The notes under the pieces: generated by a model
Told to the model about the DNA's origin: nothing
Database searches by the model: none
What the model saw: the letters and a program-made list of their open reading frames with translations, nothing else
NCBI GenBank assembly: GCA_964551605.1
Contig: CAZKCV010000002.1
Location: 8,500-72,499 of the forward strand
Direction of reading: 5' to 3'
DNA length: 64,000 nucleotides
Origin: an uncultured Gammaproteobacteria bacterium
Lineage (GTDB): Bacteria; Patescibacteriota; Microgenomatia; Daviesbacterales; UBA10151
Shown here: in pieces, positions 1 through 64,000 of the stretch
How the letters are laid out: each line of letters begins with the position of its first letter
Numbering within the stretch: the stretch's first letter is position 1
Made by a program: the position numbers and the translations under genes

Positions 1-384
1 GATGATTACCCGGATTTTGTTTCCAAAGCAGCAGAAGCTGTATCAAAAGACCCGACCAGCAGGGGGATTATATTCGGAAGCTCCGGACAAGGAGAGGCAG
101 TAGTTGCCAATAAATTTAAGAATGTGAGAGCTGTAGTTTTTTATACGCCTTGTATCCCCAATCACCATGTAGATGTGACAGGCAGAGTTAGTGAAAATCC
201 TTTAGAGATGATTCGTTTAACCCGTGAACACAACGACGCGAATATTTTGTCAATTGGGGCAAAGATCTTAAAAGAGGAAGATGCATTAAGAGCTATCAAC
301 CTTTGGCTCAAATCTTCTTTTAATGGTGACGAAAGACATGTCAGACGCATTGAAAAAATCCGTAAGATTGAAGAATCTCTATAA
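1..384 (+). CDS. rpiB: ribose-5-phosphate isomerase B (RpiB/LacAB family), 5' end outside window
   Basis: Frame open from window start (DDYPDFVSKAAEAVSKDPTSRGIIFGSSGQGEAVVANKFKNVRAVVFYTPC...). Conserved RpiB C-terminal region. Stop overlaps start of next gene (TAATG). Confidence 0.75.
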   Translation, partial: DDYPDFVSKAAEAVSKDPTSRGIIFGSSGQGEAVVANKFKNVRAVVFYTPCIPNHHVDVTGRVSENPLEMIRLTREHNDANILSIGAKILKEEDALRAINLWLKSSFNGDERHVRRIEKIRKIEESL

Positions 385-1040
385 TGGTCCAAATTATTCC
401 GGCAATACTTTCTACAACAGAAGAAGACTACAACAGGGATATTTCCCGCTACAAAGCTTCTAAGTCCTTTCAGGATGGCTGGATCCATATTGATTTTATG
501 GATAATGTATTTGTGCCAAATAAAAGTATTGATGCTTCCTCTACGGCAAAGTATCCTACTCCTTTACATAAAGAAGCCCATCTTATGGTAGTACACCCTA
601 AAGATTGGGTAGATGATTTGGTCGAAGCAAATTATGAAAGGGTAATTTTTCATATTGAGATAGAAGATGATAAAGATAAGTGTATAGATTACATCAAAAG
701 TAAGGGTGTTGAGGCAGGATTAGCTATAAATAATGCTACTCCTCTGGAAAAACTGAAGCCTTTTTTAGGAAAAGTTGACTTGGTATTGGTAATGGGAGTG
801 GTGCCGGGATTCCAGGGTCAGCCGTTTATTCCCGAGAGCCTGGATAGAATTAAAGAGCTGGTGCTCATCAGGGCAGAAAACAATTACAATTTTAAGATCG
901 GCATAGATGGGGCGGTCAGGGATACTAATGTTAAAGATATTCACGATTCAAGAGTAGATTTTATTACCATTGGTTCGTATCTGCTAAAGGGTGATATTGA
1001 TCAAAACCTGGAAAATATTTGGGAAGCGATTAATGGATAA
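384..1040 (+). CDS. rpe: ribulose-phosphate 3-epimerase
   Basis: 218 aa, typical Rpe motifs (IIPAILS, HIDFMDNVFVPN, GQPF). Adjacent to rpiB and transketolase. Confidence 0.85.
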   Translation: MVQIIPAILSTTEEDYNRDISRYKASKSFQDGWIHIDFMDNVFVPNKSIDASSTAKYPTPLHKEAHLMVVHPKDWVDDLVEANYERVIFHIEIEDDKDKCIDYIKSKGVEAGLAINNATPLEKLKPFLGKVDLVLVMGVVPGFQGQPFIPESLDRIKELVLIRAENNYNFKIGIDGAVRDTNVKDIHDSRVDFITIGSYLLKGDIDQNLENIWEAING

Positions 1041-1668
1041 AAACCTCAAGGAAAAGAAGGTTATCAGTGTGCAAAATGTGGCCATTTTTGGCTATGCTGA
1101 CGCTTCGGAGAATGATCATCTGTTTCAGGAAGTCAGGGAAGCCAGTAAAGTTTTGGCAGAAGCCGGATATGTAGTGGTAGACGGGGGTGGGCCGGGAGTG
1201 ATGCGGGCTGCCACAATCGGAGCCAAAGAAGGCGGGGGAAAGGTGATCGGAGTAACCCTTTATTCGGAAGATATTCCCAATTTTGAAGGCAGGGACCCAA
1301 AAAATTTGTTTGACGAGGAGATAAAAACAACCAATTATGTGGAAAGGACTTTAGCTTTGATGAAAACAGGCCAGATCTATTTAGTATTTAACGGAGGCAC
1401 CGGGACGATTTCAGAATTCGGTATGGCCTGGGGTTTAGCAAAGCTTTATTTTGGACACCATAAGCCACTGATTTTATACGGGAAGTTTTGGGAGAATATT
1501 ATTAATGCTTTTAAGGAAAATATGCTGATGCGCCCTCAGGAGATGAAAGTGTATAAGATTGTTGAATCCCCGGAAGGGATACTGGATGCTATCCAGGATT
1601 TTGAAGATGAGCTAAAAAGAGGCATACACAACCACACTTTATCTGCAGACGGCAGTTTCAATATTTAG
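1033..1668 (+). CDS. LOG family protein (TIGR00730-like Rossmann nucleotide-binding; cytokinin riboside 5'-monophosphate phosphoribohydrolase-like)
   Basis: Motifs VVDGGGPGVMRA and GGTGTISE. Start chosen at ATG 1033 (MDKNLKEKK); the track start at 991 overlaps the rpe C-terminus. Confidence 0.65.
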   Translation: MDKNLKEKKVISVQNVAIFGYADASENDHLFQEVREASKVLAEAGYVVVDGGGPGVMRAATIGAKEGGGKVIGVTLYSEDIPNFEGRDPKNLFDEEIKTTNYVERTLALMKTGQIYLVFNGGTGTISEFGMAWGLAKLYFGHHKPLILYGKFWENIINAFKENMLMRPQEMKVYKIVESPEGILDAIQDFEDELKRGIHNHTLSADGSFNI

Positions 1669-1680
1669 TACAATAGGTTT

Positions 1681-2538
1681 ATGACCCTTGCTGCCCGGGA
1701 TATTCAAAAGCTGGAAGAAAAAGCTAATTTAATCCGCCAGGATATAGTGAAGATGCTTTTAGAGGCAGGTTCCGGCCATTCTGCCGGTCCATTGGGGATG
1801 GCAGATGTTTTCACTGCGTTATATTTTCATATCTTAAATCATGATCCGGAGAAGCCGGATTGGAGTGAGCGCGACCGGTTGGTCTTATCCAACGGCCACA
1901 TTTGCCCGGTTTTATATGCCAGTTTAGCTCATGCCGGCTATTTCCCGGTTCCCGAGCTTATGAGTCTCCGAAAGCTAGACAGCAGATTACAGGGACATCC
2001 CCATAGGAGTGCTTTACCCGGTCTTGAAACTACTTCCGGTCCCTTAGGCTCAGGATTATCCCAGGCAGTGGGAATGGCTTTAGCCGGCAGAATTGATAAA
2101 GCCAAATGGCAGGTTTATTGTTTAATGTCAGACGGTGAACAGGATGCCGGCAACACCTGGGAAGCTGTGATGTTAGCCGGAAAAGAGAGGTTGCATAATT
2201 TAACAGGACTAATTGACCGCAATAATATCCAGATAGATGGTTTTACCGAAGACATCATGCCGCTTGAGAATTTAAGGGCCAAGTATGAAGCTTTTAATTG
2301 GCATGTATTGGAAATTGACGGCCACAACATGCAGGAAATTATTGACGCTTTTGCAGAGGCAAAGGCAATTTTTGAAAAGCCGACTTTAATTATTGCCCAT
2401 ACAATTCCGGGCAAAGGGGTGGATTTTATGGAGAATAAGTTTGAATGGCATGGTAAACCCCCAAGTAAAGAAGAGGCTAAACTAGCTTTGCAAGAGCTAA
2501 GGACTTTACAGGGAAAAATTAAATCGGAGCATCAATGA
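1681..2538 (+). CDS. transketolase, N-terminal (TPP-binding) subunit
   Basis: 285 aa, transketolase N-terminal section (GHSAGPLGMADV, SNGH, DGEQDAGNTWEA). Stop overlaps the next start (ATGA). Confidence 0.85.
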   Translation: MTLAARDIQKLEEKANLIRQDIVKMLLEAGSGHSAGPLGMADVFTALYFHILNHDPEKPDWSERDRLVLSNGHICPVLYASLAHAGYFPVPELMSLRKLDSRLQGHPHRSALPGLETTSGPLGSGLSQAVGMALAGRIDKAKWQVYCLMSDGEQDAGNTWEAVMLAGKERLHNLTGLIDRNNIQIDGFTEDIMPLENLRAKYEAFNWHVLEIDGHNMQEIIDAFAEAKAIFEKPTLIIAHTIPGKGVDFMENKFEWHGKPPSKEEAKLALQELRTLQGKIKSEHQ

Positions 2539-3524
2539 TTAATAAAAACGCCCATTTAAATCCGAAGCTTTTTGATCCTGATATTGAACAAGCGCCATCC
2601 CGTAATGGTTATGGTGAGGGATTAGTCATAGCAGGTGAAGAAAGTGCTCAAGTAGTGGCCTTGTGTGCGGATTTAACTGAATCTACCAGGACTCAGGAGT
2701 TTGCGGAGAAGTTTCCGGAAAGATTTATTGAGATCGGGGTGGCAGAACAGAATTTGGTAACAGTGGCTTCCGGTATGGCCGCAGCTGGCAAAATTCCTTT
2801 TATTTCATCATATGCTACTTTTTCTCCGGGCCGCAATTGGGAACAGATCCGGACTACGGTTTGTTACAATGACTTGCCGGTTAAGATTGTGGGTTCTCAC
2901 GCCGGCGTAACAGTCGGCCCGGATGGCGCCACCCATCAAGCCCTGGAAGACATGGCAATTATGCGGAGTTTACCGAATATGATAGTAATCTCTCCGGCAG
3001 ATTCAATTGAAGCCAGAAAAGCTACTTTGGCTATGGCCAGACTGGCTAAGCCTTGTTATATCCGACTGTCGCGGGATAAAGTTCCGGTGGTTACCACCAA
3101 CCAAACTCCTTTTGAGATAGGTAAGGCTGAGGTTTTCCATGAAGGTAAAGATGTAGTTATAATAGCTACCGGTCAGATGGTATATAGAGCTCTCCTCTGC
3201 GCCAAAGAATTATCTTCGCACAAAATTTCTGTTCGGGTAATAAATTGTTCCACTATTAAACCATTAGATAAAAACACTATTCTAGAAGCCGCGGAAGAAT
3301 GTGGTGCTATGGTAACAGTAGAGGAACATCAGATAACAGGGGGTTTGGGAAGCGCAGTAGCAGAAGTTTTATCCCAGAATTTTCCAATACCCTTAAAAAT
3401 AATTGGTGTGGAAGACCGGTTTGGCGAGTCCGGTGAGCCTAATGAGCTACTGCAAAAATTCGGCTTGACTAAGGAAGCTATAATTAAGGCTGTTACTCAT
3501 GTTTTGCGCATGAAAGGAAAATGA
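2535..3524 (+). CDS. transketolase, C-terminal (pyrimidine-binding) subunit
   Basis: 329 aa, transketolase C-terminal section (EQNLVTVASGMA, HAGVTVGPDGATHQ). Confidence 0.85.
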   Translation: MINKNAHLNPKLFDPDIEQAPSRNGYGEGLVIAGEESAQVVALCADLTESTRTQEFAEKFPERFIEIGVAEQNLVTVASGMAAAGKIPFISSYATFSPGRNWEQIRTTVCYNDLPVKIVGSHAGVTVGPDGATHQALEDMAIMRSLPNMIVISPADSIEARKATLAMARLAKPCYIRLSRDKVPVVTTNQTPFEIGKAEVFHEGKDVVIIATGQMVYRALLCAKELSSHKISVRVINCSTIKPLDKNTILEAAEECGAMVTVEEHQITGGLGSAVAEVLSQNFPIPLKIIGVEDRFGESGEPNELLQKFGLTKEAIIKAVTHVLRMKGK

Positions 3525-3952
3525 TTTCTTCAGACTTATCTAACAGGTTGATCTTTGTCTTAAGTTTGCTGGGGCTTGGTGTAGCCTCATTTTTATTTTA
3601 TGAATACAATATTGCCGGTACCATTGTTTGTCCCACCGGCCAGGGTTGTGATATTGTGCGGCTTAGTCCCTATTCCAGTTTTTTTGGCATCTCCATTCCT
3701 TTTTTAGGGATTATTTTCTACTTAACCATGGCAGTTTTGTCTGTGGTGCGTACCCATGGTATTTCATCAAAAATACATACTCTCCAGCTGTTGATTGCGG
3801 CCTCCGGAGTCGGCTTCGGAATTTATCTGACTTACCTGGAAATTTATGTGATCAAGGCGATTTGCTTTTGGTGCGTATTATCGTTTATAATATCCATTGC
3901 GCTTTTACTATCGGTTATTATAGTCCGTAAGTATAATGAAAACAGAAACTAA
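3521..3952 (+). CDS. vitamin K epoxide reductase (VKOR) family membrane protein
   Basis: 143 aa polytopic protein with loop Cys pair (CPTGQGC) and TM CxxC (CFWC), the VKOR hallmark. Directly followed by a DsbA-like gene. Confidence 0.7.
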   Translation: MISSDLSNRLIFVLSLLGLGVASFLFYEYNIAGTIVCPTGQGCDIVRLSPYSSFFGISIPFLGIIFYLTMAVLSVVRTHGISSKIHTLQLLIAASGVGFGIYLTYLEIYVIKAICFWCVLSFIISIALLLSVIIVRKYNENRN

Positions 3953-4586
3953 AGTATTAGGTGCTATTTTAATAGGCACGTTGCTTCTGCTTGTAGGCGG
4001 TATATTTTTACTTAGCCGTGGAAGCTCAGGTCCGGCCGGGATCGAGGGAGCTTCTGTTTCGCAGATTGATTATTCAAAAGGGCAAAAAATCGGCAGTGAC
4101 AGCGCCAAGGTAAAATTGGTAGAGTTTTCCGATTTCCAGTGCCCGGCTTGTGAGGCGGCTGAGCCTTTTGTGAGAAATATCCGCACCAGCTATCCTAATG
4201 ATGTTCAGTTTATTTACCGTCATTTCCCGCTGCCCCAGCATGCCTTTGGCAGGGTAGCCTCAGTTTATGCAGAAGCTGCTGCTCTGCAGGGTAAATTCTG
4301 GGAGATGCATGAGAAGTTGTTTGAAACCCAATCAGAGTGGTCTGTCTTGAGTGAAAAAGAGGCTGCTGAGTATTTCTTAAAGATAGCCAAGGAGCTAGGT
4401 TTAGATGAAAATAAAATTAAAGATCAGGTTAGTGATAGTACTATTCAGGCTAAGATTGACAATGACCTGGCTGAAGGCCGCAATCTAGGGGTTAATTCTA
4501 CCCCGACATTTTTCTTAAACGGCAGAAAGCTTACTTTACAAAGATTTGAGGATTTGAACACCGCGGTTTCGAACGCTCTTAAGTAA
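3936..4586 (+). CDS. DsbA-like thiol:disulfide oxidoreductase (thioredoxin fold), membrane-anchored
   Basis: N-terminal TM anchor, then thioredoxin-like domain with active site FQCPAC. Confidence 0.75.
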   Translation: MKTETKVLGAILIGTLLLLVGGIFLLSRGSSGPAGIEGASVSQIDYSKGQKIGSDSAKVKLVEFSDFQCPACEAAEPFVRNIRTSYPNDVQFIYRHFPLPQHAFGRVASVYAEAAALQGKFWEMHEKLFETQSEWSVLSEKEAAEYFLKIAKELGLDENKIKDQVSDSTIQAKIDNDLAEGRNLGVNSTPTFFLNGRKLTLQRFEDLNTAVSNALK

Positions 4587-5222
4587 ACTAAACTTTTTGG
4601 CAGGCCAGAAGATAATTAATAACCTAACCGGTATCGCAATAGCAGAAAGCACAAAAGTAATCCGTCCCAAAAACCGCTTGATTACCAAAACTCCTTCTAC
4701 CTGTTCCATTAGATAAAAATGTCCGACAGCTAACCCTAGCGCCAGGTAACTGGTAATTTGGACAGTTTTCCAAGTCTTTGGGCTTAAAAGTTTTAGAGCC
4801 TTTTTGCTGGAGGTTAAAGTTACGAGGAAAAGAATAGTAATTGCGGCCAGTCCTGCCAGGATGCCGGGATATTTAGGATGGGAGTAGTCAACAAACCTTA
4901 ACAGATTAAATTTGTAAAAATAAATAAAGACTAAAGTCACATGAGCTAAAGCTGCTAAAAAGCTGGTAATACCCCAAAATTTACGGTGGGCTTTTAGAAG
5001 ATTCAAACCGGGAAACAATTTGCATATGGGGCCGACTAAGAGGGTAATCGCCAGAAGGCTGATGCTTAAAAGCCCGCTTGTTTTGACCATCTCCGGGGGG
5101 GTGATTTTGCCGAAATTATAAAAAAGAAAAAAAGCCAGGAAAAGCATAATAGGTACCCCTATGTCAAAAAGGCGACGGGTAGAGTTTTTTTCTACATGAT
5201 AATGATAGGGATGGTTTTTCAT
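4536..5222 (-). CDS. ferric-reductase-like transmembrane (MsrQ/YedZ-like) heme-binding membrane protein, tentative
   Basis: 228 aa, ~6 TM. Conserved His in TM helices (KAHRKFWG...ALAH; AVGHFY), typical of bis-heme ferric reductase-like TM domains. Confidence 0.4.
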   Translation of the reverse strand: MKNHPYHYHVEKNSTRRLFDIGVPIMLFLAFFLFYNFGKITPPEMVKTSGLLSISLLAITLLVGPICKLFPGLNLLKAHRKFWGITSFLAALAHVTLVFIYFYKFNLLRFVDYSHPKYPGILAGLAAITILFLVTLTSSKKALKLLSPKTWKTVQITSYLALGLAVGHFYLMEQVEGVLVIKRFLGRITFVLSAIAIPVRLLIIFWPAKKFSLLKSVRNRGVQILKSL

Positions 5223-5275
5223 TGACAGAGAAGTGTCTATATAGATAGTATGATAATAGAAAGAGTTTTGTCAAA

Positions 5276-6082
5276 ATGGATGATCCTGCCCCAAAAGATA
5301 ACTTACTAAATCTTTCCGGAAAAGTAGCCATTGTCACAGGTGGAGCTTTGGGGATTGGTTTTGGAATCGCTTATAGATTGGCTGAAGCCGGGGCAAAGGT
5401 AATGATTGCTGACTTTAAGGAGCAGGAAGCGGCAGCAGCAGTCCAGAAATTAACGGAAAAAGGTTGGACGGCAAAAGCGGTCAAGGTAGATATTTCCAAT
5501 GAGGCGGATGTTTCTAGAATGGTCTTAGAAACAGTTAGTGTTTTTGGAGGATTGGATATTTTAGTCAATAATGCCGGAATTTATCCTTCTATTCCGGTAC
5601 TGCAGATGAGCGTGGGGGATTTTGACCGGGTGATTAATGTAAATTTAAGAGGGGTTTTTCTTTGCACCAAATATGCCTCTGGACAGATGATTAAAGCCGG
5701 AAAAGGGGGCAAGATTATCAATGTTACGTCAATTGATGCGCTTCATCCTTCATCCATCGGACTTGCTCATTATGATGCTTCAAAACACGGAGTGTGGGGT
5801 TTTACCAAAAATGTAGCCTTAGAGCTCGCTGTGCATAAAATATGGGTTAATGCCATAGCTCCGGGAGGTATTGCCACGGAAGGGGTTAAGGCCATGCAGG
5901 CACAAGCGCCTACCGGGGTAGATATGTCTAAAGTGCTGGAAAGTTTTTTGGCTAAAATCCCCATGCACCGGATGGGGGAGCCGGATGATATTGGTAAAGT
6001 AGCCCTCTTTTTAGCTTCAGACATGTCTTCTTACATGACCGGCTGCCAGATTGTAGTGGACGGCGGGGTATTACTGAGTTAG
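5276..6082 (+). CDS. SDR family oxidoreductase (FabG-like)
   Basis: GKVAIVTGGALGIG cofactor motif, NNAG, catalytic Y-x3-K (YDASKHG). Confidence 0.8.
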   Translation: MDDPAPKDNLLNLSGKVAIVTGGALGIGFGIAYRLAEAGAKVMIADFKEQEAAAAVQKLTEKGWTAKAVKVDISNEADVSRMVLETVSVFGGLDILVNNAGIYPSIPVLQMSVGDFDRVINVNLRGVFLCTKYASGQMIKAGKGGKIINVTSIDALHPSSIGLAHYDASKHGVWGFTKNVALELAVHKIWVNAIAPGGIATEGVKAMQAQAPTGVDMSKVLESFLAKIPMHRMGEPDDIGKVALFLASDMSSYMTGCQIVVDGGVLLS

Positions 6083-6220
6083 CCGGAGGTGAGACAAATT
6101 ATAAGTTTGGACAAGAAACATGAGCATCAGACGGTATAAGATTTATATATATGAGTCATGATTCTAAAAAAGTTGCTTTTTCATGTACATAGTGGTACTA
6201 TGGGTTAATTAGTTTAGCTT

Positions 6221-7810
6221 TTGAGCAGAAGGCTAATTATGCAGACCATTGAAATGGATGGGGTAAAAGTTGAGAATCCATCAAACTTAAATCCGTCCGA
6301 CGGGCAACCGCCTGATTCCTCCGTGGCGTCACAACATCATCGACGGTCCCACCCTTGGGCTAATAAACTGATACGGTGGGGTTTAGGGTTTTTAACAGTG
6401 GCCGCCCCTGCAGCTGATACCGGTATTAATATTTCCCAGGCCACAGCCCAGGAATTTTCCAAACAACAACCAGTCCATACCTTAGTACAGGAAACTCCTT
6501 CACACGGCACAGTGGCTGAAGATGTAGAAAAAGTTAAATCCTTAATCAGTGCTACTGAATCACTAAGTAATACCATGGCTTTAATTAATATGACAGAGGA
6601 GGAGTTAAAAAATAACCCCCTGGATGTCCGGGGCAAGGGATATCTTAAAGATGCGGATGGCAATGTTACAGTACAATTCCGCCTGAATGGGGACAGGTCC
6701 ATAGACAGGTCCAGAGTAGATCCGTCTACTTCCCAGCTTGAAGCCTACCTGCCTTATGCCCAAAACACCCCTGTGGAATATCCCCAGGCCTTTGCACTCC
6801 ATCCCGAAGGCAGAATAGCAATTCAAGGTGGGAGCGAACAGCCTGGTGGTCTAGAAACCAGACTAGCAATAAATCTTAATTTTGACAGAAATGGCAATAC
6901 TTTTGAAGGAGTGCCCTGGACATTTGGGGCAGGAACCGGGGTGGTCACTGATATTATTTTCGTCCCCCAGATTAATAAGTGGCTGGTGACGGTCAACAGT
7001 ATTGAGAAAAACACCAGTATCTATATTATGACTGTGGGAAATTCAATAATTGATACCAATATTATTCCAACTAATCTTAAAGATAGAGTTGCGGGAGGAT
7101 TAACCACGGCTGCGTATGATGCCTCCAGCAATAAACTAACAGCTTATTCGGCTGGTTCGGCAGATATAATAGGCGGCTTGCTGGAATATGAAATTAATCC
7201 CCAGACAGGAGAGGCCAGCGTCAGGCAGCTGTTTCCGGATGCAGGCTTCCTGGATGGATTACTGGTGGAAAATGACAGCAGCGGGAATACCAAAACAGTC
7301 TATGCCAATAGTCCCAATCAGAGAGCATTTTATATTTTTGATGTAGTTAATGGGACTAGTAGAGCGGTCAATACCTCATTTAGGCAAGAGTTAGCAAGTA
7401 TTGATGGATTTTTAGATGCAAGATTTTACGCCACCAGAAAACTTAATGATACATTCATCTCCGCCGGTTATTATTTTAGGTCAACAGGGGTAGCAGGAGC
7501 GATTGTAATAACCTGGCGGGAGGGAGCGGGGCAAAACGCGGCTCCGGTCTTTCTCAGCAAACAAGTGGTAGCCTCAAGAGATGGAGAGGATAATCCCCTG
7601 ACTATTGTATATAACGGCCTGGAATTACTTAAGTTCGGTAATTCACCTGTGGCTTTGGCAAAGATTAACCCTTTAGGTGAAATGGCAGCTGCCATTGGCC
7701 CGGATGGTAAATTCAGCCCGGAGCGGTATTTTCCCAATAAAAAGGCTGAGCAAAGATTAACCCGGGTCTATCTACCTGCAGTTCACAAAAATTTTGGCGG
7801 ACACTGGTAA
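6221..7810 (+). CDS. hypothetical secreted protein (529 aa)
   Basis: Long ORF with no recognisable catalytic motif. Hydrophobic segment near N-terminus (LIRWGLGFLTVAAPAAD). Alternative start at ATG 6239 (MQTIEMDG). Confidence 0.5.
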   Translation: MSRRLIMQTIEMDGVKVENPSNLNPSDGQPPDSSVASQHHRRSHPWANKLIRWGLGFLTVAAPAADTGINISQATAQEFSKQQPVHTLVQETPSHGTVAEDVEKVKSLISATESLSNTMALINMTEEELKNNPLDVRGKGYLKDADGNVTVQFRLNGDRSIDRSRVDPSTSQLEAYLPYAQNTPVEYPQAFALHPEGRIAIQGGSEQPGGLETRLAINLNFDRNGNTFEGVPWTFGAGTGVVTDIIFVPQINKWLVTVNSIEKNTSIYIMTVGNSIIDTNIIPTNLKDRVAGGLTTAAYDASSNKLTAYSAGSADIIGGLLEYEINPQTGEASVRQLFPDAGFLDGLLVENDSSGNTKTVYANSPNQRAFYIFDVVNGTSRAVNTSFRQELASIDGFLDARFYATRKLNDTFISAGYYFRSTGVAGAIVITWREGAGQNAAPVFLSKQVVASRDGEDNPLTIVYNGLELLKFGNSPVALAKINPLGEMAAAIGPDGKFSPERYFPNKKAEQRLTRVYLPAVHKNFGGHW

Positions 7811-7825
7811 AACAAAAATAAATTT

Positions 7826-9853
7826 CTAAGGTAAAGTGGGATTAGCATTTTCCGGGATTGATCTTTCGTTGCCGTTGCTGTTCATAAGATAACCATAAGT
7901 TCCCCAGGTACGAGTTCCAAGGCCACTATAAAGTTCGACATTGAAAACAGGTTTAATACGTTGTGTAAGTTTGGTAATTGGTTCTGCATATAACACTCCG
8001 GGAATAGTAACCGGAAGCGGCTGCCACTGGGTTGAGTTACGGTAGTAAACATAATAATTCCCTTGATTAAGGGTTTGGCCGTTTATTGTCCTGGTTTTAT
8101 TGACGGATAAAAGCATAAAACCATTGTTGTTCCTGACATGATCCATCAGTTGTTGCAAATTGGCACCAGTGCCGGGGGAGCCGGCGCTTTGGGTGAATGC
8201 CACTCCTACCAGTGCAACATTATCAGGTGTAGCATTCTCTAAAGACTGGGCTATTTGTAGGGAGTTGTAGTATCCGCTGCCAGCTTGTGCTGCACTTAGG
8301 CCGCTGATGCCATAAGTCCCCCTTGTGTTATCGGCGCTAGTGCCTCTGGTAATTTGTAAACTTTTTAGTTGGGGAGCGGTAGTGGTACAGGTAACAGATC
8401 TGGGAGAACCGGGCAGGAGAGTATGGGTGCCGGAGCCGATATTAATGCCGTAGGCATAGATATTGTGGGATCTGCCGTCCCTAAGGGCATTAGCCGGAAT
8501 GGCATAAGAGAAACCATGGTTGGGATTGCCGCCGCATTGTGCTCCCACAGCTGCCTCTCTAACAACATTAGCCTGGGTGCTGGTTAAAGGGATACCTGCC
8601 CCGGCCGGACCGTCCGCATAGAAATCTACCCTTAGGGAAGCATTGTAATTATCCCCGTCACAGGTCCAGCCGGTGATGGCCGCGCAAGTCCCGCCTTCCA
8701 GATTCCCCACCGGATTATAGGTGGCTTCCCCGTAAATCTGCAGGTTGGCCATATCTCCGGTTGCTGCATTGTAGCCGGAGGTGGGAGGATAACCCGGGGG
8801 AGAATAATAAAAAGTATTAAAGTAGGCCCGGCCAGAAGTATAGGCATTCCGGGTATTGATGCCGTTGATAAAGACATTGCCCTTGCCGCAGAAAGGATTA
8901 TCCAGCCTGACCTGGGAGCCGGAGGTATTGGTGCCGAAAAGGTCAATCTGGCGGGGTTCATTGGGCCGGTCGCAGTTATACCTGCCCTGTTCCCAGTAGC
9001 CGCCTTCTTCAGTATCTCGGCCCTGATCCAGGTGGGATTGCTGGATGGAGAGGAAATACTGCTGGCCGGGAGTAACCGAATTGCCGGGCAGGTTAACTTC
9101 CAGATAATTCCCGCTATTATCCGTTCCCTGCCAAGAGACAGTTTGGGAAGTCCAATTGGGTCCGGTATATTTTGTGGGTAGGCTGTTGGGCGGGGGGCTA
9201 CTCCAGTCAAAGGTAGACTCGCCAAAGATTACACCGCTGCCATATGGTACGCCCCACTGTGACCATTCATCCCGGAGACTCTGGTCAGTAAGCATTTGGT
9301 AAGCCCGGGTCCATTCAAGGGCCCGGGGGCAGGGCCGCTGGGGATCATTAATGATCATTCTTCTTAAGAATAAAGCTTCAATGGAGTTCTGGTCCACTCC
9401 GCAAAGGCTGGCCAAATCATTGGCTAACTCACCACCGATAAAAATCCGTTCCTCCCTGGCTAACATCGGCCCGGTAGGAGAAATAACCGTGGTCCGGCCT
9501 TCATAGCCAAACGGGCTGGATTGTCCTTCGGGAGAAGTAGCCACTTGAGTAGAAGCAGTTGGTTCTCCGGCAAATACAGCCACAGAAACTATCCCACCGG
9601 TGTTGCCTCCGGCATGGCCCAGTTTAAAGTCGGTTAACCTGATCCGGTTGACTTTGACCACTCCCGAAGGGGCGGCAAAGCTTTGGCCGGCCAGGTGGTT
9701 ATCGGTCCAGCCTGCCTCAGTAGTATTGCTGCCGGCCGGACCATTGCCCGGGAAAATTTCAATTTCAGCGGCTGAGGCCGGGGAGGGAAGAATAAGTAAT
9801 ATAAGTAATAAGAATAAACATGTAATGCTGAATAAAGCTTGAAGTTTTTTCAT
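7826..9853 (-). CDS. hypothetical large secreted/surface protein (Gly/Asn/Thr-rich)
   Basis: ORF 7826..9898. Start placed at 9853 (MKKLQALFSITCLFLLLILLILPSPASAAE), a classic signal peptide. No recognisable enzyme motifs. Confidence 0.5.
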   Translation of the reverse strand: MKKLQALFSITCLFLLLILLILPSPASAAEIEIFPGNGPAGSNTTEAGWTDNHLAGQSFAAPSGVVKVNRIRLTDFKLGHAGGNTGGIVSVAVFAGEPTASTQVATSPEGQSSPFGYEGRTTVISPTGPMLAREERIFIGGELANDLASLCGVDQNSIEALFLRRMIINDPQRPCPRALEWTRAYQMLTDQSLRDEWSQWGVPYGSGVIFGESTFDWSSPPPNSLPTKYTGPNWTSQTVSWQGTDNSGNYLEVNLPGNSVTPGQQYFLSIQQSHLDQGRDTEEGGYWEQGRYNCDRPNEPRQIDLFGTNTSGSQVRLDNPFCGKGNVFINGINTRNAYTSGRAYFNTFYYSPPGYPPTSGYNAATGDMANLQIYGEATYNPVGNLEGGTCAAITGWTCDGDNYNASLRVDFYADGPAGAGIPLTSTQANVVREAAVGAQCGGNPNHGFSYAIPANALRDGRSHNIYAYGINIGSGTHTLLPGSPRSVTCTTTAPQLKSLQITRGTSADNTRGTYGISGLSAAQAGSGYYNSLQIAQSLENATPDNVALVGVAFTQSAGSPGTGANLQQLMDHVRNNNGFMLLSVNKTRTINGQTLNQGNYYVYYRNSTQWQPLPVTIPGVLYAEPITKLTQRIKPVFNVELYSGLGTRTWGTYGYLMNSNGNERSIPENANPTLP

Positions 9854-9911
9854 TAGATTAATTATACTGATGGCTAGTCTTTTGTACAATCTACCCATTT
9901 ACCAATATCTA

Positions 9912-9959
9912 TTGACATAATCCCCTATTTATTATATGATATCCCCCTAGGAGGGATAT
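9912..9959 (+). promoter_or_regulatory. sigma70-like promoter (TTGACA-17-TATGAT) plus inverted repeat ATATCCC-N7-GGGATAT overlapping -10/RBS/start of csoR; putative CsoR operator
   Basis: TTGACA at 9912-9917, TATGAT at 9935-9940. Palindrome 9939-9959 with G/C-tract arms resembles known CsoR operators (GC-rich pseudo-palindromes). Confidence 0.5.
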
Positions 9960-10230
9960 GGCATACAGACCTAAAGATACAGAAGAGAGGATTTTACACC
10001 GGTTAAAAATAGCCAAAGGACACTTACAAAAAGTGATCCAAATGGTTGAATCCGGCCATTATTGTATTGATGTAATCCATCAATCCCAGGCTGTCCAACG
10101 GGCTTTGCAGGAAGCTGACGGGTTGGTTTTGGAAAACCATCTCCAAACTTGCGTGGTAGAACATATAAAAAATGGAGAAGCAGATACCTCAATTAAAGAA
10201 ATAATGAATGTGTTTAAGAAAAGCAATTAA
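9958..10230 (+). CDS. csoR: copper-sensing transcriptional repressor, CsoR/RcnR family
   Basis: 90 aa. Clear similarity to B. subtilis CsoR (RLKxxxGxLxxVxxMVE...YCIDVxxQxxAVQ...HLxxC...FKK), including the Cys/His/Cys metal-ligand positions. Confidence 0.75.
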   Translation: MAYRPKDTEERILHRLKIAKGHLQKVIQMVESGHYCIDVIHQSQAVQRALQEADGLVLENHLQTCVVEHIKNGEADTSIKEIMNVFKKSN

Positions 10231-10238
10231 CCTGTCTT

Positions 10239-10739
10239 ATGGGTGAAAAGAAGCTTATTATTATATTCGTTGCAATAACAGCCTTAATTCTGGGTGGCGG
10301 CATTTTTGTTCTAAGCAGTTCCTCTCCTCCTGCTAAAATTACTGCTTCCCAAAATGCCAAAGCAGAAGTTTCTGAGAGAACTTTTGATTGGGGTAATATT
10401 CCTTACAGTGGGGAGAAGGCAACTAAAACTTTCACTATTAAAAATAGCGGGAGTGATGCGTTGAAATTAAGTGGGATAAAAACCTCTTGTACTTGTACCA
10501 AGGCTCAAATTTTAATAGAAGGGAAAACCAGCCCTTATTTTAGTATGCATTCTACATCCGGTTGGGTGGGTGAAATACCACCCGGTAAAGAGGCAGAGCT
10601 GCTGGTTATTTTTGACCAGGCTTTTCATGGCCCTAGCGGGGTGGGACCGATTGAAAGGTTGATTTCTCTTAACACAAATGATGTCCAAAACCCCACAATA
10701 GAGTTTTCTTTAAAAGGAGTGGTGGTTAAAGATAAATAA
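10239..10739 (+). CDS. membrane-anchored hypothetical protein (DUF1573-like Ig-fold?)
   Basis: N-terminal TM, then beta-rich domain with CTCT motif. Located in the copper gene cluster. Confidence 0.45.
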   Translation: MGEKKLIIIFVAITALILGGGIFVLSSSSPPAKITASQNAKAEVSERTFDWGNIPYSGEKATKTFTIKNSGSDALKLSGIKTSCTCTKAQILIEGKTSPYFSMHSTSGWVGEIPPGKEAELLVIFDQAFHGPSGVGPIERLISLNTNDVQNPTIEFSLKGVVVKDK

Positions 10740-10740
10740 T

Positions 10741-11676
10741 ATGAAAAAAACAAAAATACAGGGGATTTTGAATAAAGCAGTGCCTTTGTGGATGGTGATT
10801 GTGATTGTCTTAAACTCCACCATGGTAATGGGGTTTGCCCAGTATTATTTTTTAAGGCAGGAGATTCAAAGGAACCTTCAGGAACTGGCTAAAACCACCC
10901 AAAGTCCCGAGGAGTTAGTTCAGGTTTTAAAACAGGAAGTGTTGCCGCAGGCAGGATATAAAACCTCCTTAAAATGGAAGGATTTAGGGAAGCGATTAGT
11001 GGGGGCGGGAGCAATTGATAAGAAAAAGTATGAAGAAATTTTTGTTTCAGAAGCAGACGGGCAGGATCATATGAAATATCTGGATGGCAGTTGGGAAGAA
11101 AACATGGTCATTAATGAAACAAACTCCCGCTTTATGGTTAATACACTTTGGGCCCTGGGACTTGCTAATAAAAGCAAAGTATTAGATGAAGGTCAAATGA
11201 AAACAGGTGAGACCCCGACTGAGAATTTTGCTTCTACCGGAGGCTGGACTCTGGGGGTAAAGCCGGTTATGGAAATCTATTCTTCAGCCGAGATTATTCC
11301 GCTGACACCAGAGCAGCAGGAATTGGTAAAAAAGATTGCCGAAAATGTTTTCCGGCCTTGTTGCGGCAACTCAACAGCTTTCCCGGACTGTAACCACGGT
11401 ATGGCCGCCTTGGGTTATATTGAGTGGGCTGTTTATAATGGTCTGCCTGAAAACCAGATTTATAAAGATTTATTGGCCTTTAATACTTTTTGGTTCCCGC
11501 AAAATTATGTTGAGATGGCAGTTTTCTTTGATAAAGCCGGCACTAAGTGGAAAGATGTAAATCCTCAAATGGCTTTAAGCCGGGATTATTCTTCCGCCCA
11601 GGGTGCAGCTAAGATTAAGCAATCGATCCAAAATGTACCGGGATTACAAAACCAGGGAGGAGGCTGTGGTGTCTAA
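10741..11676 (+). CDS. membrane-anchored Cys-rich hypothetical protein
   Basis: 311 aa, N-terminal TM. Cys cluster RPCCGNSTAFPDCNHG and C-terminal GGGCGV. No known family recognised. Confidence 0.45.
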   Translation: MKKTKIQGILNKAVPLWMVIVIVLNSTMVMGFAQYYFLRQEIQRNLQELAKTTQSPEELVQVLKQEVLPQAGYKTSLKWKDLGKRLVGAGAIDKKKYEEIFVSEADGQDHMKYLDGSWEENMVINETNSRFMVNTLWALGLANKSKVLDEGQMKTGETPTENFASTGGWTLGVKPVMEIYSSAEIIPLTPEQQELVKKIAENVFRPCCGNSTAFPDCNHGMAALGYIEWAVYNGLPENQIYKDLLAFNTFWFPQNYVEMAVFFDKAGTKWKDVNPQMALSRDYSSAQGAAKIKQSIQNVPGLQNQGGGCGV

Positions 11677-12519
11677 ATGGGAATGGAAAATGTCTTGTTT
11701 CAAATTTCTTTGATAGCAGCTTTTGTGGCCGGAATGGTGGCCCTGTTTGCCCCTTGTTGCATCACGTTTTTGTTACCAGCCTATTTAGGCAGTGTATTCA
11801 AAGAAAAAGAGAAGGTTATTCTAATGACCTTGGTATTTGGGGCCGGGATCTTTGTCGTGCTTTTGCCGGCTGTTTTAGGGGTTGCTTTGGTTTCAAAATT
11901 TCTCTTCCGCTACCATGATCTGATTTATATAGTAGGTGGTGTAATTATGCTGGCAGTAGCAGTCACCACCTTTTTGGGAATTAAGCTGCCGATGCCTAAT
12001 TTAAGCGGTGTTAATTCCAGCGGCAAAACCGATGTTGTTTCAATTTTTACCTTGGGGATTGTGTCCGGTATTACCAGTGCCTGTTGCGCCCCGGTCTTAA
12101 TCGGCATTATGACTTTGACCCTTTTATCCCCCACTTTCTTTGGGGCCTTGCTGGTAGGCGGGATGTATGTGTTGGGGATGGTAGTACCACTGCTTTTAAT
12201 TGCACTTTTTCTCTCCGATAAGATGCCTAAGTTTATCTTTTTAAGAAAGCCGATTTTAGATTTGAAAATCTTTGGTAAAAGCTATGCGGTGGTAATGAGT
12301 AATTTGATTGCAGCTGTTGTTTTCTTGATTACCGGGATACTGGCTTTAGTCTTGACAATGACAGGGAAGCTATCTGCGGAGAATATGGATGCATTTACTA
12401 AAACCATTACTAATGCCTTAGGCAGTGTTAATGGGATGTTGGGGAATAATATTTTGATTAATGTATTGTTTGTGGGGGCATTAGCAGCTTTTATTTTTTG
12501 GGTGTCAAAAAAAGTGTAG
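11677..12519 (+). CDS. CcdA/DsbD-family thiol-disulfide transmembrane electron transporter-like protein
   Basis: TM1 motif FAPCCITFLLPAYLG closely matches the CcdA SPCVLPLYPAFL signature. Second Cys pair in a later TM (ACCAPVLIG). Confidence 0.6.
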   Translation: MGMENVLFQISLIAAFVAGMVALFAPCCITFLLPAYLGSVFKEKEKVILMTLVFGAGIFVVLLPAVLGVALVSKFLFRYHDLIYIVGGVIMLAVAVTTFLGIKLPMPNLSGVNSSGKTDVVSIFTLGIVSGITSACCAPVLIGIMTLTLLSPTFFGALLVGGMYVLGMVVPLLLIALFLSDKMPKFIFLRKPILDLKIFGKSYAVVMSNLIAAVVFLITGILALVLTMTGKLSAENMDAFTKTITNALGSVNGMLGNNILINVLFVGALAAFIFWVSKKV

Positions 12520-12543
12520 TATGGATTATGAGGGGGTGAGAAT

Positions 12544-12888
12544 ATGGCAATAAAAAATAATGGTAATAGTCCGGTCGCTTATCTAATAATAGCAGTATTG
12601 GTTGGTGGTTTAATTGGCTTTTTTGTTGGTCAAAATAACAGACCATTTTCAGCAGGTTACATGAACCAAACTGCCTCTATGATGCGTGATAACGGTTCCA
12701 ATATGATGCAAATGGGAAAGATGATGATGAACTCCGGTCAGATGATGCAGCAAAAGGGTCAAACATACGATGATCAGGAAATGATGCAGAACGGTAAGGA
12801 GTTGGAAGAGAATGGCTCGATGATGCAAAACAAGGGTGATGGCATGATGGAACGAGGTAACGGCATGATGCAAATGATGGGACAATAA
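12544..12888 (+). CDS. membrane-anchored methionine-rich repeat protein (putative Cu(I)-binding)
   Basis: N-terminal TM, then ~70 aa of MMQ-x-G type Met repeats (MMQMGKMMMNSGQMMQQKG...GMMERGNGMMQMMGQ). Sits between the CcdA-like gene and copA. Confidence 0.5.
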   Translation: MAIKNNGNSPVAYLIIAVLVGGLIGFFVGQNNRPFSAGYMNQTASMMRDNGSNMMQMGKMMMNSGQMMQQKGQTYDDQEMMQNGKELEENGSMMQNKGDGMMERGNGMMQMMGQ

Positions 12889-12906
12889 TCGAGAAAGGAG
12901 GTAAAA

Positions 12907-13170
12907 GTGTTAAACGCAAAAGTTTTTGCGAATGCAGCTGCTGCGGTAATGGCTATTTGGGTAGTTGTTTGTGCTCTATTGGCATACACAGCACCGGATT
13001 TATTATTTGCAGTTTCAGCGTCCTGGACGCATACCATTAATCTGGAAGCGGTCAGGTCAACCTTTAACCCAAATCCGGTTTCATTAATTTTGGGATTTGT
13101 AAGTGCAGTAGGATTAACTTGGGTGACAACATACGGGGTAATTTGGTTATATAACCGTTGGGTAAAGTAA
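12907..13170 (+). CDS. small 2-TM membrane protein, hypothetical
   Basis: 87 aa with two hydrophobic helices and its own RBS (AGGAGG upstream). Confidence 0.35.
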   Translation: MLNAKVFANAAAAVMAIWVVVCALLAYTAPDLLFAVSASWTHTINLEAVRSTFNPNPVSLILGFVSAVGLTWVTTYGVIWLYNRWVK

Positions 13171-13187
13171 TTGACTGAAAGGAGATT

Positions 13188-13550
13188 ATGTTAAGTATAG
13201 ATGAAATAGTAGTGGGTTTTTTCGGCCTTTTTGGGATAGTTTTTACCTTTTGGTTTTTTCTGATGAAAAAGGAAAAGGAAGTACAAACCCAAGGAGAAGT
13301 AGATATAACAGTGTCCGGCGGCTATTCACCGGAAGTGATTTCCGTGGCCCGGGGTAAAACTACGAAAATTAATTTTATCAGAACTGATCCGACTGATTGT
13401 CTGGAGGAGGTAGTGCTGTCTGATTTTAAGATCAGAAAACAGTTGCCGCTTAATAAAAAAGTCAGCATAGAAATTACACCGCAGAAAGCCGGGGAATTTG
13501 GGTACGCTTGTGGTATGAATATGTACCACGGAAAGATTGTGGTTAGGTGA
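13188..13550 (+). CDS. membrane-anchored cupredoxin-like small copper-binding protein
   Basis: N-terminal TM, then ~90-aa beta domain with Cys/Met/His ligands (TDC...[10 protein letters not shown]). Paralogous to the C-terminal domain of the 15747..16778 product. Confidence 0.5.
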
Positions 13551-15745
13551 TGGAAACGAAGATATTTCAAATTAAAGGAATGCACTGTGCTTCGTGCATC
13601 CGGGTGATTGAGAATTCCATTAAGAAGATCCCGGGGGTTAGCGAAGCTCTGATCAGTTTAGTAACCGAAAAAGCTACCGTGACTTTTGATTCATCTGCAG
13701 TTAAAGATGAACAAATTACCTCTGCTGTATCAAAAGTGGGTTATAAAGCCTTTCTGGAAGAAGAGGTAAGGTCGGAGGATGAAGAGAAAAAAGAAAAACA
13801 AAAAGAGCTTTTCAGCCTAAAAAAGAAAGCATTTATTTCTCTTTTTTTGGCAGCCTTAATTGTCTGGGGCAGCTTTCCTTTTTTGGAACAATTTGCTCCC
13901 CCGCTATTAAAAAACTTCTGGTTCCAGTTGATTTTGGCTTTACCGGTCCAATTCTGGGCCGGATTTATGTTTTATAAGGCTACACTTCCGGCTCTCCGGC
14001 ATCGGACAGCAAATATGGATACTTTAATTGCCATTGGTACTTCAGCTGCCTTTGGTTATTCCCTGGTAGCCACTGCTTTCCCGCAAGTAATCGCAAGCAC
14101 CGGGATTGAGCCGATGCCTTATTTTGATGTGTCAGCGGTAATTATTGGCTTGATTTTGCTGGGCAGGTATTTCGAAGCCAAAGCTAAAGCCGGCACCTCG
14201 GAAGCGATAAAAAAACTAATCGGTTTGCAAGCTAAAACCGCCCGGGTACTGTTGAATGGTAAAGAGGTGGATGTGCCGATTGATCAGGTAGTGATCGGGA
14301 ATGTTATCCGGGTGAGACCGGGAGAAAAAATCCCGGTTGACGGCAAAGTTAAAGAGGGGCAATCAGCGGTGGATGAATCAATGATTTCCGGGGAAAGTAT
14401 TCCGGTGGAGAAGCAAAAAGGAGATTTGGTGATTGGCGGCACCATTAATAAAACCGGGAGTTTTACTTATGAGGCTACTAAAGTCGGCAGTGATACCATG
14501 TTGGCTCAGATTATCAAGCTGGTCCAGGAAGCTCAGGCCAGTAAGGCGCCAATTCAGCGGCTGGTTGATTTAATTTCTTCTTATTTTGTGCCAATTGTCA
14601 TAATGCTGGCCATAGCTACTTTTACTATCTGGTATATTTTTGGTCCGAATCCGGCTTTCCTTTTTGCCCTTTTAAATTCAGTGGCGGTTTTAATTATTGC
14701 CTGTCCTTGTGCCATGGGACTGGCTACTCCGACTGCCATCATGGTAGGTGTAGGTAAGGGGGCAGAGCAGGGTATTTTAATTAGAAATGCCGAAGGCTTA
14801 GAGATCGCTCATAAGATAAATACTGTAATTTTTGATAAGACCGGAACATTAACAAAAGGTAAACCGGAAGTGACGGATGTTGTCGGTAATGTATTGCAAC
14901 TGGCTGCATCACTTGAGAAGGGATCTGAGCATTCTTTGGCAGAAGCCATCGTTAAAAAAGCTGAAGAAGATAAAGTTACCTTAAAAAAAGTAGATAAGTT
15001 TAAAGCTGTACCCGGGCATGGTGTGGAAGGCCGGATTGATGGAGAGTTCGTAGTTTTAGGAAACCGCAGGTTAATGAATAGGGAAAAAATCAAAATTAAT
15101 GAAAAAGAGGTAGAAAAGCTGGAGAGTGAAGGTAAAACCGTGATGATGCTTGGAGTGGCCGGGAAACTAGCGGGATTGATTGCGGTGGCAGATACTGTCA
15201 AGGAAACTTCTAAAAGTGCAATTAAGACACTGTCTCAAATGGGGATAGAGACGGTCATGATAACCGGAGATAACCAGCGGACTGCCCAGGCTATAGCTAA
15301 GCAAGTAGGCATTAAGAGGGTGTTAGCAGAAGTCCTGCCGGATCAAAAAGAAGCAGAAGTAAAAAAGATTCAGGCAGAGGGTAAGGTGGTAGCTATGGTA
15401 GGGGATGGGATTAATGATGCCCCGGCCCTGGCTGCCTCAAACATAGGTATTGCCATGGGGTCCGGGACTGATGTGGCAATGGAGGCTGCAGGCATTACAT
15501 TAGTAAGTAAGGATTTAAATGCTGTTGCAAGTGCTATTACCCTTTCCAAGAAAACCATGAGGACAATAAAACTTAACCTTTTCTGGGCTTTTGGGTATAA
15601 TATAACTTTGATTCCAGTTGCCATGGGAGTGCTATATCCTTTCTCCGGGATTTTATTAAATCCCATTTTAGCTTCAGCCGCCATGGCAATGAGTTCTATA
15701 TCAGTTGTTAGCAACTCTTTGTTGCTAAAGAAAGTGAAAATATAA
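13547..15745 (+). CDS. copA: copper-translocating P1B-type ATPase
   Basis: N-terminal HMA domain ([12 protein letters not shown]), CPC motif ([11 protein letters not shown]), [15 protein letters not shown]. 732 aa. Confidence 0.9.
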
Positions 15746-15746
15746 T

Positions 15747-16778
15747 ATGGATCTTTGGATAGTATTTTTAACCGGTTTAACAGTTGGAGGAGTTAGTTGC
15801 ATGGCGGTGCAAGGGGGGTTACTGGCATCCACCATTGCAGCCAGGGAAGAAGAAGATATCCGGGCAGGTGTTAATCATAAGCATACAGTTTGGCCTACCT
15901 TGGCTTTTTTAGCTACCAAGTTTATTGCCTATATAATCTTAGGATTCATTCTGGGTAGTTTTGGCTCGGCCCTGGCTCTATCTGATGGTGCCAGAATTGT
16001 GACGCAGATGCTGGCTGCCTTGTACATGATTTTGGTAGCGCTGAATCTTTTAAATGTCCATCCGATCTTTAGGTATGTGATTATTCAGCCGCCTCGGTTT
16101 TTAACCCGAATGGTCAGGAATCAATCCAAAAGTAAAGATTTATTTGCCCCGGCCTTTTTAGGAGCCATGACGGTTTTTATCCCCTGTGGGACTACTCTAG
16201 CTATGGAGGCTTTTGCCATCTCTTCCGGCAGCCCTTTTTTAGGTGCTGCCATCATGGGGGTATTCGTCCTGGGGACTGCCCCGTTATTTTTCGGGCTGGG
16301 GTTCTTAACCACCATTTTAGGTGATGCATTCAGAACCAAGTTTTTAAAAATAGCCGGGGTAGTTGTACTGTATTTAGGGATTACCTCTTTAAACGGAGCT
16401 TTGGTGGTAGCCGGCTCCCCCATTAATCTACAAACCATTGCTGATAGCTCCCCTATTCAGATAGATTTAGACGGAGGAGGAGAAGAGCAAACAGGGCTTG
16501 AAGTAGTTGGTGGCGTGCAGGAAGTAGATGTTCAGGTTTTGCCCGGCGGCTACAGTCCCGATTATGTTCAGCTTCAAGTTGGTGTGCCTGTTCGCATGAC
16601 TTTAACTGCCGGTAGCAGAATAGGCTGTGCCTCTCAGTTTAGGATTCCCAGTTTAGGGATAGCCAGGAATTTGGGACCAAATGAAGTAACTACTATTGAA
16701 TTTACTCCTGAAAAGAAGGGCAAAATAATCGGCACCTGCTCAATGGGAATGTATTACATGATTATGGAGGTAGTTTAG
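15747..16778 (+). CDS. polytopic membrane protein (Cys in TM1/TM4, DsbD_2/CcdA-like?) fused to C-terminal cupredoxin-like domain
   Basis: TM Cys motifs GGVSCMAVQGG and FIPCGTT. C-terminal 90 aa align with the 13188 product (GGYSP...C...CSMGMYYM vs GGYSP...C...CGMNMYHG). Confidence 0.5.
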   Translation: MDLWIVFLTGLTVGGVSCMAVQGGLLASTIAAREEEDIRAGVNHKHTVWPTLAFLATKFIAYIILGFILGSFGSALALSDGARIVTQMLAALYMILVALNLLNVHPIFRYVIIQPPRFLTRMVRNQSKSKDLFAPAFLGAMTVFIPCGTTLAMEAFAISSGSPFLGAAIMGVFVLGTAPLFFGLGFLTTILGDAFRTKFLKIAGVVVLYLGITSLNGALVVAGSPINLQTIADSSPIQIDLDGGGEEQTGLEVVGGVQEVDVQVLPGGYSPDYVQLQVGVPVRMTLTAGSRIGCASQFRIPSLGIARNLGPNEVTTIEFTPEKKGKIIGTCSMGMYYMIMEVV

Positions 16779-16993
16779 TGAAAAAGAAATTTAAGATTAC
16801 CGGCATGCACTGTTCTTCCTGTGCCATGACTATAGATATGGATTTGGAAGACCTGGAAGGGGTAAATAAGTCCCAAACCAGTTATGCCAAAGCAGAAACA
16901 GAAGTAGAGTTTGATCAGGGTAAGATCACTGATGATCTGATTCTCCAAACAATCAAAAAATCCGGCTACGGTGCATCTCCTGTTGATTTTTAA
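16778..16993 (+). CDS. copZ: copper chaperone CopZ (HMA domain)
   Basis: 71 aa with GMHCSSC metal-binding motif. Confidence 0.8.
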   Translation: MKKKFKITGMHCSSCAMTIDMDLEDLEGVNKSQTSYAKAETEVEFDQGKITDDLILQTIKKSGYGASPVDF

Positions 16994-17025
16994 GACCATA
17001 CCCTATACCCTATACCCTATACCCT
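16993..17025. repeat. tandem heptamer repeat (CCCTATA)x4.5
   Basis: accataccctataccctataccctataccctaa immediately after the copZ stop. Confidence 0.8.
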
Positions 17026-17032
17026 AATTTTT

Positions 17033-18016
17033 ATGTTTGATTTAATCTCCATTGGTGATGCCAGGATAGATAATTTTGTTCACCTGCCAAAGGCGCATAT
17101 TAGTTGTACCCTCAATAAAGAAAAGTGTGAGATTTGTTTAAATTATGGTGATAAAATTCCGATTGATGATGTTAAATCTTTAACTGCCGGTAATAACAAT
17201 AATAATGCCATTGGGGCAGCCAGGTTAAAGATGAAAACTGCCCTTTTCGGAAACATCGGCGGAGATGCTAATGGCAGGATGATTCTGGAGCATCTGAAAG
17301 AAGAAGGGGTGGATTTAAGGTATATGGTGGTAAATAAAAATATTGCCACTGAACAGTCAATTGTCCTAAATTATCAGGGAGAACGGACAATTTTGGTATA
17401 TCATTATCCCTGGAATTATAACCTGCCGGATTTAGACAGGACTAAGTGGATTTATTTTTCTTCAGTATCTTTTTCGTTTTCTAAAACTCCGTTGGTTTCT
17501 CAAATTGAACACTATATTGAAAGAACCGGAGCGGGTTTAGTTTATACACCGGGAACCCACCAGCTCAATTTCGGGGTCAAAAAATATCCCAAACTGCTTT
17601 CTTTAAGTAAGGTTTTTATTGTCAATAAAGAAGAGGCCAAAAAGGTTTTGGGGATAGATGAGACTAAAAAGGTGGAGATTAAGAAACTGCTTCCCGGTTT
17701 GGCTGATTTAGGCCCCAGGATGGTAATAATTACTGATGGCGGTGAGGGGTCGTTTGGATTTGATGGGGAAAAGTTCTATCAGATAGGTCTGTTTCCGGCA
17801 GAGCTTCTGGAGATGACCGGAGCCGGAGATGCTTATGCTACCGGGTTAATAGCAGGATTATTTCATGGTAAGCAGTTACCGGAAGCAATGAGATGGGGTG
17901 CAGCCAACGGAGCGGCCGTGGTAGAAAAAATCGGCCCTCAGGAAGGGTTATTAACTTTAAATCAAATGGAAGAAAGATTAAAGAAAAACTTTAAAATTGT
18001 AGCAAAGGAAATCTAG
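17033..18016 (+). CDS. PfkB-family carbohydrate kinase (ribokinase-like)
   Basis: C-terminal GAGDAYATGLIAGL motif. Contains a poly-Asn insertion (GNNNNNA). Confidence 0.75.
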   Translation: MFDLISIGDARIDNFVHLPKAHISCTLNKEKCEICLNYGDKIPIDDVKSLTAGNNNNNAIGAARLKMKTALFGNIGGDANGRMILEHLKEEGVDLRYMVVNKNIATEQSIVLNYQGERTILVYHYPWNYNLPDLDRTKWIYFSSVSFSFSKTPLVSQIEHYIERTGAGLVYTPGTHQLNFGVKKYPKLLSLSKVFIVNKEEAKKVLGIDETKKVEIKKLLPGLADLGPRMVIITDGGEGSFGFDGEKFYQIGLFPAELLEMTGAGDAYATGLIAGLFHGKQLPEAMRWGAANGAAVVEKIGPQEGLLTLNQMEERLKKNFKIVAKEI

Positions 18017-19650
18017 TTTTTTACCAAGTGTTTTAGGGAATATTCTAAAGTTGCATCTGTCTTTTTGTGGGGGTTAAAGATATTTTTGGGGTCAAAAATA
18101 TCTTTGACTTCTTTAAATAATTCATAAACCTTTTTGCCGTACATTAGTTCCAGATAAGGTCCTCTCACCATACCGTCATTGTGTTCTGCTGTCATAGAAC
18201 CTTTGTATTCAAATACCAGGTCATAAACCTTTTTGGATAATTCCGGGATAGCCTGAATAACCCGGGGATCGTTCATGTCTACTAAGGGAATAATATGGAA
18301 ATTGCCATTACCAATGTGCCCGGCAATGGTATAAGTCATGAATTTTTTGTAGGGCTTTAAGATATGCTGGAGTTTTGGTAGAAATTCCGGTAAAAAGTGA
18401 GGCTGGACTACTACATCATCAATAAAAGGGGCAGTCCGTTTATTGCCGGCATGATGTCGGAATAGATTAAAACTTTCTCTTCTTACTGTCCAGTATTTTT
18501 TGGCATCATCTTCATTTCTGGTGAGTCTGGATTTAACATGGAAATGTTTAATGGCTTTCTGAGTGGTCAGGCATTTTTTAGTTACTTCTTCTTCGCTGTC
18601 CCCGGTAAACTCAGCCAGTAAAATCAGCTTGGGAAAGCCGTGTTTTATAGTCATGTATGCTTCTGGAATAAAATTCCAGGCTAGAGTGAGCAGGTTTTTC
18701 GGATGGATCACATTAAGGAGTTCTGCCCAGAATTTTACGGCAAAACGGAAAGTCTGGTCATCGTAGCTTTCAAAGCTTTCCGGGGCAAACTTTAAGACTT
18801 CATCGACCATTTCGCCCACATGCTTGAGGCTGTAGAGAAAAATTACCAGCATTTTGGCATGTTTTTTAGGCGGGATCAATTTGAATTTGATTTCCGTAAC
18901 TATGCCAAGGGTGCCTTGGGCCCCACAGATTAGCTTGCTTAAGTCAAAGGTGTGGCCGTCCCAGATTCTCCAAAGTAAATAGCCGGCAGAGTTTTTAGAG
19001 ACTTTTGGCTCGGCATTTTGGATTAATTCCCGGTTTTGGGTAATTAGTTTATACATTCCTCGATAGATCTCGCCTTCAAAATCATCTTGAGCAATCTTTT
19101 TGTCCAATTCCTCTTTATTGAGAGGTTCAAAGGTGTATTCATTACCGTCAGAAAGGATGACTTTGAGGCTTTGAACAAATTTTTCCGTCTGGCCAAAGAC
19201 TAATGTTTTTTCCCCGGCCGAGTTGTTATTGACCATGCCTCCCAAAGTACAGATTTCTCTTGAGGCCGGATAAGTTGGTAACAGCAGGTTATTTTTTAAG
19301 GTTTCCGGTTCAAAATCCCGGTAAAAAACTCCCGGTTGGACTGTTGCCGAGGCCTGATCAATCCTTAAAATCTGATTGAAGTGTTTGGTCATATCCAGAA
19401 TTAATGATTCACTGACAGCAGCCCCGGACATGTCGGTGCCGCCGGAGCGGATGGTTAAGGATAGATGCTGGTCAGGATTATTACTGACAAATTTGATTAA
19501 ATTTTTAATGTCTCCGTTGCTCTTTGGATAAATAACGGCCAGGGGTTGGATTTGAAAAAAGGATGCATCTTTACTGTATTTTTGCAGGGTTAGTTCATCG
19601 TCTATAACTTCTCCCTCTAATACCTTTTGCAGATCGTTTTTTAGGGGCAT
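18013..19650 (-). CDS. FAD-linked oxidase (GlcD/D-lactate dehydrogenase-like, FAD_binding_4 + C-terminal domain)
   Basis: 545 aa with an N-terminal PCMH-type FAD-binding region (IRSGGTDMSGAAV). Confidence 0.7.
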   Translation of the reverse strand: MPLKNDLQKVLEGEVIDDELTLQKYSKDASFFQIQPLAVIYPKSNGDIKNLIKFVSNNPDQHLSLTIRSGGTDMSGAAVSESLILDMTKHFNQILRIDQASATVQPGVFYRDFEPETLKNNLLLPTYPASREICTLGGMVNNNSAGEKTLVFGQTEKFVQSLKVILSDGNEYTFEPLNKEELDKKIAQDDFEGEIYRGMYKLITQNRELIQNAEPKVSKNSAGYLLWRIWDGHTFDLSKLICGAQGTLGIVTEIKFKLIPPKKHAKMLVIFLYSLKHVGEMVDEVLKFAPESFESYDDQTFRFAVKFWAELLNVIHPKNLLTLAWNFIPEAYMTIKHGFPKLILLAEFTGDSEEEVTKKCLTTQKAIKHFHVKSRLTRNEDDAKKYWTVRRESFNLFRHHAGNKRTAPFIDDVVVQPHFLPEFLPKLQHILKPYKKFMTYTIAGHIGNGNFHIIPLVDMNDPRVIQAIPELSKKVYDLVFEYKGSMTAEHNDGMVRGPYLELMYGKKVYELFKEVKDIFDPKNIFNPHKKTDATLEYSLKHLVKN

Positions 19651-19672
19651 AAGATTATGGTACCATATTTAT

Positions 19673-20614
19673 ATGGATGCACTGCCCGAAATTTTTGACA
19701 CCATCATTATTGGCGGAGGAGCTTCAGGGACTTCAGCTGCAATTTATACTGTCAGGAAAAACCTAAAAGTTTTAATGCTGACTAAAGACCTGGGTGGTCA
19801 GGCAGCTTTGTCCGGAGATGTAGAAAATTACCCGGGCTACAGTATGATTTCCGGTGAAGAGCTGGCCAGAAAATTTAGAGCAGAGCTTTTAAACTTTGAA
19901 GGCCGGGGACTTTGGGTTAAAGACGGGGTGGAAGTTACTGATATATCCGGACAAGTGCCGAATTTTTTAGTTAAGACTTCTAAGGGAGAAGAATTTCACT
20001 CAAAAACCGTAATTATAGCTTCCGGTAGAACCCCCCGGATGCTCGGGATTTCCGGGGAAAAAGAACTTTTAGGCAGGGGTGTCAGCACTTGTGCCACTAA
20101 TAACTCCCCTTTTTTCAAAGATAAAGATGTGGCTGTGGTAGGTGGCGGAAACTGTGCTTTGGATGCGGCATTTTCCCTTATCAAAGTAGCCCGTTCCGTT
20201 ACCATTATCAATATTACAGATTCCCTAAAAGGTGATGAAGTGTTATTGAAGAATGTTACTTCTTCTGAAAAGGTAAAGGTTTTAAATGATCATGAAGCAG
20301 TGGAAGTTTTAGGTGAAGCATCCGTTGGAGGCATTAAAGTCAGAAGTAAATTAACTCAAAAGGAAGAGGTGCTGCCGGTATCCGGGGTATTTATTGAGAT
20401 TGGTTGGATTCCCTCAGCCCCCTTTGATAAGTTAACTGAAAAAAACGAAAAAGGGGAAATTAAAGTTGATCAATTCGGTGCAAGTTCCTTACCCGGTATT
20501 TTTGCCTGCGGAGATATTAATGATCAGGCCGGTGAACAGATTGTAATTGCTGCCGGAGAAGGTGCAAAAACCGGTTTAAAAGTGGCAGAATATATCTCCA
20601 AGCTTCCGGTTTAA
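19673..20614 (+). CDS. FAD-dependent pyridine nucleotide-disulfide oxidoreductase (thioredoxin-reductase-like, no canonical CxxC)
   Basis: IIIGGGASGTSAA, GGGNCALDAA, CGDIND motifs. The TrxB CATC redox motif is degenerate (CATN). Confidence 0.65.
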   Translation: MDALPEIFDTIIIGGGASGTSAAIYTVRKNLKVLMLTKDLGGQAALSGDVENYPGYSMISGEELARKFRAELLNFEGRGLWVKDGVEVTDISGQVPNFLVKTSKGEEFHSKTVIIASGRTPRMLGISGEKELLGRGVSTCATNNSPFFKDKDVAVVGGGNCALDAAFSLIKVARSVTIINITDSLKGDEVLLKNVTSSEKVKVLNDHEAVEVLGEASVGGIKVRSKLTQKEEVLPVSGVFIEIGWIPSAPFDKLTEKNEKGEIKVDQFGASSLPGIFACGDINDQAGEQIVIAAGEGAKTGLKVAEYISKLPV

Positions 20615-21333
20615 CGGACTACCACTCTGGTACCCGGATTTTCCGGGGTAGCCCGGACAGTATTTTGTCCTTCCGGCACCACCGGGCCGGCCCAGGCAAA
20701 AAGCTGGGCAACTGAGGCCAGTGGAGAGTTAACACAGCCGTGGCTCATGGGATGACCGAAATTATTGTGCCAATAAGCCCCATGGATTGCATAACCTCTG
20801 TGGAAAAACATATTATTGGGAACATTAGGAAGGTTGTAGTAAGTGCCCAATTCTTTTGAGCCGCCTTCCATTTTTTGATTGCGGGTTTTATACCAGATGT
20901 TAAAAGAGCCTTTTGGGGTCGGAGACCAGAGGCCGGAAGAGATCGGGAATTCCATTATCAATCTATTTCCTTCCCATGCCCGGAGTTTTTGTTCTTCCAA
21001 AGAAACATCAATCCATTTTTCCTCACCTGCTTCATTGGTAGTACCCAGCACTGCTTCATCTAAATCAGGTTGTTCTGCCATAGCTTGGCTGTAGCTGTAG
21101 GCTAAGGAAGTTTTAGGATAGTCTATGACTTTGTTATTAAAAATAGCCACTGAAGCATCTTCATCAAACTCTCCGTTGGACTTTGCCACTGCTTCGCCGT
21201 TGCAGCATGAGGTAGTAGTATCCCCGGAGATATTTAATTTGTATACAATAGTCCTTTCAATTGATTGGAAATTAAATGAGATAAAAATAATAGCCGATAC
21301 TAAAAGTAAAAGAGGTATAAGACGGTGCAGCAT
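20611..21333 (-). CDS. L,D-transpeptidase (YkuD domain) with N-terminal membrane anchor
   Basis: Catalytic motif HGAYWHNNFGHPMSHGCVN. Start placed at internal Met (MLHRLIPLLLLVSAIIF). The 208 aa the track adds upstream are antisense to dacA and low-complexity. Confidence 0.65.
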   Translation of the reverse strand: MLHRLIPLLLLVSAIIFISFNFQSIERTIVYKLNISGDTTTSCCNGEAVAKSNGEFDEDASVAIFNNKVIDYPKTSLAYSYSQAMAEQPDLDEAVLGTTNEAGEEKWIDVSLEEQKLRAWEGNRLIMEFPISSGLWSPTPKGSFNIWYKTRNQKMEGGSKELGTYYNLPNVPNNMFFHRGYAIHGAYWHNNFGHPMSHGCVNSPLASVAQLFAWAGPVVPEGQNTVRATPENPGTRVVVR

Positions 21334-21433
21334 AAGATTAGCGTGCCGTCTATCACACTGATTACATTGTGAAGCAGTTTGAATATAGCAGTCAAGAGGG
21401 AACTTGTGATATTTGATATGATTAGAAATCCTG

Positions 21434-22351
21434 ATGAAAAAATTTACTGTTTTGGTAAGTATCTTAATGACTTTAGTGGGAGCCGCAGTTATATATATCC
21501 CCTTCAACAAAAAGCCGCTGCAGTTGGTTTCGCCGCTTATTAAACAGGAAAATATTTTAGGGATAAACCAATGGTTTCCGGGAAATTCGAGAGAAGCAAG
21601 TATTGATGGTTTGCAGATTACTGCTAAAGCAGCCTTATTTGTGGAGACTAAAACAGGACAAGTCTTATTTGCCAAAAACCCTAGAGAAAAATTGCCAATT
21701 GCCTCTTTAGCGAAGGTGATGACTGTCCTAGTGGCACTGGAGAATAAAAAAATGGATGAAAAATACCTGGTTTCAGAGCGGGCAGCAGGAATGGAGCCGG
21801 ATAAAATGCTTCTGATTGCCGGGGAGAAGTTAACCTTAAAAGAACTCCTGGATGGGATTTTCCTGATTTCTGCCAATGATGCGGCAGAAGTTTTAGCAGA
21901 AGAAACTACCGGAGACAGAGATGAATTCTTAAGGCTGATGAATGATAAGGCCAAACAATTAGGGATGAAAGATAGTTATCTTGTAAACCCTACCGGGTTG
22001 GATGAGGATACCGGAAGTTCATATTCAACGGTTTATGATTTGGCTGTCTTAACCAGGTTTCTGATCCGCCGTTTTCCGGAGGTGGTAGAGATATCCAGGC
22101 AGGAACATATCTTCTTACCCCAGACAGAGGAGCATCAGGATTATGATATGTATTCCGGGATTAACCTTTTAACTACTTATCCGGGAGTGGTGGGTTTTAA
22201 AACCGGTTTTACCCCGGAGGCCGGTTTAACTTTAATTACTTTAGCCAGGAAAAATAACCATGAAGTCATAGGGGTACTTCTTGGGTCACAGTCCAGAAGG
22301 GACGAAGCCAGGGAGTTATTGGATTATAGTTTCAAAAAGCTCGGTTTGTAA
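21434..22351 (+). CDS. D-alanyl-D-alanine carboxypeptidase (PBP5/DacA family, S11)
   Basis: Signal/TM, SxxK motif (SLAKVMT), SAND-like region (ISANDAAEVLAE). Confidence 0.75.
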   Translation: MKKFTVLVSILMTLVGAAVIYIPFNKKPLQLVSPLIKQENILGINQWFPGNSREASIDGLQITAKAALFVETKTGQVLFAKNPREKLPIASLAKVMTVLVALENKKMDEKYLVSERAAGMEPDKMLLIAGEKLTLKELLDGIFLISANDAAEVLAEETTGDRDEFLRLMNDKAKQLGMKDSYLVNPTGLDEDTGSSYSTVYDLAVLTRFLIRRFPEVVEISRQEHIFLPQTEEHQDYDMYSGINLLTTYPGVVGFKTGFTPEAGLTLITLARKNNHEVIGVLLGSQSRRDEARELLDYSFKKLGL

Positions 22352-22603
22352 CGTTCCACGGCCGTTGCATGTTATGTAAACTGCACCCTACATAAAACTC
22401 CACGATCGTTACAAATAATGTAGGGGAGGTTAGGGATTGGAAATTGTTTTGGGAGAGTAGTATGCTTTAGGTATGATTAAAATGGTAAAGGAAGGCTTTA
22501 GGGTAGTGGCGGAAAGCGGCAGGAATATGGGGACTTATTCAACTAAAGAACAGGCGGAAAAAAGGTTAAGACAAATTGAAATGTTTAAACACATGAAGAA
22601 AAA

Positions 22604-22864
22604 ATGAAAAGATTTTTGGTCACTTTGGGGTTAAGTGTGGTGGTATGGTTGGTAAGTGGTATTGTGCAATTATTGATTCAGAAAGATACTGTTTCTGGTT
22701 TCTTCTCCTTTGGTGGTTCTTGTGAGATAACAGGCTACCCTATTGCTTTGTGTATTTCGAGTCATGATCAAACAAAGTTTATTCTAATTTCAATAACTAA
22801 TATAGTGTTGTGGTTTTGGGTAATTCATCTATTTTGGAATTGGTTTGAGAAGCGTCGTAATTAA
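22604..22864 (+). CDS. small membrane protein, hypothetical
   Basis: 86 aa, two hydrophobic segments, no homology recognised. Confidence 0.3.
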   Translation: MKRFLVTLGLSVVVWLVSGIVQLLIQKDTVSGFFSFGGSCEITGYPIALCISSHDQTKFILISITNIVLWFWVIHLFWNWFEKRRN

Positions 22865-25801
22865 ACAAAGCGAGGCCAGTGTGATTACGCCCCCGGAAAT
22901 CAGCATTAATCCTCCAAGAATTTGATCTACAAAATCTGTTTTAGTGGGAGTTAATTTTTTCTGCTGATCCAGCAAGCCGGAAACATTAATCTCGTCTGAA
23001 ATATGGCCGGGGTTTGGGAAATTAACACCTAAAATGTTGGGGTTGTCGTTCTGAGGAGCTGAAAGTATACTGGTTTGGTTGTCTGAGTTCACCCCGGGGG
23101 TGGGCTTTGACTCCCCCGGGGTGGTTGATGCACTGTTGGTGTTTGAAGTAGTAGAAGATGTAGAGTTAGAAGAGCTGCCGGAAGTAGTTGAAGTTACGGG
23201 AGCAGCTATCTGTATAGTAATAGTTTGCGGTATTTCTTCGTTACCTAAATTATCAATGGCTTTAATTTGTATATTAGTAGTACCTGGAGTAGAAATAGTA
23301 AATGGTTCAGTGTAAGTCAGGACTGTTTGGCCATTATCCAGGCTGTATTCAATTTTTAAGATCCCGGATTCGGCATCACCGCCGCTTAGGGTAATAGCGA
23401 CCGGGCCGGTATAAATTCCGGAAGAATTTTGTGTACCGGAAATTTGGATATTAGTTGCCGGCGGGGTTTGGTCGGTGGCAGGTCCCCCGCTTACTTCACT
23501 GGTCGGATCAATTAAACTGTTTTCCGGTTTTGTATCATCAGGGTAAAAAGTTAAAGATGGGGAGCTGTCAAGCGCCGGATCCAGGTCAAATTCAATTTTA
23601 CCTTTATTATCTAAAGTAATGTCTTTATAAATAGTGGTTTTAGAAATTTTATCTGCCTTGTATGTGCGCTTTTTAATGGTAGTTTTCTTACTGGTAGTGG
23701 CCGGGTTTTTGCGGGTAGCTTTAACTTTGACTTTGGCAGCTCTCTTTTTGACAAAAGCATGTTTGGTATTACCGGAAGTTGTACATGATACATCAGGGAT
23801 ATTTTCTTCCATCTCCCCGTTAGAATTTAATCCGCAGTGGCGATTTTGGTCATCATATAAATCAAGTTCCCCGTCATCTAAGGAAATTTGTTCGCCTTCC
23901 AAATATATTTTTTCCTCTTTTACTTCTACAGGCAGGGAATTGTCATTATCCAGAATTGACCTGACAGTCTGCATAGCAGTGCCGCTACTGGATACTAAGT
24001 CAGAATGTTTTTGCTCTACATAATAAATCTTAAATGCGCCGGAAATATCCAATGAATCGTTTTTAAGCGAGGCACTATATAAGGGGACTGTATCGTCGCC
24101 ATTAATAAATATTTCATCCCTTTTGGGTATTAGATTAACCGGCCAGGTAATCCACCAGGTCTCGTGAATCTGGCCAAGGGTAGGTTGGGCCGTGCCTACT
24201 ATTTCATAAATTGTTGTACCATTTGCCTGATTAAATAAAGAATCAATTAAAGCATGAAAAGATTCTCCGATATCAAATACTGTCATGTTGCTGCCGAGAT
24301 TAGATAGAAGTGTTTTGAGTTGGTTGAAATTTAAATCTCCTACGATATTATTGCTGTCAATATCACGATCATCTTTGTAAGGATAAGGGAGATCTATATC
24401 TGAATTATTGTAGAAGTCGTAATATTTTGCAGAAGGAATTAAGGAATGGTGTGCTGGGAAGTTTTGTAAGACATCTTTAACCTCATTTCCGTTTACACCG
24501 ATATTAATAATTTTAAAATACCATCGACCAACGGGTTCCCCGTAAACTAGAGCTTTAAGTCCACTGGTCGCGCCCAAATGTGGGACTCCTAATTCAATTA
24601 ACAGATTAACTTTAGCTGCTTTATTTGTGTCTGAAATATAATATCTGGCAACAAGGCCTCCCATAGAATGGACTACCAAATTTACCTGGGATTGGCCTGA
24701 AACTGTTTTAGCTGTTTCAATTAAGGCATCCAAACTATCCCTGCTGTTCCTGACATCCTTTCTCCAGTCATATGGGAAAACAAAAAAATTTGTATTTTTA
24801 ACATACCCCATGTCAGTAAAGAATGAATCTATATCCGAATACCCAAAGGAGGTTAAATCTCCGGTTAAGGTTAAATCCGCTTCCGGAGTTTCCCCATCTG
24901 CTTTTAACTTCAAAATATCAAAGTAATCATCATTCCCTAATTCTGCAGCTTTATCCTGATTAACCCAAATTTTTTCATTGCCGGCATAAGCATGGGAATA
25001 GATACCGCTATGCCCGTCATCTTTGGACCAGATAATATCCTGGGTGGCTTTCATTTCTGATCCTCCGATGCCGGGGATAAAAATTACCGGCAACCGGGGC
25101 GGCGGAGCATCATTATTTAGGATAAAAAATAAATCATCAGCAGCAGAAGTGAAAATATTGCAGCTTGAATTGGCGGTTTGTGAATTCCAAACGTAATTTG
25201 CGGGATTACAGGTTCCGTTATCAAATGAGTAACGGCTCCCCCCACCCGTAAACCTGTCAGATCCCCCGTGGCCGCCGTTACCATAAGCAGCAGTAGCAAA
25301 TTTAATTCTTTTTCCGCCGGAAGAAGGCCTATTGGCATTTGTAATCAGTATTAAATACCGGTGCCCGGGGATAAAACTATAATTCCGGCAGCTAAAATCT
25401 ATAGTTACATCCTCAAAGCCGGCAGGGACACCTTCTGTAGTAAAAGTAAGACCTCTTAAGGGATCTAAAGGATTTATGCCGGAAGGGACGCAGCCTAATA
25501 TATTGGAATTACTATTATCTTTATCATAAATACGGGCATTTTCAGCCGTAAAATCAAACTGGTTTAAGTTAGTAGAGGTAGTAGCAACCCGGAAAGTAAA
25601 AGACTCTGCAGTGCCGGATAAATTAGTTCCCAGTTCCTGGATAATCCGCCAGCTGTTTAGCTCGTCACTCCAGGCGCCGGTTTGCTCTGCAATGGAAACT
25701 GCCTGAGCTTGCGGGACAAAAGCCATGAGAAGCCACGTTATAAGGATAGGCCCTATCAACAGGCAAAACGGCAGTTTAGTATTCACTTTTAATTTAAGCA
25801 A
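22829..25801 (-). CDS. membrane-anchored secreted lipase/acyltransferase (alpha/beta hydrolase, LCAT/PGAP1-like) with Ig-like domains and Ser/Thr-rich stalk
   Basis: 990 aa with a signal peptide. Motifs YDWR and nucleophile elbow VVHSMGGLVARYY. Ig-like repeat region, S/T-rich linker, C-terminal TM helix. Confidence 0.65.
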   Translation of the reverse strand: MLKLKVNTKLPFCLLIGPILITWLLMAFVPQAQAVSIAEQTGAWSDELNSWRIIQELGTNLSGTAESFTFRVATTSTNLNQFDFTAENARIYDKDNSNSNILGCVPSGINPLDPLRGLTFTTEGVPAGFEDVTIDFSCRNYSFIPGHRYLILITNANRPSSGGKRIKFATAAYGNGGHGGSDRFTGGGSRYSFDNGTCNPANYVWNSQTANSSCNIFTSAADDLFFILNNDAPPPRLPVIFIPGIGGSEMKATQDIIWSKDDGHSGIYSHAYAGNEKIWVNQDKAAELGNDDYFDILKLKADGETPEADLTLTGDLTSFGYSDIDSFFTDMGYVKNTNFFVFPYDWRKDVRNSRDSLDALIETAKTVSGQSQVNLVVHSMGGLVARYYISDTNKAAKVNLLIELGVPHLGATSGLKALVYGEPVGRWYFKIINIGVNGNEVKDVLQNFPAHHSLIPSAKYYDFYNNSDIDLPYPYKDDRDIDSNNIVGDLNFNQLKTLLSNLGSNMTVFDIGESFHALIDSLFNQANGTTIYEIVGTAQPTLGQIHETWWITWPVNLIPKRDEIFINGDDTVPLYSASLKNDSLDISGAFKIYYVEQKHSDLVSSSGTAMQTVRSILDNDNSLPVEVKEEKIYLEGEQISLDDGELDLYDDQNRHCGLNSNGEMEENIPDVSCTTSGNTKHAFVKKRAAKVKVKATRKNPATTSKKTTIKKRTYKADKISKTTIYKDITLDNKGKIEFDLDPALDSSPSLTFYPDDTKPENSLIDPTSEVSGGPATDQTPPATNIQISGTQNSSGIYTGPVAITLSGGDAESGILKIEYSLDNGQTVLTYTEPFTISTPGTTNIQIKAIDNLGNEEIPQTITIQIAAPVTSTTSGSSSNSTSSTTSNTNSASTTPGESKPTPGVNSDNQTSILSAPQNDNPNILGVNFPNPGHISDEINVSGLLDQQKKLTPTKTDFVDQILGGLMLISGGVITLASLCLITTLLKPIPK

Positions 25802-25920
25802 ATTGTTGATCGTGAAAAAGGGTAATGCAATATATCTTTAAGATGATTAAAGGTAACAAACAAATACAGTTCCAGAGGTGTTGCAAAACGAGTTCCCGAA
25901 GTGGTATATACTTTGGACAG

Positions 25921-26601
25921 ATGTTTACCAACCAGAAAGTTCTAGGGATGATTCTGATTACCTTTATTATCGGAGCCGGGATCTATTTTACTGTTGCCAA
26001 ATTTAAGCAGGATTTAAGCGAGGTTAAAGCTTCACCTTCACCTTCTCCTACTCCTTTGGATTTTTCTTTAACTAAATCGCCGCAGCCGGGAACAGGGCAA
26101 GGAGAACCGCAGGAGCTGCCGCTTTCCCGGGATAAAAAGTTATCCCAATTTCCCGGTATTTTAAAGCCGGAAGATTTACAGAACAAGAAAGCCCTGATCC
26201 AAACCTCCAAAGGCCTCATCCAGCTTAAGATTTATCCCGAAGCTTCCATGGCAGCTTCCAATTTCATAATTTTATCTGCTAATGGGTTTTATGACGGTTT
26301 GACTTTCCACCGGATAGAGGATTGGGTAGTCCAGGGCGGTGATCCGGAAGGTACCGGCAGGGGAGGCCCGGGGGATCAATTCCCTGATGAGTCGGTAACT
26401 AGGTCGTATGTAAGGGGGATTGTAGCCATGGCCAATTCCGGCCCGGATACCAACGGCAGCCAATTTTTTATTCTTAAGAAAGATACCCCCCTGCCACCTA
26501 ACTACACTATCTTTGGCCAAGTCATCTCCGGCCAGGAGGTAGTGGATAAAATCACTGTGGGCGATGTTATGCAGAAAGTAATCATCCAACCTGTCCGGTA
26601 A
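25921..26601 (+). CDS. peptidyl-prolyl cis-trans isomerase, cyclophilin type, membrane-anchored
   Basis: Cyclophilin motifs (FHRIEDWVVQGGDP, MANSGPDTNGSQFFI). Start at 25921 (MFTNQKVLGMILITF TM anchor) preferred over 25825. Confidence 0.7.
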   Translation: MFTNQKVLGMILITFIIGAGIYFTVAKFKQDLSEVKASPSPSPTPLDFSLTKSPQPGTGQGEPQELPLSRDKKLSQFPGILKPEDLQNKKALIQTSKGLIQLKIYPEASMAASNFIILSANGFYDGLTFHRIEDWVVQGGDPEGTGRGGPGDQFPDESVTRSYVRGIVAMANSGPDTNGSQFFILKKDTPLPPNYTIFGQVISGQEVVDKITVGDVMQKVIIQPVR

Positions 26602-26654
26602 TTTTAGGTCTTGACAGCCTTGCTCTGCCAGTTGATAGAATAGGTTTCCCTATT

Positions 26655-29600
26655 ATGAAGAAAAGAGCAGATACTACCTCACAAATTATCTCCTTGCCCC
26701 GAACCAGAGGCCGCAGAAAAACTAACGGAGAACACCGTACTAATGGTTTAGATGCAAACGGCCGCAGCTTTGAAACCAGGTTCATGTCCCGTTATAAAAA
26801 AATCCCCTCCCTGCCTGCAGGTTTGCCCGTACCCACTTTTTCCGAAAGCTCCAATAAAATCCTGCAGGAGCGCTACCTTTTAAAAGGCGGCAACTTAGAG
26901 ATAGTAGAAACCATATCCGAGCGGTTTTGGCATATTGCCTATGATATTGCTTCCGGAGACTTTGATTTTAATGTAGCGGAAAAGCAGGTTTCTGATCTGG
27001 CCAAGAAGTTTTATTCCATGATGGTCCATCAGGAATTTTTGCCTAATTCCCCGACCATTATGAATGCCGGAAAACAAAACGGCCTGCAATATTCTGCCTG
27101 TTTTGTATTGCCGGTTGGTGATTCCTTGCCGGAGATTTTTGATTCCATCAAATATGCGGCTTTAATTCACCAGACAGGTGGCGGAACCGGGTTTGCTTTC
27201 TCACGTCTTAGGCCGGCCGGCTCGATTGTCAATACTACCGGCGGAGTAGCTTCCGGACCGGTTTCATTTTTACGGGTTTTCAATGCGGCGACAGAATCCA
27301 TTAAGCAGGGCGGTACCAGAAGGGGAGCCAACATGGGTATTTTGCGGGTGGATCATCCGGATATCCTGGAATTTATCCGTTGTAAGGCCGAACTGGATGA
27401 TCTCAATAAGCCGATTTATGAAGGCATTGCCCCGCTTTTGCCTGACGACTCTGCACGGGAGTATGCAAAAACACTGCTTTTGGACAGACAAATTGCCAAT
27501 TTTAATGTTTCCGTGGCTGCCACCGATAAATTCATGCAGGCAGTTGACAAGGGCGGGGATTATGAATTGATAACTCCTCATAATGGCGAGGTGGTGGGAA
27601 AGCTCAACGCCCGGGAAGTCTTTGATGAGATAATTGAAAGGGCCTGGAAAACCGGTGACCCGGGACTCATTTTCATTGACCGGATTAATGATTCCCCTGC
27701 TAATCCGGTACCCTCCATGGAAACAATTGAAGCTACAAATCCGTGTGTAACCGGGGATGCTTGGGTTCATACTAATGTAGGACCGAGACAAGTATCTGAT
27801 TTAACCGGTAGGCCATTTTTAGCCAGAATTAATGGCCGTGATCATCTCTCCGGCTTGGAAGGATTTTTTAAGACCGGTACAAAAAAAGTCATTAATCTAC
27901 AGACAATTGAAGGGTATGGTCTGCGTTTAACTCCAGATCATTTAATAAGAAAAATTACTTGTGTTGGATCTGATCAGGTTGAATGGACTAAGGCGGGAGA
28001 ATTAAAGATTGGAGATTATATTGAGATAAATAACCATAGGGCAAATAGTCAATGGTCCGGAAAATATACATATAAAGAAGGATATCTCATTGGTTTGTTG
28101 GTGGGTGACGGGACATTGAAAGCAGATAAAGCTGTTTTGTCTGTGTGGGACACTTCTAAATTATCAACAGCAGTACAGCCTAGCGGTGCACAAAGCATGA
28201 TGCAATTTGCTCTTCAGAGTACTGATTCAGTACCCCATCGAAGTGATTTCTCTGGTTGGATGTTTTTGCCTGATAGGAATGAGTATCGGATGGCGCTTGG
28301 GTATGTAAAACATTTAGCTCATGAGTTAGGGATGTATCCGGGCAGAAAAACTATTACAAAAGAAATTGAGAAAGCCTCGAGCGATTTTTATAAAGGTTTT
28401 TTGAGAGGATTATTTGATACTGACGGTTCTGTACAAGGTTATGAAGGCGGACGTGTCAGTATCAGGTTAGCTCAATCTGATTTGCCACTGCTTCAGGCAG
28501 TTCAGAGAATGCTACTGCGTTTAGGGATTTTTTCCCATATTTTTCAGAATAGACGCAAAGCAGGCAAAAAATTGCTGCCCGATGGAAAAGGCGGTTATAA
28601 GGAATATCCGGTTAAAGCACAACATGAACTCTCAATCACCATGGATAACATAGAAGTTTTTAATGAATTAATTGGTTTTGCCAATAGTGAAAAGTCAACA
28701 AAATCAGCACAGAAAATAGCATCTCATAGTACTAGAGGTTTTTACAAACAAAAATTTGCAGCAAGGATAAAAAGTATCGAATTTGAATCTAAAGAGGATG
28801 TTTACGATGTTAGTATACCTAAAGTAAATTATTTTGATGCTAATGGAATAATAGCCCATAATTGTGGCGAGCAACCGCTGGCACCCTGGGATGCCTGTAA
28901 TTTAGGCTCCATTAATTTAGGGAAATTTGTCTATGCTGATGGTTCCGGTGTGGATTTTGAAAAGCTAAAACAGGCCACCCATTTGGCAGTTCATTTTCTG
29001 GACAATGTAGTGCAGACAAATCCTTTCACCCTAAAGCAAATTTATGATGAAGTGCGCCAAAACCGGAGAATCGGTTTAGGGGTAATGGGTTTTGCCGATA
29101 TGCTGTTTAAGCTAAAAACCCCCTATAATTCTGATGAGGCTCTTGAGCTGGCTGAAAAAATAATGCAGTTTATTAATGACGAGGGCCATAAAAAATCAGA
29201 AGAGTTGGCTAAAGAGCGGGGTGCCTTCCCGAACTGGGTACATTCTATCTACGCTGACAGGGAAGCTTCGGCTTTCAAGAACAGGCCGGCTGCCTATGCT
29301 TACCAGGGAGGAAGAAAAATCAGAAATTCTACCGTGACTACTATTGCTCCTACGGGTACGATTTCCATTATCGGAGACTGTTCATCCGGCATTGAGCCGG
29401 TCTTTGCTTTGGCCTATATTCACAAAGCTAAAGCCAAAGGAGATCAGTATCGAATTCTGACGATTGCCAACCAAACTTTTACGGATATTGCCAAAAGGGA
29501 AGGTTTTTATAGTGATGACCTGGCTGCAAAGGTGCTGGAACACGGGTCAGTCATCGGTGTAACTGAGATGCCGGAGCAGTGGCAAAAGGTGTTTGTAACG

Positions 29601-30392
29601 GCCCAGGAGATTGACCCGGTCTGGCATGTTAAGATGCAGGCTGCATTTCAGCGGTTTACGGATAATGGCGTGTCTAAAACTATCAACCTACCGAATTCCG
29701 CTACCAAAGATGATGTGGCCCTGGCTTACCAGATGGCCTATGACACCGGCTGTAATGGGATCACCATTTACCGGGATGGTTCCAAGTCTACGCAGGTGTT
29801 AAATGTTTCATCCAGTCTTAATAAATCTGTTGAAGATCCGGCAGCTCCGGTGGCTGAGCGGCCCATGATCCTAAGGGGCCGGACTTATAAAATTTCTACT
29901 CCGGTGGGAGAAGCTTTTATTACCGTTAACCGGGATATAGCTGACCAGCCGTTTGAGGTCTTTGTCACAGTGGGCCGGGCCGGCATGCATACTATGGCAG
30001 ATGCGGAAGCCATGGGTAGGTTGGTTTCATTATCTTTGAGATTGGCCAGGGGAGCCAAAGAAACAGATCCCAAGGCCGTAGCCTTAAAGATTGTCGGGCA
30101 GCTTCGGGGGATCGGGGGAGCCTTAAGTGTAGGGTTTGGCAAAAACCGGGTGCAGAGTTTGGCAGATGCTATTGCCAAAGTCCTGGCAGAAGATTTGGCT
30201 CTGACTCCGGAAGAACGCCAGGTAGAAGCTATTCCATTGGATTTAGCCGTAAACGGAGATCCGGCACCGCTGTCAACCAATAGTGAATTCCCGGCTACCA
30301 ATGCTGATTTGTGTCCTGAGTGCGGTTCAGCCTCCTTTGTGATGGAAGAAGGCTGTAAGAAATGTCATTCGTGTGGCTATAGTATGTGCTGA
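26655..30392 (+). CDS. nrdJ: adenosylcobalamin-dependent (class II) ribonucleotide reductase, intein-containing
   Basis: Class II RNR blocks (active-site NPC|GEQPLAPWDACNLGSINL). C-terminal Cys-rich tail (CPECGS...CKKCHSCGYSMC). 373-aa in-frame insertion at the catalytic Cys. Alternative start ATG 26784. Confidence 0.85.
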   Translation: MKKRADTTSQIISLPRTRGRRKTNGEHRTNGLDANGRSFETRFMSRYKKIPSLPAGLPVPTFSESSNKILQERYLLKGGNLEIVETISERFWHIAYDIASGDFDFNVAEKQVSDLAKKFYSMMVHQEFLPNSPTIMNAGKQNGLQYSACFVLPVGDSLPEIFDSIKYAALIHQTGGGTGFAFSRLRPAGSIVNTTGGVASGPVSFLRVFNAATESIKQGGTRRGANMGILRVDHPDILEFIRCKAELDDLNKPIYEGIAPLLPDDSAREYAKTLLLDRQIANFNVSVAATDKFMQAVDKGGDYELITPHNGEVVGKLNAREVFDEIIERAWKTGDPGLIFIDRINDSPANPVPSMETIEATNPCVTGDAWVHTNVGPRQVSDLTGRPFLARINGRDHLSGLEGFFKTGTKKVINLQTIEGYGLRLTPDHLIRKITCVGSDQVEWTKAGELKIGDYIEINNHRANSQWSGKYTYKEGYLIGLLVGDGTLKADKAVLSVWDTSKLSTAVQPSGAQSMMQFALQSTDSVPHRSDFSGWMFLPDRNEYRMALGYVKHLAHELGMYPGRKTITKEIEKASSDFYKGFLRGLFDTDGSVQGYEGGRVSIRLAQSDLPLLQAVQRMLLRLGIFSHIFQNRRKAGKKLLPDGKGGYKEYPVKAQHELSITMDNIEVFNELIGFANSEKSTKSAQKIASHSTRGFYKQKFAARIKSIEFESKEDVYDVSIPKVNYFDANGIIAHNCGEQPLAPWDACNLGSINLGKFVYADGSGVDFEKLKQATHLAVHFLDNVVQTNPFTLKQIYDEVRQNRRIGLGVMGFADMLFKLKTPYNSDEALELAEKIMQFINDEGHKKSEELAKERGAFPNWVHSIYADREASAFKNRPAAYAYQGGRKIRNSTVTTIAPTGTISIIGDCSSGIEPVFALAYIHKAKAKGDQYRILTIANQTFTDIAKREGFYSDDLAAKVLEHGSVIGVTEMPEQWQKVFVTAQEIDPVWHVKMQAAFQRFTDNGVSKTINLPNSATKDDVALAYQMAYDTGCNGITIYRDGSKSTQVLNVSSSLNKSVEDPAAPVAERPMILRGRTYKISTPVGEAFITVNRDIADQPFEVFVTVGRAGMHTMADAEAMGRLVSLSLRLARGAKETDPKAVALKIVGQLRGIGGALSVGFGKNRVQSLADAIAKVLAEDLALTPEERQVEAIPLDLAVNGDPAPLSTNSEFPATNADLCPECGSASFVMEEGCKKCHSCGYSMC
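27744..28862 (+). mobile_element. intein with LAGLIDADG homing-endonuclease domain inserted at NP|C-GEQ of nrdJ
   Basis: Begins with Cys (CVTGDAWVHT), ends with HN followed by Cys (IIAHN|CGEQ). Two LAGLIDADG-type motifs (YLIGLLVGDGT, FLRGLFDTDGS). Removing it restores the canonical NPCGEQ motif. Confidence 0.8.
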
Positions 30393-30540
30393 CATTTCTT
30401 GCGAAATCTTCGCTTGTTATTGTAATCGTTGTTACAATAACGGCTACGATGTTCTTAAGAACTTGCTCACAAGTTCGCAAGACCTTGCGACAGCAGGCTG
30501 TCTTAAAAAGTGTCATTCGTGTGGCTATTCAATGTGTTAA
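30393..30540 (+). repeat. palindrome-dense ~100-nt element followed by a recoded duplicate of the last ~14 nrdJ codons
   Basis: 30496-30540 encodes GC-L-KKCHSCGYSMC*, matching nrdJ 30351-30392 (GCKKCHSCGYSMC*) with only synonymous changes plus one extra codon. Between the copies lie nested inverted repeats (cttgcgaa/ttcgcaag; ttattgtaa/ttacaataa; gttcttaagaac). Confidence 0.6.
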
Positions 30541-30558
30541 TTTTGATACAATCAAACA

Positions 30559-30804
30559 GTGAAACAAAAGTTAATTGAGATAGTTGGATGGTATGGGGCT
30601 ATTGCCATAGTGGGAGCCTTTGCTTTATCCAGTTTTTCCCTGATTAAACCAACTGATTTGGTATACCAATTACTTAATCTTACAGGAGCAATAGGAATAG
30701 TGGCAGTTTCCTTATATAAAAGAGCTTACCAGCCAGCCGTTTTAAATATCATCTGGACACTGATAGCTTTGGTGGCTGTAGCCAAAATTTTCCTGAATAT
30801 TTAG
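30559..30804 (+). CDS. small 2-3 TM membrane protein, hypothetical
   Basis: 81 aa, hydrophobic, immediately upstream of the left 40-bp repeat. Confidence 0.3.
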   Translation: MKQKLIEIVGWYGAIAIVGAFALSSFSLIKPTDLVYQLLNLTGAIGIVAVSLYKRAYQPAVLNIIWTLIALVAVAKIFLNI

Positions 30805-30813
30805 CTTTCTATC

Positions 30814-31566
30814 CCGAGGTGTCAATACACTTCCACCCCCGAGGTGGAAGCACGAATTAATCTTCGCTATCCAATAGTTGGTGTTTAATTACCTCCAACT
30901 TTTGTGCATAGTCAATTTGGTCATCAACGAACTTTTTGTAATCCATTACAGATTGAAAGAAATTGAGAATTTCTTTCTTTGTGCACATCCCTTTGCCATT
31001 AAGGTATTCATTATAAGACGACCATTCGTAATCTTCTGGCTTCTTAACTAGAAATGACGAGACAGGGTTTAAATGGATATACCGAGAGACATGGATTAAT
31101 TGTTCATCCGATTCTATTAGAACCGCTTTAAATTGTCCTTGCAATAGAGGTCCGACTCTGTCGAACTTAACATTATAGTATTTAGTATAACTATTGGTCA
31201 GTTTGCCGATGAATTCACTTACACCATTTTCTTTTAATTGTTTAATGAGAAAATGGAAATGATTAGGCATTAGGCAATAACAGATAATTTCAACAATCTT
31301 TTTATCAGGATCTGGCTCAAATAATTTGTATTTGATAAAGTTAGAAAACTTTGGTTTAGGTCCTTCTAATTGATAATAACCGATTGCCTGTAAAAACCTT
31401 GTGTAGGTTCTTCTATTTTCAAAAATCCGTCTTTTTTCCACTCCACGGTTGTATACGTGATAAAACTGACCATTAATTAGCGGAGTAATTCTATTTGGCA
31501 TATGAGATCAGAATAACTAAAAATTACCGAGGTGTCAATACACTTCCACCCCCGAGGTGGAAGCAC
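30814..31566 (-). mobile_element. RAYT/IS200-like element: Y1 HUH transposase gene bracketed by identical 40-bp hairpin-containing direct repeats
   Basis: Repeats at 30814-30853 and 31527-31566 (ccgaggtgtcaatacacttccacccccgaggtggaagcac), each with an internal hairpin cttccacc/ggtggaag. They flank ORF 30857..31501. Confidence 0.65.
30857..31501 (-). CDS. REP-associated tyrosine transposase (RAYT) / IS200-family Y1 HUH transposase
   Basis: Signature LMPNHFHFLI (HUH motif) and catalytic Tyr in YIHLNPV (the NPV variant typical of RAYTs). 214 aa. Confidence 0.7.
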   Translation of the reverse strand: MPNRITPLINGQFYHVYNRGVEKRRIFENRRTYTRFLQAIGYYQLEGPKPKFSNFIKYKLFEPDPDKKIVEIICYCLMPNHFHFLIKQLKENGVSEFIGKLTNSYTKYYNVKFDRVGPLLQGQFKAVLIESDEQLIHVSRYIHLNPVSSFLVKKPEDYEWSSYNEYLNGKGMCTKKEILNFFQSVMDYKKFVDDQIDYAQKLEVIKHQLLDSED

Positions 31567-31597
31567 AAATTGAAGAGTTCTTTGTTAGAATAAGCTC

Positions 31598-32131
31598 ATG
31601 AATCAGGAAAAGGGATTGGTGATTTTATATACCGGGGAGGGGAAGGGAAAAACGACGGCCGCTTTAGGATTGGTCCTGCGGGCAGTAGGATACAAAAGGA
31701 AATGCCTGATAATCCAGTTTGGCAAAATGTGGTTTACAGGAGAAGTTGCCGGAGTTAAAAAGCTTTCTCCTTTAGTCAAATTCATCCAAGGCGGCAAAGG
31801 ATTTGTTAAGATTTTAGGTGATAAACTGCCTCTAAAAGAGCACAAAAAAGCAGCATTGGATACGTTTAATTTATTAGAAAAAGAAGTGAAATCCGGCAAA
31901 TGGGATGTGGTGGTAGGAGATGAGATTGTGGGGGCTGTTTCCTCAGGACTATTATCTCTTACAAAGGTATTACGTCTTATTCATAATAAACCTACGGAGT
32001 TAGATTTAGTATTAACAGGCCATCATGCCTCTAAAAAATTAATGGAGATGGCAGATATAGTGACTGAGATGCGGGAGGTTAAACACCCTTATAAACAAGG
32101 CATTTTGGCAAAAAGGGGTCTTGACTTTTAG
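31598..32131 (+). CDS. cobO: ATP:cob(I)alamin adenosyltransferase (CobA/CobO/BtuR family)
   Basis: KGLVILYTGEGKGKTTAALG P-loop and conserved C-terminal DLVLTGHHA...VTEM...KHPY region typical of CobO/BtuR. Confidence 0.75.
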   Translation: MNQEKGLVILYTGEGKGKTTAALGLVLRAVGYKRKCLIIQFGKMWFTGEVAGVKKLSPLVKFIQGGKGFVKILGDKLPLKEHKKAALDTFNLLEKEVKSGKWDVVVGDEIVGAVSSGLLSLTKVLRLIHNKPTELDLVLTGHHASKKLMEMADIVTEMREVKHPYKQGILAKRGLDF

Positions 32132-32163
32132 CACTCAAAGTGCTATTCTGCTAATAATAAATT

Positions 32164-34584
32164 ATGGCTGATTTCATTAAACCAACTACAGAACCTCTTA
32201 AACTTAAGCCAACCATGCCTGTGGGACCACTGCGTGATACGGTGATTTTTCCCGGTAATTCCGTTCCCATTATTTCCGGTAGGCCAAAATCTAAAGCAGC
32301 ACTTGATGTAGCCTGGAATTCCGATAAATTAATCGTTTTTGTCACCCAAAAAAACTCCCGGATTGAAGATCCTACAGAGAAAGATCTTTATAAAGTAGGC
32401 ACTGTTTGTTTGATCAGAAGGGTGGTTAAAAACCCGGAAGGTGAATACACTTTGCAGGCTGAGGGTTTGAGTAGGGTTTTTTTGAAGAGCTTTACTAAGA
32501 TTGATCCATACATAGAGGCAGAAATAGAAGAAATTCCGGAACTTTATGAGAAAAGTGAACAGACAGAGGCTTTAATCCGGACTGTCCGGGAACAAGTCAA
32601 GCGTTACCTGGAACTCGGCGGCAACCCGTTTTTTGACCAGAGCACCTTTGCTAACTGGTCTTTATTTACCTACAGTGATGACCCGAACCAACTGGTTAAT
32701 TCCATCACCCAGGCGATTGATTTTAAGACCATAGATAAGCAGCAAATTTTAGAGATGGTTTCTGCGGCTGAGCGGTTGCAACGGCTTTCCGAACTGCTGG
32801 CCAAAGAGATCAGGATTTTGGAAATTTCCCAAAAAATCTCTTCCCAAACCCAGGAGCGGGTTTCCAAAATGACCAAGGAAGCAATTTTGCGGGAGCAGAT
32901 GAAAAGCATTGAAGAAGAGCTGGGAGGCGCAGATACCGAACACCAGGAGATTAAGGAATTTGAACTGAAAATTAAAAATGCCGGCATGCCCAAGGAGGTT
33001 TTGGAGCGGGCAAAGAAAGAGTTGGGTAGGCTTGCCAAAATGTCCTCTTACAACCCGGAAGCAGGTTACATCAGGAATTACTTGGAATGGTTAACGGATT
33101 TGCCTTGGAAATCGGCAAAAAGAGGTAAAGTTGATTTGAAAAAAGCGGAGGGAATTTTAGAGGAGGACCACTACGGGCTTAAAAAAGTTAAAGAAAGGGT
33201 TATAGAATACCTGGCTGTTTATAAGCTGGCCGGCAAGATGAGAGGGCCTATCCTTTGTTTTGTAGGGCCACCGGGTACGGGAAAAACTTCAATAGGGAAA
33301 TCTATTGCCAGGGCCCTAAACCGCAAATTTGTCAAAGTGTCGTTAGGCGGTATCCGTGATGAGGCAGAAATCAGAGGCCACAGGCGGACTTATGTCGGAT
33401 CCATGCCCGGCAGAATAATTCAGGGAATAAAGCAGGCAGGCGCCACTAATCCAGTTTTTATGCTGGATGAGATTGATAAAATTGGAGCCGATTATCGAGG
33501 TGATCCTTCGGCAGCGCTTCTGGAAGCACTAGATCCTGAACAAAACGAAGGGTTTTCCGACCATTATTTGGAGGTCTCCTACGATCTTTCCAATGTCATG
33601 TTTATTACCACTGCCAATATTTTGGATACCATTCCTTCGGCTCTGCGGGACAGACTTGAGGTGATCAGGTATCCGGGTTATACAGAAGATGAGAAATTCC
33701 ATATTGCCAAGCAGTTTCTTATCCCTAAGCAGGTTGAAAACCACGGTCTGACTAAAAATCAAATTGAGTTTGAGGATCAGGCGGTCTACTCGATTATCAG
33801 GGAGTATACCAGGGAAGCCGGAGTCAGGAGTTTGGAAAGGGAGGTTTCAGCAGTGCTTAGAAAAGTAGCCCGCAAGATTGCTGAGGGTAATGGAGAAGTG
33901 AAGAAATTTGTAATTACCCCGGCAGATGTCCACAAATTCCTGGGTCCTATTAAGTTTTTGCCAATCTTGGCTGAAAAACAGGACGAAATTGGCATGGTGA
34001 CCGGCCTGTCCGTGACTGAGGCAGGCGGGGAAGTTTTGTTTATCGAGGTAACTTTAATGCCCGGAAAAGGCAATTTACTTTTGACAGGGCAACTGGGAGA
34101 TGTGATGAAAGAATCAGGCCAGGCTGCGATGTCTTATGTCCGGTCACACTGGGCGGATTTAGGGTTACCGGAGCACTTTTTTCAAAAAGTTGATGTCCAT
34201 GTGCATGTGCCGGAAGGTGCTATCCCGAAAGATGGCCCGTCTGCAGGTATCTCTTTAACCACTGCCATAGTTTCGGCTTTCACTAAGATACCGGTCCGTA
34301 AAGAGGTGGCGATGACCGGTGAAGTGACGCTCCGGGGAAGGGTTTTAGAAATCGGCGGATTTAAGGAAAAGATTTTGGCAGCCCACCGGGCCGGAGTGAA
34401 AACCATTATTGCCCCGGCTGATAACGAAAAAGACCTGGAAGATATTCCGGATTTTGTCCAAAAAGACTTAAAGTTTGTTTTCGCCAAACACATGGATGAT
34501 GTATTAAAGTTAGCTTTAATCCGGTCTCCCCAACAAGTCTCCCGCAAAAGAATCCCGGTTTCTCCTCCGGTATATATAGCTTAA
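32164..34584 (+). CDS. lon: ATP-dependent protease Lon (LonA)
   Basis: LON N-domain, AAA+ (GPPGTGKTS), proteolytic domain (PKDGPSAGI). 806 aa. Confidence 0.9.
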
Positions 34585-34648
34585 ACTTCCTGCTTGACTA
34601 AATAGGGGATGATTGTGTAAATTTTAGTAACTGCTCCAATAAATTTTC

Positions 34649-36655
34649 ATGGATTTTGTCGTAAATAATACCAATTTAATTATCTGGGTTGCTGTGGCAG
34701 CTGCACTTTTATATGGCGGTTGGCTGATTGTAGATATATTAAAAAAAGATTCCGGTGATGAAAAAATGAAAGAGATTGCCGGGGCTATTCAAGTGGGAGC
34801 TGCTGCTTATTTGCAAAGGCAATATAAAGTAGTAGCCTTGGTTGCCATTGCCGTAGCTGTGTTAATTTACTTTACCCTGGGGCAAAATACAGCAGTTGGA
34901 TTTTTGATCGGAGCCACGCTTTCAGCCATGGCTGGTTTTATTGGTATGAGTGTAGCTGTCCGGGCCAATGTCCGGGTGGCACAGGAAGCTAAAAACGGTT
35001 TATCCCCGGCTTTTATCTTAGCTTATAAAGGCGGGGCAGTGACCGGATTTTTGGTGGTAGGTTTGGCCCTGGCTGCAGTTTATGGGTTTTATCAATACAC
35101 AGGAGGAGACTTAAAATCTTTAATTGGGTTGGGTTTTGGCGGCTCCCTTATTTCCGTCTTTGCCCGTCTGGGCGGGGGAATTTTTACCAAAGGTGCAGAT
35201 GTCGGAGCTGATTTAGTGGGAAAAATTGAAGCCGGGATTCCGGAAGATGACCCGAGGAACCCAGCTGTGATTGCCGATAATGTGGGAGATAATGTGGGTG
35301 ATGATGCCGGCATGGCAGCAGATATCTTTGAAACCTATATTGTGACTGCTATTGCGGCTATGATCTTAGGGCAACTCCTTTTCCCGGGATTTGACGGCGC
35401 CATTATCTTTCCGGTATTAGTTTTAGCCATGGGAGTTTTCGCTTCGGTATTGGGTTCTTTATTTGTCAGATTAGCAGGTAAAAATATTATGGGAGCGCTC
35501 TACAAAGGTATGATTGCGACCGCTATTTTATGTGTAATTTTATTCTATCCTGTTACTTCCGCTTTAATGGGTGATAATGGTGCAGTTTCAGTATTAAATC
35601 TTTATCTGGCAGCACTCATCGGAGTGGTGGTCACTGCCGGGATGGTGATAATTACTGAATACTATACCGGTACCCAATATTCCCCGGTGCAAAATCTAGG
35701 TCTGGCTTCAAAAACCGGTCATGCCACTAATATCATTGCCGGACTGGCGCTGTCTATGCGTTCTACCTTTTGGCCAATCATTTTAATCTCTGCTGCAGTG
35801 ATAGTCAGTTTTCTTTTGGCAGGATTATATGGAATTGCTTTGGCCGGTGTAACTATGCTTTCTTTGGCCGGTATTGTGGTAGCTATTGATGCTTTTGGCC
35901 CGATTACTGATAATGCCGGGGGAATTGCGGAGATGGCTAACATGCCTTCAAAAGTCCGTGGGGTAACAGATCCTTTGGATGCAGTAGGAAATACCACAAA
36001 GGCAGTGACTAAGGGCTATGCTATTGGTTCAGCAGCTTTGGCAGCCATGGTGCTTTTTACAGCTTTTGCCCAGGAATTTTCTTCCATCGGTTCAGATCTG
36101 CAGTTTTCTTTGTCTGATCCAAAAGTTTTGGTAGGTCTTTTTATAGGTGGTGCCCTCCCCTATCTTTTTGCTTCATTTGCTATGGAGGCAGTGGGGAAGG
36201 CCGGCGGGGCAGTGGTGGAAGAGGTCAGAAGGCAGTTTAGAACTATTAAAGGTATTATGGAAGGTAAAGCCAAACCGGATTATGCCAAATGTGTGGATAT
36301 TGTGACTGCTTCTGCCCAAAAACAGATGCTAGTTCCGGCTTTGATCCCGGTTTTAGCACCGGTTATTGTCGGATTTACCTTAGGCCCGGTTGCCCTTGGT
36401 GGGATGTTGGTGGGTTCAATTGTGACCGGGATATTTGTGGCAGTTTCCATGACCACCGGAGGAGCTGCTTGGGATAATGCTAAAAAGTATATTGAGTCAG
36501 GTAAGTTTGGCGGTAAGGGTTCTGAAGCCCACAAAGCCGCAGTCACAGGAGATACAGTCGGTGATCCTTACAAAGACACTGCCGGTCCGGCAATCAATCC
36601 TATGATTAAAGTTGTAAATATTGTGGCTTTGTTATTAGTGCCTTTTCTTAGGTAA
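34649..36655 (+). CDS. hppA: membrane-bound proton-translocating pyrophosphatase (H+-PPase)
   Basis: 668 aa polytopic protein. Signature GGG(I/A)[34 protein letters not shown]. Confidence 0.9.
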
Positions 36656-36708
36656 ATTATAATCCTATAGTTGACAAATTGTTAATATTGTGGTAATATC
36701 TCCTCCTA

Positions 36709-37419
36709 ATGAAATCAAGAGAGACTATTATAAATGCCGGATTAGCATTGGCTTTATTTGGTGCTGCATTAACCAGTGGATGTGCCTCTAGTGATGGTAA
36801 AGAGGGTAAAGTAATACCTACTTCTGTCAAACCCGCTGCCGGAGCTACCCCAACTCCAGGTCCTATCTTACTTATCTATAGAAGTTCAGCTCCTGAGGAT
36901 CAACTAGATGAGTTTGATGCAAAAGTTGCATTAGAGCAAGGTTTAAAACCTAGCTTCTTAACAGCAGAGAATTTAGGGGGAAGTTTACAATTAGAACTTA
37001 TACCGAATTCAGAAGATTTATCTAGAGTGGGTAACAGATTCAAACGATGGCAAGTGGTCAATAATCACGGTTCAAAGTTGGAGGCTGTAATTGAGGCGGC
37101 CTATGGAACTGGGGGTCTTCAGACAGCCAAGGTTACAGGTCAAGTTAAAGGCGTTTTTTCTAGCGAACAACCCTTTGTTTATGTTAAAACAGGAGAAGCC
37201 AATAAAGTAGTATCAGAAATAGAGGAAAAAGGGGTTTTTAATTTGGGTGGAGGAAATATTACTGTAATTGAATTTCCTGGGCGCAGTCTTCCAGGTTCAG
37301 ATGAGACTGTAGAATTGATTATGGCAATTAGGAGAGTAGGAAAAACTATGGATGGACGATCAACAGAACTTACAGTTTCTCCTAATGGAAAATTTGAATA
37401 TTCAATATTACCTAAATAA
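36709..37419 (+). CDS. putative lipoprotein, hypothetical
   Basis: Signal peptide with lipobox-like LTSGC. Preceded by a TTGACA-17-TAATAT promoter at 36672-36700. Confidence 0.45.
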   Translation: MKSRETIINAGLALALFGAALTSGCASSDGKEGKVIPTSVKPAAGATPTPGPILLIYRSSAPEDQLDEFDAKVALEQGLKPSFLTAENLGGSLQLELIPNSEDLSRVGNRFKRWQVVNNHGSKLEAVIEAAYGTGGLQTAKVTGQVKGVFSSEQPFVYVKTGEANKVVSEIEEKGVFNLGGGNITVIEFPGRSLPGSDETVELIMAIRRVGKTMDGRSTELTVSPNGKFEYSILPK

Positions 37420-37460
37420 TAGTACCTCCCCTTGAGTAAAGACTTTGTAATTTAGCTTTC

Positions 37461-37480
37461 CACACCCGGTGTGTGTATTC
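37461..37480 (+). terminator. hairpin (cacacc-c-ggtgtg) followed by A/T-rich tract downstream of the lipoprotein gene
   Basis: Perfect 6-bp stem palindrome ccacacccggtgtgtg, then tattcaaaatt. Confidence 0.35.
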
Positions 37481-37689
37481 AAAATTATTATTAATTTAAA
37501 CCTCCAATCCGGGATTGTAGGTTCGAAGTTTCACTCATCAACATCAATCATTGTATGCTTGATTAGTTCCAGTTTTGCTCCATAATCTGCCTGATCAAGG
37601 ACAAATTTTTCATAATCTGCTGTCTCAATTCTAAAAGCTTTAACAGCTTTTGGAAAAACTAGTAGATATTGACACAAGAGAACTTAATC

Positions 37690-37715
37690 TATACACTGAT
37701 ACGTATGGGTGTATA
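37690..37715. promoter_or_regulatory. 26-bp palindrome TATACAC-TGATACGTATGG-GTGTATA immediately upstream of the YerC-like gene start
   Basis: Perfect outer arms tatacac/gtgtata and palindromic core atacgtat. Ends 1 nt before the ATG at 37717. A near-identical copy lies at 38263-38289. Confidence 0.55.
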
Positions 37716-37716
37716 A

Positions 37717-38259
37717 ATGGGTAAGTTTAATTATTTTTCTTATAAAGAAAAGAGATTGGAAAAATTCTCCCAAAAAGAACAAGAAGATTTGGTATTTGAT
37801 CTTATAAATGCATTTGCTCTGGCTAACAATCCATTCGATTCTGCGCTTTTGCTGCAGGATTTGTTAACTGAAGATGAAATAAAGGACCTTGCCAAAAGAC
37901 TACGTATTGCTAAGCTTCTTATTGCAGGAAGCACACATGAGCAAATAGTAGAAGAGCTTCATTGTAGTTTTGCAACAGTCACAAAAGTTAGGATTTGGTT
38001 AGACAATGCCGGTGATGGTTTTAAAAAGATTATCAAGAAACTGCCGCCGAGAAGAGAAAGATTCGTACCTAAAAAAATACCAGGTGTGGGCTATGGTTTG
38101 CTGAATATACTGTCTTACTATGTTTCTACTAGTTTAAAAGAAAAAGAGAAGAAAAGATTAGCGAATTTTTTGGGCAGTGTGAAGGTTAAGACTTCTGTAG
38201 ATAAAGATTTAAAAGAAGAGGTAAGTACAGGATTTAGAAGTTTGAAGAGTAGGAGATAA
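37717..38259 (+). CDS. YerC/YecD (TrpR-like) helix-turn-helix DNA-binding protein with Lys-rich C-terminal extension
   Basis: Residues 20-95 resemble the YerC/TrpR fold (DLxxAFxxxNNPFDSALLLQDLLTEDEIKDLAKRLRIAKLLIAGSTHEQIVEELHCSFATVTKV). Confidence 0.55.
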   Translation: MGKFNYFSYKEKRLEKFSQKEQEDLVFDLINAFALANNPFDSALLLQDLLTEDEIKDLAKRLRIAKLLIAGSTHEQIVEELHCSFATVTKVRIWLDNAGDGFKKIIKKLPPRRERFVPKKIPGVGYGLLNILSYYVSTSLKEKEKKRLANFLGSVKVKTSVDKDLKEEVSTGFRSLKSRR

Positions 38260-38262
38260 TTA

Positions 38263-38289
38263 AAGTTTACGATATACACTCATACGTAT
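38263..38289. promoter_or_regulatory. second copy of the TATACAC...ATACGTAT...TGTATA palindrome, downstream of the YerC-like gene
   Basis: atatacactcatacgtatggatgtatag, 22/26 identical to the upstream copy. Confidence 0.5.
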
Positions 38290-38341
38290 GGATGTATAGT
38301 AACAATACACTAATTGGTTTTATCAAGCTCTCATCGGCATA

Positions 38342-38761
38342 TTATTGGGTAGAAGTTGGAGTCGGGGGAGGGGGAGGTTGGCCACCGAAAAGAGCATTTT
38401 TGACTTCATTAACTACCTGGTCCGGAGTATAGGAGGCTTTTATTAAATAAGCCTGTGCCCCCAATTCAAACCCTTCCTTAATTACTGCCTCCTGTCCTAA
38501 ATTAGTTAATAAAATGGTAATCATGGGGGAATTTGGATTGTGGGTCTTAAATTCCCTTAAAAGCTGCAGGCCATTAATCCCCGGCAGCATGATATCCAAA
38601 AGCAGCAGGTCAAAAGCTTCTGCTTTTAACATATCTAAGCCGGTTTGTCCGTCCGGAGCGCTTTTTACAAAAAACCCGGCTTTGGTTAGCTGTCTGGTAT
38701 ATAGTTCTCTGATGAAATCTTCATCCTCTACCAGTAAAATTCTTTTTGAAGCCGGATCCAT
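38342..38761 (-). CDS. stand-alone response-regulator receiver (CheY-like) with Pro-rich C-terminal tail
   Basis: ILLVEDEDFIRELY, phospho-acceptor LLLLDIMLPGING, K in ILLTNL, tail GGQPPPPPTPTSTQ. No output domain. Confidence 0.8.
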   Translation of the reverse strand: MDPASKRILLVEDEDFIRELYTRQLTKAGFFVKSAPDGQTGLDMLKAEAFDLLLLDIMLPGINGLQLLREFKTHNPNSPMITILLTNLGQEAVIKEGFELGAQAYLIKASYTPDQVVNEVKNALFGGQPPPPPTPTSTQ

Positions 38762-38785
38762 ACTAAACTATTTTATATGATTAAC

Positions 38786-40252
38786 CTAATAATTCAAGGT
38801 CCCAGATTGAAAAGCCTGGGAAGTAAACTGCTTGGTATCTAACATGCCGGCACTTTGGGTAACTACCGGTAGGGTAAAGGAAAACTTACTTCCTTTGCCA
38901 GCTTCTGATTCCACCCAGATTTTGCCATGCAGCTTTTCAATAATGGATTTGGAGATATAGAGCCCCAAGCCGGTGCCCTTATTGGCCTTTTGTTCCGTAT
39001 TGGAAACCCTAAAGAATTTATTAAAAAGATGGGGAATGGCCTGTGGCGGGATACCGATGCCGGTATCTGAAACCGTAGTTTGGACTTCAGTAGGAGAAAC
39101 TTTGGTAGTAATTTCCACCTTGCCACCAGCATTGGTATAATTTATGGCGTTGGCTACTAAATTAGTAACCACCTCGTCTATCCTGATAGGGTCAGCCATG
39201 ACCTGAGGTAAATTGTCCGTCGGGTTCAAATTTAAGACAATCCCTTTTTGATTAGCCTGGCTTCTTAAATCATTAACTGTCTTAGTTAAGATGGGTAGGA
39301 AGTCAGTCGGTTGGGGAGTCACGGCCAGCTGTTCCCGTTCTATTTTATTGACATTTAACAAATTGGAAATTAAGGTCTGCAACTGTTGGGCTGCAGTAAG
39401 AGCTTTATGCAAAAGGTCATAGCTTTCCTTGGGGATATTTTTTTGGTTCTCTTCCAGAAATACTGATAGATAACCTACAATGCTGGTTAAGGGGGTTTTT
39501 AACTCATGAGAAGCCATGGAGACAAAATCCAGTTTCATCTGCTCCAGTTCTTCCTCTTTAGATAGGTCATGCAATATCAAGATGCAGTTTAGATTGGTTT
39601 GAACAGCAGCTGTCACCTGGGCAGTCATGACATGCACTTTTGTTTGTTTGCCCTGTTTTCCGATCAGCTTGGCAGTCTGATTGAAACTGCCCTGCGAATA
39701 AGCCTTTGATAGAATCTCTACGTTATCGGAAAAAAGGTGAATAATTTCATCAATTTTTTTGCCCTGTATTTCTGCCAGACTAAAATTTGTCAGCTCTTCT
39801 GCAGCTTTATTAAAGAATAGAATGTTTTTGTTAAAGTCTAAGGCGATAATGCCGTCTATGACGGAAGATAAAATTTCATTAAATTTATTCCTTTCGGCAA
39901 CGGCAGCTGCTTCCCGGTTCTCGATATTTTGGATAGTCCTGGCTATTTTTTCCGCCATCAGGTTAAAGGAGCTGCCGGCTTCTTCAAATTCATCCCCGGA
40001 TCTTAGATCCAGTCGTCGGCTTAGGTTACCGTCGGAAAAATCCCGGGCGCCTTTGATTAATGACTTAAGAGGTTTTAATACCCAGAATAAAAACAAAATA
40101 GCCAAAATAGCGCTGGCCACTGCTGCTGTAAGGTAAAGTATCGGGGTTAAAGGAAAAAATAATCCCATCAGGCCGGGAACCAGGGCTGCAAAGATAGCGG
40201 TTAAGCCCACTTTTAGATGAAGGGTTTTTTTAGGTTTGGCAGTTGGGGTCAT
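38786..40252 (-). CDS. sensor histidine kinase (TM-HAMP-PAS-HisKA-HATPase)
   Basis: Two N-terminal TM helices, HAMP, PAS-like region, H-box SHELKTPLTSI, N/G1/G2 boxes (GTGLGLYISK). Confidence 0.85.
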   Translation of the reverse strand: MTPTAKPKKTLHLKVGLTAIFAALVPGLMGLFFPLTPILYLTAAVASAILAILFLFWVLKPLKSLIKGARDFSDGNLSRRLDLRSGDEFEEAGSSFNLMAEKIARTIQNIENREAAAVAERNKFNEILSSVIDGIIALDFNKNILFFNKAAEELTNFSLAEIQGKKIDEIIHLFSDNVEILSKAYSQGSFNQTAKLIGKQGKQTKVHVMTAQVTAAVQTNLNCILILHDLSKEEELEQMKLDFVSMASHELKTPLTSIVGYLSVFLEENQKNIPKESYDLLHKALTAAQQLQTLISNLLNVNKIEREQLAVTPQPTDFLPILTKTVNDLRSQANQKGIVLNLNPTDNLPQVMADPIRIDEVVTNLVANAINYTNAGGKVEITTKVSPTEVQTTVSDTGIGIPPQAIPHLFNKFFRVSNTEQKANKGTGLGLYISKSIIEKLHGKIWVESEAGKGSKFSFTLPVVTQSAGMLDTKQFTSQAFQSGTLNY

Positions 40253-40295
40253 AATTTAAGCGTAACAAAAGTGGAATTTTGAATCAACAAGCTAG

Positions 40296-40369
40296 TAGCG
40301 CGTACGGGAGTTGAACCCGTGATTTTCGGAATGAGAATCCGACGTCCTAGGCCACTAGACGAACGCGCC
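40296..40369 (-). tRNA. tRNA-Glu (anticodon CUC)
   Basis: Reverse complement folds as a cloverleaf: acceptor GGCGCGU/ACGCGCU, anticodon stem UCGGA/UCCGA with loop UUCUCAU (U33, A37), T-arm ACGGG-TTCAACT-CCCGT, discriminator A. CCA not encoded. Confidence 0.7.
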
Positions 40370-40489
40370 ATGATTAAATTATATCATTTCTTGAGCCTGT
40401 GAGGTGTATTACTGAATAGCAATTGACAAGCGATCAAAATTAAGAGTAGAATCTGCTCAATTTGCTGCTTTCTGGCAGAAAGGTTTATT

Positions 40490-40978
40490 ATGTCTAAAAT
40501 CAATGAAAACCCGAAGCTTAAAAAAAGTGTTTATTTAACAGCTCAGGGTTTGGCAGATGCTAAGGAAGAGTTAGAGCTTTTGAAGCATACTAAAAGAGGG
40601 CAGATTGCCGAGATTATTCATCAGGCAAGGCAATACGGAGACTTGGCTGAAAACTCAGAATATGATGCTGCGCTAGAAGAGCAGGCTATGGTAGAAAGCC
40701 GCATCTCTGAACTGGAAAATATCTTAAAAAGCGCCAAGGTTATAAGTAATCAGCATACCGAGGATTTTGTGGTCATCGGTTCTACAGTCAAAATAGAAAT
40801 GGATGACGGGATTGATGAATTTACCATCGTAGGCAGGGTAGAAGCAGACCCTTCCAAAAAAAGGATCTCCAATGAGTCCCCCTTAGGTTCATCTTTGATA
40901 GGAGCTAAAAAGGGAGAGGTAGTTGAGGTTGCAACACCAATAGTAAGGTATAAGTGTAAGGTTCTCGATATAAGATGA
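40490..40978 (+). CDS. greA: transcription elongation factor GreA
   Basis: N-terminal coiled-coil (LTAQGLADAKEELELL...ENSEYDAA) and C-terminal FKBP-like domain. 162 aa. Confidence 0.85.
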   Translation: MSKINENPKLKKSVYLTAQGLADAKEELELLKHTKRGQIAEIIHQARQYGDLAENSEYDAALEEQAMVESRISELENILKSAKVISNQHTEDFVVIGSTVKIEMDDGIDEFTIVGRVEADPSKKRISNESPLGSSLIGAKKGEVVEVATPIVRYKCKVLDIR

Positions 40979-41056
40979 GAAGCGCAATTGTATCAAGAAC
41001 CTTGCCTTTTACTAAGGTAAAACGTAAAGTTTTAGAAATTAAATAGGAGTAAAATT

Positions 41057-42370
41057 ATGGCTAAGCAGTCCAATCAAGGAGCGTTAATAGAATTTAATCC
41101 CAAATTACCTAAACTTTCTCAAAACGAGAAAAAAGTTTTAAAACTGTTAGTGGAGGCTGCTAAGCTAATTGCCCCAATTTATCTGGAGCAAGAAAAACAG
41201 GCAAATAAGCTGGATAAAAGAGAGATTGAAAAAGCAGCGAAAAAAGATCCTTCTCTTCTGTCGCCTTATACTGTTGTTGAAAAAGTTGACGGAAAACTTA
41301 ATGCAGTTCCTTATCACATAAAATATGCAAAACTTCTAAAGCCGGTTGCTGAAGAATTAGAAAAAGCAGCAGGTATTACTGACAACAAGGAGTTTGGAAG
41401 AGCTTTGAAGTTGCAAGCAAAGGCTCTTTTAAATGGTTTTTATGACGAGGCAACTGTTGCCTGGTTAAAAATTAAGCCGTATGTTTTAGATATTTCCATA
41501 GGGCCAGTCGAGCATTTTGATGACGAAGTATTCTTTGCAAAAGCTGCTTATCAAGCTTGGGTAGGAACAGTCAATGAAGACGGAACAAAGAGGCTTAATT
41601 TTTACAAAAAAATAATACTAAGTGCAAGAAGAGAAGCTTTGATACTTGGAGAACGCTTGGATAATTACGAGAGGGTTAAAGCAAAAATAATTGATGTGCT
41701 TGTTTTTTCGGGACTTATGGCTAAAACAAAATTTGTGGGGGTAAACTTACCAATGAACCTTAATATTATTGAAAAGTATGGTTCAGAAGTTACACTTTTT
41801 AATCAAATTAATGACTTGAGGTTAAAAGAGCAAATATTGCCTACATTCAATAAAATTTTTTCACCGGCATTTAGGAAAGGATTTAGTGCGGAAGATTTGA
41901 GAAGAGGCAGCCGGTCCTATGTAGCTCTTCATGAATTAGCTCATAATTTTTTATACTATAAAAATTCTCCTAAGAACCTCCAAGATTTACTTCCCTGTAT
42001 TTATGAGCTTACAGCAACTCTTTTAGGAATGAGAATAGCAGGGTCGCTTCTTCTGCAAGATATAATTCCAAGTAAAAAACTAGAATCTATGATGGTGGCC
42101 TTTATATGCAGAAGCTTTGATCTTATAGAAAAGAGTAGGAAAGATAGCTCTATGGTTAATTATGCTTTAGGTGGTGCTATTTTTATTAACTTTATGCTTG
42201 AAAGTGGTGCATTAAAACAAAAGAAAGGAATGGCGATACCTAATTTTATGAGGATTTTTGTATCTTTACAGGAACTGTCATATATAATGGAGCGTTTACT
42301 TTCCTCAGGTACCAGAAATGATGCAGAGGTTTTTATAAAAAAGTACGGACAATTACGTAAAATTTTATAA
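41057..42370 (+). CDS. hypothetical protein with HExxH motif (possible zinc metallopeptidase)
   Basis: 437 aa. VALHELAHNFL HExxH motif with a Glu ~21 residues downstream. No confident family assignment. Confidence 0.45.
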   Translation: MAKQSNQGALIEFNPKLPKLSQNEKKVLKLLVEAAKLIAPIYLEQEKQANKLDKREIEKAAKKDPSLLSPYTVVEKVDGKLNAVPYHIKYAKLLKPVAEELEKAAGITDNKEFGRALKLQAKALLNGFYDEATVAWLKIKPYVLDISIGPVEHFDDEVFFAKAAYQAWVGTVNEDGTKRLNFYKKIILSARREALILGERLDNYERVKAKIIDVLVFSGLMAKTKFVGVNLPMNLNIIEKYGSEVTLFNQINDLRLKEQILPTFNKIFSPAFRKGFSAEDLRRGSRSYVALHELAHNFLYYKNSPKNLQDLLPCIYELTATLLGMRIAGSLLLQDIIPSKKLESMMVAFICRSFDLIEKSRKDSSMVNYALGGAIFINFMLESGALKQKKGMAIPNFMRIFVSLQELSYIMERLLSSGTRNDAEVFIKKYGQLRKIL

Positions 42371-42432
42371 AATTTACGGTTGGTTAAGAAGTAAGTTGCA
42401 ATACCTACACATAGCGAGTATAATTCCCGATT

Positions 42433-43248
42433 ATGGTTACATTCAGGGGGATAGAAAGCAGGGGGGCAAATCCAACGAGCGAAAGAGATTCTGTTAAAAA
42501 GAAAAATGGACATCGCGGGCCTACAACTATAGATTTTTTAGGCTCGGGTTATAGTGCAGACATTTTTTTTAGAGGCTCCTATATTGCAGAAGAAACTGAA
42601 TTGGCTCAAAAAACGGAAACGCTAATTGTAAAAGCAAATCTTTGGACTCCAGAGGTAGCAAATCAAATGGTAAAGATAGGTTTGAGCGGAAGAGATTCAC
42701 AGAGAACAAGCTGGATAGGCTTCAGAAGATTAGATGTACCTACGGGCGAATACGTCGGATTAGCATGGCAAGAAGAGGTTAATGTGCGTTCTGCTAGAGG
42801 AGATCGTAGACTACTTTATATGAAATTAAGAGCATTTGAACCAGAAGCCCAGGGGAAGCATCTGGGGAGGATAGCCATGCAATTAGCTCTCGGTGTACAT
42901 ACTGATGTTGAGTATATCGCACACAGAACAGGTAATCCTCTTTCAGTACGCTCTTGGTTGGAATCAGGCGTTTTTAATCATGGACTGCGTTTCCCTTACG
43001 ATCAACCATTTGCTAGGGATATTGAACTAACAAACTTACTGTTATGGGTTTATGACCGATTTAATACAGGGGGGAAAATGCCAAATCTATCTACCGGAGT
43101 AAGTATAGGTGATTACCTTGAACCAAATGGAGCTATCCCCGATCAGATACATGGTTCTGCTAAAGATACTCTTGAATGGATGACAGGAAGATTAAGGATG
43201 AATTTAGCCAGAGGAGATGCGTTATACGAAATTGGTAAACTTAAATAA
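42433..43248 (+). CDS. hypothetical protein
   Basis: 271 aa ORF with consistent codon usage and no recognisable motifs. Start uncertain. Confidence 0.35.
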   Translation: MVTFRGIESRGANPTSERDSVKKKNGHRGPTTIDFLGSGYSADIFFRGSYIAEETELAQKTETLIVKANLWTPEVANQMVKIGLSGRDSQRTSWIGFRRLDVPTGEYVGLAWQEEVNVRSARGDRRLLYMKLRAFEPEAQGKHLGRIAMQLALGVHTDVEYIAHRTGNPLSVRSWLESGVFNHGLRFPYDQPFARDIELTNLLLWVYDRFNTGGKMPNLSTGVSIGDYLEPNGAIPDQIHGSAKDTLEWMTGRLRMNLARGDALYEIGKLK

Positions 43249-43299
43249 AATTTTTGATCTCTCCTTTAAAAAACTTCTAGCTTCAGTTATACTTTAGCC

Positions 43300-44865
43300 A
43301 TGTATTGGGCTGACAGGGTAGCAAAGGAAATTATAGATTCAAAAAAGTATAAGCCGTACTGGGTAGATGATATGAAAACCCTCTCCGGCTATCCGACAGT
43401 CGGATCCTTAAGGGGCCCTTTAGTTCATGACTTTATTTATAAAGCATTGCTTAAGGCAGGGGTTGATGCGAAATTTACTTACATATTTAACGATTTTGAT
43501 CCTATGGATGAAGTTCCTCCGGAACTGAAAGAAAAATTCTCACAGTATTTAGGTTTACCTTTAAAAAAGGTTCCTTCACCCAAAGAAGGATATCCTAACT
43601 ATGCAGATTATTTTGCCGCAGATTTTGGAGAAGTTTTAAGAGGATTGGGGGTGGAAGCGGAATTCTTATCGTCTTGGAATATGTATCAAAATGGTAATTT
43701 TGATGGGGTTATTAGGGAAGCTTTAGATAATGCTGAAAAAATTCAGGATATCTACAGAAAAGTTTCCGGAAGTAAAAAAAGGGACATAGGCTGGTTGCCT
43801 CTGCAAGTTATTTGTGAGGAATGTGGCAAGGTAGGGACTACCAGAGTACATGATTGGGATGGGAAAACAGTTGCCTATATCTGTGAGAAAAATATGGTGA
43901 AGTGGGCAGAAGGTTGTGGTTTTACAGGTAGAATTTCGCCTTTCGGAGGAAATGGAAAATTGCCATGGAAAGTTGATTGGCCGGCACACTGGAAGGTTTT
44001 AGGAATTACAATTGAAGGGGCTGGGAAAGATCACTCATCAGCCGGAGGTTCGAGAGATATTGCAGCGGAGCTTTGTAAGCAAGTTTTCCATATTGAAAAT
44101 CCATATAATTTGCCTTATGAATTTTTCCTGCTTGGGGGAAGAAAAATGTCCACTTCGAAAGGTATCGGACTAAAGGCTCGGGATATCACAGAGTTGTTGC
44201 CCGCGTCAGTTGCAAGGTTTTTATTTTGCAGAAGCGATTATCGACAAACTGTTGAGTTTGAGCCAATCGGAACTATGGCTATTCCTGATCTTTTTGATGA
44301 ATACGACAGATGTTTTAAAGCTTTTATTGATGATTCAGACGAGAATTTATCCCGGGCTTTTGAGATGTCGCAGATTGGGGAAATCCCTCACAAAAAAGAA
44401 ACTCTTTTACCTAGATTTCGGGATGTAGTCAATTATATCCAAATGCCTAATGTGGATGTTCTTAAAAAGTATGAAGAAATTAAAGGTGCAAAATTGTCAG
44501 ATATAGAAATAAATCTAATAAATGAAAGAGCAAAATATGCCAAAATTTGGCTGGAAAAATATGCGCCGGAGGAGTTTAGAATAAAAATAAGTGAAAGTTT
44601 ACCTCAAAAAGTAAAAGATTTAAGCAAAGAACAAAAACAGTTTCTAAAAAAGGCAATTGATTTAATTGAAGAAAATGATGACCCGGAAAAATTGCAGCTT
44701 GCTTTATATGATCTGACAAAAAAACTAAAAGTTGACGCCAAAAAATCTTTTTCTGCTATTTACATGGCTTTAATAGGCAAAGAATTCGGTCCGAAAGCGG
44801 CCTGGTTTTTACTGCAATATCCTAAAGAACAGGTAATTAAACGTTTAGAGGAAGCGACAAGATGA
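43300..44865 (+). CDS. lysK: lysine--tRNA ligase, class I (archaeal-type LysK)
   Basis: Class I LysRS architecture with KMSKS-type motif (KMSTSKG) and Zn-binding Cys cluster (CEECGK...CEKNMVKWAEGC). 521 aa. Confidence 0.8.
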   Translation: MYWADRVAKEIIDSKKYKPYWVDDMKTLSGYPTVGSLRGPLVHDFIYKALLKAGVDAKFTYIFNDFDPMDEVPPELKEKFSQYLGLPLKKVPSPKEGYPNYADYFAADFGEVLRGLGVEAEFLSSWNMYQNGNFDGVIREALDNAEKIQDIYRKVSGSKKRDIGWLPLQVICEECGKVGTTRVHDWDGKTVAYICEKNMVKWAEGCGFTGRISPFGGNGKLPWKVDWPAHWKVLGITIEGAGKDHSSAGGSRDIAAELCKQVFHIENPYNLPYEFFLLGGRKMSTSKGIGLKARDITELLPASVARFLFCRSDYRQTVEFEPIGTMAIPDLFDEYDRCFKAFIDDSDENLSRAFEMSQIGEIPHKKETLLPRFRDVVNYIQMPNVDVLKKYEEIKGAKLSDIEINLINERAKYAKIWLEKYAPEEFRIKISESLPQKVKDLSKEQKQFLKKAIDLIEENDDPEKLQLALYDLTKKLKVDAKKSFSAIYMALIGKEFGPKAAWFLLQYPKEQVIKRLEEATR

Positions 44866-45452
44866 ATACGACTGATTTAAAAAAGATCTTAAAAGTTTTT
44901 TTGACACTGCAGTGGGCTAAAGAACTCCCCAGACAGGGTTTTATTGCCTTAGGCTTTAAAAGGAATGAGGCAGACTCAGTTGCCGCACATTCTTTTGTGA
45001 CGGCACTCCTTGCTTATTTTCTGGCCAAGCAACTACAAAAAGACGGGGTAAAAATAGATCCGGAAAAGGTTTTAAAAATGGGGCTTTTCCATGATGTCGG
45101 GGAAACCATAGTAGGGGATGTCGGAACTTTTGTTAAGGGTATGGCCGGAGGGGTGTTTAAAAATATTGAGGAGGAAGGGGTAAAGGCCTTGGTAGAAGGC
45201 TTGGATTCAAAGGAGGAAATTATCAAACTGGTGGAAGAATACAATGAAAGAAAGTCCTTAGAAGCAAGAGTGGTTAAAGCTGCCGATAACCTGGATGCCC
45301 TGGCTCAAGCCAAGGGTGTACCGGGAGCCCAGGATGCGCTAAAATATTTTAAGAGGGTTTATCATATTACCAAATTTGATTGGCATAAAAAGGCAGTTGA
45401 TTTAATTTTGAGTGGAGAGGTAGAACCCGGAAGAGAGTGGCAAAAAAAATGA
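44862..45452 (+). CDS. HD-domain phosphohydrolase (YfbR-like)
   Basis: H...HD motif (AAHSF...LFHDVGE...D). 196 aa. Confidence 0.65.
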   Translation: MNTTDLKKILKVFLTLQWAKELPRQGFIALGFKRNEADSVAAHSFVTALLAYFLAKQLQKDGVKIDPEKVLKMGLFHDVGETIVGDVGTFVKGMAGGVFKNIEEEGVKALVEGLDSKEEIIKLVEEYNERKSLEARVVKAADNLDALAQAKGVPGAQDALKYFKRVYHITKFDWHKKAVDLILSGEVEPGREWQKK

Positions 45453-45453
45453 T

Positions 45454-46686
45454 ATGTTAGATATTAATTATATTAAAGAAAATAAATCCAAAATTCAGAA
45501 GGTTATTCAAGATCGTGGCATGTCTTTCGATATCGATAAATTTCTAGTGGTTGATAATACCAGGAGAGATCTAATTCAAAGAGTTGATGATTTAAGAAGG
45601 GAAAGAAACAAAGCAGCTACTAATAAAGATATAGAATCAGGTAAGAAAATTAAGGGTGAGTTACAGAAATTTGAAAAACAATTAAAAGAAGTTGAATTAG
45701 AATGGAACAATTTAATGTTGTACATCCCTAACATCTTATTGGAGGAAGTACCGTTAGGAGATGCCAGTCAAAATAAAATTATCAGGAAAGAGGGAGAGCC
45801 GCCCAAGTTTTCCTTTAAACCCAAAGACCATATCGAATTAGGAAAACTCTTGAACATTGTTGATTTTGACAGAGGAGTGAAAGTTGGGGGATTCCGGGGG
45901 TATTACCTGAAAAATGAAGGAGCCAGATTACACTGGGCAGTTTTACAATTTGCTTTTGATTATTTGGTGCAGAAAGGATTTTCGCCGGTAGTTCCTCCGG
46001 TAATTAATCGTAGATTTGCATTAATAGGCGGGGGACAGTTTCCCTGGGGAGAAGAGGATACTTACAAAGTAGACGATGAAGACTTTTTAGTGGGGACTGC
46101 CGAAATTCCGTTGATGGCTATGCATTCGGATGAGACTTTTGATATTAAAGATCTACCCAAGAAATATGTTGGTATGTCAGCTTGTTTCCGGACGGAAATC
46201 GGCTCATATGGAAAAGATACCAAGGGTTTATACCGGGTGCATGAGTTTTATAAAGTAGAGCAGGTAGTTTTATGCGAAGCAGATGAACAGCAGTCTTTAG
46301 GTTTTTTTGAAGAGTTACAGGATAACAGCGAGTTTTTATTGCAGGAGATGGGACTTCCCTATCAGGTAGTAGCTTTATCTTCGCAGGACATGGGTAAAAA
46401 AGCTGCCATGACTTATGATATAGAAACCTGGATGCCGGGCCGGGAAGGTTACGGTGAAACCCATTCCAACTCCATGGTTTTAGATTTTCAGACCAGAAGG
46501 TTAAAGATTAAATATAAAGACAAAGACGGGAATGTTAAATTCTGTCATGCTTTAAATAATACCGCCATTGCTTCCCCCAGGATTTTAATAGCACTCTTAG
46601 AAAATTTTCAACAGGAAGATGGTTCAGTTAAAATCCCGGAAGTTCTACAAAAATACACCGGTTTTTCTGAGATAAAACCAAAATAG
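45454..46686 (+). CDS. serS: serine--tRNA ligase
   Basis: N-terminal coiled-coil arm, class II motifs (FRTEIGSYGKDTKGLYRVHEF, AIASPRIL). 410 aa. Confidence 0.9.
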   Translation: MLDINYIKENKSKIQKVIQDRGMSFDIDKFLVVDNTRRDLIQRVDDLRRERNKAATNKDIESGKKIKGELQKFEKQLKEVELEWNNLMLYIPNILLEEVPLGDASQNKIIRKEGEPPKFSFKPKDHIELGKLLNIVDFDRGVKVGGFRGYYLKNEGARLHWAVLQFAFDYLVQKGFSPVVPPVINRRFALIGGGQFPWGEEDTYKVDDEDFLVGTAEIPLMAMHSDETFDIKDLPKKYVGMSACFRTEIGSYGKDTKGLYRVHEFYKVEQVVLCEADEQQSLGFFEELQDNSEFLLQEMGLPYQVVALSSQDMGKKAAMTYDIETWMPGREGYGETHSNSMVLDFQTRRLKIKYKDKDGNVKFCHALNNTAIASPRILIALLENFQQEDGSVKIPEVLQKYTGFSEIKPK

Positions 46687-46689
46687 TAC

Positions 46690-46959
46690 ATGGCAACTAT
46701 CCAAGAATTAGAGCAAGAAATTAATAAGATTAAGGAAAGAAATAATAAGGTTGAAGTAGACAAAAATTGGGAAACAAGCTGGGCGAGAAAAATTATTATT
46801 TCAATATTTACTTATTTGGTAATTGCTCTTTTCTTTCTTTTTGCAGGAATTTTAAATCCTTTTGTTAACGCGATAGTTCCGGCTCTGGCTTTTATTTTAT
46901 CAACAGCATCCCTGCCCTTTTTGAAAAATTTTTGGCTGAAATATATTTATAAAAAGTAA
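46690..46959 (+). CDS. small membrane protein, hypothetical
   Basis: 89 aa, two TM helices. Confidence 0.3.
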   Translation: MATIQELEQEINKIKERNNKVEVDKNWETSWARKIIISIFTYLVIALFFLFAGILNPFVNAIVPALAFILSTASLPFLKNFWLKYIYKK

Positions 46960-47748
46960 TCATCCTTCCATTTTTGCAAATTGTCCAGTATTTCTAGATT
47001 TTTTAAACATGATATTAAAGAACCAAAGGGCAAACAGAAAGTAAATAATGTTAAGCAAAGATGCAATTCCGGCAAAATTCCAGTTTACAGAAGGATCTGT
47101 TAATGCATTCCTGGCAGCTTCAAATACATACGTTGGTGGAAGAGTATAGGCAATTGTTTTTAAGAAGTCAGGGAGAATTTTTAACGGAAAAAATGCTGCA
47201 GTTAAGGGTTGGAAAAGGAAGATTAACCCCCACGCAAGAGCTTGAATTCTTGTTCCAAACCTGAAAATAAGACCAAGGATCGCTATTCCGGTAGTCCAGG
47301 AAAATATAATTAAGTTAACAAAACCTAGAGAGAGGTTAATCACCCCTATAGAGAAGATATTAAAATTGAAGATCATTGTTGCTATAAGCGATATAAAGAT
47401 GAATGTAAAAAAGGCTTTTACTGTTGAAGAGAGCATATAAGCAAACATAAATTCTTTTAAAGATAAAGGGGTTATAAACATATTACTTAAATTCCTTGAC
47501 CATATATTCCATAAAGCCCCAACTGACATGGAATACTGACTAATGCGGATTATTTCCCACATCAGAATGCCCAGTAATAAATAATGTGCTGCGATAGGAT
47601 TTACCGAACCGGAAAGGAATAAAGAAACAAACCCAAACACGGTGACACTCATAATTGAGAAAAAGAATAAATCTATGATAATCTCAAGTGAGTTTTTGGT
47701 TATACAGTATTCTTGATATAAAATTGCTTTGATTCTGTTGCCTGACAT
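46960..47748 (-). CDS. ABC-2 type transporter permease
   Basis: 262 aa, 6 TM, immediately downstream of the ABC ATPase gene. Confidence 0.65.
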   Translation of the reverse strand: MSGNRIKAILYQEYCITKNSLEIIIDLFFFSIMSVTVFGFVSLFLSGSVNPIAAHYLLLGILMWEIIRISQYSMSVGALWNIWSRNLSNMFITPLSLKEFMFAYMLSSTVKAFFTFIFISLIATMIFNFNIFSIGVINLSLGFVNLIIFSWTTGIAILGLIFRFGTRIQALAWGLIFLFQPLTAAFFPLKILPDFLKTIAYTLPPTYVFEAARNALTDPSVNWNFAGIASLLNIIYFLFALWFFNIMFKKSRNTGQFAKMEG

Positions 47749-47750
47749 AA

Positions 47751-48668
47751 TTATTTACCTCTGGCAATTTCTAAAAAAACATCTTCCAGTGTTGGTTTTT
47801 CAACTTCAATATCCGTAATCCAAATACCCGTATTGCTAAGTCCGAATATTATTTTAGGAATTAGTTTCTCTTCTGTATTTATTACGACAGTATTTTTATT
47901 TAGGACTTCAAAATTCTGTTTTGCACCTTTTAAATATTCTTCAATTTTATCCTTTTGGCCATCGAACACAATTCTTAATTTTGCAAAAGGAATCCTTTTT
48001 GTTAAACCGAGTGGTGTATCTTGGGCAACTATTTTGCCGTGATCCAAAAAAATAACTTCGTCACAAATTCTGGTTACCTCTTCCATGTTATGACTTGTAA
48101 ATAGGATTGACAGCTCATGTGATTTCCGGAGTTTTTCTATTAAAGACAAAGTTTTATCTGCGATATCGGGATCCAAGGAAGCAGTTGGTTCATCCATTAG
48201 AATCATTTGAGGATCATTGAGTAAAGACTTTATTATATTAACTCTGGTTTTTTGTCCAGACGATAAGTCCCAATAGCGTTGAGGAAGCAGATTTGTGATT
48301 TCAAAATACTCCGCAAGCTCGGTTATTTTCTTCTCGGGTTTCTTTACTGCATAAAGGTATGCAAAAACTAAAAGATTTTCCCGGACAGAAATTCTTCCCT
48401 GGAGAGTATTGAAGGCAGAGGCAAAATTAATCCTTTGTAAGCAATACTGCTTATTTTTATAAAAGTCTTCACCAAAATATTTAATAGTGCCGCCATTAAG
48501 TAATGTAATTCCCAATAAGACTTGAATAGTAGTAGTTTTTCCGGCCCCGTTTGGACCCAATAAACCAATGACTTTTCCTCCGGGTACTATAAACGAGATA
48601 TCGTCAACTGCTTTGAAAGAGCCATAGTTTTTAACTAAATTTTTAACTTCCAATATAGGATCGGACAT
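47751..48668 (-). CDS. ABC transporter ATP-binding protein
   Basis: Walker A GLLGPNGAGKTTT, signature LSSGQKTRV, Walker B ILMDEPTASLD. Confidence 0.85.
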   Translation of the reverse strand: MSDPILEVKNLVKNYGSFKAVDDISFIVPGGKVIGLLGPNGAGKTTTIQVLLGITLLNGGTIKYFGEDFYKNKQYCLQRINFASAFNTLQGRISVRENLLVFAYLYAVKKPEKKITELAEYFEITNLLPQRYWDLSSGQKTRVNIIKSLLNDPQMILMDEPTASLDPDIADKTLSLIEKLRKSHELSILFTSHNMEEVTRICDEVIFLDHGKIVAQDTPLGLTKRIPFAKLRIVFDGQKDKIEEYLKGAKQNFEVLNKNTVVINTEEKLIPKIIFGLSNTGIWITDIEVEKPTLEDVFLEIARGK

Positions 48669-48722
48669 AATTTAGTTTATTGTACGCTAAGAGTATATAT
48701 TGAAACAATAATGGAGGGAATT

Positions 48723-49880
48723 TTATATTCCCTGCTGGGATCTTTGGCGGAGGGTTTCTATGGTAGATGAATTGTTTGCTGGTGGTGTTTCCGTACCTCC
48801 TTCAACAGCTCCAAAGTTAGCTGATTCTGAGTCAGTAGGTTCTTCTGCAGGTTGGGGAACCGGCGTGGCAACAGGAGCAGGAGCTACTGCTTTTTTCTCC
48901 GGAACAGCTACAGCCGGTAAGCTGGTTGTTTTAGCCGGTTGGCCGATACCCAGGATAAAATAAGCAGAGGCTCCGATCACCAAAAGCAATAAGACTCCAC
49001 CCAAGCCAATCAGCCACTTAGGCACACCTTTATGCGCTTCGGCTGGCAGGTTAGGCACTACCGGATTCGGAACAGGTGTAGGTGCGGTAGTTGGTGCTTC
49101 CGGTGACGGCGGTGCTGCTTCCACTTGGGCAGTATTAGTAATTAAATGTGAAAGGTCTGTCGGAGCGGCATCTTGCGGAGATGGGGGTTGGGAATCGCTC
49201 GGAGTTTCGACGGGAGCGGTAACGGTATTTGTCCAACTGGGTTGAGTGGCGGGTTGTGATTCTCCGGCCGGGGCCTGGACAGGCACACTCCAGGGATTAT
49301 CTAGGGGGGAGGTTGACGGTGCCTGAGGTGTATCGCCTAGAGAGGATAAAGTGGGAGGCGTAAAGGTGGGGGTAGGCGGTGCCGGTGTTGCCGGAGCCGG
49401 TTCCGGTTGTATCGAAGGGACAGGACCTGACGCGGGTGGTGTGGAGGGTATTGTTGCCTGAGATAGGGAAGGCCAGGCTTCAGCAGAGGTGGATTCTGCC
49501 GGGGCCGGGGTCGACTCTGGCGCAGGCGGAGTTTGCGTTGATGGCGCTGGTGGCGCCCAGGGGGAGCTTAAATCAGCTGCCGGAGCGGGAGTATTGTTTA
49601 ACCCCAGATCAGCAGGAGCGGTGGGGGTAGGCGGATTAAATGCAGAAGCGGTGTCTGCTGGTAAAGGACTTGGATCTGGAGGTAGATTGGGAGCCGGGGA
49701 GGGTGTCAGGTCTGCCGCCTGAGAAGGCCAAGCCGCGGTTGCACCGTTACCGGCAGGTGCTGTGGGGCTGAAGCCGGAATCAGCCGGCACGGTAGGCTGA
49801 GGTGGCCAGCTGTCAGTTGGTGGCGTGGCTGAAGGGGAGCCTTGATTATTAAGCGGGTTTTGATTATTAGAATTATCCAT
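48723..49880 (-). CDS. proline/threonine/alanine-rich protein with single TM helix near C-terminus, hypothetical
   Basis: 385 aa, extreme low-complexity (P/T/A/S), TM WLIGLGGVLLLLVIGASAYFILG. GC-rich third positions unlike neighbours. Confidence 0.45.
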   Translation of the reverse strand: MDNSNNQNPLNNQGSPSATPPTDSWPPQPTVPADSGFSPTAPAGNGATAAWPSQAADLTPSPAPNLPPDPSPLPADTASAFNPPTPTAPADLGLNNTPAPAADLSSPWAPPAPSTQTPPAPESTPAPAESTSAEAWPSLSQATIPSTPPASGPVPSIQPEPAPATPAPPTPTFTPPTLSSLGDTPQAPSTSPLDNPWSVPVQAPAGESQPATQPSWTNTVTAPVETPSDSQPPSPQDAAPTDLSHLITNTAQVEAAPPSPEAPTTAPTPVPNPVVPNLPAEAHKGVPKWLIGLGGVLLLLVIGASAYFILGIGQPAKTTSLPAVAVPEKKAVAPAPVATPVPQPAEEPTDSESANFGAVEGGTETPPANNSSTIETLRQRSQQGI

Positions 49881-49956
49881 TCAGGCAGTTTTTTAAGATA
49901 CTGTTAGTGTATTAAAGGAAGTATTAATTGTCAATGTATCATATAATATACAAACT

Positions 49957-52692
49957 ATGTTAGGCTTTTTAGGTAAACTGCTGGATTCAAACGAACGGGA
50001 AATTAGCAGACTTAAAGTTATCGTTGAAGCTATTAATACCTGGGAAAAGAAAATAGCAAAATTATCAGACAAAGAGTTTCAGGGTAGCCTTGCCAAGTTT
50101 AAGCTGGAACATGAGCGGGGAAAAAGCCTTGATGAGCTTTTACCGGAGGTTTTTGCCTGCGTCAGGGAAGCTGCCAAAAGAACTATAAAGCAGCGCCACT
50201 TTGATGTGCAGCTTATGGCGGCCATTACCCTGCATCAGGGAAAAATTGCCGAACAAAAAACCGGTGAAGGGAAAACTCTCTCAGCGACGCCGGCTTTATT
50301 TTTAAATGCCATCGCCGGTAAAGGTACACACCTCGTAACGGTTAATGACTACCTCGCTCAGCGTGACTGCGGGTGGATGGGGCCGGTCTTTCATGCCTTG
50401 GGCGCAAGTTGCGCCACCATCATTCATGATGCCGCTTTTATTTATGACCCGAAGCATAAAGATACAACTCATAACGATAAACGACTGCAACACCTTAGAC
50501 CTATCAGCAGAAAGGAAGCTTACAATGCGGATATTACATACGGCACCAATAATGAATATGGTTTTGATTACCTCAGGGATAATATGGCTTTTAGGCTTTC
50601 GGATCAAGCGCAAAGGGGACATTTTTTTGCCGTAGTTGATGAGGTGGATTCAATCTTAATTGATGAAGCCAGAACCCCTTTAATTATTTCCCAGCCGGCA
50701 CAGGAAGCAACCGAAAAATATTACCAGTTTGCCAAAATTATAGATTCGCTGTCGCCTTCTGACTACAGTATAGATGAAAAGTTAAGGACAGCTCACCTGA
50801 CCGAGCATGGCACCCTGAAGATTGAAAAAATGTTGGGGGTAGATAATCTCTATGAGAAGGATTTTTCCACCCTGCATCATCTGGAAGAAGCGCTGAAGGC
50901 TAAAACGCTTTTTCAAAAGGATAAAGATTATGTAGTCAAAGACGGGGAAGTAATCATTGTGGATGAATTTACCGGCCGATTGATGTTAGGAAGAAGGTAT
51001 TCGGAGGGTTTGCATCAGGCAATTGAAGCTAAAGAAGGCGTGACTATCCAACAGGAGTCGCAAACACTGGCTACTATTTCCTTTCAGAACTACTTCAGGA
51101 TGTATGAAAAGCTCGCCGGCATGACCGGGACTGCTGCTACAGAAGCAGAGGAGTTTAACAAGATCTACAAATTAGAAGTAGTGGTTATACCCACCAATAA
51201 TCCGATGATCAGGGAAGATCATTCTGATACCATCTATAAAACCCAAGCCGCCAAGTACACGGCTGTGGCAAACTTGGTGGAGGAGCTGCATAAAAAGGGG
51301 CAGCCGGTTTTGGTTGGCACCACCGCCATTGATAAAAATGAATTCTTGTCAGATCTCCTAAAAAGAAAAGGTATATCTCATGCGCTCTTAAATGCCAAAA
51401 ATCACGAAAAAGAAGCGGAAATTATCTCCCGGGCAGGTGAAAAAGGGGCTGTCACGGTAGCTACCAATATGGCCGGCAGGGGAGTGGATATCATTTTGGC
51501 AAAGGGTATTGATAAGTTAGGAGGCTTATATGTCATAGGTACGGAAAGGCATGAATCAAGAAGAATAGATAACCAGTTGCGGGGCCGTTCCGGCAGGCAG
51601 GGTGATCCGGGAGAAACCAGGTTTTTTGTGTCTTTGGAAGATGATCTGATGAGGATTTTTGGCGGAGAACAGGTTTCCAAAGTAATGAATTTTCTGAAAA
51701 TGCCGGAAGATGTGCCGATTGAGCATGGCTTAATTTCCAAAGCTATAGAAGGAGCCCAGAAAAAGGTGGAAGGCCACAATTTTGATATCCGTAAACATAC
51801 TGTTGAATACGATGACGTCATGAATCAACAAAGAAAAATTATCTATGAAATCAGGAAAAAGATTCTGGAGACTGCTGAAAACAAAGATGTTTCTTTAAAG
51901 GAAGAAATCCTGGGCAAAATTGAAAATGAAATCAGAAGTGTTGTTACCATTTATTCTTCAGAGGGAATTGATGCTAAAAAAATCAGGGAAGAATTCTCCG
52001 GCATTATCCCGATAGATGAAAGAAGCCAGGAAGAAATAGAGAAAAAAATTGCCGGTTTTGGCAACCCGGATGACATAGTTAAGTTTTTAGCTGATTTATC
52101 CGTAAATTTTTATAACCAGCGGGAGGAAAGAGTCGGCGGAGAGATTGCCAGGCAAATGGAGGTATTTGTGTACTTAAATACCATTGATACTTTGTGGATT
52201 GAACATTTAGATACCATGGATGATTTGCGATCCGGCATCGGGCTTCGGGGATATGCCCAACGGGATCCGCTGATTGAATATAAACGGGAAGGGTTTGATC
52301 TGTTTGAAAAGCTGATGGTGACTATTGATTATGAAGTTGCCCATCGAATTTACAAGGTGGCAGTTCAGGGAGAAGCTCCGAGGCACGAGCCGATTAAGGT
52401 AGAAGAAAAACATCCGGAAATAGAGGTGGGAGTGAGAGAAGAAGCGTCCGAGGTGGGAGCAAAAGTTAAAATCGAAAGGCCGGATGCTTCAGTTGCCAGG
52501 GTGGAATCTGAACCGGTACCTGCTGAATCCGGTGAGACAAAAGTAACTATTGAAAGGGGCGGTGAAGTGATTGCCCAGCAAACTTATGGTAGCCAGGGGC
52601 AATTAACCAAAACCCACGGCAAAGTCGGCCGGAATGATCCCTGCTGGTGTGGCTCAGGCAAAAAATATAAACGTTGCCATTGGCCTAACTGA
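49957..52692 (+). CDS. secA: preprotein translocase subunit SecA
   Basis: DEAD motor motifs, C-terminal zinc-binding tail CWCGSGKKYKRCH. Preceded by a TTGTCA...TATAAT promoter. 911 aa. Confidence 0.9.
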   Translation: MLGFLGKLLDSNEREISRLKVIVEAINTWEKKIAKLSDKEFQGSLAKFKLEHERGKSLDELLPEVFACVREAAKRTIKQRHFDVQLMAAITLHQGKIAEQKTGEGKTLSATPALFLNAIAGKGTHLVTVNDYLAQRDCGWMGPVFHALGASCATIIHDAAFIYDPKHKDTTHNDKRLQHLRPISRKEAYNADITYGTNNEYGFDYLRDNMAFRLSDQAQRGHFFAVVDEVDSILIDEARTPLIISQPAQEATEKYYQFAKIIDSLSPSDYSIDEKLRTAHLTEHGTLKIEKMLGVDNLYEKDFSTLHHLEEALKAKTLFQKDKDYVVKDGEVIIVDEFTGRLMLGRRYSEGLHQAIEAKEGVTIQQESQTLATISFQNYFRMYEKLAGMTGTAATEAEEFNKIYKLEVVVIPTNNPMIREDHSDTIYKTQAAKYTAVANLVEELHKKGQPVLVGTTAIDKNEFLSDLLKRKGISHALLNAKNHEKEAEIISRAGEKGAVTVATNMAGRGVDIILAKGIDKLGGLYVIGTERHESRRIDNQLRGRSGRQGDPGETRFFVSLEDDLMRIFGGEQVSKVMNFLKMPEDVPIEHGLISKAIEGAQKKVEGHNFDIRKHTVEYDDVMNQQRKIIYEIRKKILETAENKDVSLKEEILGKIENEIRSVVTIYSSEGIDAKKIREEFSGIIPIDERSQEEIEKKIAGFGNPDDIVKFLADLSVNFYNQREERVGGEIARQMEVFVYLNTIDTLWIEHLDTMDDLRSGIGLRGYAQRDPLIEYKREGFDLFEKLMVTIDYEVAHRIYKVAVQGEAPRHEPIKVEEKHPEIEVGVREEASEVGAKVKIERPDASVARVESEPVPAESGETKVTIERGGEVIAQQTYGSQGQLTKTHGKVGRNDPCWCGSGKKYKRCHWPN

Positions 52693-52895
52693 TTGGATTG
52701 CTGTAATAACCTAAACCCTATATTTTAGTACCACATAGAATAACCTTTTTGCTATATAAAGGTTAATCAAAAACGGAACATTAATTTTTGAGATATTTCC
52801 AACTATAAGTCTCCAAAAGTAATCATCGGGTACCGCATGGTTTGGAATTTTCGGTAAATAAATATGTTAATATTTCGGTATGGTAATTTTTATAG

Positions 52896-53195
52896 ATGAA
52901 TCTGGAACTCATAAGGCATTTAGTAATTGAAGAGAATATTAAAAAGATCATGATTGATGGTAGAAAACCTAAATGGTATTCACTTAAATTAAAAAAGGTT
53001 CTAAGGGATAAAGGAATTTCAGTTAAAAAGGTAACTACAGTTAGAAAAGATAAATCCAGCCCGGGAATAAGGGTATCAGATTGTTTGGCAGGACTTTTTA
53101 GATATTATTATGATAATCCTGAAAGTAGAGCTTCGGAGTGGCATAAGAAATTAACAAAAGCCAAAAAGATTGAATTTGAGTTAACTTCCCATTAA
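52896..53195 (+). CDS. hypothetical basic protein (99 aa)
   Basis: Lys-rich ORF. Its 3' end including the stop codon lies in a perfect 36-bp tandem duplication. Confidence 0.3.
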   Translation: MNLELIRHLVIEENIKKIMIDGRKPKWYSLKLKKVLRDKGISVKKVTTVRKDKSSPGIRVSDCLAGLFRYYYDNPESRASEWHKKLTKAKKIEFELTSH

Positions 53196-53236
53196 AAAAG
53201 AAAGATTGAATTTGAGTTAACTTCCCATTAAAAAAG
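53165..53236 (+). repeat. perfect tandem duplication (2 x 36 bp: aaagattgaatttgagttaacttcccattaaaaaag)
   Basis: Direct sequence comparison. Followed by an imperfect hairpin gccccgctt-aaa-agcgaggc. Confidence 0.8.
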
Positions 53237-53413
53237 CCCCGCTTAAAAGCGAGGCCAGTTATCCAGGTAGTTCCAAATTGCTTTGAAACTCGGCGGCTCA
53301 CCGTCCTTTGTCCCTGGTAACTTGTTGTAGATGTATACTATCATAGACGCTCCCTAAATGCAAATTTAAGCATAAAAATGATAAAATAACCTCTGAAGGC
53401 TATTAAAATAATT

Positions 53414-53911
53414 ATGAATGAAGCTGAATTATTTATTATAACTGGAGCAAGTGGAGCTGGAAAAACTGCACTTATCCCATTCCTACAAAAACAAATTCCT
53501 GATAAATTTAAAATATACGACTTCGATGAAATTTTACGACCCTTTGATGGAACTGACGAATGGGCTTTAGAAGTTATAGATAAAATGATGCAGCTTACGG
53601 ATAAAAATAGAAAAGATGGATTTTCAACGATTGTGGCTGGTTTGATTAGGCCATTCCAGGTTGAAAAAATTGTACCTCATTATGGTATCAATAACATTAA
53701 ATTGCTCTTGCTAGATATTACTACTGAAGAGCGAGCTAGGAGGTTAACTGAAAGAGGCGATACTATGGAATTGATTGGAGATATTGAGGAGCATGAGGGT
53801 TTTAGGAGCTGGATTAATGAGGCTCGTTATCCTTCGGAGGTCATAGATACTTCAGATAAAAAACCAGAAGAAGTAGCCAGAGAAATCTCAAATTGGATTA
53901 ACAGCAATTAA
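53414..53911 (+). CDS. P-loop NTPase / small nucleotide kinase-like protein
   Basis: Walker A ITGASGAGKTAL. 165 aa. Family not resolved. Confidence 0.55.
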   Translation: MNEAELFIITGASGAGKTALIPFLQKQIPDKFKIYDFDEILRPFDGTDEWALEVIDKMMQLTDKNRKDGFSTIVAGLIRPFQVEKIVPHYGINNIKLLLLDITTEERARRLTERGDTMELIGDIEEHEGFRSWINEARYPSEVIDTSDKKPEEVAREISNWINSN

Positions 53912-53915
53912 TTCT

Positions 53916-54824
53916 ATGAGATACCCTATTTGGATGACAGTTCAAAAAATATCATTATCCCAATTGATGAATAAGGAGTCTACACAGTTAACTAAAGAAT
54001 GGGTAGCTGAAAGATTACCAGTTAGATCCAGAGATGCAAATAAAGGGACATTTGGGAAGGTGTTGGTGGTGGCCGGGTCGGAAAATTATCCGGGGGCGGC
54101 GTATTTGGCTTGTGCTGCTTGTTACCGGGTTGGGGCAGGGCTGGTAACTTTGGCAACTGAAGAAACAGTTAAAGTGATAGTCTCCAGGAAATTGCCCGAG
54201 GTTACTTTTTTATTGCCTGATGAAGTGGCGGCAAATATAAATAAATATGATGTGCTTCTGGTTGGTCCTGGTTTGGGGCAAAGTGGCCAGGCCATAGAGT
54301 TGGTGGAAGGTATTCTAAGGGGCAAACTGCCTCCTACAGTGATTGATGGTGACGGACTAAATATTTTATCCAAAAAAGGGGAGTGGTGGAAAAGATTAAG
54401 TGATAAGACGGTACTGACCCCTCATCCGGGGGAAATGGCCAGGTTAACTGGCTTTACGGTTTCCAAGATCCAGTCTGACCGAATCAATGTCGCACAATAT
54501 TTTGCCAGGGAATGGGGGAAAGTAGCAGTGTTAAAGGGAGCTAATACGGTAGTGGCCTCCCCCGCCGGGCAAGTACTTCTCAGCCCTTTTGCAAATCCTG
54601 TTCTTTCTACTGCCGGTACCGGTGATATTTTAGCCGGAATAATTGCCGGTTTGCTCGCCCAGGGTTTAAGGCCTGTGGATGCAGCTTCGGTTGGGGTATA
54701 TATTCATGGCCTGGCAGGGGAAATGTTAAGTAAAAAAATCGGATTGGCCGGCAGTTTGGCAAGCGATCTTTTGCCTGTGTTGCCAAAAACTTTACTCCAC
54801 ATAACCAAACATGGGATCGGTTAG
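53916..54824 (+). CDS. NAD(P)H-hydrate dehydratase (YjeF C-terminal/Nnr family)
   Basis: KGTFGKVLVVAGSENYPGAAYLACAAC...GTGDILAGIIAG, characteristic of the YjeF_C carbohydrate-kinase-like domain. Confidence 0.8.
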   Translation: MRYPIWMTVQKISLSQLMNKESTQLTKEWVAERLPVRSRDANKGTFGKVLVVAGSENYPGAAYLACAACYRVGAGLVTLATEETVKVIVSRKLPEVTFLLPDEVAANINKYDVLLVGPGLGQSGQAIELVEGILRGKLPPTVIDGDGLNILSKKGEWWKRLSDKTVLTPHPGEMARLTGFTVSKIQSDRINVAQYFAREWGKVAVLKGANTVVASPAGQVLLSPFANPVLSTAGTGDILAGIIAGLLAQGLRPVDAASVGVYIHGLAGEMLSKKIGLAGSLASDLLPVLPKTLLHITKHGIG

Positions 54825-56267
54825 ATTGGTGTTTTGCCCACTGCATGCGTCTTCCATTAATGCTTTGGGAGGTTTATCCTTCGGCGGTATGACTCCAATA
54901 TGCCCGAATTTAACCTTGACTTCCTTTAAGGCATACTCATCCGGGATGACGATGGAATATACCGGACTCCCCCTTCCAGGTACCGCAATATGGGTATTTC
55001 TCAGAAAGAAGAAGTATCTAAAACCGACATTTTCTCCCGGAGAGGTAATATAATTTAGGGAAAAACAGGGAAAACCTCTATTCCTGGCGTCGGTTATTAT
55101 ATAGTCTACTGCCGCCTTTTTTTCTATATAACCTTTATGGTAAACATCCTGGGTAATTAAGAAAAAAGCGTTTTTTAATGTAACAAATATTAATAGCCCG
55201 GTCACTAATTTTTTGCCTGTGGCTGAAGAATTGAAAATAAGATAAAGGAGCAGAGTCACAAAGGCCAGGAAAATAATTTCAATGTTATAGAAATAATATT
55301 CGGAAATCGGAGAAGAAGAAATTGAGAAAAATATCACAACTGCAAAACCCCAGCCAAAAAGAGGGATTAATTCAGAAACGGTTATCAGTTTTTTCTTAAC
55401 CAGCAGGAAGGAAGTTGCAAGGATAACTAGCGGAAAGAGGATATTGTTGGTCAGCTTAAAAGATTGCGGTGCAAAAAATAAACTATTAATATTTTTGGTA
55501 ATCATCTCTGTTACGGTTTGAAACTTATAAAAACCTTTAGCACCTTCCCTGGCCACAGCAAAATTTTGTAATAAATTTATTGTTTGTTGGAAGTTATGCC
55601 TTAATTCAAACAGAATAAGCGGAAGTGAAATTATAAATAAGGCAATAAAAAACTTTACTGTTTGTGAAGCCTTGGGAAGTTTTCCGGCTACTAAAAAGGC
55701 TAGCGGAACTGCAAAAAGTGACGGCAGTAGGGCAATATGCAAATGCCAAATAAGACCTATCAGAACTCCCAGTAACGGTAAAACCTTGAATTTTCCCCGG
55801 GCTAACATGATTACTGTGTAAAAATACCAAATAGTCCAAAGATTAGTGGGAGTAGAAGGAGCCAGTCTTCTGTCAAACCAAACCGACATGCTGATTAAAA
55901 CTGCATATAAAAGGGAAGCTATCAGGCCGACTTTAGTATTGAATAATTTGGAGAACACCAGAAAGTAGCTAATAACAGTCAGAACTCCTACGATAGTAAT
56001 GGGGAAATGAGCGGCCACCGGGTCCATATTAAATAAAAGATAAAATGGGACTAAAGAGTAATAAAAAAAGGGGCCGATAAAAACACCCGGAGCAGAAGTT
56101 TCCTGCCCAACTAGCCTAAAATGTTGGTTTACCACCAGATCTTTGACAATCCACGAATACAAATCCGCGTCATGTCCGAAATCTGTCCTTTCTACTACTT
56201 GATAGGTTCTGAAAAAAATTCCCAAGGTGATGATTAAGAACAAAACCAAAATTTGAGACCTTTGCAT
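54792..56267 (-). CDS. GT-C family membrane glycosyltransferase (GT39/ArnT/PMT-like)
   Basis: 491 aa, ~12 TM. N-terminal FFRTYQVVERTDFGHDADLY loop typical of ArnT/PMT-type enzymes. Confidence 0.6.
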   Translation of the reverse strand: MQRSQILVLFLIITLGIFFRTYQVVERTDFGHDADLYSWIVKDLVVNQHFRLVGQETSAPGVFIGPFFYYSLVPFYLLFNMDPVAAHFPITIVGVLTVISYFLVFSKLFNTKVGLIASLLYAVLISMSVWFDRRLAPSTPTNLWTIWYFYTVIMLARGKFKVLPLLGVLIGLIWHLHIALLPSLFAVPLAFLVAGKLPKASQTVKFFIALFIISLPLILFELRHNFQQTINLLQNFAVAREGAKGFYKFQTVTEMITKNINSLFFAPQSFKLTNNILFPLVILATSFLLVKKKLITVSELIPLFGWGFAVVIFFSISSSPISEYYFYNIEIIFLAFVTLLLYLIFNSSATGKKLVTGLLIFVTLKNAFFLITQDVYHKGYIEKKAAVDYIITDARNRGFPCFSLNYITSPGENVGFRYFFFLRNTHIAVPGRGSPVYSIVIPDEYALKEVKVKFGHIGVIPPKDKPPKALMEDACSGQNTNLTDPMFGYVE

Positions 56268-56271
56268 CTTA

Positions 56272-57045
56272 GTGTTAAACTACCATACCATGGAAGTTAA
56301 GGCAATAAAAACCAGAAAATTCTTACCTCCCAAAGATGATTTGTGGGATTTGATGACAGGGGTAAAAGATTTAAAAGAAAACTCAATTGTGGCAGTAACC
56401 TCTAAGGTGGTGGCAATCGGGGAGGGCCGCTGTATCCCTATGTCTGATATGCAAAAGGATGAACTGATTGCCAAGGAATCGGATAAGTACCTGCCGAGGA
56501 AAATCTTCCGTAAAGAATGGACAATGTATACGATAAAAAATAATCTGTTAGTGGCAGCAGCCGGGATTGATGAAAGTAATGCAGACGGCTTTTACATTCT
56601 TTGGCCCCAGGATCCTGATCTTTCAGCCAAGAAGATCTGCAATTTTTTAAGGAAAAAATTTAGGCTTAAAAACTTAGGGGTTATAATTACTGATTCCCGG
56701 GTCACTCCTTTAAGAAGAGGAGTTCTGGGAATGGCGATTTCATATTTTGGCTTTAAGCCCTTAAAAGATTACCGGGGAACTAAGGATATTTTTGGAAGGA
56801 AATTTGAAATGGAAACTACTGATATACCGGACTCCCTGGCCTCAGCAGCGGTTTTGGAGATGGGGGAAGGAGCAGAGCGCCAGCCCCTGGCAGTAATTAC
56901 CGATGTGCCGTATATTGAATTTATCCGGGAAAAATATATTCCAAAAGATGCTGACTCAGGCTTTGAAATCCCGGAAAAAGAAGATCTGTTTTACCCCTTT
57001 TTATCTTCGGTCCCCTGGCAAAAAGGTGGCAGTGGAAAAGACTAG
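56272..57045 (+). CDS. CofE-like protein (F420-0:gamma-glutamyl ligase family fold)
   Basis: Conserved blocks shared with CofE (VAVTSKVVAIGEGR; AAAGIDESN; GVIITDSRVTPLRRGVLGMAISYFG; AVLEMGEGAERQPLAVI). Confidence 0.65.
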   Translation: MLNYHTMEVKAIKTRKFLPPKDDLWDLMTGVKDLKENSIVAVTSKVVAIGEGRCIPMSDMQKDELIAKESDKYLPRKIFRKEWTMYTIKNNLLVAAAGIDESNADGFYILWPQDPDLSAKKICNFLRKKFRLKNLGVIITDSRVTPLRRGVLGMAISYFGFKPLKDYRGTKDIFGRKFEMETTDIPDSLASAAVLEMGEGAERQPLAVITDVPYIEFIREKYIPKDADSGFEIPEKEDLFYPFLSSVPWQKGGSGKD

Positions 57046-57102
57046 CACTTTTCAGAAGGGTACCATAATTTCGCAATAGCGAAAAAATGGAACCATTGAA
57101 AA

Positions 57103-58017
57103 TTAGAGGTGGCTATAGTAATCAATGGTTTTCTTGAGACCTTCTTCCAGACTAACTTTTGCTTTCCAGCCCAGCTCTTGTTGGATTTTTTGGGATGAGG
57201 CGACCAGTGCCGAAACATCCCCTTTTCTTTCCCCTTTATCATCAATCGGAACTTCATACCCGACAATCTCAAAAATCTTTTTCACAACATCAATGACCTT
57301 GGCGCCTGCTTCTGTGCCAATGTTATAAATATGAAAGCCGGATAGCGGCAATGCCAATACATGGGCTTCTGCCAAATCTTCTATATAAATAAAATCCCTG
57401 ACCTGTTCGCCTTTCCAATAAAGCGGAATCGGAGTTTTGCTTAAAGTAGATTTAATGAAATTAGGAATGGCATGTGTTTCCGGTGTATGCAGTTCTCCCG
57501 GGCCATAAGGATTAAAGTAGCGAAGCAGAATTACATCAAAACCATGAAGCATATAGTAAAGTTTGCAGAAATCCTCCATGGTAACTTTGGTGATTCCATA
57601 TGGATTTTCCTGTTCCCCTAAAGAGTCATCTTCGGTAATGGGCAGTTTCTGGGGTTTTCCATAAACACAGGCACTGGAGGAAAAGATAATTTTCCTAACC
57701 CCGGTATTTTTCATTGCTTCAAGTAATTTAATAGTCCCGACGATATTATTCTGGCTAAACTCCACCGGGTTCTTGACTGATTCGCCAACTTCAATGTAAG
57801 AGGCCATGTGAATCACTGCTTCATGTCCGGGAAGGATTTTTTCTACTGCCTCCTGATCATTAAGGCTAATCTGGTGAAAGGTCGTCCTGGGATCTACTGA
57901 GTCTTTGTGTCCTTTTGACAAATCATCAATTACCGTTACCGTATGCCCCTGGTCTAAGAGTAATTTATTTACGTGATAGCCGATAAATCCGGCGCCTCCG
58001 GTTACCAAAACTTTCAT
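57103..58017 (-). CDS. NAD-dependent sugar epimerase (UDP-glucose 4-epimerase GalE-like)
   Basis: VLVTGGAGFIGYH Rossmann motif, YxxxK, SDR-extended architecture. 304 aa. Confidence 0.8.
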   Translation of the reverse strand: MKVLVTGGAGFIGYHVNKLLLDQGHTVTVIDDLSKGHKDSVDPRTTFHQISLNDQEAVEKILPGHEAVIHMASYIEVGESVKNPVEFSQNNIVGTIKLLEAMKNTGVRKIIFSSSACVYGKPQKLPITEDDSLGEQENPYGITKVTMEDFCKLYYMLHGFDVILLRYFNPYGPGELHTPETHAIPNFIKSTLSKTPIPLYWKGEQVRDFIYIEDLAEAHVLALPLSGFHIYNIGTEAGAKVIDVVKKIFEIVGYEVPIDDKGERKGDVSALVASSQKIQQELGWKAKVSLEEGLKKTIDYYSHL

Positions 58018-58052
58018 GAGATTATTCTAACATAAATGATTTATAAGCAAGA

Positions 58053-58198
58053 AAACCCCACTTTCTCAAAGTGGGGTTTCACTGACAATAGCTTTCAAAC
58101 TTCCGCATTTGGTATAGGAATCAGCCGAAGAATGGGTTTTCTTGAAAGCTTGAAAACTTGGAAGAAAACCGCGGACTTTTAAGTCCGCGGAAGTTTAT
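58053..58198 (+). promoter_or_regulatory. structured leader with two strong hairpins and mutually exclusive long-range pairings upstream of a GT-C-like gene
   Basis: Hairpin 1: aaaccccacttt-ctc-aaagtggggttt (58053-58079). Hairpin 2: ccgcggac-tttt-aagtccgcgg (58170-58191). Alternative pairings: aaacttccgc (58099-58108) with gcggaagttt (58187-58196); agctttcaa (58092-58100) with ttgaaagct (58138-58146). Confidence 0.4.
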
Positions 58199-59729
58199 GG
58201 TTCTTGCAAAAAGGTTTAAGTGTGGTTACATTAAAGGAGTGTTTAAAGCAATGTTAATTCTGGTAATTTTGGCATTTGTAGTCCGGATACTATTTATTTT
58301 CTCCGGCGGGGTTTCTTTCCACTACGACATGGCCCGGGATGCTTTTGAAGCAAAAGAAATATGGCAGGATTATAATCTGAAAATTCAAGGTCCGCCTACT
58401 TCCACACCCGGTCTTTTTCACGGTGTTTTTTATTACTATTTAATTGCTTCTTTCTATCTATTGGGCCAGGGGGATCCCAGGATAGTGGCAGTTTTTCTTT
58501 CATTACTTAATAGTTTAGTTATTATCCCAATCGTAATTTTGGCCAACAATCTTTTTAGGAGTAAAAAATGGGCCCTCCTTTCAGGCTTTCTCTTTGTAGT
58601 TTCCTTTGAGGCTACCCAGTATGCTCCCTGGATTTCAAACCCGGCACCGGCAGTACTAACAATTGCTTTATTTTTTCTGGGCCTTTACTGGTGGCAAAGG
58701 CAAAAAAATTACGGATTATATTTAGCGGTTTTATCAGCCGTTTTATCTGCCCAGTTTCAGTTCTTTTTAGTTTATATGCTGCTACTTCTTCCCCTGTTTG
58801 GAATTATTTTCAGAATCAGGACATCAGTAAAGGCAATCGGATTATCGTTGACGATAGTTTTATCGGGACTGCTGACTTTTATAGTAGCTGCAGTGAAGTT
58901 TCAGACAATTACCCAGATTCTTAAGGGATTTCTAAATGTTGGAGAAGCCGGTCCAATTGATTTCCGGACTCAGTTTGCGGAAAGTTTATTAAATTACCTC
59001 AACCGATTTACGGAAATTTTTATCTTTAATTTTTTTCCGACAAATGTTTTTATAGGAGGAATCCTGGCATTAGTGGTTTTATATGCCATAAGGCGCGAGC
59101 GGCTGCTGCTTTTTTTCCTTTTTTCCAACCTACCTATATTTATGTTCGGGGGCCATACCAATACTTATGCCAATGTCGGGTTGGTAGTCCCGGCAATTTT
59201 ATCCTTGACTTTGTTTTTGCGGAATATTTGGAAAATAGACAAAAGATTTGTCTATCTGATTATTGGTCTTAGTTTAATTTCCAACCTGGTAACAATTTTT
59301 AAGATAAATCCGGAAGGTCAAATAATCTTAGTTATCCCGAATGGTATGAACCTAAAAAATGAGTTTAAGTTAATAGATGAAACATACAAAATTGCCGCAG
59401 GTGAGAAATTCTCCGTCAATACCATTACTCTCCCGCTCTGGACCAATACCACTTGGGCTTATCTTTATGACTGGTATGGAAAGGGTAAATACGGATATGT
59501 GCCGCAGTTTCTCGGGCATGACCAGATCGGCTTATTGGGAGCTGGTGCTTTACGGAAAATTGATAAACCTCTTAATAGATCTTTCTTAATTATTGAACCA
59601 ACGGAAGGAATCCCGCCCAGATTTTACTCTGAAGAGTTGGATACGGAAAATAGCAGAACCAGATTGACTAAAGAAATAAATTATGGTTCCATTAAGCTTC
59701 AGGTCAGGGCCCCGCTAGAAAATGAATAG
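58158..59729 (+). CDS. polytopic membrane protein, GT-C-like glycosyltransferase paralog A
   Basis: 523 aa, ~12 TM. DMARD motif in first loop, C-terminal soluble domain with YGKGKYGYVPQF. Downstream ATGs at 58197 or 58248 are more likely true starts, since hairpin 2 lies inside the first 13 codons. Confidence 0.5.
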   Translation: MEENRGLLSPRKFMVLAKRFKCGYIKGVFKAMLILVILAFVVRILFIFSGGVSFHYDMARDAFEAKEIWQDYNLKIQGPPTSTPGLFHGVFYYYLIASFYLLGQGDPRIVAVFLSLLNSLVIIPIVILANNLFRSKKWALLSGFLFVVSFEATQYAPWISNPAPAVLTIALFFLGLYWWQRQKNYGLYLAVLSAVLSAQFQFFLVYMLLLLPLFGIIFRIRTSVKAIGLSLTIVLSGLLTFIVAAVKFQTITQILKGFLNVGEAGPIDFRTQFAESLLNYLNRFTEIFIFNFFPTNVFIGGILALVVLYAIRRERLLLFFLFSNLPIFMFGGHTNTYANVGLVVPAILSLTLFLRNIWKIDKRFVYLIIGLSLISNLVTIFKINPEGQIILVIPNGMNLKNEFKLIDETYKIAAGEKFSVNTITLPLWTNTTWAYLYDWYGKGKYGYVPQFLGHDQIGLLGAGALRKIDKPLNRSFLIIEPTEGIPPRFYSEELDTENSRTRLTKEINYGSIKLQVRAPLENE

Positions 59730-61257
59730 AAAATTACTGTTTTCAATTTTGTTAATTTTGTTGATTGGTATATTGTACCGACTGGTATTAACTGCCAACG
59801 GCAACTTTCTCTTTAATATGGATAATGCCCGGGACATGGTTGATGTCCGGGAAATGGTAGTTTTACCAAAACTTCGTCTGACAGGGCCGGCATCTGCCAT
59901 TGAAGGGTTCTATAATGGACCGGCCTGGTATTATTTGCTATCCATCCCCTTTTTGATATCCGGCGGAGATCCATATGCTTCGATTCTGTTGGAAATCGGT
60001 CTGTGGGCTTTAGGGGGATTTTTCCTGCTTAAATTAGTCAGCAGATGGGGTAATTGGCTGGTGGTGCCGGCAGGCGCTTTGTGGATTGCCTCAAATTATA
60101 TTGTCCTGACTAACCTTTATGCCTTCAATCCGAACCCGGTAACCTTGCTTTCACCCTTGTTTATATATTTACTGGTTGAATATTTAGAAAAAGGGAAATT
60201 GTTTTACATCATTACGGCCTGGTTTTTAGCAGGCTTATTTTTCAACTTCGAAATGAATTTCGGCATATTTACACCTTTTATTTTATTTGCTGCCGTTATT
60301 GCAACAGGTAACTTAAAACTTCTGAAACAAAAAGGATTCTGGGTAGGTGTAGGTTTTTTTATCCTGACCTTATTGCCACAGCTGGTTTTTGACTTAAAGC
60401 ACCAGTTTATTATGAGTAAAGCGGTTTTAAGGTATCTGTCAGAGGGTTCAGGTTCAGGGTTTGATCTATTAAACAGATTTCAGGTTATATCTTCAAGTTT
60501 TTATCAGACCTTTTTAGCCACCATGATGAACCATAAAATATTTACTCTCATCATTTTAATCTTTTCTTTGCCGGTAATTTACGGATTTTTCAAAGAGAAG
60601 AAAAAAGAGATTTCAGTCAGTGCAGTCTTACTGTTTATCCTGATTCCGTTTTTAGGTTATCTGATCTTACCGGTTACTGTTAACTCCTGGCATTTAGGCG
60701 GGGAAATGGCAGTTTCGTTGATCATGGTAGCTTTTATATTAAAGCAGTTAATGAGTGGGGGAATCATGAGTAAAGGCGTTTCATTGGTTTTATTGCTTGC
60801 AATTGTCTGGTTCGGATTTTTAAGTATCTTTGATTTTTTTGCACAAGACTTCGGAAGATCAAATTTGGACCCTTCCTTATATAAAAACGAAATAGCAGCC
60901 ATTGATTATGTTTACAAAAAGGCAGCCGGGCAAAATTTTAAGGTTTATACTTTTATGCCGTCAGTTTATGATTATCCCTATCAATATTTATTCTGGTGGT
61001 ACGGCCGGAAAAAATACGGATATATACCGGCAGAGTATGCATATGCTCCCAACAAGCCGCAGTATATTGGGAGCAAAGATAAATTTGAAGGATCAAAAGA
61101 TAACTTTAATGGCTTGATATTTTTAATTAAGGAACCAAACAGGGGGCATGATTGGAAAAGCGGTTGGGAGGCGGACTATAGATTTATGGAACTTTTATCT
61201 GTACAAGGATTGGGCTCTATTGATATAGAGATGAGGCGGGAAATCACGAAACAATAA
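59722..61257 (+). CDS. polytopic membrane protein, GT-C-like glycosyltransferase paralog B
   Basis: 511 aa, same architecture as paralog A (DNARD, YGRKKYGYIPAEY). Start overlaps the stop of paralog A. Confidence 0.5.
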   Translation: MNRKLLFSILLILLIGILYRLVLTANGNFLFNMDNARDMVDVREMVVLPKLRLTGPASAIEGFYNGPAWYYLLSIPFLISGGDPYASILLEIGLWALGGFFLLKLVSRWGNWLVVPAGALWIASNYIVLTNLYAFNPNPVTLLSPLFIYLLVEYLEKGKLFYIITAWFLAGLFFNFEMNFGIFTPFILFAAVIATGNLKLLKQKGFWVGVGFFILTLLPQLVFDLKHQFIMSKAVLRYLSEGSGSGFDLLNRFQVISSSFYQTFLATMMNHKIFTLIILIFSLPVIYGFFKEKKKEISVSAVLLFILIPFLGYLILPVTVNSWHLGGEMAVSLIMVAFILKQLMSGGIMSKGVSLVLLLAIVWFGFLSIFDFFAQDFGRSNLDPSLYKNEIAAIDYVYKKAAGQNFKVYTFMPSVYDYPYQYLFWWYGRKKYGYIPAEYAYAPNKPQYIGSKDKFEGSKDNFNGLIFLIKEPNRGHDWKSGWEADYRFMELLSVQGLGSIDIEMRREITKQ

Positions 61258-61663
61258 TCGTCCGGTTTTGATCATCCCCTTTTAGGATATTAATATTAAC
61301 AGCAGTTTCCGGTAATAAATCTTTAATTCTCTCTGCCCATTCAATCAGGACAATATTATCCGGGTTTGACCAGATTTCTTCCAGCCCCAAACTTTTTAAG
61401 TCTGCAGTATTTTCGAGACGATACAGGTCAATATGGTAGAGAACTCTTCGGGTGCCAGGTACCGGGTGTTGTCTGATTAAAACAAAAGTCGGGGAGATGA
61501 TTTTATCTTTAACCCCCAATCCTCTGGCAAAACCCTGGATAAAAACAGTTTTTCCTGCTCCCAGCTCACCGCTTAAAGCAAAGATATTTTCTTTGCTATT
61601 TTTTGCCAGATTTTCTGCTATTTGTTTTGTCTTTTCAGTTGAACTAGATTCGTATTTTGCCAT
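61244..61663 (-). CDS. tsaE: tRNA threonylcarbamoyladenosine biosynthesis protein TsaE (YjeE ATPase)
   Basis: LSGELGAGKTVFIQG Walker A and conserved SPTFVLI...Y.H.DLYR region. 139 aa. Confidence 0.75.
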   Translation of the reverse strand: MAKYESSSTEKTKQIAENLAKNSKENIFALSGELGAGKTVFIQGFARGLGVKDKIISPTFVLIRQHPVPGTRRVLYHIDLYRLENTADLKSLGLEEIWSNPDNIVLIEWAERIKDLLPETAVNINILKGDDQNRTIIVS

Positions 61664-62834
61664 TTTTGTAGTAAATATACCCTATTGAACTAACTCCGGC
61701 AATTATCAAGATTAATCCGGCCCAAAAAGCGGGGTTGGTCTGTTTTTGGCTTTTGATATCGACTTTAGTTTCTTTATTCAGAGGAGAAGCAGCGGTTGTT
61801 GCAGCTGCCACAGAGGCAATGCGATAGGTAAGTTTTCCGCTGCTTCTGGCCTGCATAGAAGAAGTACCTTTTGTTTTAGTTGAAGGTGAGCTGGCAGGGC
61901 TGGTAGCCGGAGAGGAAGCTGTGATAGTTTCTTCCGGTTGGTTTTCTACCGAAATAATTTTAATGGTTGATTCATTACTCCAGGTGGGCCCGGAGCCTGA
62001 GGCGGTATATCTGCCTACTTTAAAAACATAGTCCCCTGTTCCGGTAAAACCGGAATCACTGTCATCAGGCTTTGTTTCTAAAGTGCCTGACCAATTACCG
62101 GAAGAATCAGTGGTGATTTGGTGCTGGTTAGTAAAACTGCTGCTGTTTTTAACAAAGCTTCCGGAAACTAAAGTTTCCCCGAAATAATTGGAGCCATCAG
62201 GTTTCTTAAAAGCGCCCTTTAAATAAAATACTGTATTAGGATTAGATGGTAAGGAGAGGTTAACAGTAATATTAAATTGTTGATCAGAATTTATTTGGGA
62301 GGGGGTATTAGTTATGGTAAAAGAAGAAAGTGGTGTAGGTGTCGGGGTGGGGTTATTAGTAGGGGAAGGTGTGGAGATAGATGGAGGAAGAGAGTTAACA
62401 GTTATGGCAACAGAGTTATCTGCCCAAGAGTTACTTCCGCCTATGGTAAATCGTTTTAATCTTAATGTGTACATTCCGCTACCAGAAAATAAATTACTAT
62501 CTTGATCTAATTTTACTTTAACTATGCCGCTCCAATTTCCAGATTGATCAGTTGTTATTGATTTTAGCGTTAGGAAGTTGCTTGCTGTATATGGAACCCA
62601 TGAAGCATCGTTCCATGTTAGTCCAAAATAACTAGATGAATTTTCTTTTTTAAATGCTCCTTCTAAATAATATGTTTTATTATTTTGACCTTGAAGCGAT
62701 AAAATTACCGAAGTATCAATTTCTTGATTAAGATTAATGGTGGTCTGTGATGTGGTGAAGGTAAAACCGGCAAAGATACTACTAGGGAAAATTAAAATTC
62801 CCAATACTGCAAATAAAATTGCTAGTACAATCAC
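61644..62834 (-). CDS. cell-surface protein with two ~95-aa internal repeats and C-terminal TM anchor, hypothetical
   Basis: Signal peptide. Repeat units (YYLEGAFKKENSSSYFG...SGNWSG... / FYLKGAFKKPDGSNYFG...SGNWSG...). T/P-rich linker, C-terminal TM helix. Confidence 0.5.
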   Translation of the reverse strand: MIVLAILFAVLGILIFPSSIFAGFTFTTSQTTINLNQEIDTSVILSLQGQNNKTYYLEGAFKKENSSSYFGLTWNDASWVPYTASNFLTLKSITTDQSGNWSGIVKVKLDQDSNLFSGSGMYTLRLKRFTIGGSNSWADNSVAITVNSLPPSISTPSPTNNPTPTPTPLSSFTITNTPSQINSDQQFNITVNLSLPSNPNTVFYLKGAFKKPDGSNYFGETLVSGSFVKNSSSFTNQHQITTDSSGNWSGTLETKPDDSDSGFTGTGDYVFKVGRYTASGSGPTWSNESTIKIISVENQPEETITASSPATSPASSPSTKTKGTSSMQARSSGKLTYRIASVAAATTAASPLNKETKVDIKSQKQTNPAFWAGLILIIAGVSSIGYIYYKNGKIRI

Positions 62835-62864
62835 ATCTCTATAGTATCACAGGGGTGCTTCGCG

Positions 62865-64000
62865 TTAGGGGATGTGCCAATACAAAGTGACCATGCCGTT
62901 GTGGTGATCAATGGCTACACCTTTACCAATAGTCCCCGTATATTTGCTGCAAGGTTGTGAATCTGAGAATGCGTAACTGTCACCGCTGTCAGCAGCGTAA
63001 ATTGGGGCTCCCCAATAATTAGCAATATCTAAACCGGTATGTGTGCCCATAATATATTGTTGCCCGAACCTAGTTGAAATGTCACCATTATGACAACTTG
63101 GTCCATCATCGTAGCTACACGCGTCATTATCAGTATATTCTGCGACTGGCTTAGGGAATTTGCCTTGTTGAATATAGGGTCTAGGATCCACTCGGTGATC
63201 TAATCCCCAGCCGATTAGTTGGCCGGAGCTGTTATCGACTATTTTACCACCATCGATCTTTGCCGGTGTAATTACCTCAAAGTGTAAATGTGAACCTGTT
63301 GAGCAGCCGGTATTACCGACTGCTGCGATTCGGTCGCCTTTATTGACTGAACCAATTTTTGCTCCACCCAAGGCCAACGCTCTTGCTAAAGAATCGGCAT
63401 CTGCCTTTAATTTGGCTATTAATTGTTGGTATCTTGCCTCATCATTTTGAGTTTCTTTTAACAGTTGATCTTTGACTTTCTTCTGTTCAGCAAGTTGAGT
63501 TTTATATTTTTCCAAATCATTATTTAATCTTTCAGCTTCAACCTGCCTGGTTTGCTTATCTTCTTTTTGGTCATTATATGCAAGTTTTGTAGCCTGCAGC
63601 TCATATAGTTTTTTCTTATCATAAGCTTGGGCGACCTGAATATACTTTAATCTTTCCAAAAGATCGGCAAACCCGTGAGAGGAAAATAGCAGGTCAATAG
63701 TGGAAACAGCATTACTGTATTTATAAGTTTGGATAATTCTTTTTAATAGTATTTCTGATAATTTATCAAGGGTAGTGCCGATTCGGGTAATCCTATTGGA
63801 AAGATCATTTATTTCTCTCTCGAGTTTTTCTATCTTCAGATTAGTTTCTTCGATTTTTAAAGTAGTAATTTTAGTTTGGCCATCAATAAGGTTAAGTTGA
63901 GATTTGAGGGTTTTTTCCTGTTTTTGACTTTCAGCAAGTTGACTTTGTACTTTGGCAATTTCTTGGTGTTTTTGACAAAGCTCATCACATTCATCAGCGT
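62865..64000 (-). CDS. M23 family metallopeptidase (LytM-like) with N-terminal coiled-coil; 5' end beyond window
   Basis: C-terminal M23 motifs (HxxxD...GNTGCSTGSHLHFEV). Frame stays open on the minus strand to position 64000 with a long coiled-coil region; the track's 63659 start is a TTG. Confidence 0.7.
   Translation of the reverse strand, partial: ADECDELCQKHQEIAKVQSQLAESQKQEKTLKSQLNLIDGQTKITTLKIEETNLKIEKLEREINDLSNRITRIGTTLDKLSEILLKRIIQTYKYSNAVSTIDLLFSSHGFADLLERLKYIQVAQAYDKKKLYELQATKLAYNDQKEDKQTRQVEAERLNNDLEKYKTQLAEQKKVKDQLLKETQNDEARYQQLIAKLKADADSLARALALGGAKIGSVNKGDRIAAVGNTGCSTGSHLHFEVITPAKIDGGKIVDNSSGQLIGWGLDHRVDPRPYIQQGKFPKPVAEYTDNDACSYDDGPSCHNGDISTRFGQQYIMGTHTGLDIANYWGAPIYAADSGDSYAFSDSQPCSKYTGTIGKGVAIDHHNGMVTLYWHIP

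Follow-up and report, generated by a model that had tools for sequence, protein, structure and literature searches.

In the window, i.e. the whole 64,000-nt (64-kb) stretch of DNA analysed, the 3' end of nrdJ probably carries a three-unit array of very small, protein-less and hairpin-rich insertion cassettes (30357-30540). The picture that best accounts for the data is that of a cassette that prefers one site, compensates for its own insertion, forms arrays and is reshuffled by recombination between the gene tails bordering its copies. The gene concerned, nrdJ (26655-30392, + strand), was assigned to the class II (B12-dependent) ribonucleotide reductases from its ORF and Pfam matches (Ribonuc_red_lgC, Ribonuc_red_lgN, TSCPD, Intein_splicing and LAGLIDADG_3), and contains an intein with a LAGLIDADG domain 1.5 kb upstream of the tails. 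The protein ends with a conserved Cys-rich C-terminus, ...EEGCKKCHSCGYSMC*, close variants of which terminate nearly all C-terminally complete sequences among the 120 homologues listed. Homologues sharing as much as 90% identity with the window NrdJ bear the name Ca. Daviesbacteria nrdJ, whereas an exact look-up of the window protein matched no record. The surrounding genes encode a cyclophilin-type isomerase, an 81-aa membrane protein, a Y1_Tnp protein, CobA (cobalamin adenosyltransferase) and Lon, with nrdJ, cobA and lon in the same orientation. No gene of the 64-kb window other than nrdJ combines a recurring C-terminus with a stop-bridging hairpin of at least 10 nt.

The final 11 codons and stop of nrdJ (30357-30392) are repeated at 30505-30540 with six nucleotide differences, all of them synonymous. 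The stretch 30351-30392 reads GGCTGT AAGAAATGTCATTCGTGTGGCTATAGTATGTGCTGA and 30496-30540 reads GGCTGT CTT AAAAAGTGTCATTCGTGTGGCTATTCAATGTGTTAA, the conceptual translation of both being (GC)(L)KKCHSCGYSMC*. The six differences are spread over 33 sense nucleotides and include one Ser AGT/TCA switch; when six random substitutions were placed in simulations, the peptide was preserved in 0 of 100,000 outcomes (P<1e-5). The sequence-only reading that drew attention to this region was thus right about a tail duplicated with synonymous-only differences; regarding its extent, given there as about 14 codons, 11 codons and the stop stand, but the upstream GGCTGT and CTT are not part of a coding duplicate. 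The true repeat starts at AAR AAR (30357 and 30505), and the GGCTGT ahead of copy two is part of a small hairpin of the core (GACAGC/GCTGTC); since the same position reads AGCTGT in locus L082 and GGTC in L040 and L080, it is no coding duplicate. As for the CTT, it corresponds to the closing C and the TT of a short core which accounts for the extra 'GC' and 'L' codons of that reading. A simple target-site duplication can be ruled out because tails of one and the same genome differ at up to 13/36 positions, as is the case for the two tails of L015, where all 13 differences are synonymous.

The window array comprises unit 1 (30357-30456), a tail-less unit (30457-30504) and an ancestral tail. In other words, the ~100 nt between the copies, previously taken as one element, are actually the rest of unit 1 (30390-30456) followed by the second, tail-less unit (30457-30504). 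The inverted repeats listed at the time are present in the sequence, but the key one had been overlooked, namely AAGAAATGTCA (30357-30367), which forms a stop-spanning pairing with TGACATTTCTT (30390-30400). Tail 1 (KKCHSCGYSMC*, 30357-30392, + strand), the cassette-associated copy, is in frame with nrdJ and translated, and doubles as the 5' arm and loop of this hairpin 1. The post-stop arm (30390-30400, + strand) overlaps the TGA stop and is the exact reverse complement of tail nucleotides 1-11 (complementarity 11/11, loop of 22 nt, DNA fold z = -4.0). It is followed by a long ('A') core of 56 nt (30401-30456, + strand; DNA fold z = -4.4), made of a GCGAAatcTTCGC mini-hairpin, an inner hairpin GTTATTGTAA/TTACAATAAC and then GGCTACGATGTTCTT.

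Unit 2 opens with a remnant of hairpin 1 (30457-30486, + strand), in which a tail-like AAGAAC start is kept and the coding loop is gone, leaving the small hairpin AAGAACTTG-ctca-CAAGTTC and GCAAGACCTT. At the same site, the close relative L082 holds a full tail and arm, AAAAAGTGCC...TAG GCACTTCTT, and a small hairpin resembling the remnant (AAGACTTG/CAAGTCTT) lies 5' of the core copy at the lon promoter of L043. The short ('B') core GCGACAGCAGGCTGTCTT (30487-30504, + strand) consists of GC, the GACAGC/GCTGTC hairpin and TT, and folds as a hairpin; the same short core occurs after tail 1 in L005 and after tail 2 in L082. The last tail (30505-30540, + strand), a displaced ancestral copy of 11 codons and stop, is untranslated, stands in the +1 frame relative to nrdJ and has no complementary arm 3' of it, and its 3' flank (TAAtt.tg.ta.a ... 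start codon and aaacaaaag from the 81-aa gene) lines up collinearly with the empty site in L085. Compared with the tail of the nearest empty-site relative, tail 1 differs at 11/33 nt and the last tail at 8/33 nt. The 3' end of tail 1, AGTATGTGCTGA, is common to tail 1 of the window and tail 1 of L082, and the first and last tails of the window have an identical 18-nt middle, as do T1 and T3 of L082 (18-20 nt). The order of insertion we favour, with reasonable but far from full confidence, is a long-core unit 1 placed ahead of an older short-core unit 2, already tail-less, and then the ancestral tail. Elsewhere in the 64-kb window, neither a pattern search nor blastn revealed a second copy of the spacer, and the covariance model (R1), run without filters, reported a single site.

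Beyond the window, the cassettes form a family known from 11 distinct Ca. Daviesbacteria nrdJ loci (window included) with 2-6 tails lying 59-148 nt apart. Their units, 59-106 nt in size and devoid of ORF and coding capacity, follow one plan, that is a tail, an inverted copy of the first 8-14 nt of this tail at the stop, and a core of the type GC[GA..hairpin..TC]TT. Tails border every unit. Primary tails are intact in 11/11 loci and defects are confined to displaced copies (unit 2 of the window, Y>C in L048, M>I and K>N in L055). When 16 secondary tails were set against the primary tail of their own locus, 90 synonymous codon differences, Ser TCN/AGY switches among them, were counted vs. 3 nonsynonymous ones, where random substitution would be expected to yield ~87 nonsynonymous differences; in this larger sample, the protein-level selection on the copies already suspected from the window alone is borne out. 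The frames of the secondary tails vary, i.e. +1 in the window, +2 in L005 and mixed in L055.

Regarding structure, the stem of hairpin 1 is 96.9% paired across 16 units vs. 40-56% when one arm is slid, with compensatory changes in five pairs and one G-U in 161 cells, and a post-stop arm is missing after the stop in all single-tail loci. The inner core hairpin also covaries and the folds are significant. Long cores homologous to that of the window occur in L087, L010, L048 and L055 (alignment A3, 78% column identity), with the inner hairpin 14-15 nt from each junction in every long core; short cores are 15-18 nt long. Both core junctions read ...TTCTT, namely cattTCTT/GCGA and gtTCTT/AAGAA (slash at the junction), and arm, core and start of the next tail together make one long palindrome. 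Cores also recur within L055.

Empty sites in relatives and further copies of the element, both named as checks by the sequence-only reading, were found. The nrdJ site is empty in the closest relative (P0002; L083-L086), where the sequence 3' of the tail runs collinear with that flanking the last tail of the window, and it is occupied in the other closest relative of the window; further copies are found at 10 other nrdJ loci. At the level of species representatives, 7/~60 are occupied and the structure is absent from ~88% of species. In 616 kb of an nrdJ-centred sample, in which L081 and L082 are the same sequence, 12/13 long-core copies are at nrdJ and one is elsewhere. Among 241 million metagenome records 3 further matches were obtained, and neither the secondary-tail pattern nor the core pattern was found in viral contigs. 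The cassette family is rare. A protein database query with the small ORF spanning core and tail gave no match, so gene callers do not report such core-tail ORFs.

The 56-nt core of the window is 56/56 identical in L015, for a nrdJ 3' region of 1.3 kb only 73% identical, and 55/56 identical in L082. In the same vein, tail 1 and arm are 36/36 identical between L005 and L087, with only 39/51 identical nucleotides in the 51 nt upstream and different cores. Within the clade of the window, it is tail 1 that departs most from the empty-site relative; L048 has a first tail that looks host-like and a second that looks foreign. Since tails are mosaics and the first tail of L048 looks host-like, importation of the first copy is not universal. 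Cassette boundaries are not sharp either, and a comparison of the window with L015 could not place a co-conversion breakpoint 5' of the tail, the last ~50 nt of nrdJ being highly conserved in all pairs.

In the scenario we favour, the cassette would bring a surrogate for the last 11 codons and stop of nrdJ, then an inverted copy of the tail start, then the core. It would settle directly 5' of the Lys codon that opens the resident tail (TGY/AAR AAR). Because the inverted copy lies at or after the stop, the tail comes to supply both the 5' arm and the loop of a hairpin, and as the gene-adjacent copy is read in frame, NrdJ retains its Cys-rich C-terminus. The resident tail would be displaced downstream, where it is expected to be untranslated and to decay over time. 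Repeated gains would build arrays of up to six tails, within which recombination between tails may delete, reshuffle and partly homogenise units. As to the chemistry of insertion, the most likely route would be recombination using the tail or its single-strand hairpin as attachment site, presumably catalysed in trans by an enzyme encoded outside the cassette. We infer that the cassettes move horizontally, or did so until recently, and that they are selfish or neutral. The initial proposal of an element inserted near the 3' end of nrdJ with a replacement C-terminus, the original tail being left stranded, thus gains support from the empty sites, the 10 further loci, the core identical in L015 and the 90:3 ratio; it has to be amended in that the window holds an array of two cassettes rather than a single element and that the tails are recombination mosaics.

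Besides nrdJ, two further targets, nrdR and a lon promoter, show the architecture, each in one instance. At nrdR (L039), ten codons are shared by the two copies with 7 differences, all synonymous, and the core is 12/13 identical to the start of the A-core. At the lon promoter (L043), on the other strand, a duplicated -35 box flanks arm and core and the native spacing is kept. The duplicated segment measures 36 nt at nrdJ, 33 nt at nrdR and ~12 nt at the lon promoter, the copies not being identical, and the cores at the three targets are homologous to each other and not to local sequence. Three targets are hard to reconcile with a surrogate carried beforehand and suggest that insertion itself generates the duplication and perhaps the inverted arm. 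A variant of the mobile-element reading, considerably less probable than the one above, is that of a 'self-healing' miniature insertion element, the arm of which (consensus CAnnTCTT) would guide to, or pair with, an AAGAnnTG-like target. Insertion would here duplicate 12-36 nt of the interrupted functional sequence (two gene tails, the -35 box of a promoter), so that host function would be restored automatically, and the displaced copies would form a chronological stack. If the duplication is made at insertion, the synonymous-only divergence of the copies then needs gene conversion or allele exchange.

A purely local rearrangement, devoid of any mobility, seems unlikely. It would rely on snap-back or template switching at quasi-palindromes, of the tandem-inversion-duplication or slippage type, the arm being an inverted remnant and gene conversion keeping the silent copies 'coding'. 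Several features fit well with it, namely the layout of direct, short inverted and direct segments with an arm ending exactly at the duplication boundary, the long palindrome formed by arm, core and next-tail start, the target-dependent length of the duplication, the identical 18-20-nt middles of the first and last tails of the window and of L082, and the near-absence of G-U pairs as expected from templated copying. Yet, the mutual homology of the cores from all three targets, none of them derived locally, speaks against it, and so do the core shared without a mismatch by hosts 27% diverged, the identical tail 1 and arm of L005 and L087, and the different occupancy of the closest relatives. 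Nor would in-place duplication predict the number of synonymous differences between the tails of L015. A diversity-generating retroelement is rejected, since the differences are third-position changes and Ser-codon switches rather than adenine-specific and no reverse transcriptase was identified among the genes flanking nrdJ.

Somewhat more doubtful still is a non-autonomous element of IS200/IS605 type (PATE) or REP-like, mobilised as single-stranded DNA by an HUH Y1 transposase or RAYT, in which the core GCGA...TTCTT would be the transposon and TTCTT both target and cleavage motif. The structures do consist solely of hairpins, TTCTT is found at both core junctions with the inner hairpin at constant distance from each, and cores reassort independently of tails; in addition, a Y1_Tnp gene adjoins the array in the window (30857-31501, 320 nt downstream), L005, L010 and L015. 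This neighbourhood is no association though, with Y1 at 4/9 assessable occupied loci vs. 26/~61 overall, and the direct repeats of 33-40 nt flanking the Y1 gene (30813-30853 and 31528-31567) bear no relation to the cassette and number just two in the window. Furthermore, at the point of insertion in the empty nrdJ site the top strand does not read TTCTT, the 15-18-nt short cores lack room for two end hairpins, and IS200/IS605 elements make no target duplication. Other enzymatic partners were looked for in the vicinity. No recombinase was detected by Pfam in the genes between array and cobA (L040, L043, L048 and L055) and no integrase was seen in the cassette neighbourhood; an integrase-type integrative element is rejected, as repeats of the 3' end flank the insert and the gene is intact but there is no recombinase ORF. 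A C-terminal duplication driven by a homing endonuclease is discarded as well, no ORF being present between the tails and the LAGLIDADG domain lying in the intein, and so is the involvement of GIY-YIG, the gene of which is present in 3 loci, one of them occupied (L087, i.e. 1/11 occupied loci), and outside the repeats.

It is improbable that the whole arrangement is a 3'-UTR structure beneficial to the host, in which hairpins would stabilise or terminate the nrdJ transcript with extra tails as mere by-products. The stop codon does mark the exact start of strong hairpins, GCGAAATCTTCGC with a T-rich run after it forms a weak terminator-like site of 5 bp (30401-30413), and nrdJ is co-oriented with cobA and lon. 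Against this stand the absence of the structure in ~88% of species, closest relative included, the lack of a U-tract after hairpin 1 and the almost complete lack of G-U pairs. Besides, recoded tails, arrays of six tails and an occurrence at a promoter on the other strand are left unexplained. No Rfam family was matched at gathering threshold in L039, L043, L048, L055, L082 and L087, and nothing relevant was returned at E<=10 around the window site; with that single 5-bp site and no Rfam match, an intrinsic terminator or known 3'-UTR RNA family is rejected. The structured 3'-UTR RNA considered by the sequence-only reading may thus be retained as a possible added role, but it leaves displaced tails, arrays and patchy distribution unaccounted for. 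Barely credible is translational recoding (bypass, frameshift or readthrough) towards the second tail. Hairpins close to the stop, along with 'take-off' and 'landing' sequences that match, may superficially bring T4 gene 60 to mind, but the first tail is already complete and the frames of the secondary tails are inconsistent. Equally hard to credit is an assembly artefact joining strain variants; it is conceivable insofar as every sequence is a metagenome assembly but at odds with arrays that recur in assemblies made independently for different projects and samples and whose tails are separated by unique spacer sequence.

Self-compensating integration is known for kilobase-sized elements equipped with their own integrase or homing endonuclease, and the same logic is met here in gene-less DNA of 59-106 nt. 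The target is essential, as nrdJ encodes the only RNR of these organisms, whose genomes are very small. The cassette offers a tractable case of site preference and harmlessness arising from protein-less DNA. If the arm of the hairpin does specify the target, this would be a new targeting principle. In uncultivated CPR bacteria, runs of 'recoded' gene ends can preserve legible traces of earlier invasions and of inter-lineage recombination. From the standpoint of annotation, it should be borne in mind that such repeats break assemblies and yield spurious small ORFs.

A literature search returned no description of this arrangement or of this kind of small mobile DNA, and the cassettes are best appreciated against systems with which they share some traits. 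Integrative elements regenerating the 3' end of their target include tRNA and tmRNA islands as well as the lambdoid prophages e14 and phage 21 in icd. As with these, insertion occurs inside the 3' end of an essential gene, a synonymous surrogate end is supplied, the original end becomes a downstream direct repeat and tandem accretion takes place. Those elements, however, are kilobases long with a tyrosine or serine integrase beside att, whereas the cassette is 59-106 nt without any ORF and carries an inverted copy of the att-like sequence, hence a hairpin. The analogy with tRNA targets drawn from the sequence alone therefore holds for the functional logic only, since the cassette has no integrase.

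In fungal mitochondria, partial C-terminal duplications of cob and atp6 lie beside free-standing homing-endonuclease ORFs in Endoconidiophora (PMC6279837). The likeness is that of a selfish insertion at the 3' end of a gene that comes with a second C-terminal coding copy and leaves the gene functional; the duplicates there flank endonuclease genes, whereas nothing is encoded between the cassette copies.

Small palindromic repeats comprise MITEs, REP/REPIN, Correia and ERIC sequences and the Rickettsia palindromic elements, the latter inserted in ORFs. Like them, the cassettes are non-coding, in the range of ~50-150 nt, form long hairpins and are tolerated in or beside genes, and arm, core and next-tail start have the look of a core set between terminal inverted repeats. 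Unlike them, they show no short target-site duplication of fixed length, seem not to be dispersed as far as the 64-kb window and the nrdJ-centred 616 kb go, have an 'inverted repeat' built from the target's own coding sequence, and duplicate a functional stretch of 12-36 nt that is kept functional. With inverted arms present but a duplication of 12-36 nt that depends on the target and copies that are not identical, they depart from the fixed-length target-site duplication of a MITE.

CRISPR and integron arrays come to mind with their regular repeats, here of ~36 nt with spacers of 23-64 nt and a degenerate or odd terminal unit, and the hairpin repeats recall attC. The cassette repeats vary synonymously, though, and the 'spacers' are homologous, structured and recurring cores, at loci without nearby cas or intI and without RYYYAAC/GTTRRRY core sites. 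A CRISPR array is consequently rejected, the repeats differing at as many as 13/36 positions and the spacers being homologous cores, and an integron attC is rejected on its defining features. Lastly, polymorphic toxins such as Rhs and CdiA exhibit C-terminal displacement arrays with 'orphan' tips. In both cases, modules replace the gene end at a conserved junction and leave an ordered stack of untranslated former termini; the tips of the toxins, however, are new toxins of hundreds of codons, while those of the cassettes all encode the same 11 residues.

The window derives from Candidatus Daviesbacteria (Microgenomates/CPR), the name borne by NrdJ homologues up to 90% identical to its own. Its nrdJ gene (26655-30392; RNR barrel and TSCPD domains by Pfam) ends with 11 codons and a stop, KKCHSCGYSMC* (tail 1, 30357-30392), and this tail is repeated in the +1 frame relative to nrdJ at 30505-30540 (last tail). 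The recoded duplicate described in the sequence-only reading is confirmed over these coordinates, since all six differences in the 33 sense nt are synonymous, one being an AGT/TCA serine switch, and six substitutions placed at random kept the peptide in 0 of 100,000 trials. The inverted repeats listed in that reading are found in the window sequence, together with one it had not listed, the most important of all, which bridges the stop codon: AAGAAATGTCA (30357-30367) pairs perfectly with TGACATTTCTT (30390-30400). A spurious 55-aa ORF with a GTG start (30373-30540, +1 frame) runs through core and second tail to end in ...KKCHSCGYSMC; it has no homologue in the protein database, and annotators could mistake ORFs of this sort for small Cys-rich proteins. 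The gene also holds an intein with a LAGLIDADG homing-endonuclease domain (~27860-28865, NrdJ aa ~403-736, by Pfam), which is absent from the closest NrdJ homologues (868-872 aa).

Alignment with a close relative, L082 (L-numbers denote nrdJ 3' loci from other genomes), which is ~91-98% identical to the window upstream, reveals a common layout of three units: tail 1 with an arm, i.e. an inverted copy of the tail start, and a 56-nt long core; a unit with the short core GCGACAGCAGGCTGTCTT; and the last tail. Where L082 has a complete tail in its middle unit, a short hairpin, AAGAACTTG-ctca-CAAGTTC (30457-30486), has taken its place in the window. The palindrome-dense 100 nt, previously taken for one element, are therefore one and a half cassettes (tail, arm and core). 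All units follow the same order, namely the 36-nt tail, 0-6 nt, the arm (reverse complement of the first 8-14 nt of its own tail), GCG(A), an optional inner hairpin, ...(T)CTT and the next tail. Except in L040, no arm follows the last tail of an array, and the arm is absent after the stop of every single-tail locus. Together with the opening 11 nt of the tail that follows, arm and core form a single long palindrome.

The hairpins are under constraint. In 16 units, tail nt 1-12 form a 12-pair stem with the post-stop arm; its pairing is 96.9% and drops to 40-56% when one arm is slid, with compensatory double changes at five stem positions, e.g. AAGAAATGTCA/TGACATTTCTT, AAAAAGTGC/GCACTTTTT and AAGAAATGCTA/TAGCATTTCTT. 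Only 1 of 161 cells is a G-U pair, a near-absence more in keeping with a palindrome that is templated or acts at the DNA level than with a helix selected as RNA. Homologous long cores (78% column identity), with a covarying inner hairpin, are present in the window, L082, L015, L087, L010, L048 and L055 (three types). All cores share the form GC-[GA...TC]-TT with covarying closing stems, i.e. GAGAAT/ATTCTC, GATAAC/GTTATC and GATATT/AATATC in L055, GACAGC/GCTGTC and GACC/GGTC in short cores. This form explains the extra Leu codon (CTT) and the 'GC' formerly read as an extension of the coding duplication, both being core sequence.

Copies of the element exist in related genomes. A scan of one genome per species yielded 79 nrdJ 3' loci, about 60 of them usable and Daviesbacteria-like; seven of the latter have extra tails, two tails each in L005, L010, L015, L040, L043 and L048 and six in L055, as counted by a degenerate pattern that heavily decayed copies may escape. 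A degenerate DNA pattern (CTW + tail) run on 241 million metagenome records and on viral contigs brought three further loci from the former, L080 and L081 = L082 (three tails), and none from the latter. Occupancy is patchy, as the two closest relatives of the window differ: L087 (NrdJ homologue P0001, 90% aa identity) has two tails and P0002 is empty, i.e. with a single tail. The arrays are contiguous, the sole tail-less unit being the middle one of the window, and they also occur in more distant lineages with Tyr for His at tail position 4. Besides, the nrdJ tail region is masked as N in two species-representative loci and two contigs stop inside the tail, possibly from assembly breaks at tail repeats (L052:~4505-4516; L062:4312-4413; end of L026; P0071).

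At the empty site of P0002 (L083-L086, 11 contigs), an 81-aa membrane-protein gene lies 18 nt past the stop; this flank and that of the last tail in the window are collinear, in agreement with the earlier reading of an original tail stranded downstream, for which empty sites in related genomes had been named as a check. Within the window clade, divergence from the empty-site tail is highest in the first tail (10-11/33 nt vs. 5-8/33 for later tails). Across loci, first tails also have traits in common that only a minority of empty sites show: a preceding TGT (10/11), AAG as first Lys codon (9/11), and AGY for the second Ser in 6/6 long-core units and for the first Ser in 4/6. L048 is an exception, its first tail looking host-like and its second foreign-looking and damaged. 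Some single-tail loci, e.g. L002, bear a cassette-type tail without cassette, which is what loss by tail-tail recombination would leave.

Protein-level selection on the copies, as suggested from the window alone, holds across loci: 16 secondary tails differ from the primary (in-frame) tail of the same locus by 90 synonymous and 3 nonsynonymous codon differences, where random substitution would give about 87 nonsynonymous ones. At codon positions 1 and 2, nearly every change belongs to a TCN/AGY serine switch. Such switching means that the constraint bore on the amino-acid sequence and not on a nucleotide recognition site, and hence that all tail copies go back to an nrdJ end that was translated. 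The reading frame stays intact, with 11/11 primary tails undamaged. The older, displaced tails are decaying: defects are confined to them (window unit 2; L048 Y>C; L055 M>I and K>N), a distribution that fits relaxed constraint after displacement.

Identical modules sit in divergent hosts and, like the patchy occupancy, speak for horizontal movement and for a reshuffling of modules. Window and L015 match at 56/56 nt of the long core, with 73% identity over the 3' 1.3 kb of nrdJ, and this core is not an invariant sequence since the cores of L010 and L048 are only 77-86% identical to it. Likewise, tail 1 and arm are 36/36 identical between L005 and L087, with 39/51 identical nt upstream and different last tails and core types. 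Tails are mosaic, TGTCATTCGTGTGGCTAT being common to the first and last tails of the window and AAATGTCATAGCTGTGGTTA to the first and third of L082, and the His or Tyr of the host clade is present in all copies of an array; tails must therefore often recombine or undergo gene conversion with one another. Such exchange can explain losses and tail-core reassortment and, in part, why silent copies stay coding.

Two further targets show this architecture. A scan for C-terminal peptides repeated downstream returned nrdJ only in the window alone, plus one borderline 9-nt stop-bridging arm, and one case besides nrdJ in all sequences of the analysis, nrdR, the gene immediately upstream of nrdJ in L039 (L039:1959-2036). 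There, KELANLKLEE* is followed by 23 nt (arm and mini-core) and a recoded KELANLKLEEY*, with seven nucleotide differences over ten shared codons, all synonymous. Here the segment start AAAGAACTC has its approximate reverse complement in the post-stop arm, GAGTTCGTT, and the core GAAAGCTTCGCTT matches the long-core start at 12/13 nt. Searching with a covariance model built on the long core (R1) recovered all nrdJ-linked copies and one extra, in the promoter upstream of lon (L043:4040-4139, minus strand). In this copy, the arm CAAGTCTT forms a small hairpin with AAGACTTG, located 6 nt upstream, and the core lies between two versions of the promoter -35 region: TTGACAAGTCTT adjoins a CIRCE-like operator (TTAGCACTC-N9-TAGTGCTAA) at exactly native spacing, and TTGACAACATTT on the far side is identical to the native sequence of a relative, L046. 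In three contexts, therefore, a 12-36-nt stretch of a functional target is duplicated around arm and core.

The cassettes would be mobile now or recently, selfish or neutral, and replacement of the gene end may be why they are tolerated. The favoured mechanism is recombination by an enzyme provided in trans, for which the tail or its hairpin would serve as att-like site, as it fits arrays, mosaics and modular reassortment. Compatible with it is a template-switch or snap-back duplication at insertion, which would explain why each of the three targets has its own duplicated segment and matching arm but requires gene conversion or allele exchange for the synonymous divergence. Single-strand transposition of the core by an HUH/Y1 enzyme was also considered, given TTCTT| at both core junctions and an inner hairpin at a constant 14-15 nt from each; however, the IS200-like transposase gene Y1_Tnp (30857-31501 in the window) lies downstream in 4/9 assessable occupied loci vs. 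26 of about 61 overall, and has its own, unrelated flanking direct repeats.

Those repeats (30813-30853 and 31528-31567) match exactly over at least 33 nt, include a hairpin, CTTCCACC/GGTGGAAG, and have no further copy in the window; in the about 26/61 related loci that have it, the Y1 gene is always just upstream of cobA in opposite orientation. The nrdJ-cobA gap can also hold a small (~97 aa) GIY-YIG gene (L087:5225-5600; L001:3800-4500; L008:5130-5540), flanked by GTCATTGCGAGGAGCGAAGCGACGAAGCAATC-type repeats in L001 and L008. As an intergenic hot spot, the gap receives several small selfish elements that are unrelated to each other. In some lineages (L043:923-2290; L048:5054-6493), a gene for a 455-479-aa protein without Pfam match lies between the nrdJ array and cobA; the protein end, CxxC...GGCGxCxxC, recalls the Cys-rich tail of NrdJ, and the gene is preceded by a conserved, possibly structured leader (…cactgtgccgcaaccgta…) without Rfam match.

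Other readings were rejected: recoding or bypass (inconsistent frames, first tail complete), a DGR (no adenine bias, no reverse transcriptase), CRISPR or integron (non-identical repeats, homologous and structured 'spacers', no cas or intI gene, no attC core sites), a known RNA family (no match), an intrinsic terminator (one weak 5-bp candidate only) and an assembly artefact (arrays seen in independent assemblies and samples).

Some integrative elements regenerate the 3' end of tRNA genes or icd; the cassettes resemble them in function but carry no recombinase gene. Similarly, C-terminal duplications adjoin homing-endonuclease ORFs in fungal mitochondria (PMC6279837), whereas the functionally alike cassettes have no endonuclease gene. 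Functionally, the displaced tails recall the 'orphan' tips of Rhs and CdiA toxins, which are displaced as well. MITE/REP-like palindromic elements are alike in size and structure, yet the cassettes show no fixed target-site duplication, no clear dispersal and no cognate Y1 ends. Literature searches found no description of this arrangement, and the cassettes fail defining features of each compared family. They would be a variant of self-compensating insertion, itself a known kind, and may represent a new mechanism.

Follow-up and report, generated by a model that had tools for sequence, protein, structure and literature searches.

A probable REPtron-like cassette in Patescibacteria, with a Y1 HUH endonuclease gene between two cognate hairpin units

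Introduction

REP/RAYT systems are the best-studied case in which a domesticated transposase keeps a population of short mobile hairpins. To our knowledge, nearly all characterization of these systems to date has been in Proteobacteria, Cyanobacteria, and Bacteroidetes. The Patescibacteria have genomes of ~1 Mb that are nearly free of repeats.

In the E. coli REPtron, a low-copy, vertically inherited gene for TnpA_REP (RAYT, YafM) lies between cognate hairpin repeats (PMC2817692; PMC3479197). Canonical RAYTs have a conserved N-terminal Thr and, following the Tyr, an NP(L/V)(R/K)xG motif (Nunvar 2010, PMC2817692). Among TnpA_Y1 proteins, the motif Y---NP defines class 2 and Y---Q defines class 1, or IS200 (Quentin 2018, PMC6006769). 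We equate three published groupings, namely TnpA_Y1 subclass 2.1 (PMC6006769), RAYT Group 1 (Bertels 2017, PMC5581495), and most TIRYTs/TIRtrons (Di Nocera 2013, PMC3733652). Subclass 2.1 was reported without REP-like structures nearby (PMC6006769), and the genes for TIRYTs lie between terminal inverted repeats that contain GGGGWSAS (PMC3733652). Patescibacteria are missing from the taxonomic distributions in all three papers (PMC6006769, PMC5581495, PMC3733652), and in a limited literature collection we found no paper that ties RAYT/REPIN or IS200-type palindromic repeats to Patescibacteria or the candidate phyla radiation.

Like the E. coli REPtron, the locus described here has a low-copy, vertically inherited Y1 gene flanked by hairpin repeats. 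We favor, with a probability of roughly 0.7, its reading as a REPtron-like cassette, wherein a fixed Y1 gene of the RAYT/TnpA_REP class lies within two cognate units of 37 to 40 nt. The system belongs to an undescribed clade of Patescibacteria, to which the logic of REP/RAYT systems would thereby extend.

Results

A Y1 HUH endonuclease gene lies between two identical hairpin repeats

The DNA analyzed is a single 64-kb stretch, hereafter called the window. The original prediction was that one of its ORFs encodes a protein with the HUH and catalytic Tyr signature of IS200/RAYT enzymes, and that this ORF is flanked by two perfect 40-bp direct repeats, each with an internal 8-bp hairpin. Both statements are borne out by the following features.

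30857 to 31501, minus strand: Y1 HUH endonuclease gene (214 aa; class 2, RAYT-like; HUH residues H81-F82-H83; catalytic Y141)
31527 to 31571, minus strand: upstream hairpin unit (40/40 repeat; covariance model score 58.6 bits; kept in 8 orthologous loci)
31543 to 31563, no strand assigned: hairpin of the upstream unit (8-bp stem, 5-nt loop)
30814 to 30858, minus strand: downstream hairpin unit, in the orientation of the upstream unit (covariance model score 61.8 bits)
30830 to 30850, no strand assigned: hairpin of the downstream unit, with the same fold as the upstream hairpin
31510 to 31538, minus strand: promoter-like site of the Y1 gene (−35 TTGACA, 17 nt, −10 TATTCT, 8 nt to the ATG)

The motifs LMPNHFHFLI (containing H81 and H83) and YIHLNPV (containing Y141) are both intact in the 214-aa ORF, and a search with the PF01797 (Y1_Tnp) profile, which had been suggested as a check, scores 33.9 bits (cut-off 23; E 3.8e-8) and identifies the protein as a Y1 HUH enzyme. 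The catalytic residues H81, H83, and Y141 show no variation across 124 homologs, nor across 21 homologs with 35 to 58% identity. The Tyr motif is of the Y---NP form (YIHLNP), which places the protein in class 2 of the TnpA_Y1 enzymes. As judged from Daviesbacteria orthologs, the enzyme is under strong purifying selection, with dN/dS values of 0.03 to 0.065 (about 0.04) at a pS of about 0.7.

We call the protein RAYT-like rather than a canonical RAYT because it misses the cut-off of the NCBIfam REP_Tyr_transpos equivalog (NF047646; 57.5 bits against 80), where the alignment is limited to residues 67 to 161. The NP(L/V)(R/K)xG motif is missing, and the protein reads NPVSSF after the Tyr. The N-terminal Thr is also missing from the first strand, which reads FYHVYNRG. 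An AF2 model was obtained from a 124-sequence alignment (pLDDT 89.7), and a 17-sequence run (pLDDT 50) was set aside. By structure comparison, the fold nearest to this model is that of the E. coli REP-associated transposase 4ER8, and the predicted fold is nearer to TnpA_REP than to the TnpA proteins of IS608 or ISDra2. Searches of the PDB by sequence alone gave no significant match, with 4er8 at E 0.15 to 0.93. The protein is longer than the E. coli TnpA_REP (214 versus 165 aa) and ends in a C-terminal extension that is predicted to be helical. No second Pfam domain was detected in it at E ≤ 0.01 and no DnaA_C/HTH in the C-terminal tail, which sets it apart from TIRYTs with their C-terminal HTH (Bac_DnaA_C, HTH_23, HTH_28). 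A profile search seeded with 21 diverse sequences returned only homologs with at least 53% identity and so did not broaden our view of the family.

The repeat, CCGAGGTGTCAATACACTTCCACCCCCGAGGTGGAAGCAC, occupies positions 30814 to 30853 and 31527 to 31566 with 40/40 identity, or 44/45 when extended to 30858 and 31571. Both copies contain the hairpin CTTCCACC-CCCGA-GGTGGAAG (30830 to 30850 and 31543 to 31563), whose calculated DNA fold has an energy of ~ −10 kcal/mol (z ~ −3). On the gene strand, the upstream unit reads GTG-CTTCCACC-TCGGG-GGTGGAAG-TGTA-TTGACACCTCGG, a hairpin followed by a short spacer and a tail that duplicates the hairpin's 5′ arm and loop. The bases adjacent to the hairpin foot are GTGC or TACA. 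The GT[AG]G of the E. coli REPtron is absent from this position, and the conserved element is instead the 3′ tail CAC(C/A)TCGG, which covaries with the C/A variant of the hairpin among 49 units. The downstream unit begins 3 nt past the Y1 stop codon (in the 45-nt version, 2 nt of the unit fall within the stop codon), and its hairpin is found in all orthologs examined, with a partly decayed tail in some. With filters off, a search of the window by a covariance model of the unit recovers only these two copies (next best 12 bits), and an Rfam search over 30300 to 32000 returned nothing relevant.

The promoter-like site agrees with the consensus at 10 of 12 positions, and its −35 TTGACA falls within the tail of the upstream unit, an arrangement unlike that of the E. 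coli REPtron. The TTGACA and TAnnnT elements are unchanged across 8 orthologous upstream regions and are found with Blackburnbacteria paralogs as well. We base the promoter call on this conservation, because the number of promoter-like sites in a scan was not above that in shuffles. The gene has no Shine-Dalgarno sequence, and the mRNA is therefore probably leaderless.

The Y1 gene is an old resident of its chromosomal site

In seven species-level Daviesbacteria genomes (the window, L001, L003/4, L043, L006, L054, and L010), the Y1 gene occupies the identical place, upstream of nrdJ and in divergent orientation to cobO, with protein identities of 64 to 100%. The element was originally placed between nrdJ and cobO, which is correct in general, except that one further gene intervenes on the nrdJ side.

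30559 to 30804: CBU_0592-family membrane-protein gene (81 aa), between nrdJ and the element

It had also been anticipated that relatives would have nrdJ and cobO without the element. Close relatives instead carry the Y1 gene at the same site, and thus the gene has long resided there, passed on vertically, and is not a recent insertion. The upstream units of the window and L001 are identical at 36 of 37 positions, though synonymous sites are near saturation. By this comparison, conservation of the flanking units exceeds that of synonymous sites.

This history bears on the possibility that the locus is an autonomous IS200/IS605-type IS, wherein the whole ~0.75-kb cassette would be mobile as single-stranded DNA and the hairpins would be its left and right ends. 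The layout is indeed that of IS608 and ISDra2, with two similar subterminal hairpins, direct and on the same strand, around a small gene for a Y1 HUH fold in a compact cassette (753 bp). The whole hairpin-gene-hairpin cassette is also present in another context (EamA / F420 ligase) in the L007-L009 lineage (69% identity), more distant homologs do not adjoin cobO, and a decayed second copy lies 6 kb from the intact cassette in the window.

37531 to 37650, minus strand: relic of a second Y1 paralog, of which the C-terminal ~39 aa are left (DYEKFVLDQADYGAKLELIKHTMID...)
37449 to 37476, minus strand: hairpin unit, ACACACACCGGGTGTGGAAAGCTAAATT, on the downstream side of the relic; its type is the one that flanks the L117 homolog

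The relic aligns with residues 176 to 214 by tblastn (46% identity, E 8e-6) and with the L117 homolog by BLASTP (E 9e-8). A tRNA had been suspected beside the relic (37.5 kb), and a search found none.

Nevertheless, we consider an autonomous IS unlikely. The chromosomal position is fixed across the seven species-level genomes despite saturated synonymous sites, and the gene is low in copy number: most protein clusters are on 1 to 4 contigs, no near-identical paralogs were found among the loci examined, and the paralogs that were seen share just 47% identity and differ in their hairpins. The protein carries Y---NP rather than the Y---Q of IS200 transposases, has 214 aa compared with a core-only protein of ~150 aa, and is modeled with a fold nearer to that of TnpA_REP, as noted above. 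Single-hairpin units of 37 to 40 nt exist independently of the cassette. No tnpB gene is among the neighbors of the Y1 gene, and searches of PHROGs, PADLOC, and viral contigs gave no matches, so that a phage or defense-system reading is likewise without support.

Matched hairpins accompany homologous genes and occur as solo units

When the two flanks of the gene were compared at 82 distinct loci (35 to 100% protein identity), the score for a hairpin common to both had a median of 20, compared with a null mean of 8.4, and it exceeded the 99th percentile of the null in 48 of the 82. Across the family the two flanking hairpins are direct at 29 loci, inverted at 10, and ambiguous at 9. The direct orientation and the 214-aa length were originally called atypical. 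This is true relative to canonical proteobacterial RAYTs, but both are usual in this clade, where homologs have 185 to 244 aa. Across Patescibacteria, the hairpin sequence changes with protein lineage, two Blackburnbacteria Y1 paralogs (47% identical) each have a separate loop variant, and three units within one genome are identical. These are the marks of hairpin-protein co-evolution, a property shared with the E. coli REPtron.

Solo copies of the repeat exist in related genomes, both within genes and in intergenic DNA, as solo copies do in the REPtron; the window has none. Matches to the 19-nt hairpin pattern number at least 13 in one genome of Blackburnbacteria and 5 to 6 in one of Gottesmanbacteria, and the L001 and L003 genomes contain additional solo sites. 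Solo units number at least 11 in Blackburnbacteria JACPEJ01, and Daviesbacteria JACOXH01, JAJYNW01, CP066688.1, and GCA_001776735.1 have 1 to 2 extra units each. The solo units bear the tail of the gene-flanking units, and within a genome both kinds have the hairpin variant peculiar to that lineage. In the complete Daviesbacteria genome CP066688.1 there is only one exact pattern match, plus two diverged copies in the 12.6 kb examined, and with so few copies there is no REP "population" of classical size in Daviesbacteria. Conservation at orthologous loci, together with dispersal through related genomes, shows that the repeats are not a local duplication, and we regard them as cognate hairpin units. 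We attribute to chance the pattern matches in about 13 high-GC genomes (Streptomyces, Pseudomonas, and others), as the information content of the pattern leads us to expect, by our own estimate, ~17.

Some units lie within genes. Nineteen of the 57 units that do not adjoin a Y1 gene are inside ORFs with Pfam domains on either side, and in-frame units were found in related genomes within lepA, murD-like, asnB-like, and recJ genes. The LepA linker of Daviesbacteria has 9 aa in 56 representatives and is a unit-encoded segment of 15 to 23 aa in about 25, and the presence of the unit in lepA varies among close relatives. The two forms differ by replacement of 24 nt with 45 nt rather than by a clean insertion, and thus the target site is unreadable from this comparison. 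In GCA_001776735.1, TGTCCACCCTTGGGGTGGAAT is common to the lepA unit and both Y1-flanking units, and the identical lepA site in other lineages reads TTCCAC(C/A)TCGGGGGTGGAA.

If the locus is a REPtron-like cassette, the Y1 protein would bind the hairpin in single-stranded DNA, for example in the lagging-strand template, and would nick and rejoin the DNA beside it. The nick would probably fall at the repeated CAC(C/A)TCGG motif or close by. Such reactions would copy, move, or homogenize the short units while the Y1 gene stays put, and by binding at the upstream unit the protein may feed back on the promoters of its own gene and of the divergent cobO. Another possible origin of solo units is solo-LTR-like recombination, in which the two direct repeats of a full cassette inserted once would recombine with each other.

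The same observations may be read as a host-integrated, non-selfish system in which the Y1 enzyme continuously re-templates a small fixed set of units, which we hold to be quite unlikely. Under this reading, the maintained units would include those that encode linker peptides in housekeeping genes such as lepA, one unit would be the shared control region of Y1 and cobO beside the B12-dependent nrdJ, and a single-strand DNA nuclease would work in ultra-small genomes as a device for maintenance or regulation.

Ordinary cis-regulatory elements, immobile and selected for a shared factor, could be proposed instead, with an operator or promoter upstream and a terminator or mRNA-stabilizing stem downstream. 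This would suit an upstream unit that holds the conserved −35 box between two divergent genes, a downstream hairpin that directly follows the stop codon between convergent genes, and a near-perfect palindrome of the kind often seen in operators. We judge this explanation very improbable, because neither hairpin precedes a T-run and a terminator scan found nothing, and because the unit with its tail occurs far from Y1 genes and in frame in the four genes named above, where its presence in lepA differs among close relatives. Nor is the protein a typical repressor; it is an HUH enzyme with a nuclease fold, and its catalytic residues are conserved. Chance, or a recent local 40-bp duplication around an unrelated ORF, would fit the presence of only two copies in the 64-kb window, but is refuted by the recurrence of the arrangement in orthologous loci of many genomes and at 48 or more of the 82 homologous loci, and two matches to the 40-nt repeat appeared in 0 of 100 dinucleotide-preserving shuffles.

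Discussion

Compared with the E. coli REPtron, in which repeats form inverted pairs or BIMEs, the favored REPtron-like cassette has single flanking units in direct orientation. The unit itself is distinctive in combining a hairpin with a half-repeat tail and a built-in promoter, and in having few copies per genome, very few in Daviesbacteria.

The protein resembles subclass 2.1, whose motifs NH[YF]H, FQ, Y[IV]HLNP, and SS correspond to NHFH, LQ (family consensus LFQG), YIHLNP, and WSS, as judged by eye against Table 1 of PMC6006769. Its length is in the range of that subclass (median 238 aa), as is its low copy number. The motifs of the clade thus fit a subclass (2.1 / Group 1 / TIRYT) reported without REP-like partners, yet hairpins flank the gene. 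Unlike the inverted repeats of TIRYTs, these are matched, self-complementary, and mostly direct, and the string nearest to GGGGWSAS is GGGGTGGA. The cassette offers a compact and tractable test case for hairpin recognition, active homogenization, and the retention of single-copy "transposases".

Units that lie in frame within housekeeping genes appear to evolve in concert with the gene-flanking copies. In this they recall the Rickettsia palindromic elements and intragenic REPs (cited in PMC3733652 and PMC6006769), which are also short palindromic units placed in frame in conserved genes, at inter-domain linkers, and with the ORF undamaged. The units described here differ in being about 37 to 45 nt long and in being tied to a specific Y1 gene that they flank.

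A Y1 transposase gene lies between two copies of a hairpin unit

The region containing the Y1 gene is organized as follows (window coordinates).

26655-30392: nrdJ, class II ribonucleotide reductase
30559-30804: gene for an 81-aa CBU_0592-family membrane protein, between nrdJ and the element
30814-30853: 40-mer CCGAGGTGTCAATACACTTCCACCCCCGAGGTGGAAGCAC, copy 1, identical to copy 2
30857-31501 (-): Y1 ORF, 214 aa, with LMPNHFHFLI and YIHLNPV
31527-31566: 40-mer CCGAGGTGTCAATACACTTCCACCCCCGAGGTGGAAGCAC, copy 2, identical to copy 1
31598-32131: cobO, divergent from the Y1 ORF

The original prediction of an ORF with HUH and YIHLNPV motifs, surrounded by two 40-bp direct repeats that each contain a hairpin, is confirmed. 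Its placement between nrdJ and cobO also holds, but the 81-aa CBU_0592-family gene separates nrdJ from the element. Identity between the repeats extends beyond the 40-mer to 44 of 45 positions, and both copies carry the hairpin CTTCCACC/CCCGA/GGTGGAAG, which is predicted to fold as single-stranded DNA with about -10 kcal/mol (z about -3). No third copy of the 40-mer is present in the window with up to three mismatches tolerated, and two matches were seen in 0 of 100 shuffles. A covariance model of the unit (R1), derived from 49 units and run with filters off, detected the two flanking copies alone in the 64 kb (61.8 and 58.6 bits; next match, 12 bits).

The Y1 protein is a conserved TnpA_REP-like enzyme

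Membership in the Y1 family (PF01797) is borne out by a Pfam Y1_Tnp match of 33.9 bits (cut-off, 23). The NCBIfam REP_Tyr_transpos profile aligns with residues 67-161 alone and scores 57.5 bits, under its cut-off of 80, and sequence searches of the PDB gave just weak matches, to 4ER8 (an E. coli REP-associated transposase) and ISDra2 TnpA. An AlphaFold model computed from an alignment of 124 sequences is confident (pLDDT 89.7, pTM 0.86). Neither 124 close homologues nor 21 homologues at 35-58% identity show any change at H81, H83 or Y141, and Y14, H15, R19, N110, G117, K125 and N145 are likewise invariant. The protein is a conserved HUH/Tyr enzyme under selection, with a TnpA_REP-like fold.

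A Y---NP motif is characteristic of class 2, TnpA_REP-like enzymes, and Y---Q of class 1 (IS200) enzymes (Quentin et al. 2018, PMC6006769). The motifs NHFH, (L/F)Q, YIHLNP and SS fit subclass 2.1, which corresponds to Bertels Group 1 and most TIRYTs. Unlike the RAYT of Nunvar et al. 2010 (PMC2817692), the Y1 protein lacks both an N-terminal Thr and NP(L/V)(R/K)xG. PHROG and PADLOC searches returned zero matches, and no relatives were found in the viral contigs searched.

The gene is an old resident of its locus

More than 7,900 homologues of the Y1 protein were found, the best 120 of which are 60-89% identical and 206-259 aa long; named members among these 120 are mostly Candidatus Daviesbacteria. 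Orthologues P0004 (86%), P0011 (82%), P0021 (72%; from the complete 820-kb genome CP066688.1) and P0071 (64%) occupy the equivalent site, where the gene is divergent from cobO, followed by lon and an H+-PPase gene, with nrdJ downstream. The relatives anticipated to have nrdJ and cobO adjacent without the element thus did not materialize, since the orthologues keep the gene in place. By local tblastn, seven species-level genomes have cobO on the opposite strand, ~95-165 nt upstream of the Y1 gene; cobO was not found as a neighbour in L007-L009 (69%), where the context is EamA and F420-ligase, or in homologues of at most 63% identity. Comparison of the window with L001 or L004 gives a dN/dS of 0.04-0.05 (pS about 0.7). 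Together with the synteny, this value marks the gene not as a recent insertion but as a long-standing resident that is inherited vertically and held under strong purifying selection.

Several loci titled "uncultured Gammaproteobacteria" (L043, L054, L067 and others, from binchicken / ERP119705 MAGs) have 37-46% GC and carry a Daviesbacteria-like Y1 gene (70-74% identical), cobO, lon and nrdJ in matching order. The taxonomic label of these MAGs is probably wrong.

The unit has a conserved anatomy and an embedded promoter

Written along the gene strand, the unit is GTG-CTTCCACC-TCGGG-GGTGGAAG-TGTA-TTGACACCTCGG. Orthologous loci carry this hairpin both ~60 nt 5′ of the ATG and within ~10 nt 3′ of the stop codon, and the upstream units of the window and L001 are identical at 36 of 37 positions while synonymous sites are near saturation. 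When eight upstream regions are aligned, the columns without variation are those of the TCCAC/GTGGA stem core, of TTGACAC and of a TAnnnT hexamer, the last located 17 nt past TTGACAC and about 8 nt before the ATG. A consensus promoter scan identified TTGACA-17-TATTCT (10 of 12 matches). The tail therefore supplies the -35 box of the Y1 gene, such that a promoter is embedded in the upstream unit, and the Y1 mRNA is probably leaderless. Both Blackburnbacteria paralogues are preceded by an equivalent hairpin-TTGACA-17-TAnnnT arrangement. TTGACA is often lost from downstream and solo units (e.g. GCTGCAC, TTTGCAC), which is consistent with promoter selection upstream only.

The tail is itself a truncated second copy of the hairpin 5′ arm and loop, TT..CAC(C/A)TCGG, whose C/A variant agrees with that of the hairpin across the 49 units with four exceptions. 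No T-run follows either hairpin, a terminator scan called none, and an Rfam search gave no match at the units. The flanking units are conserved and look functional.

A conserved TA..AT hexamer lies 6-7 nt before the cobO ATG (31572-31600; TAGAAT in the window, TAAAAT in relatives), and thus cobO also looks leaderless. The upstream hairpin unit is positioned about where its -35 region would fall.

Flanking hairpins follow the protein across the family

A metagenome scan added 80 loci at 35-63% identity. Of the distinct loci, 82 had enough flanking sequence for comparison, and their best ungapped upstream-downstream matches had a median score of 20. In mismatched locus pairs, a null inflated by related hairpins, the mean was 8.4 and the 99th percentile 17.5, which 48 of the 82 loci nevertheless exceeded. 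Repeats are direct at 29 loci, inverted at 10 and ambiguous at 9; in L004 and L010, the loop alone of the downstream hairpin is flipped. Hairpins are lineage specific (e.g. GATTACACC-TCTAA-GGTGTAATC, ATTCGAGGT-GAG-ACCTCGAAT, and a 40-nt palindrome in L138), and their arms co-vary between lineages, following the protein. The units at both ends of the Y1 gene are cognate and selected.

A decayed second Y1 paralogue is present in the window at 37449-37650 (-), with its C-terminal ~39 codons left (46% identical to residues 176-214). After it comes another type of hairpin unit, ACACACACCGGGTGTGGAAAGCTAAATT, which resembles the one that flanks the L117 homologue.

Solo units are dispersed and polymorphic

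The pattern TTCCACMTCGGGRGTGGAA matched 90 stretches among 185,579 species genomes. About 13 are from high-GC genomes with one match each, where we estimate ~17 by chance; the remainder are from low-GC, Patescibacteria-like MAGs. Blackburnbacteria JACPEJ01 has at least 13 matches, two of them flanking a Y1 gene (L073), and one Gottesmanbacteria genome has 5-6. The genomes of L001 (JACOXH01; L094) and L003 (JAJYNW01; L076) each hold an extra solo copy, and CP066688.1 has a single exact match, with diverged copies 3′ of the Y1 gene and 6 kb away. Solo copies are the same hairpin-plus-tail unit as the gene-flanking copies, some with an additional inverted tail 5′ that creates a long palindrome. 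Units of one genome share a lineage-specific hairpin variant.

Leaving aside units that adjoin a Y1 gene or the edge of a locus, 57 remain, of which 24 separate tandem genes, 7 convergent genes and 7 divergent genes, and 19 reside inside long ORFs. About one third of the units not adjoining a Y1 gene are thus intragenic, a location with published precedent for REPs (PMC3733652, PMC6006769). The unit-bearing ORFs are genuine genes with Pfam domains on either side (LepA, MurD-like ligase, AsnB-like protein, RecJ, Wzy_C/TPR protein); of the large proteins, the one scanned had no Pfam match.

Units inside ORFs that stay open (locus, position, gene)
L017, 4009; L020, 2833; L100, 2808; L014, 3522; L070, 531; L086, 4625; L098, 6554: collectively the MurD-like ligase, AsnB-like protein, RecJ, Wzy_C/TPR protein and three large proteins
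L094, 2668-2709, lepA
L076, 7569-7610, lepA
L065 and L066, lepA
L186, 1045-1086, lepA

The lepA (EF4) unit lies in frame in a linker after the GTPase domain, at a site common to L094, L076, L065 and L066. This site is polymorphic in Daviesbacteria: of 84 parsable LepA representatives, 56 contain the 9-aa linker KQEIDKPLK, and about 25 have a 15-23-aa unit-encoded linker such as KSRGVATLPPPMWKFR. In the DNA, 45 nt that include the unit take the place of 24 nt, and R1 detects the unit when lepA is filled but not when it is empty. In GCA_001776735.1, the lineage-specific hairpin TGTCCACCCTTGGGGTGGAAT and a TTGACACCT tail are common to the lepA unit (L186) and the two units flanking the Y1 gene (L009); the equivalent lepA site of other lineages carries TTCCAC(C/A)TCGGGGGTGGAA. 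This shared variant reflects either concerted evolution of units within the genome or repeated targeting of the site, either of which implies that the units still interact with the Y1 enzyme of that lineage.

Outside Patescibacteria, an identical 19-nt hairpin, TTCCACCTCGGGGGTGGAA, occurs in WOR-3 (L077), flanking a Y1 gene of 43% identity and directly adjoining its ATG, and in Omnitrophota WFRI01 (L064, L080, L083, L099). These occurrences suggest that the system has been transferred horizontally or that the hairpin is very strongly constrained. Among the Omnitrophota copies, several pair up as inverted doublets and several have T-runs after them.

A model for unit dispersal

TnpA_REP and IS608 TnpA have established Y1 HUH behaviour. 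By analogy, the Y1 protein would recognise the folded hairpin on single-stranded DNA and would cleave and rejoin near it via a 5′-phosphotyrosine intermediate. These reactions may copy, move or convert the 37-40-nt units, with the Y1 gene itself presumably no longer mobile, and a second recognition or cleavage element would most obviously be the repeated CAC(C/A)TCGG motif. Because two promoters lie back to back on either side of the hairpin (the Y1 -35 box in the tail and the conserved TA..AT hexamer just 5′ of the cobO ATG), we speculate that binding could also regulate both genes.

The main alternative, an autonomous IS200-type element, would accommodate the direct orientation of the hairpins, the compact cassette, its different context in the L007 lineage and the decayed paralogue in the window, but the synteny of the gene, its class-2 motifs and fold, the lack of near-identical copies among the loci examined and the solo units with one hairpin count against it. 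Purely regulatory hairpins would leave the solo and intragenic copies unexplained. Chance duplication of the 40-bp repeat is excluded.

Systems of this kind are already known as REPtrons or TIRtrons. A search of a limited literature collection found no paper tying RAYT/REPIN to Patescibacteria. What is new is this host group, hairpins clearly partnered with a subclass-2.1-like protein, the anatomy and direct orientation of the unit, its embedded promoter, the very small unit population, and in-frame units that appear to evolve in concert with gene-flanking ones.

Additional features of the window

The nrdJ gene contains a 373-aa intein (27744-28862) with LAGLIDADG-type motifs (...TNP/CVTGDAWV...YLIGLLVGDGT...LRGLFDTDGS...IIAHN/CGEQ, slashes marking its boundaries); the orthologues in L001, L003 and L006 (807-903 aa) are without it. 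The 3′ end of nrdJ (~33 nt at 30356-30388, encoding KKCHSCGYSMC and the stop codon) is duplicated 148 nt downstream at 30504-30536 with 85% identity. A similar duplication adjoins nrdJ in L004 (6904-6940 and 7003-7039), indicating that it is conserved. Elsewhere, a 36-nt non-coding unit, AAAGATTGAATTTGAGTTAACTTCCCATTAAAAAAG, forms a perfect tandem duplication at 53165-53236, directly 5′ of a GC-rich stem.
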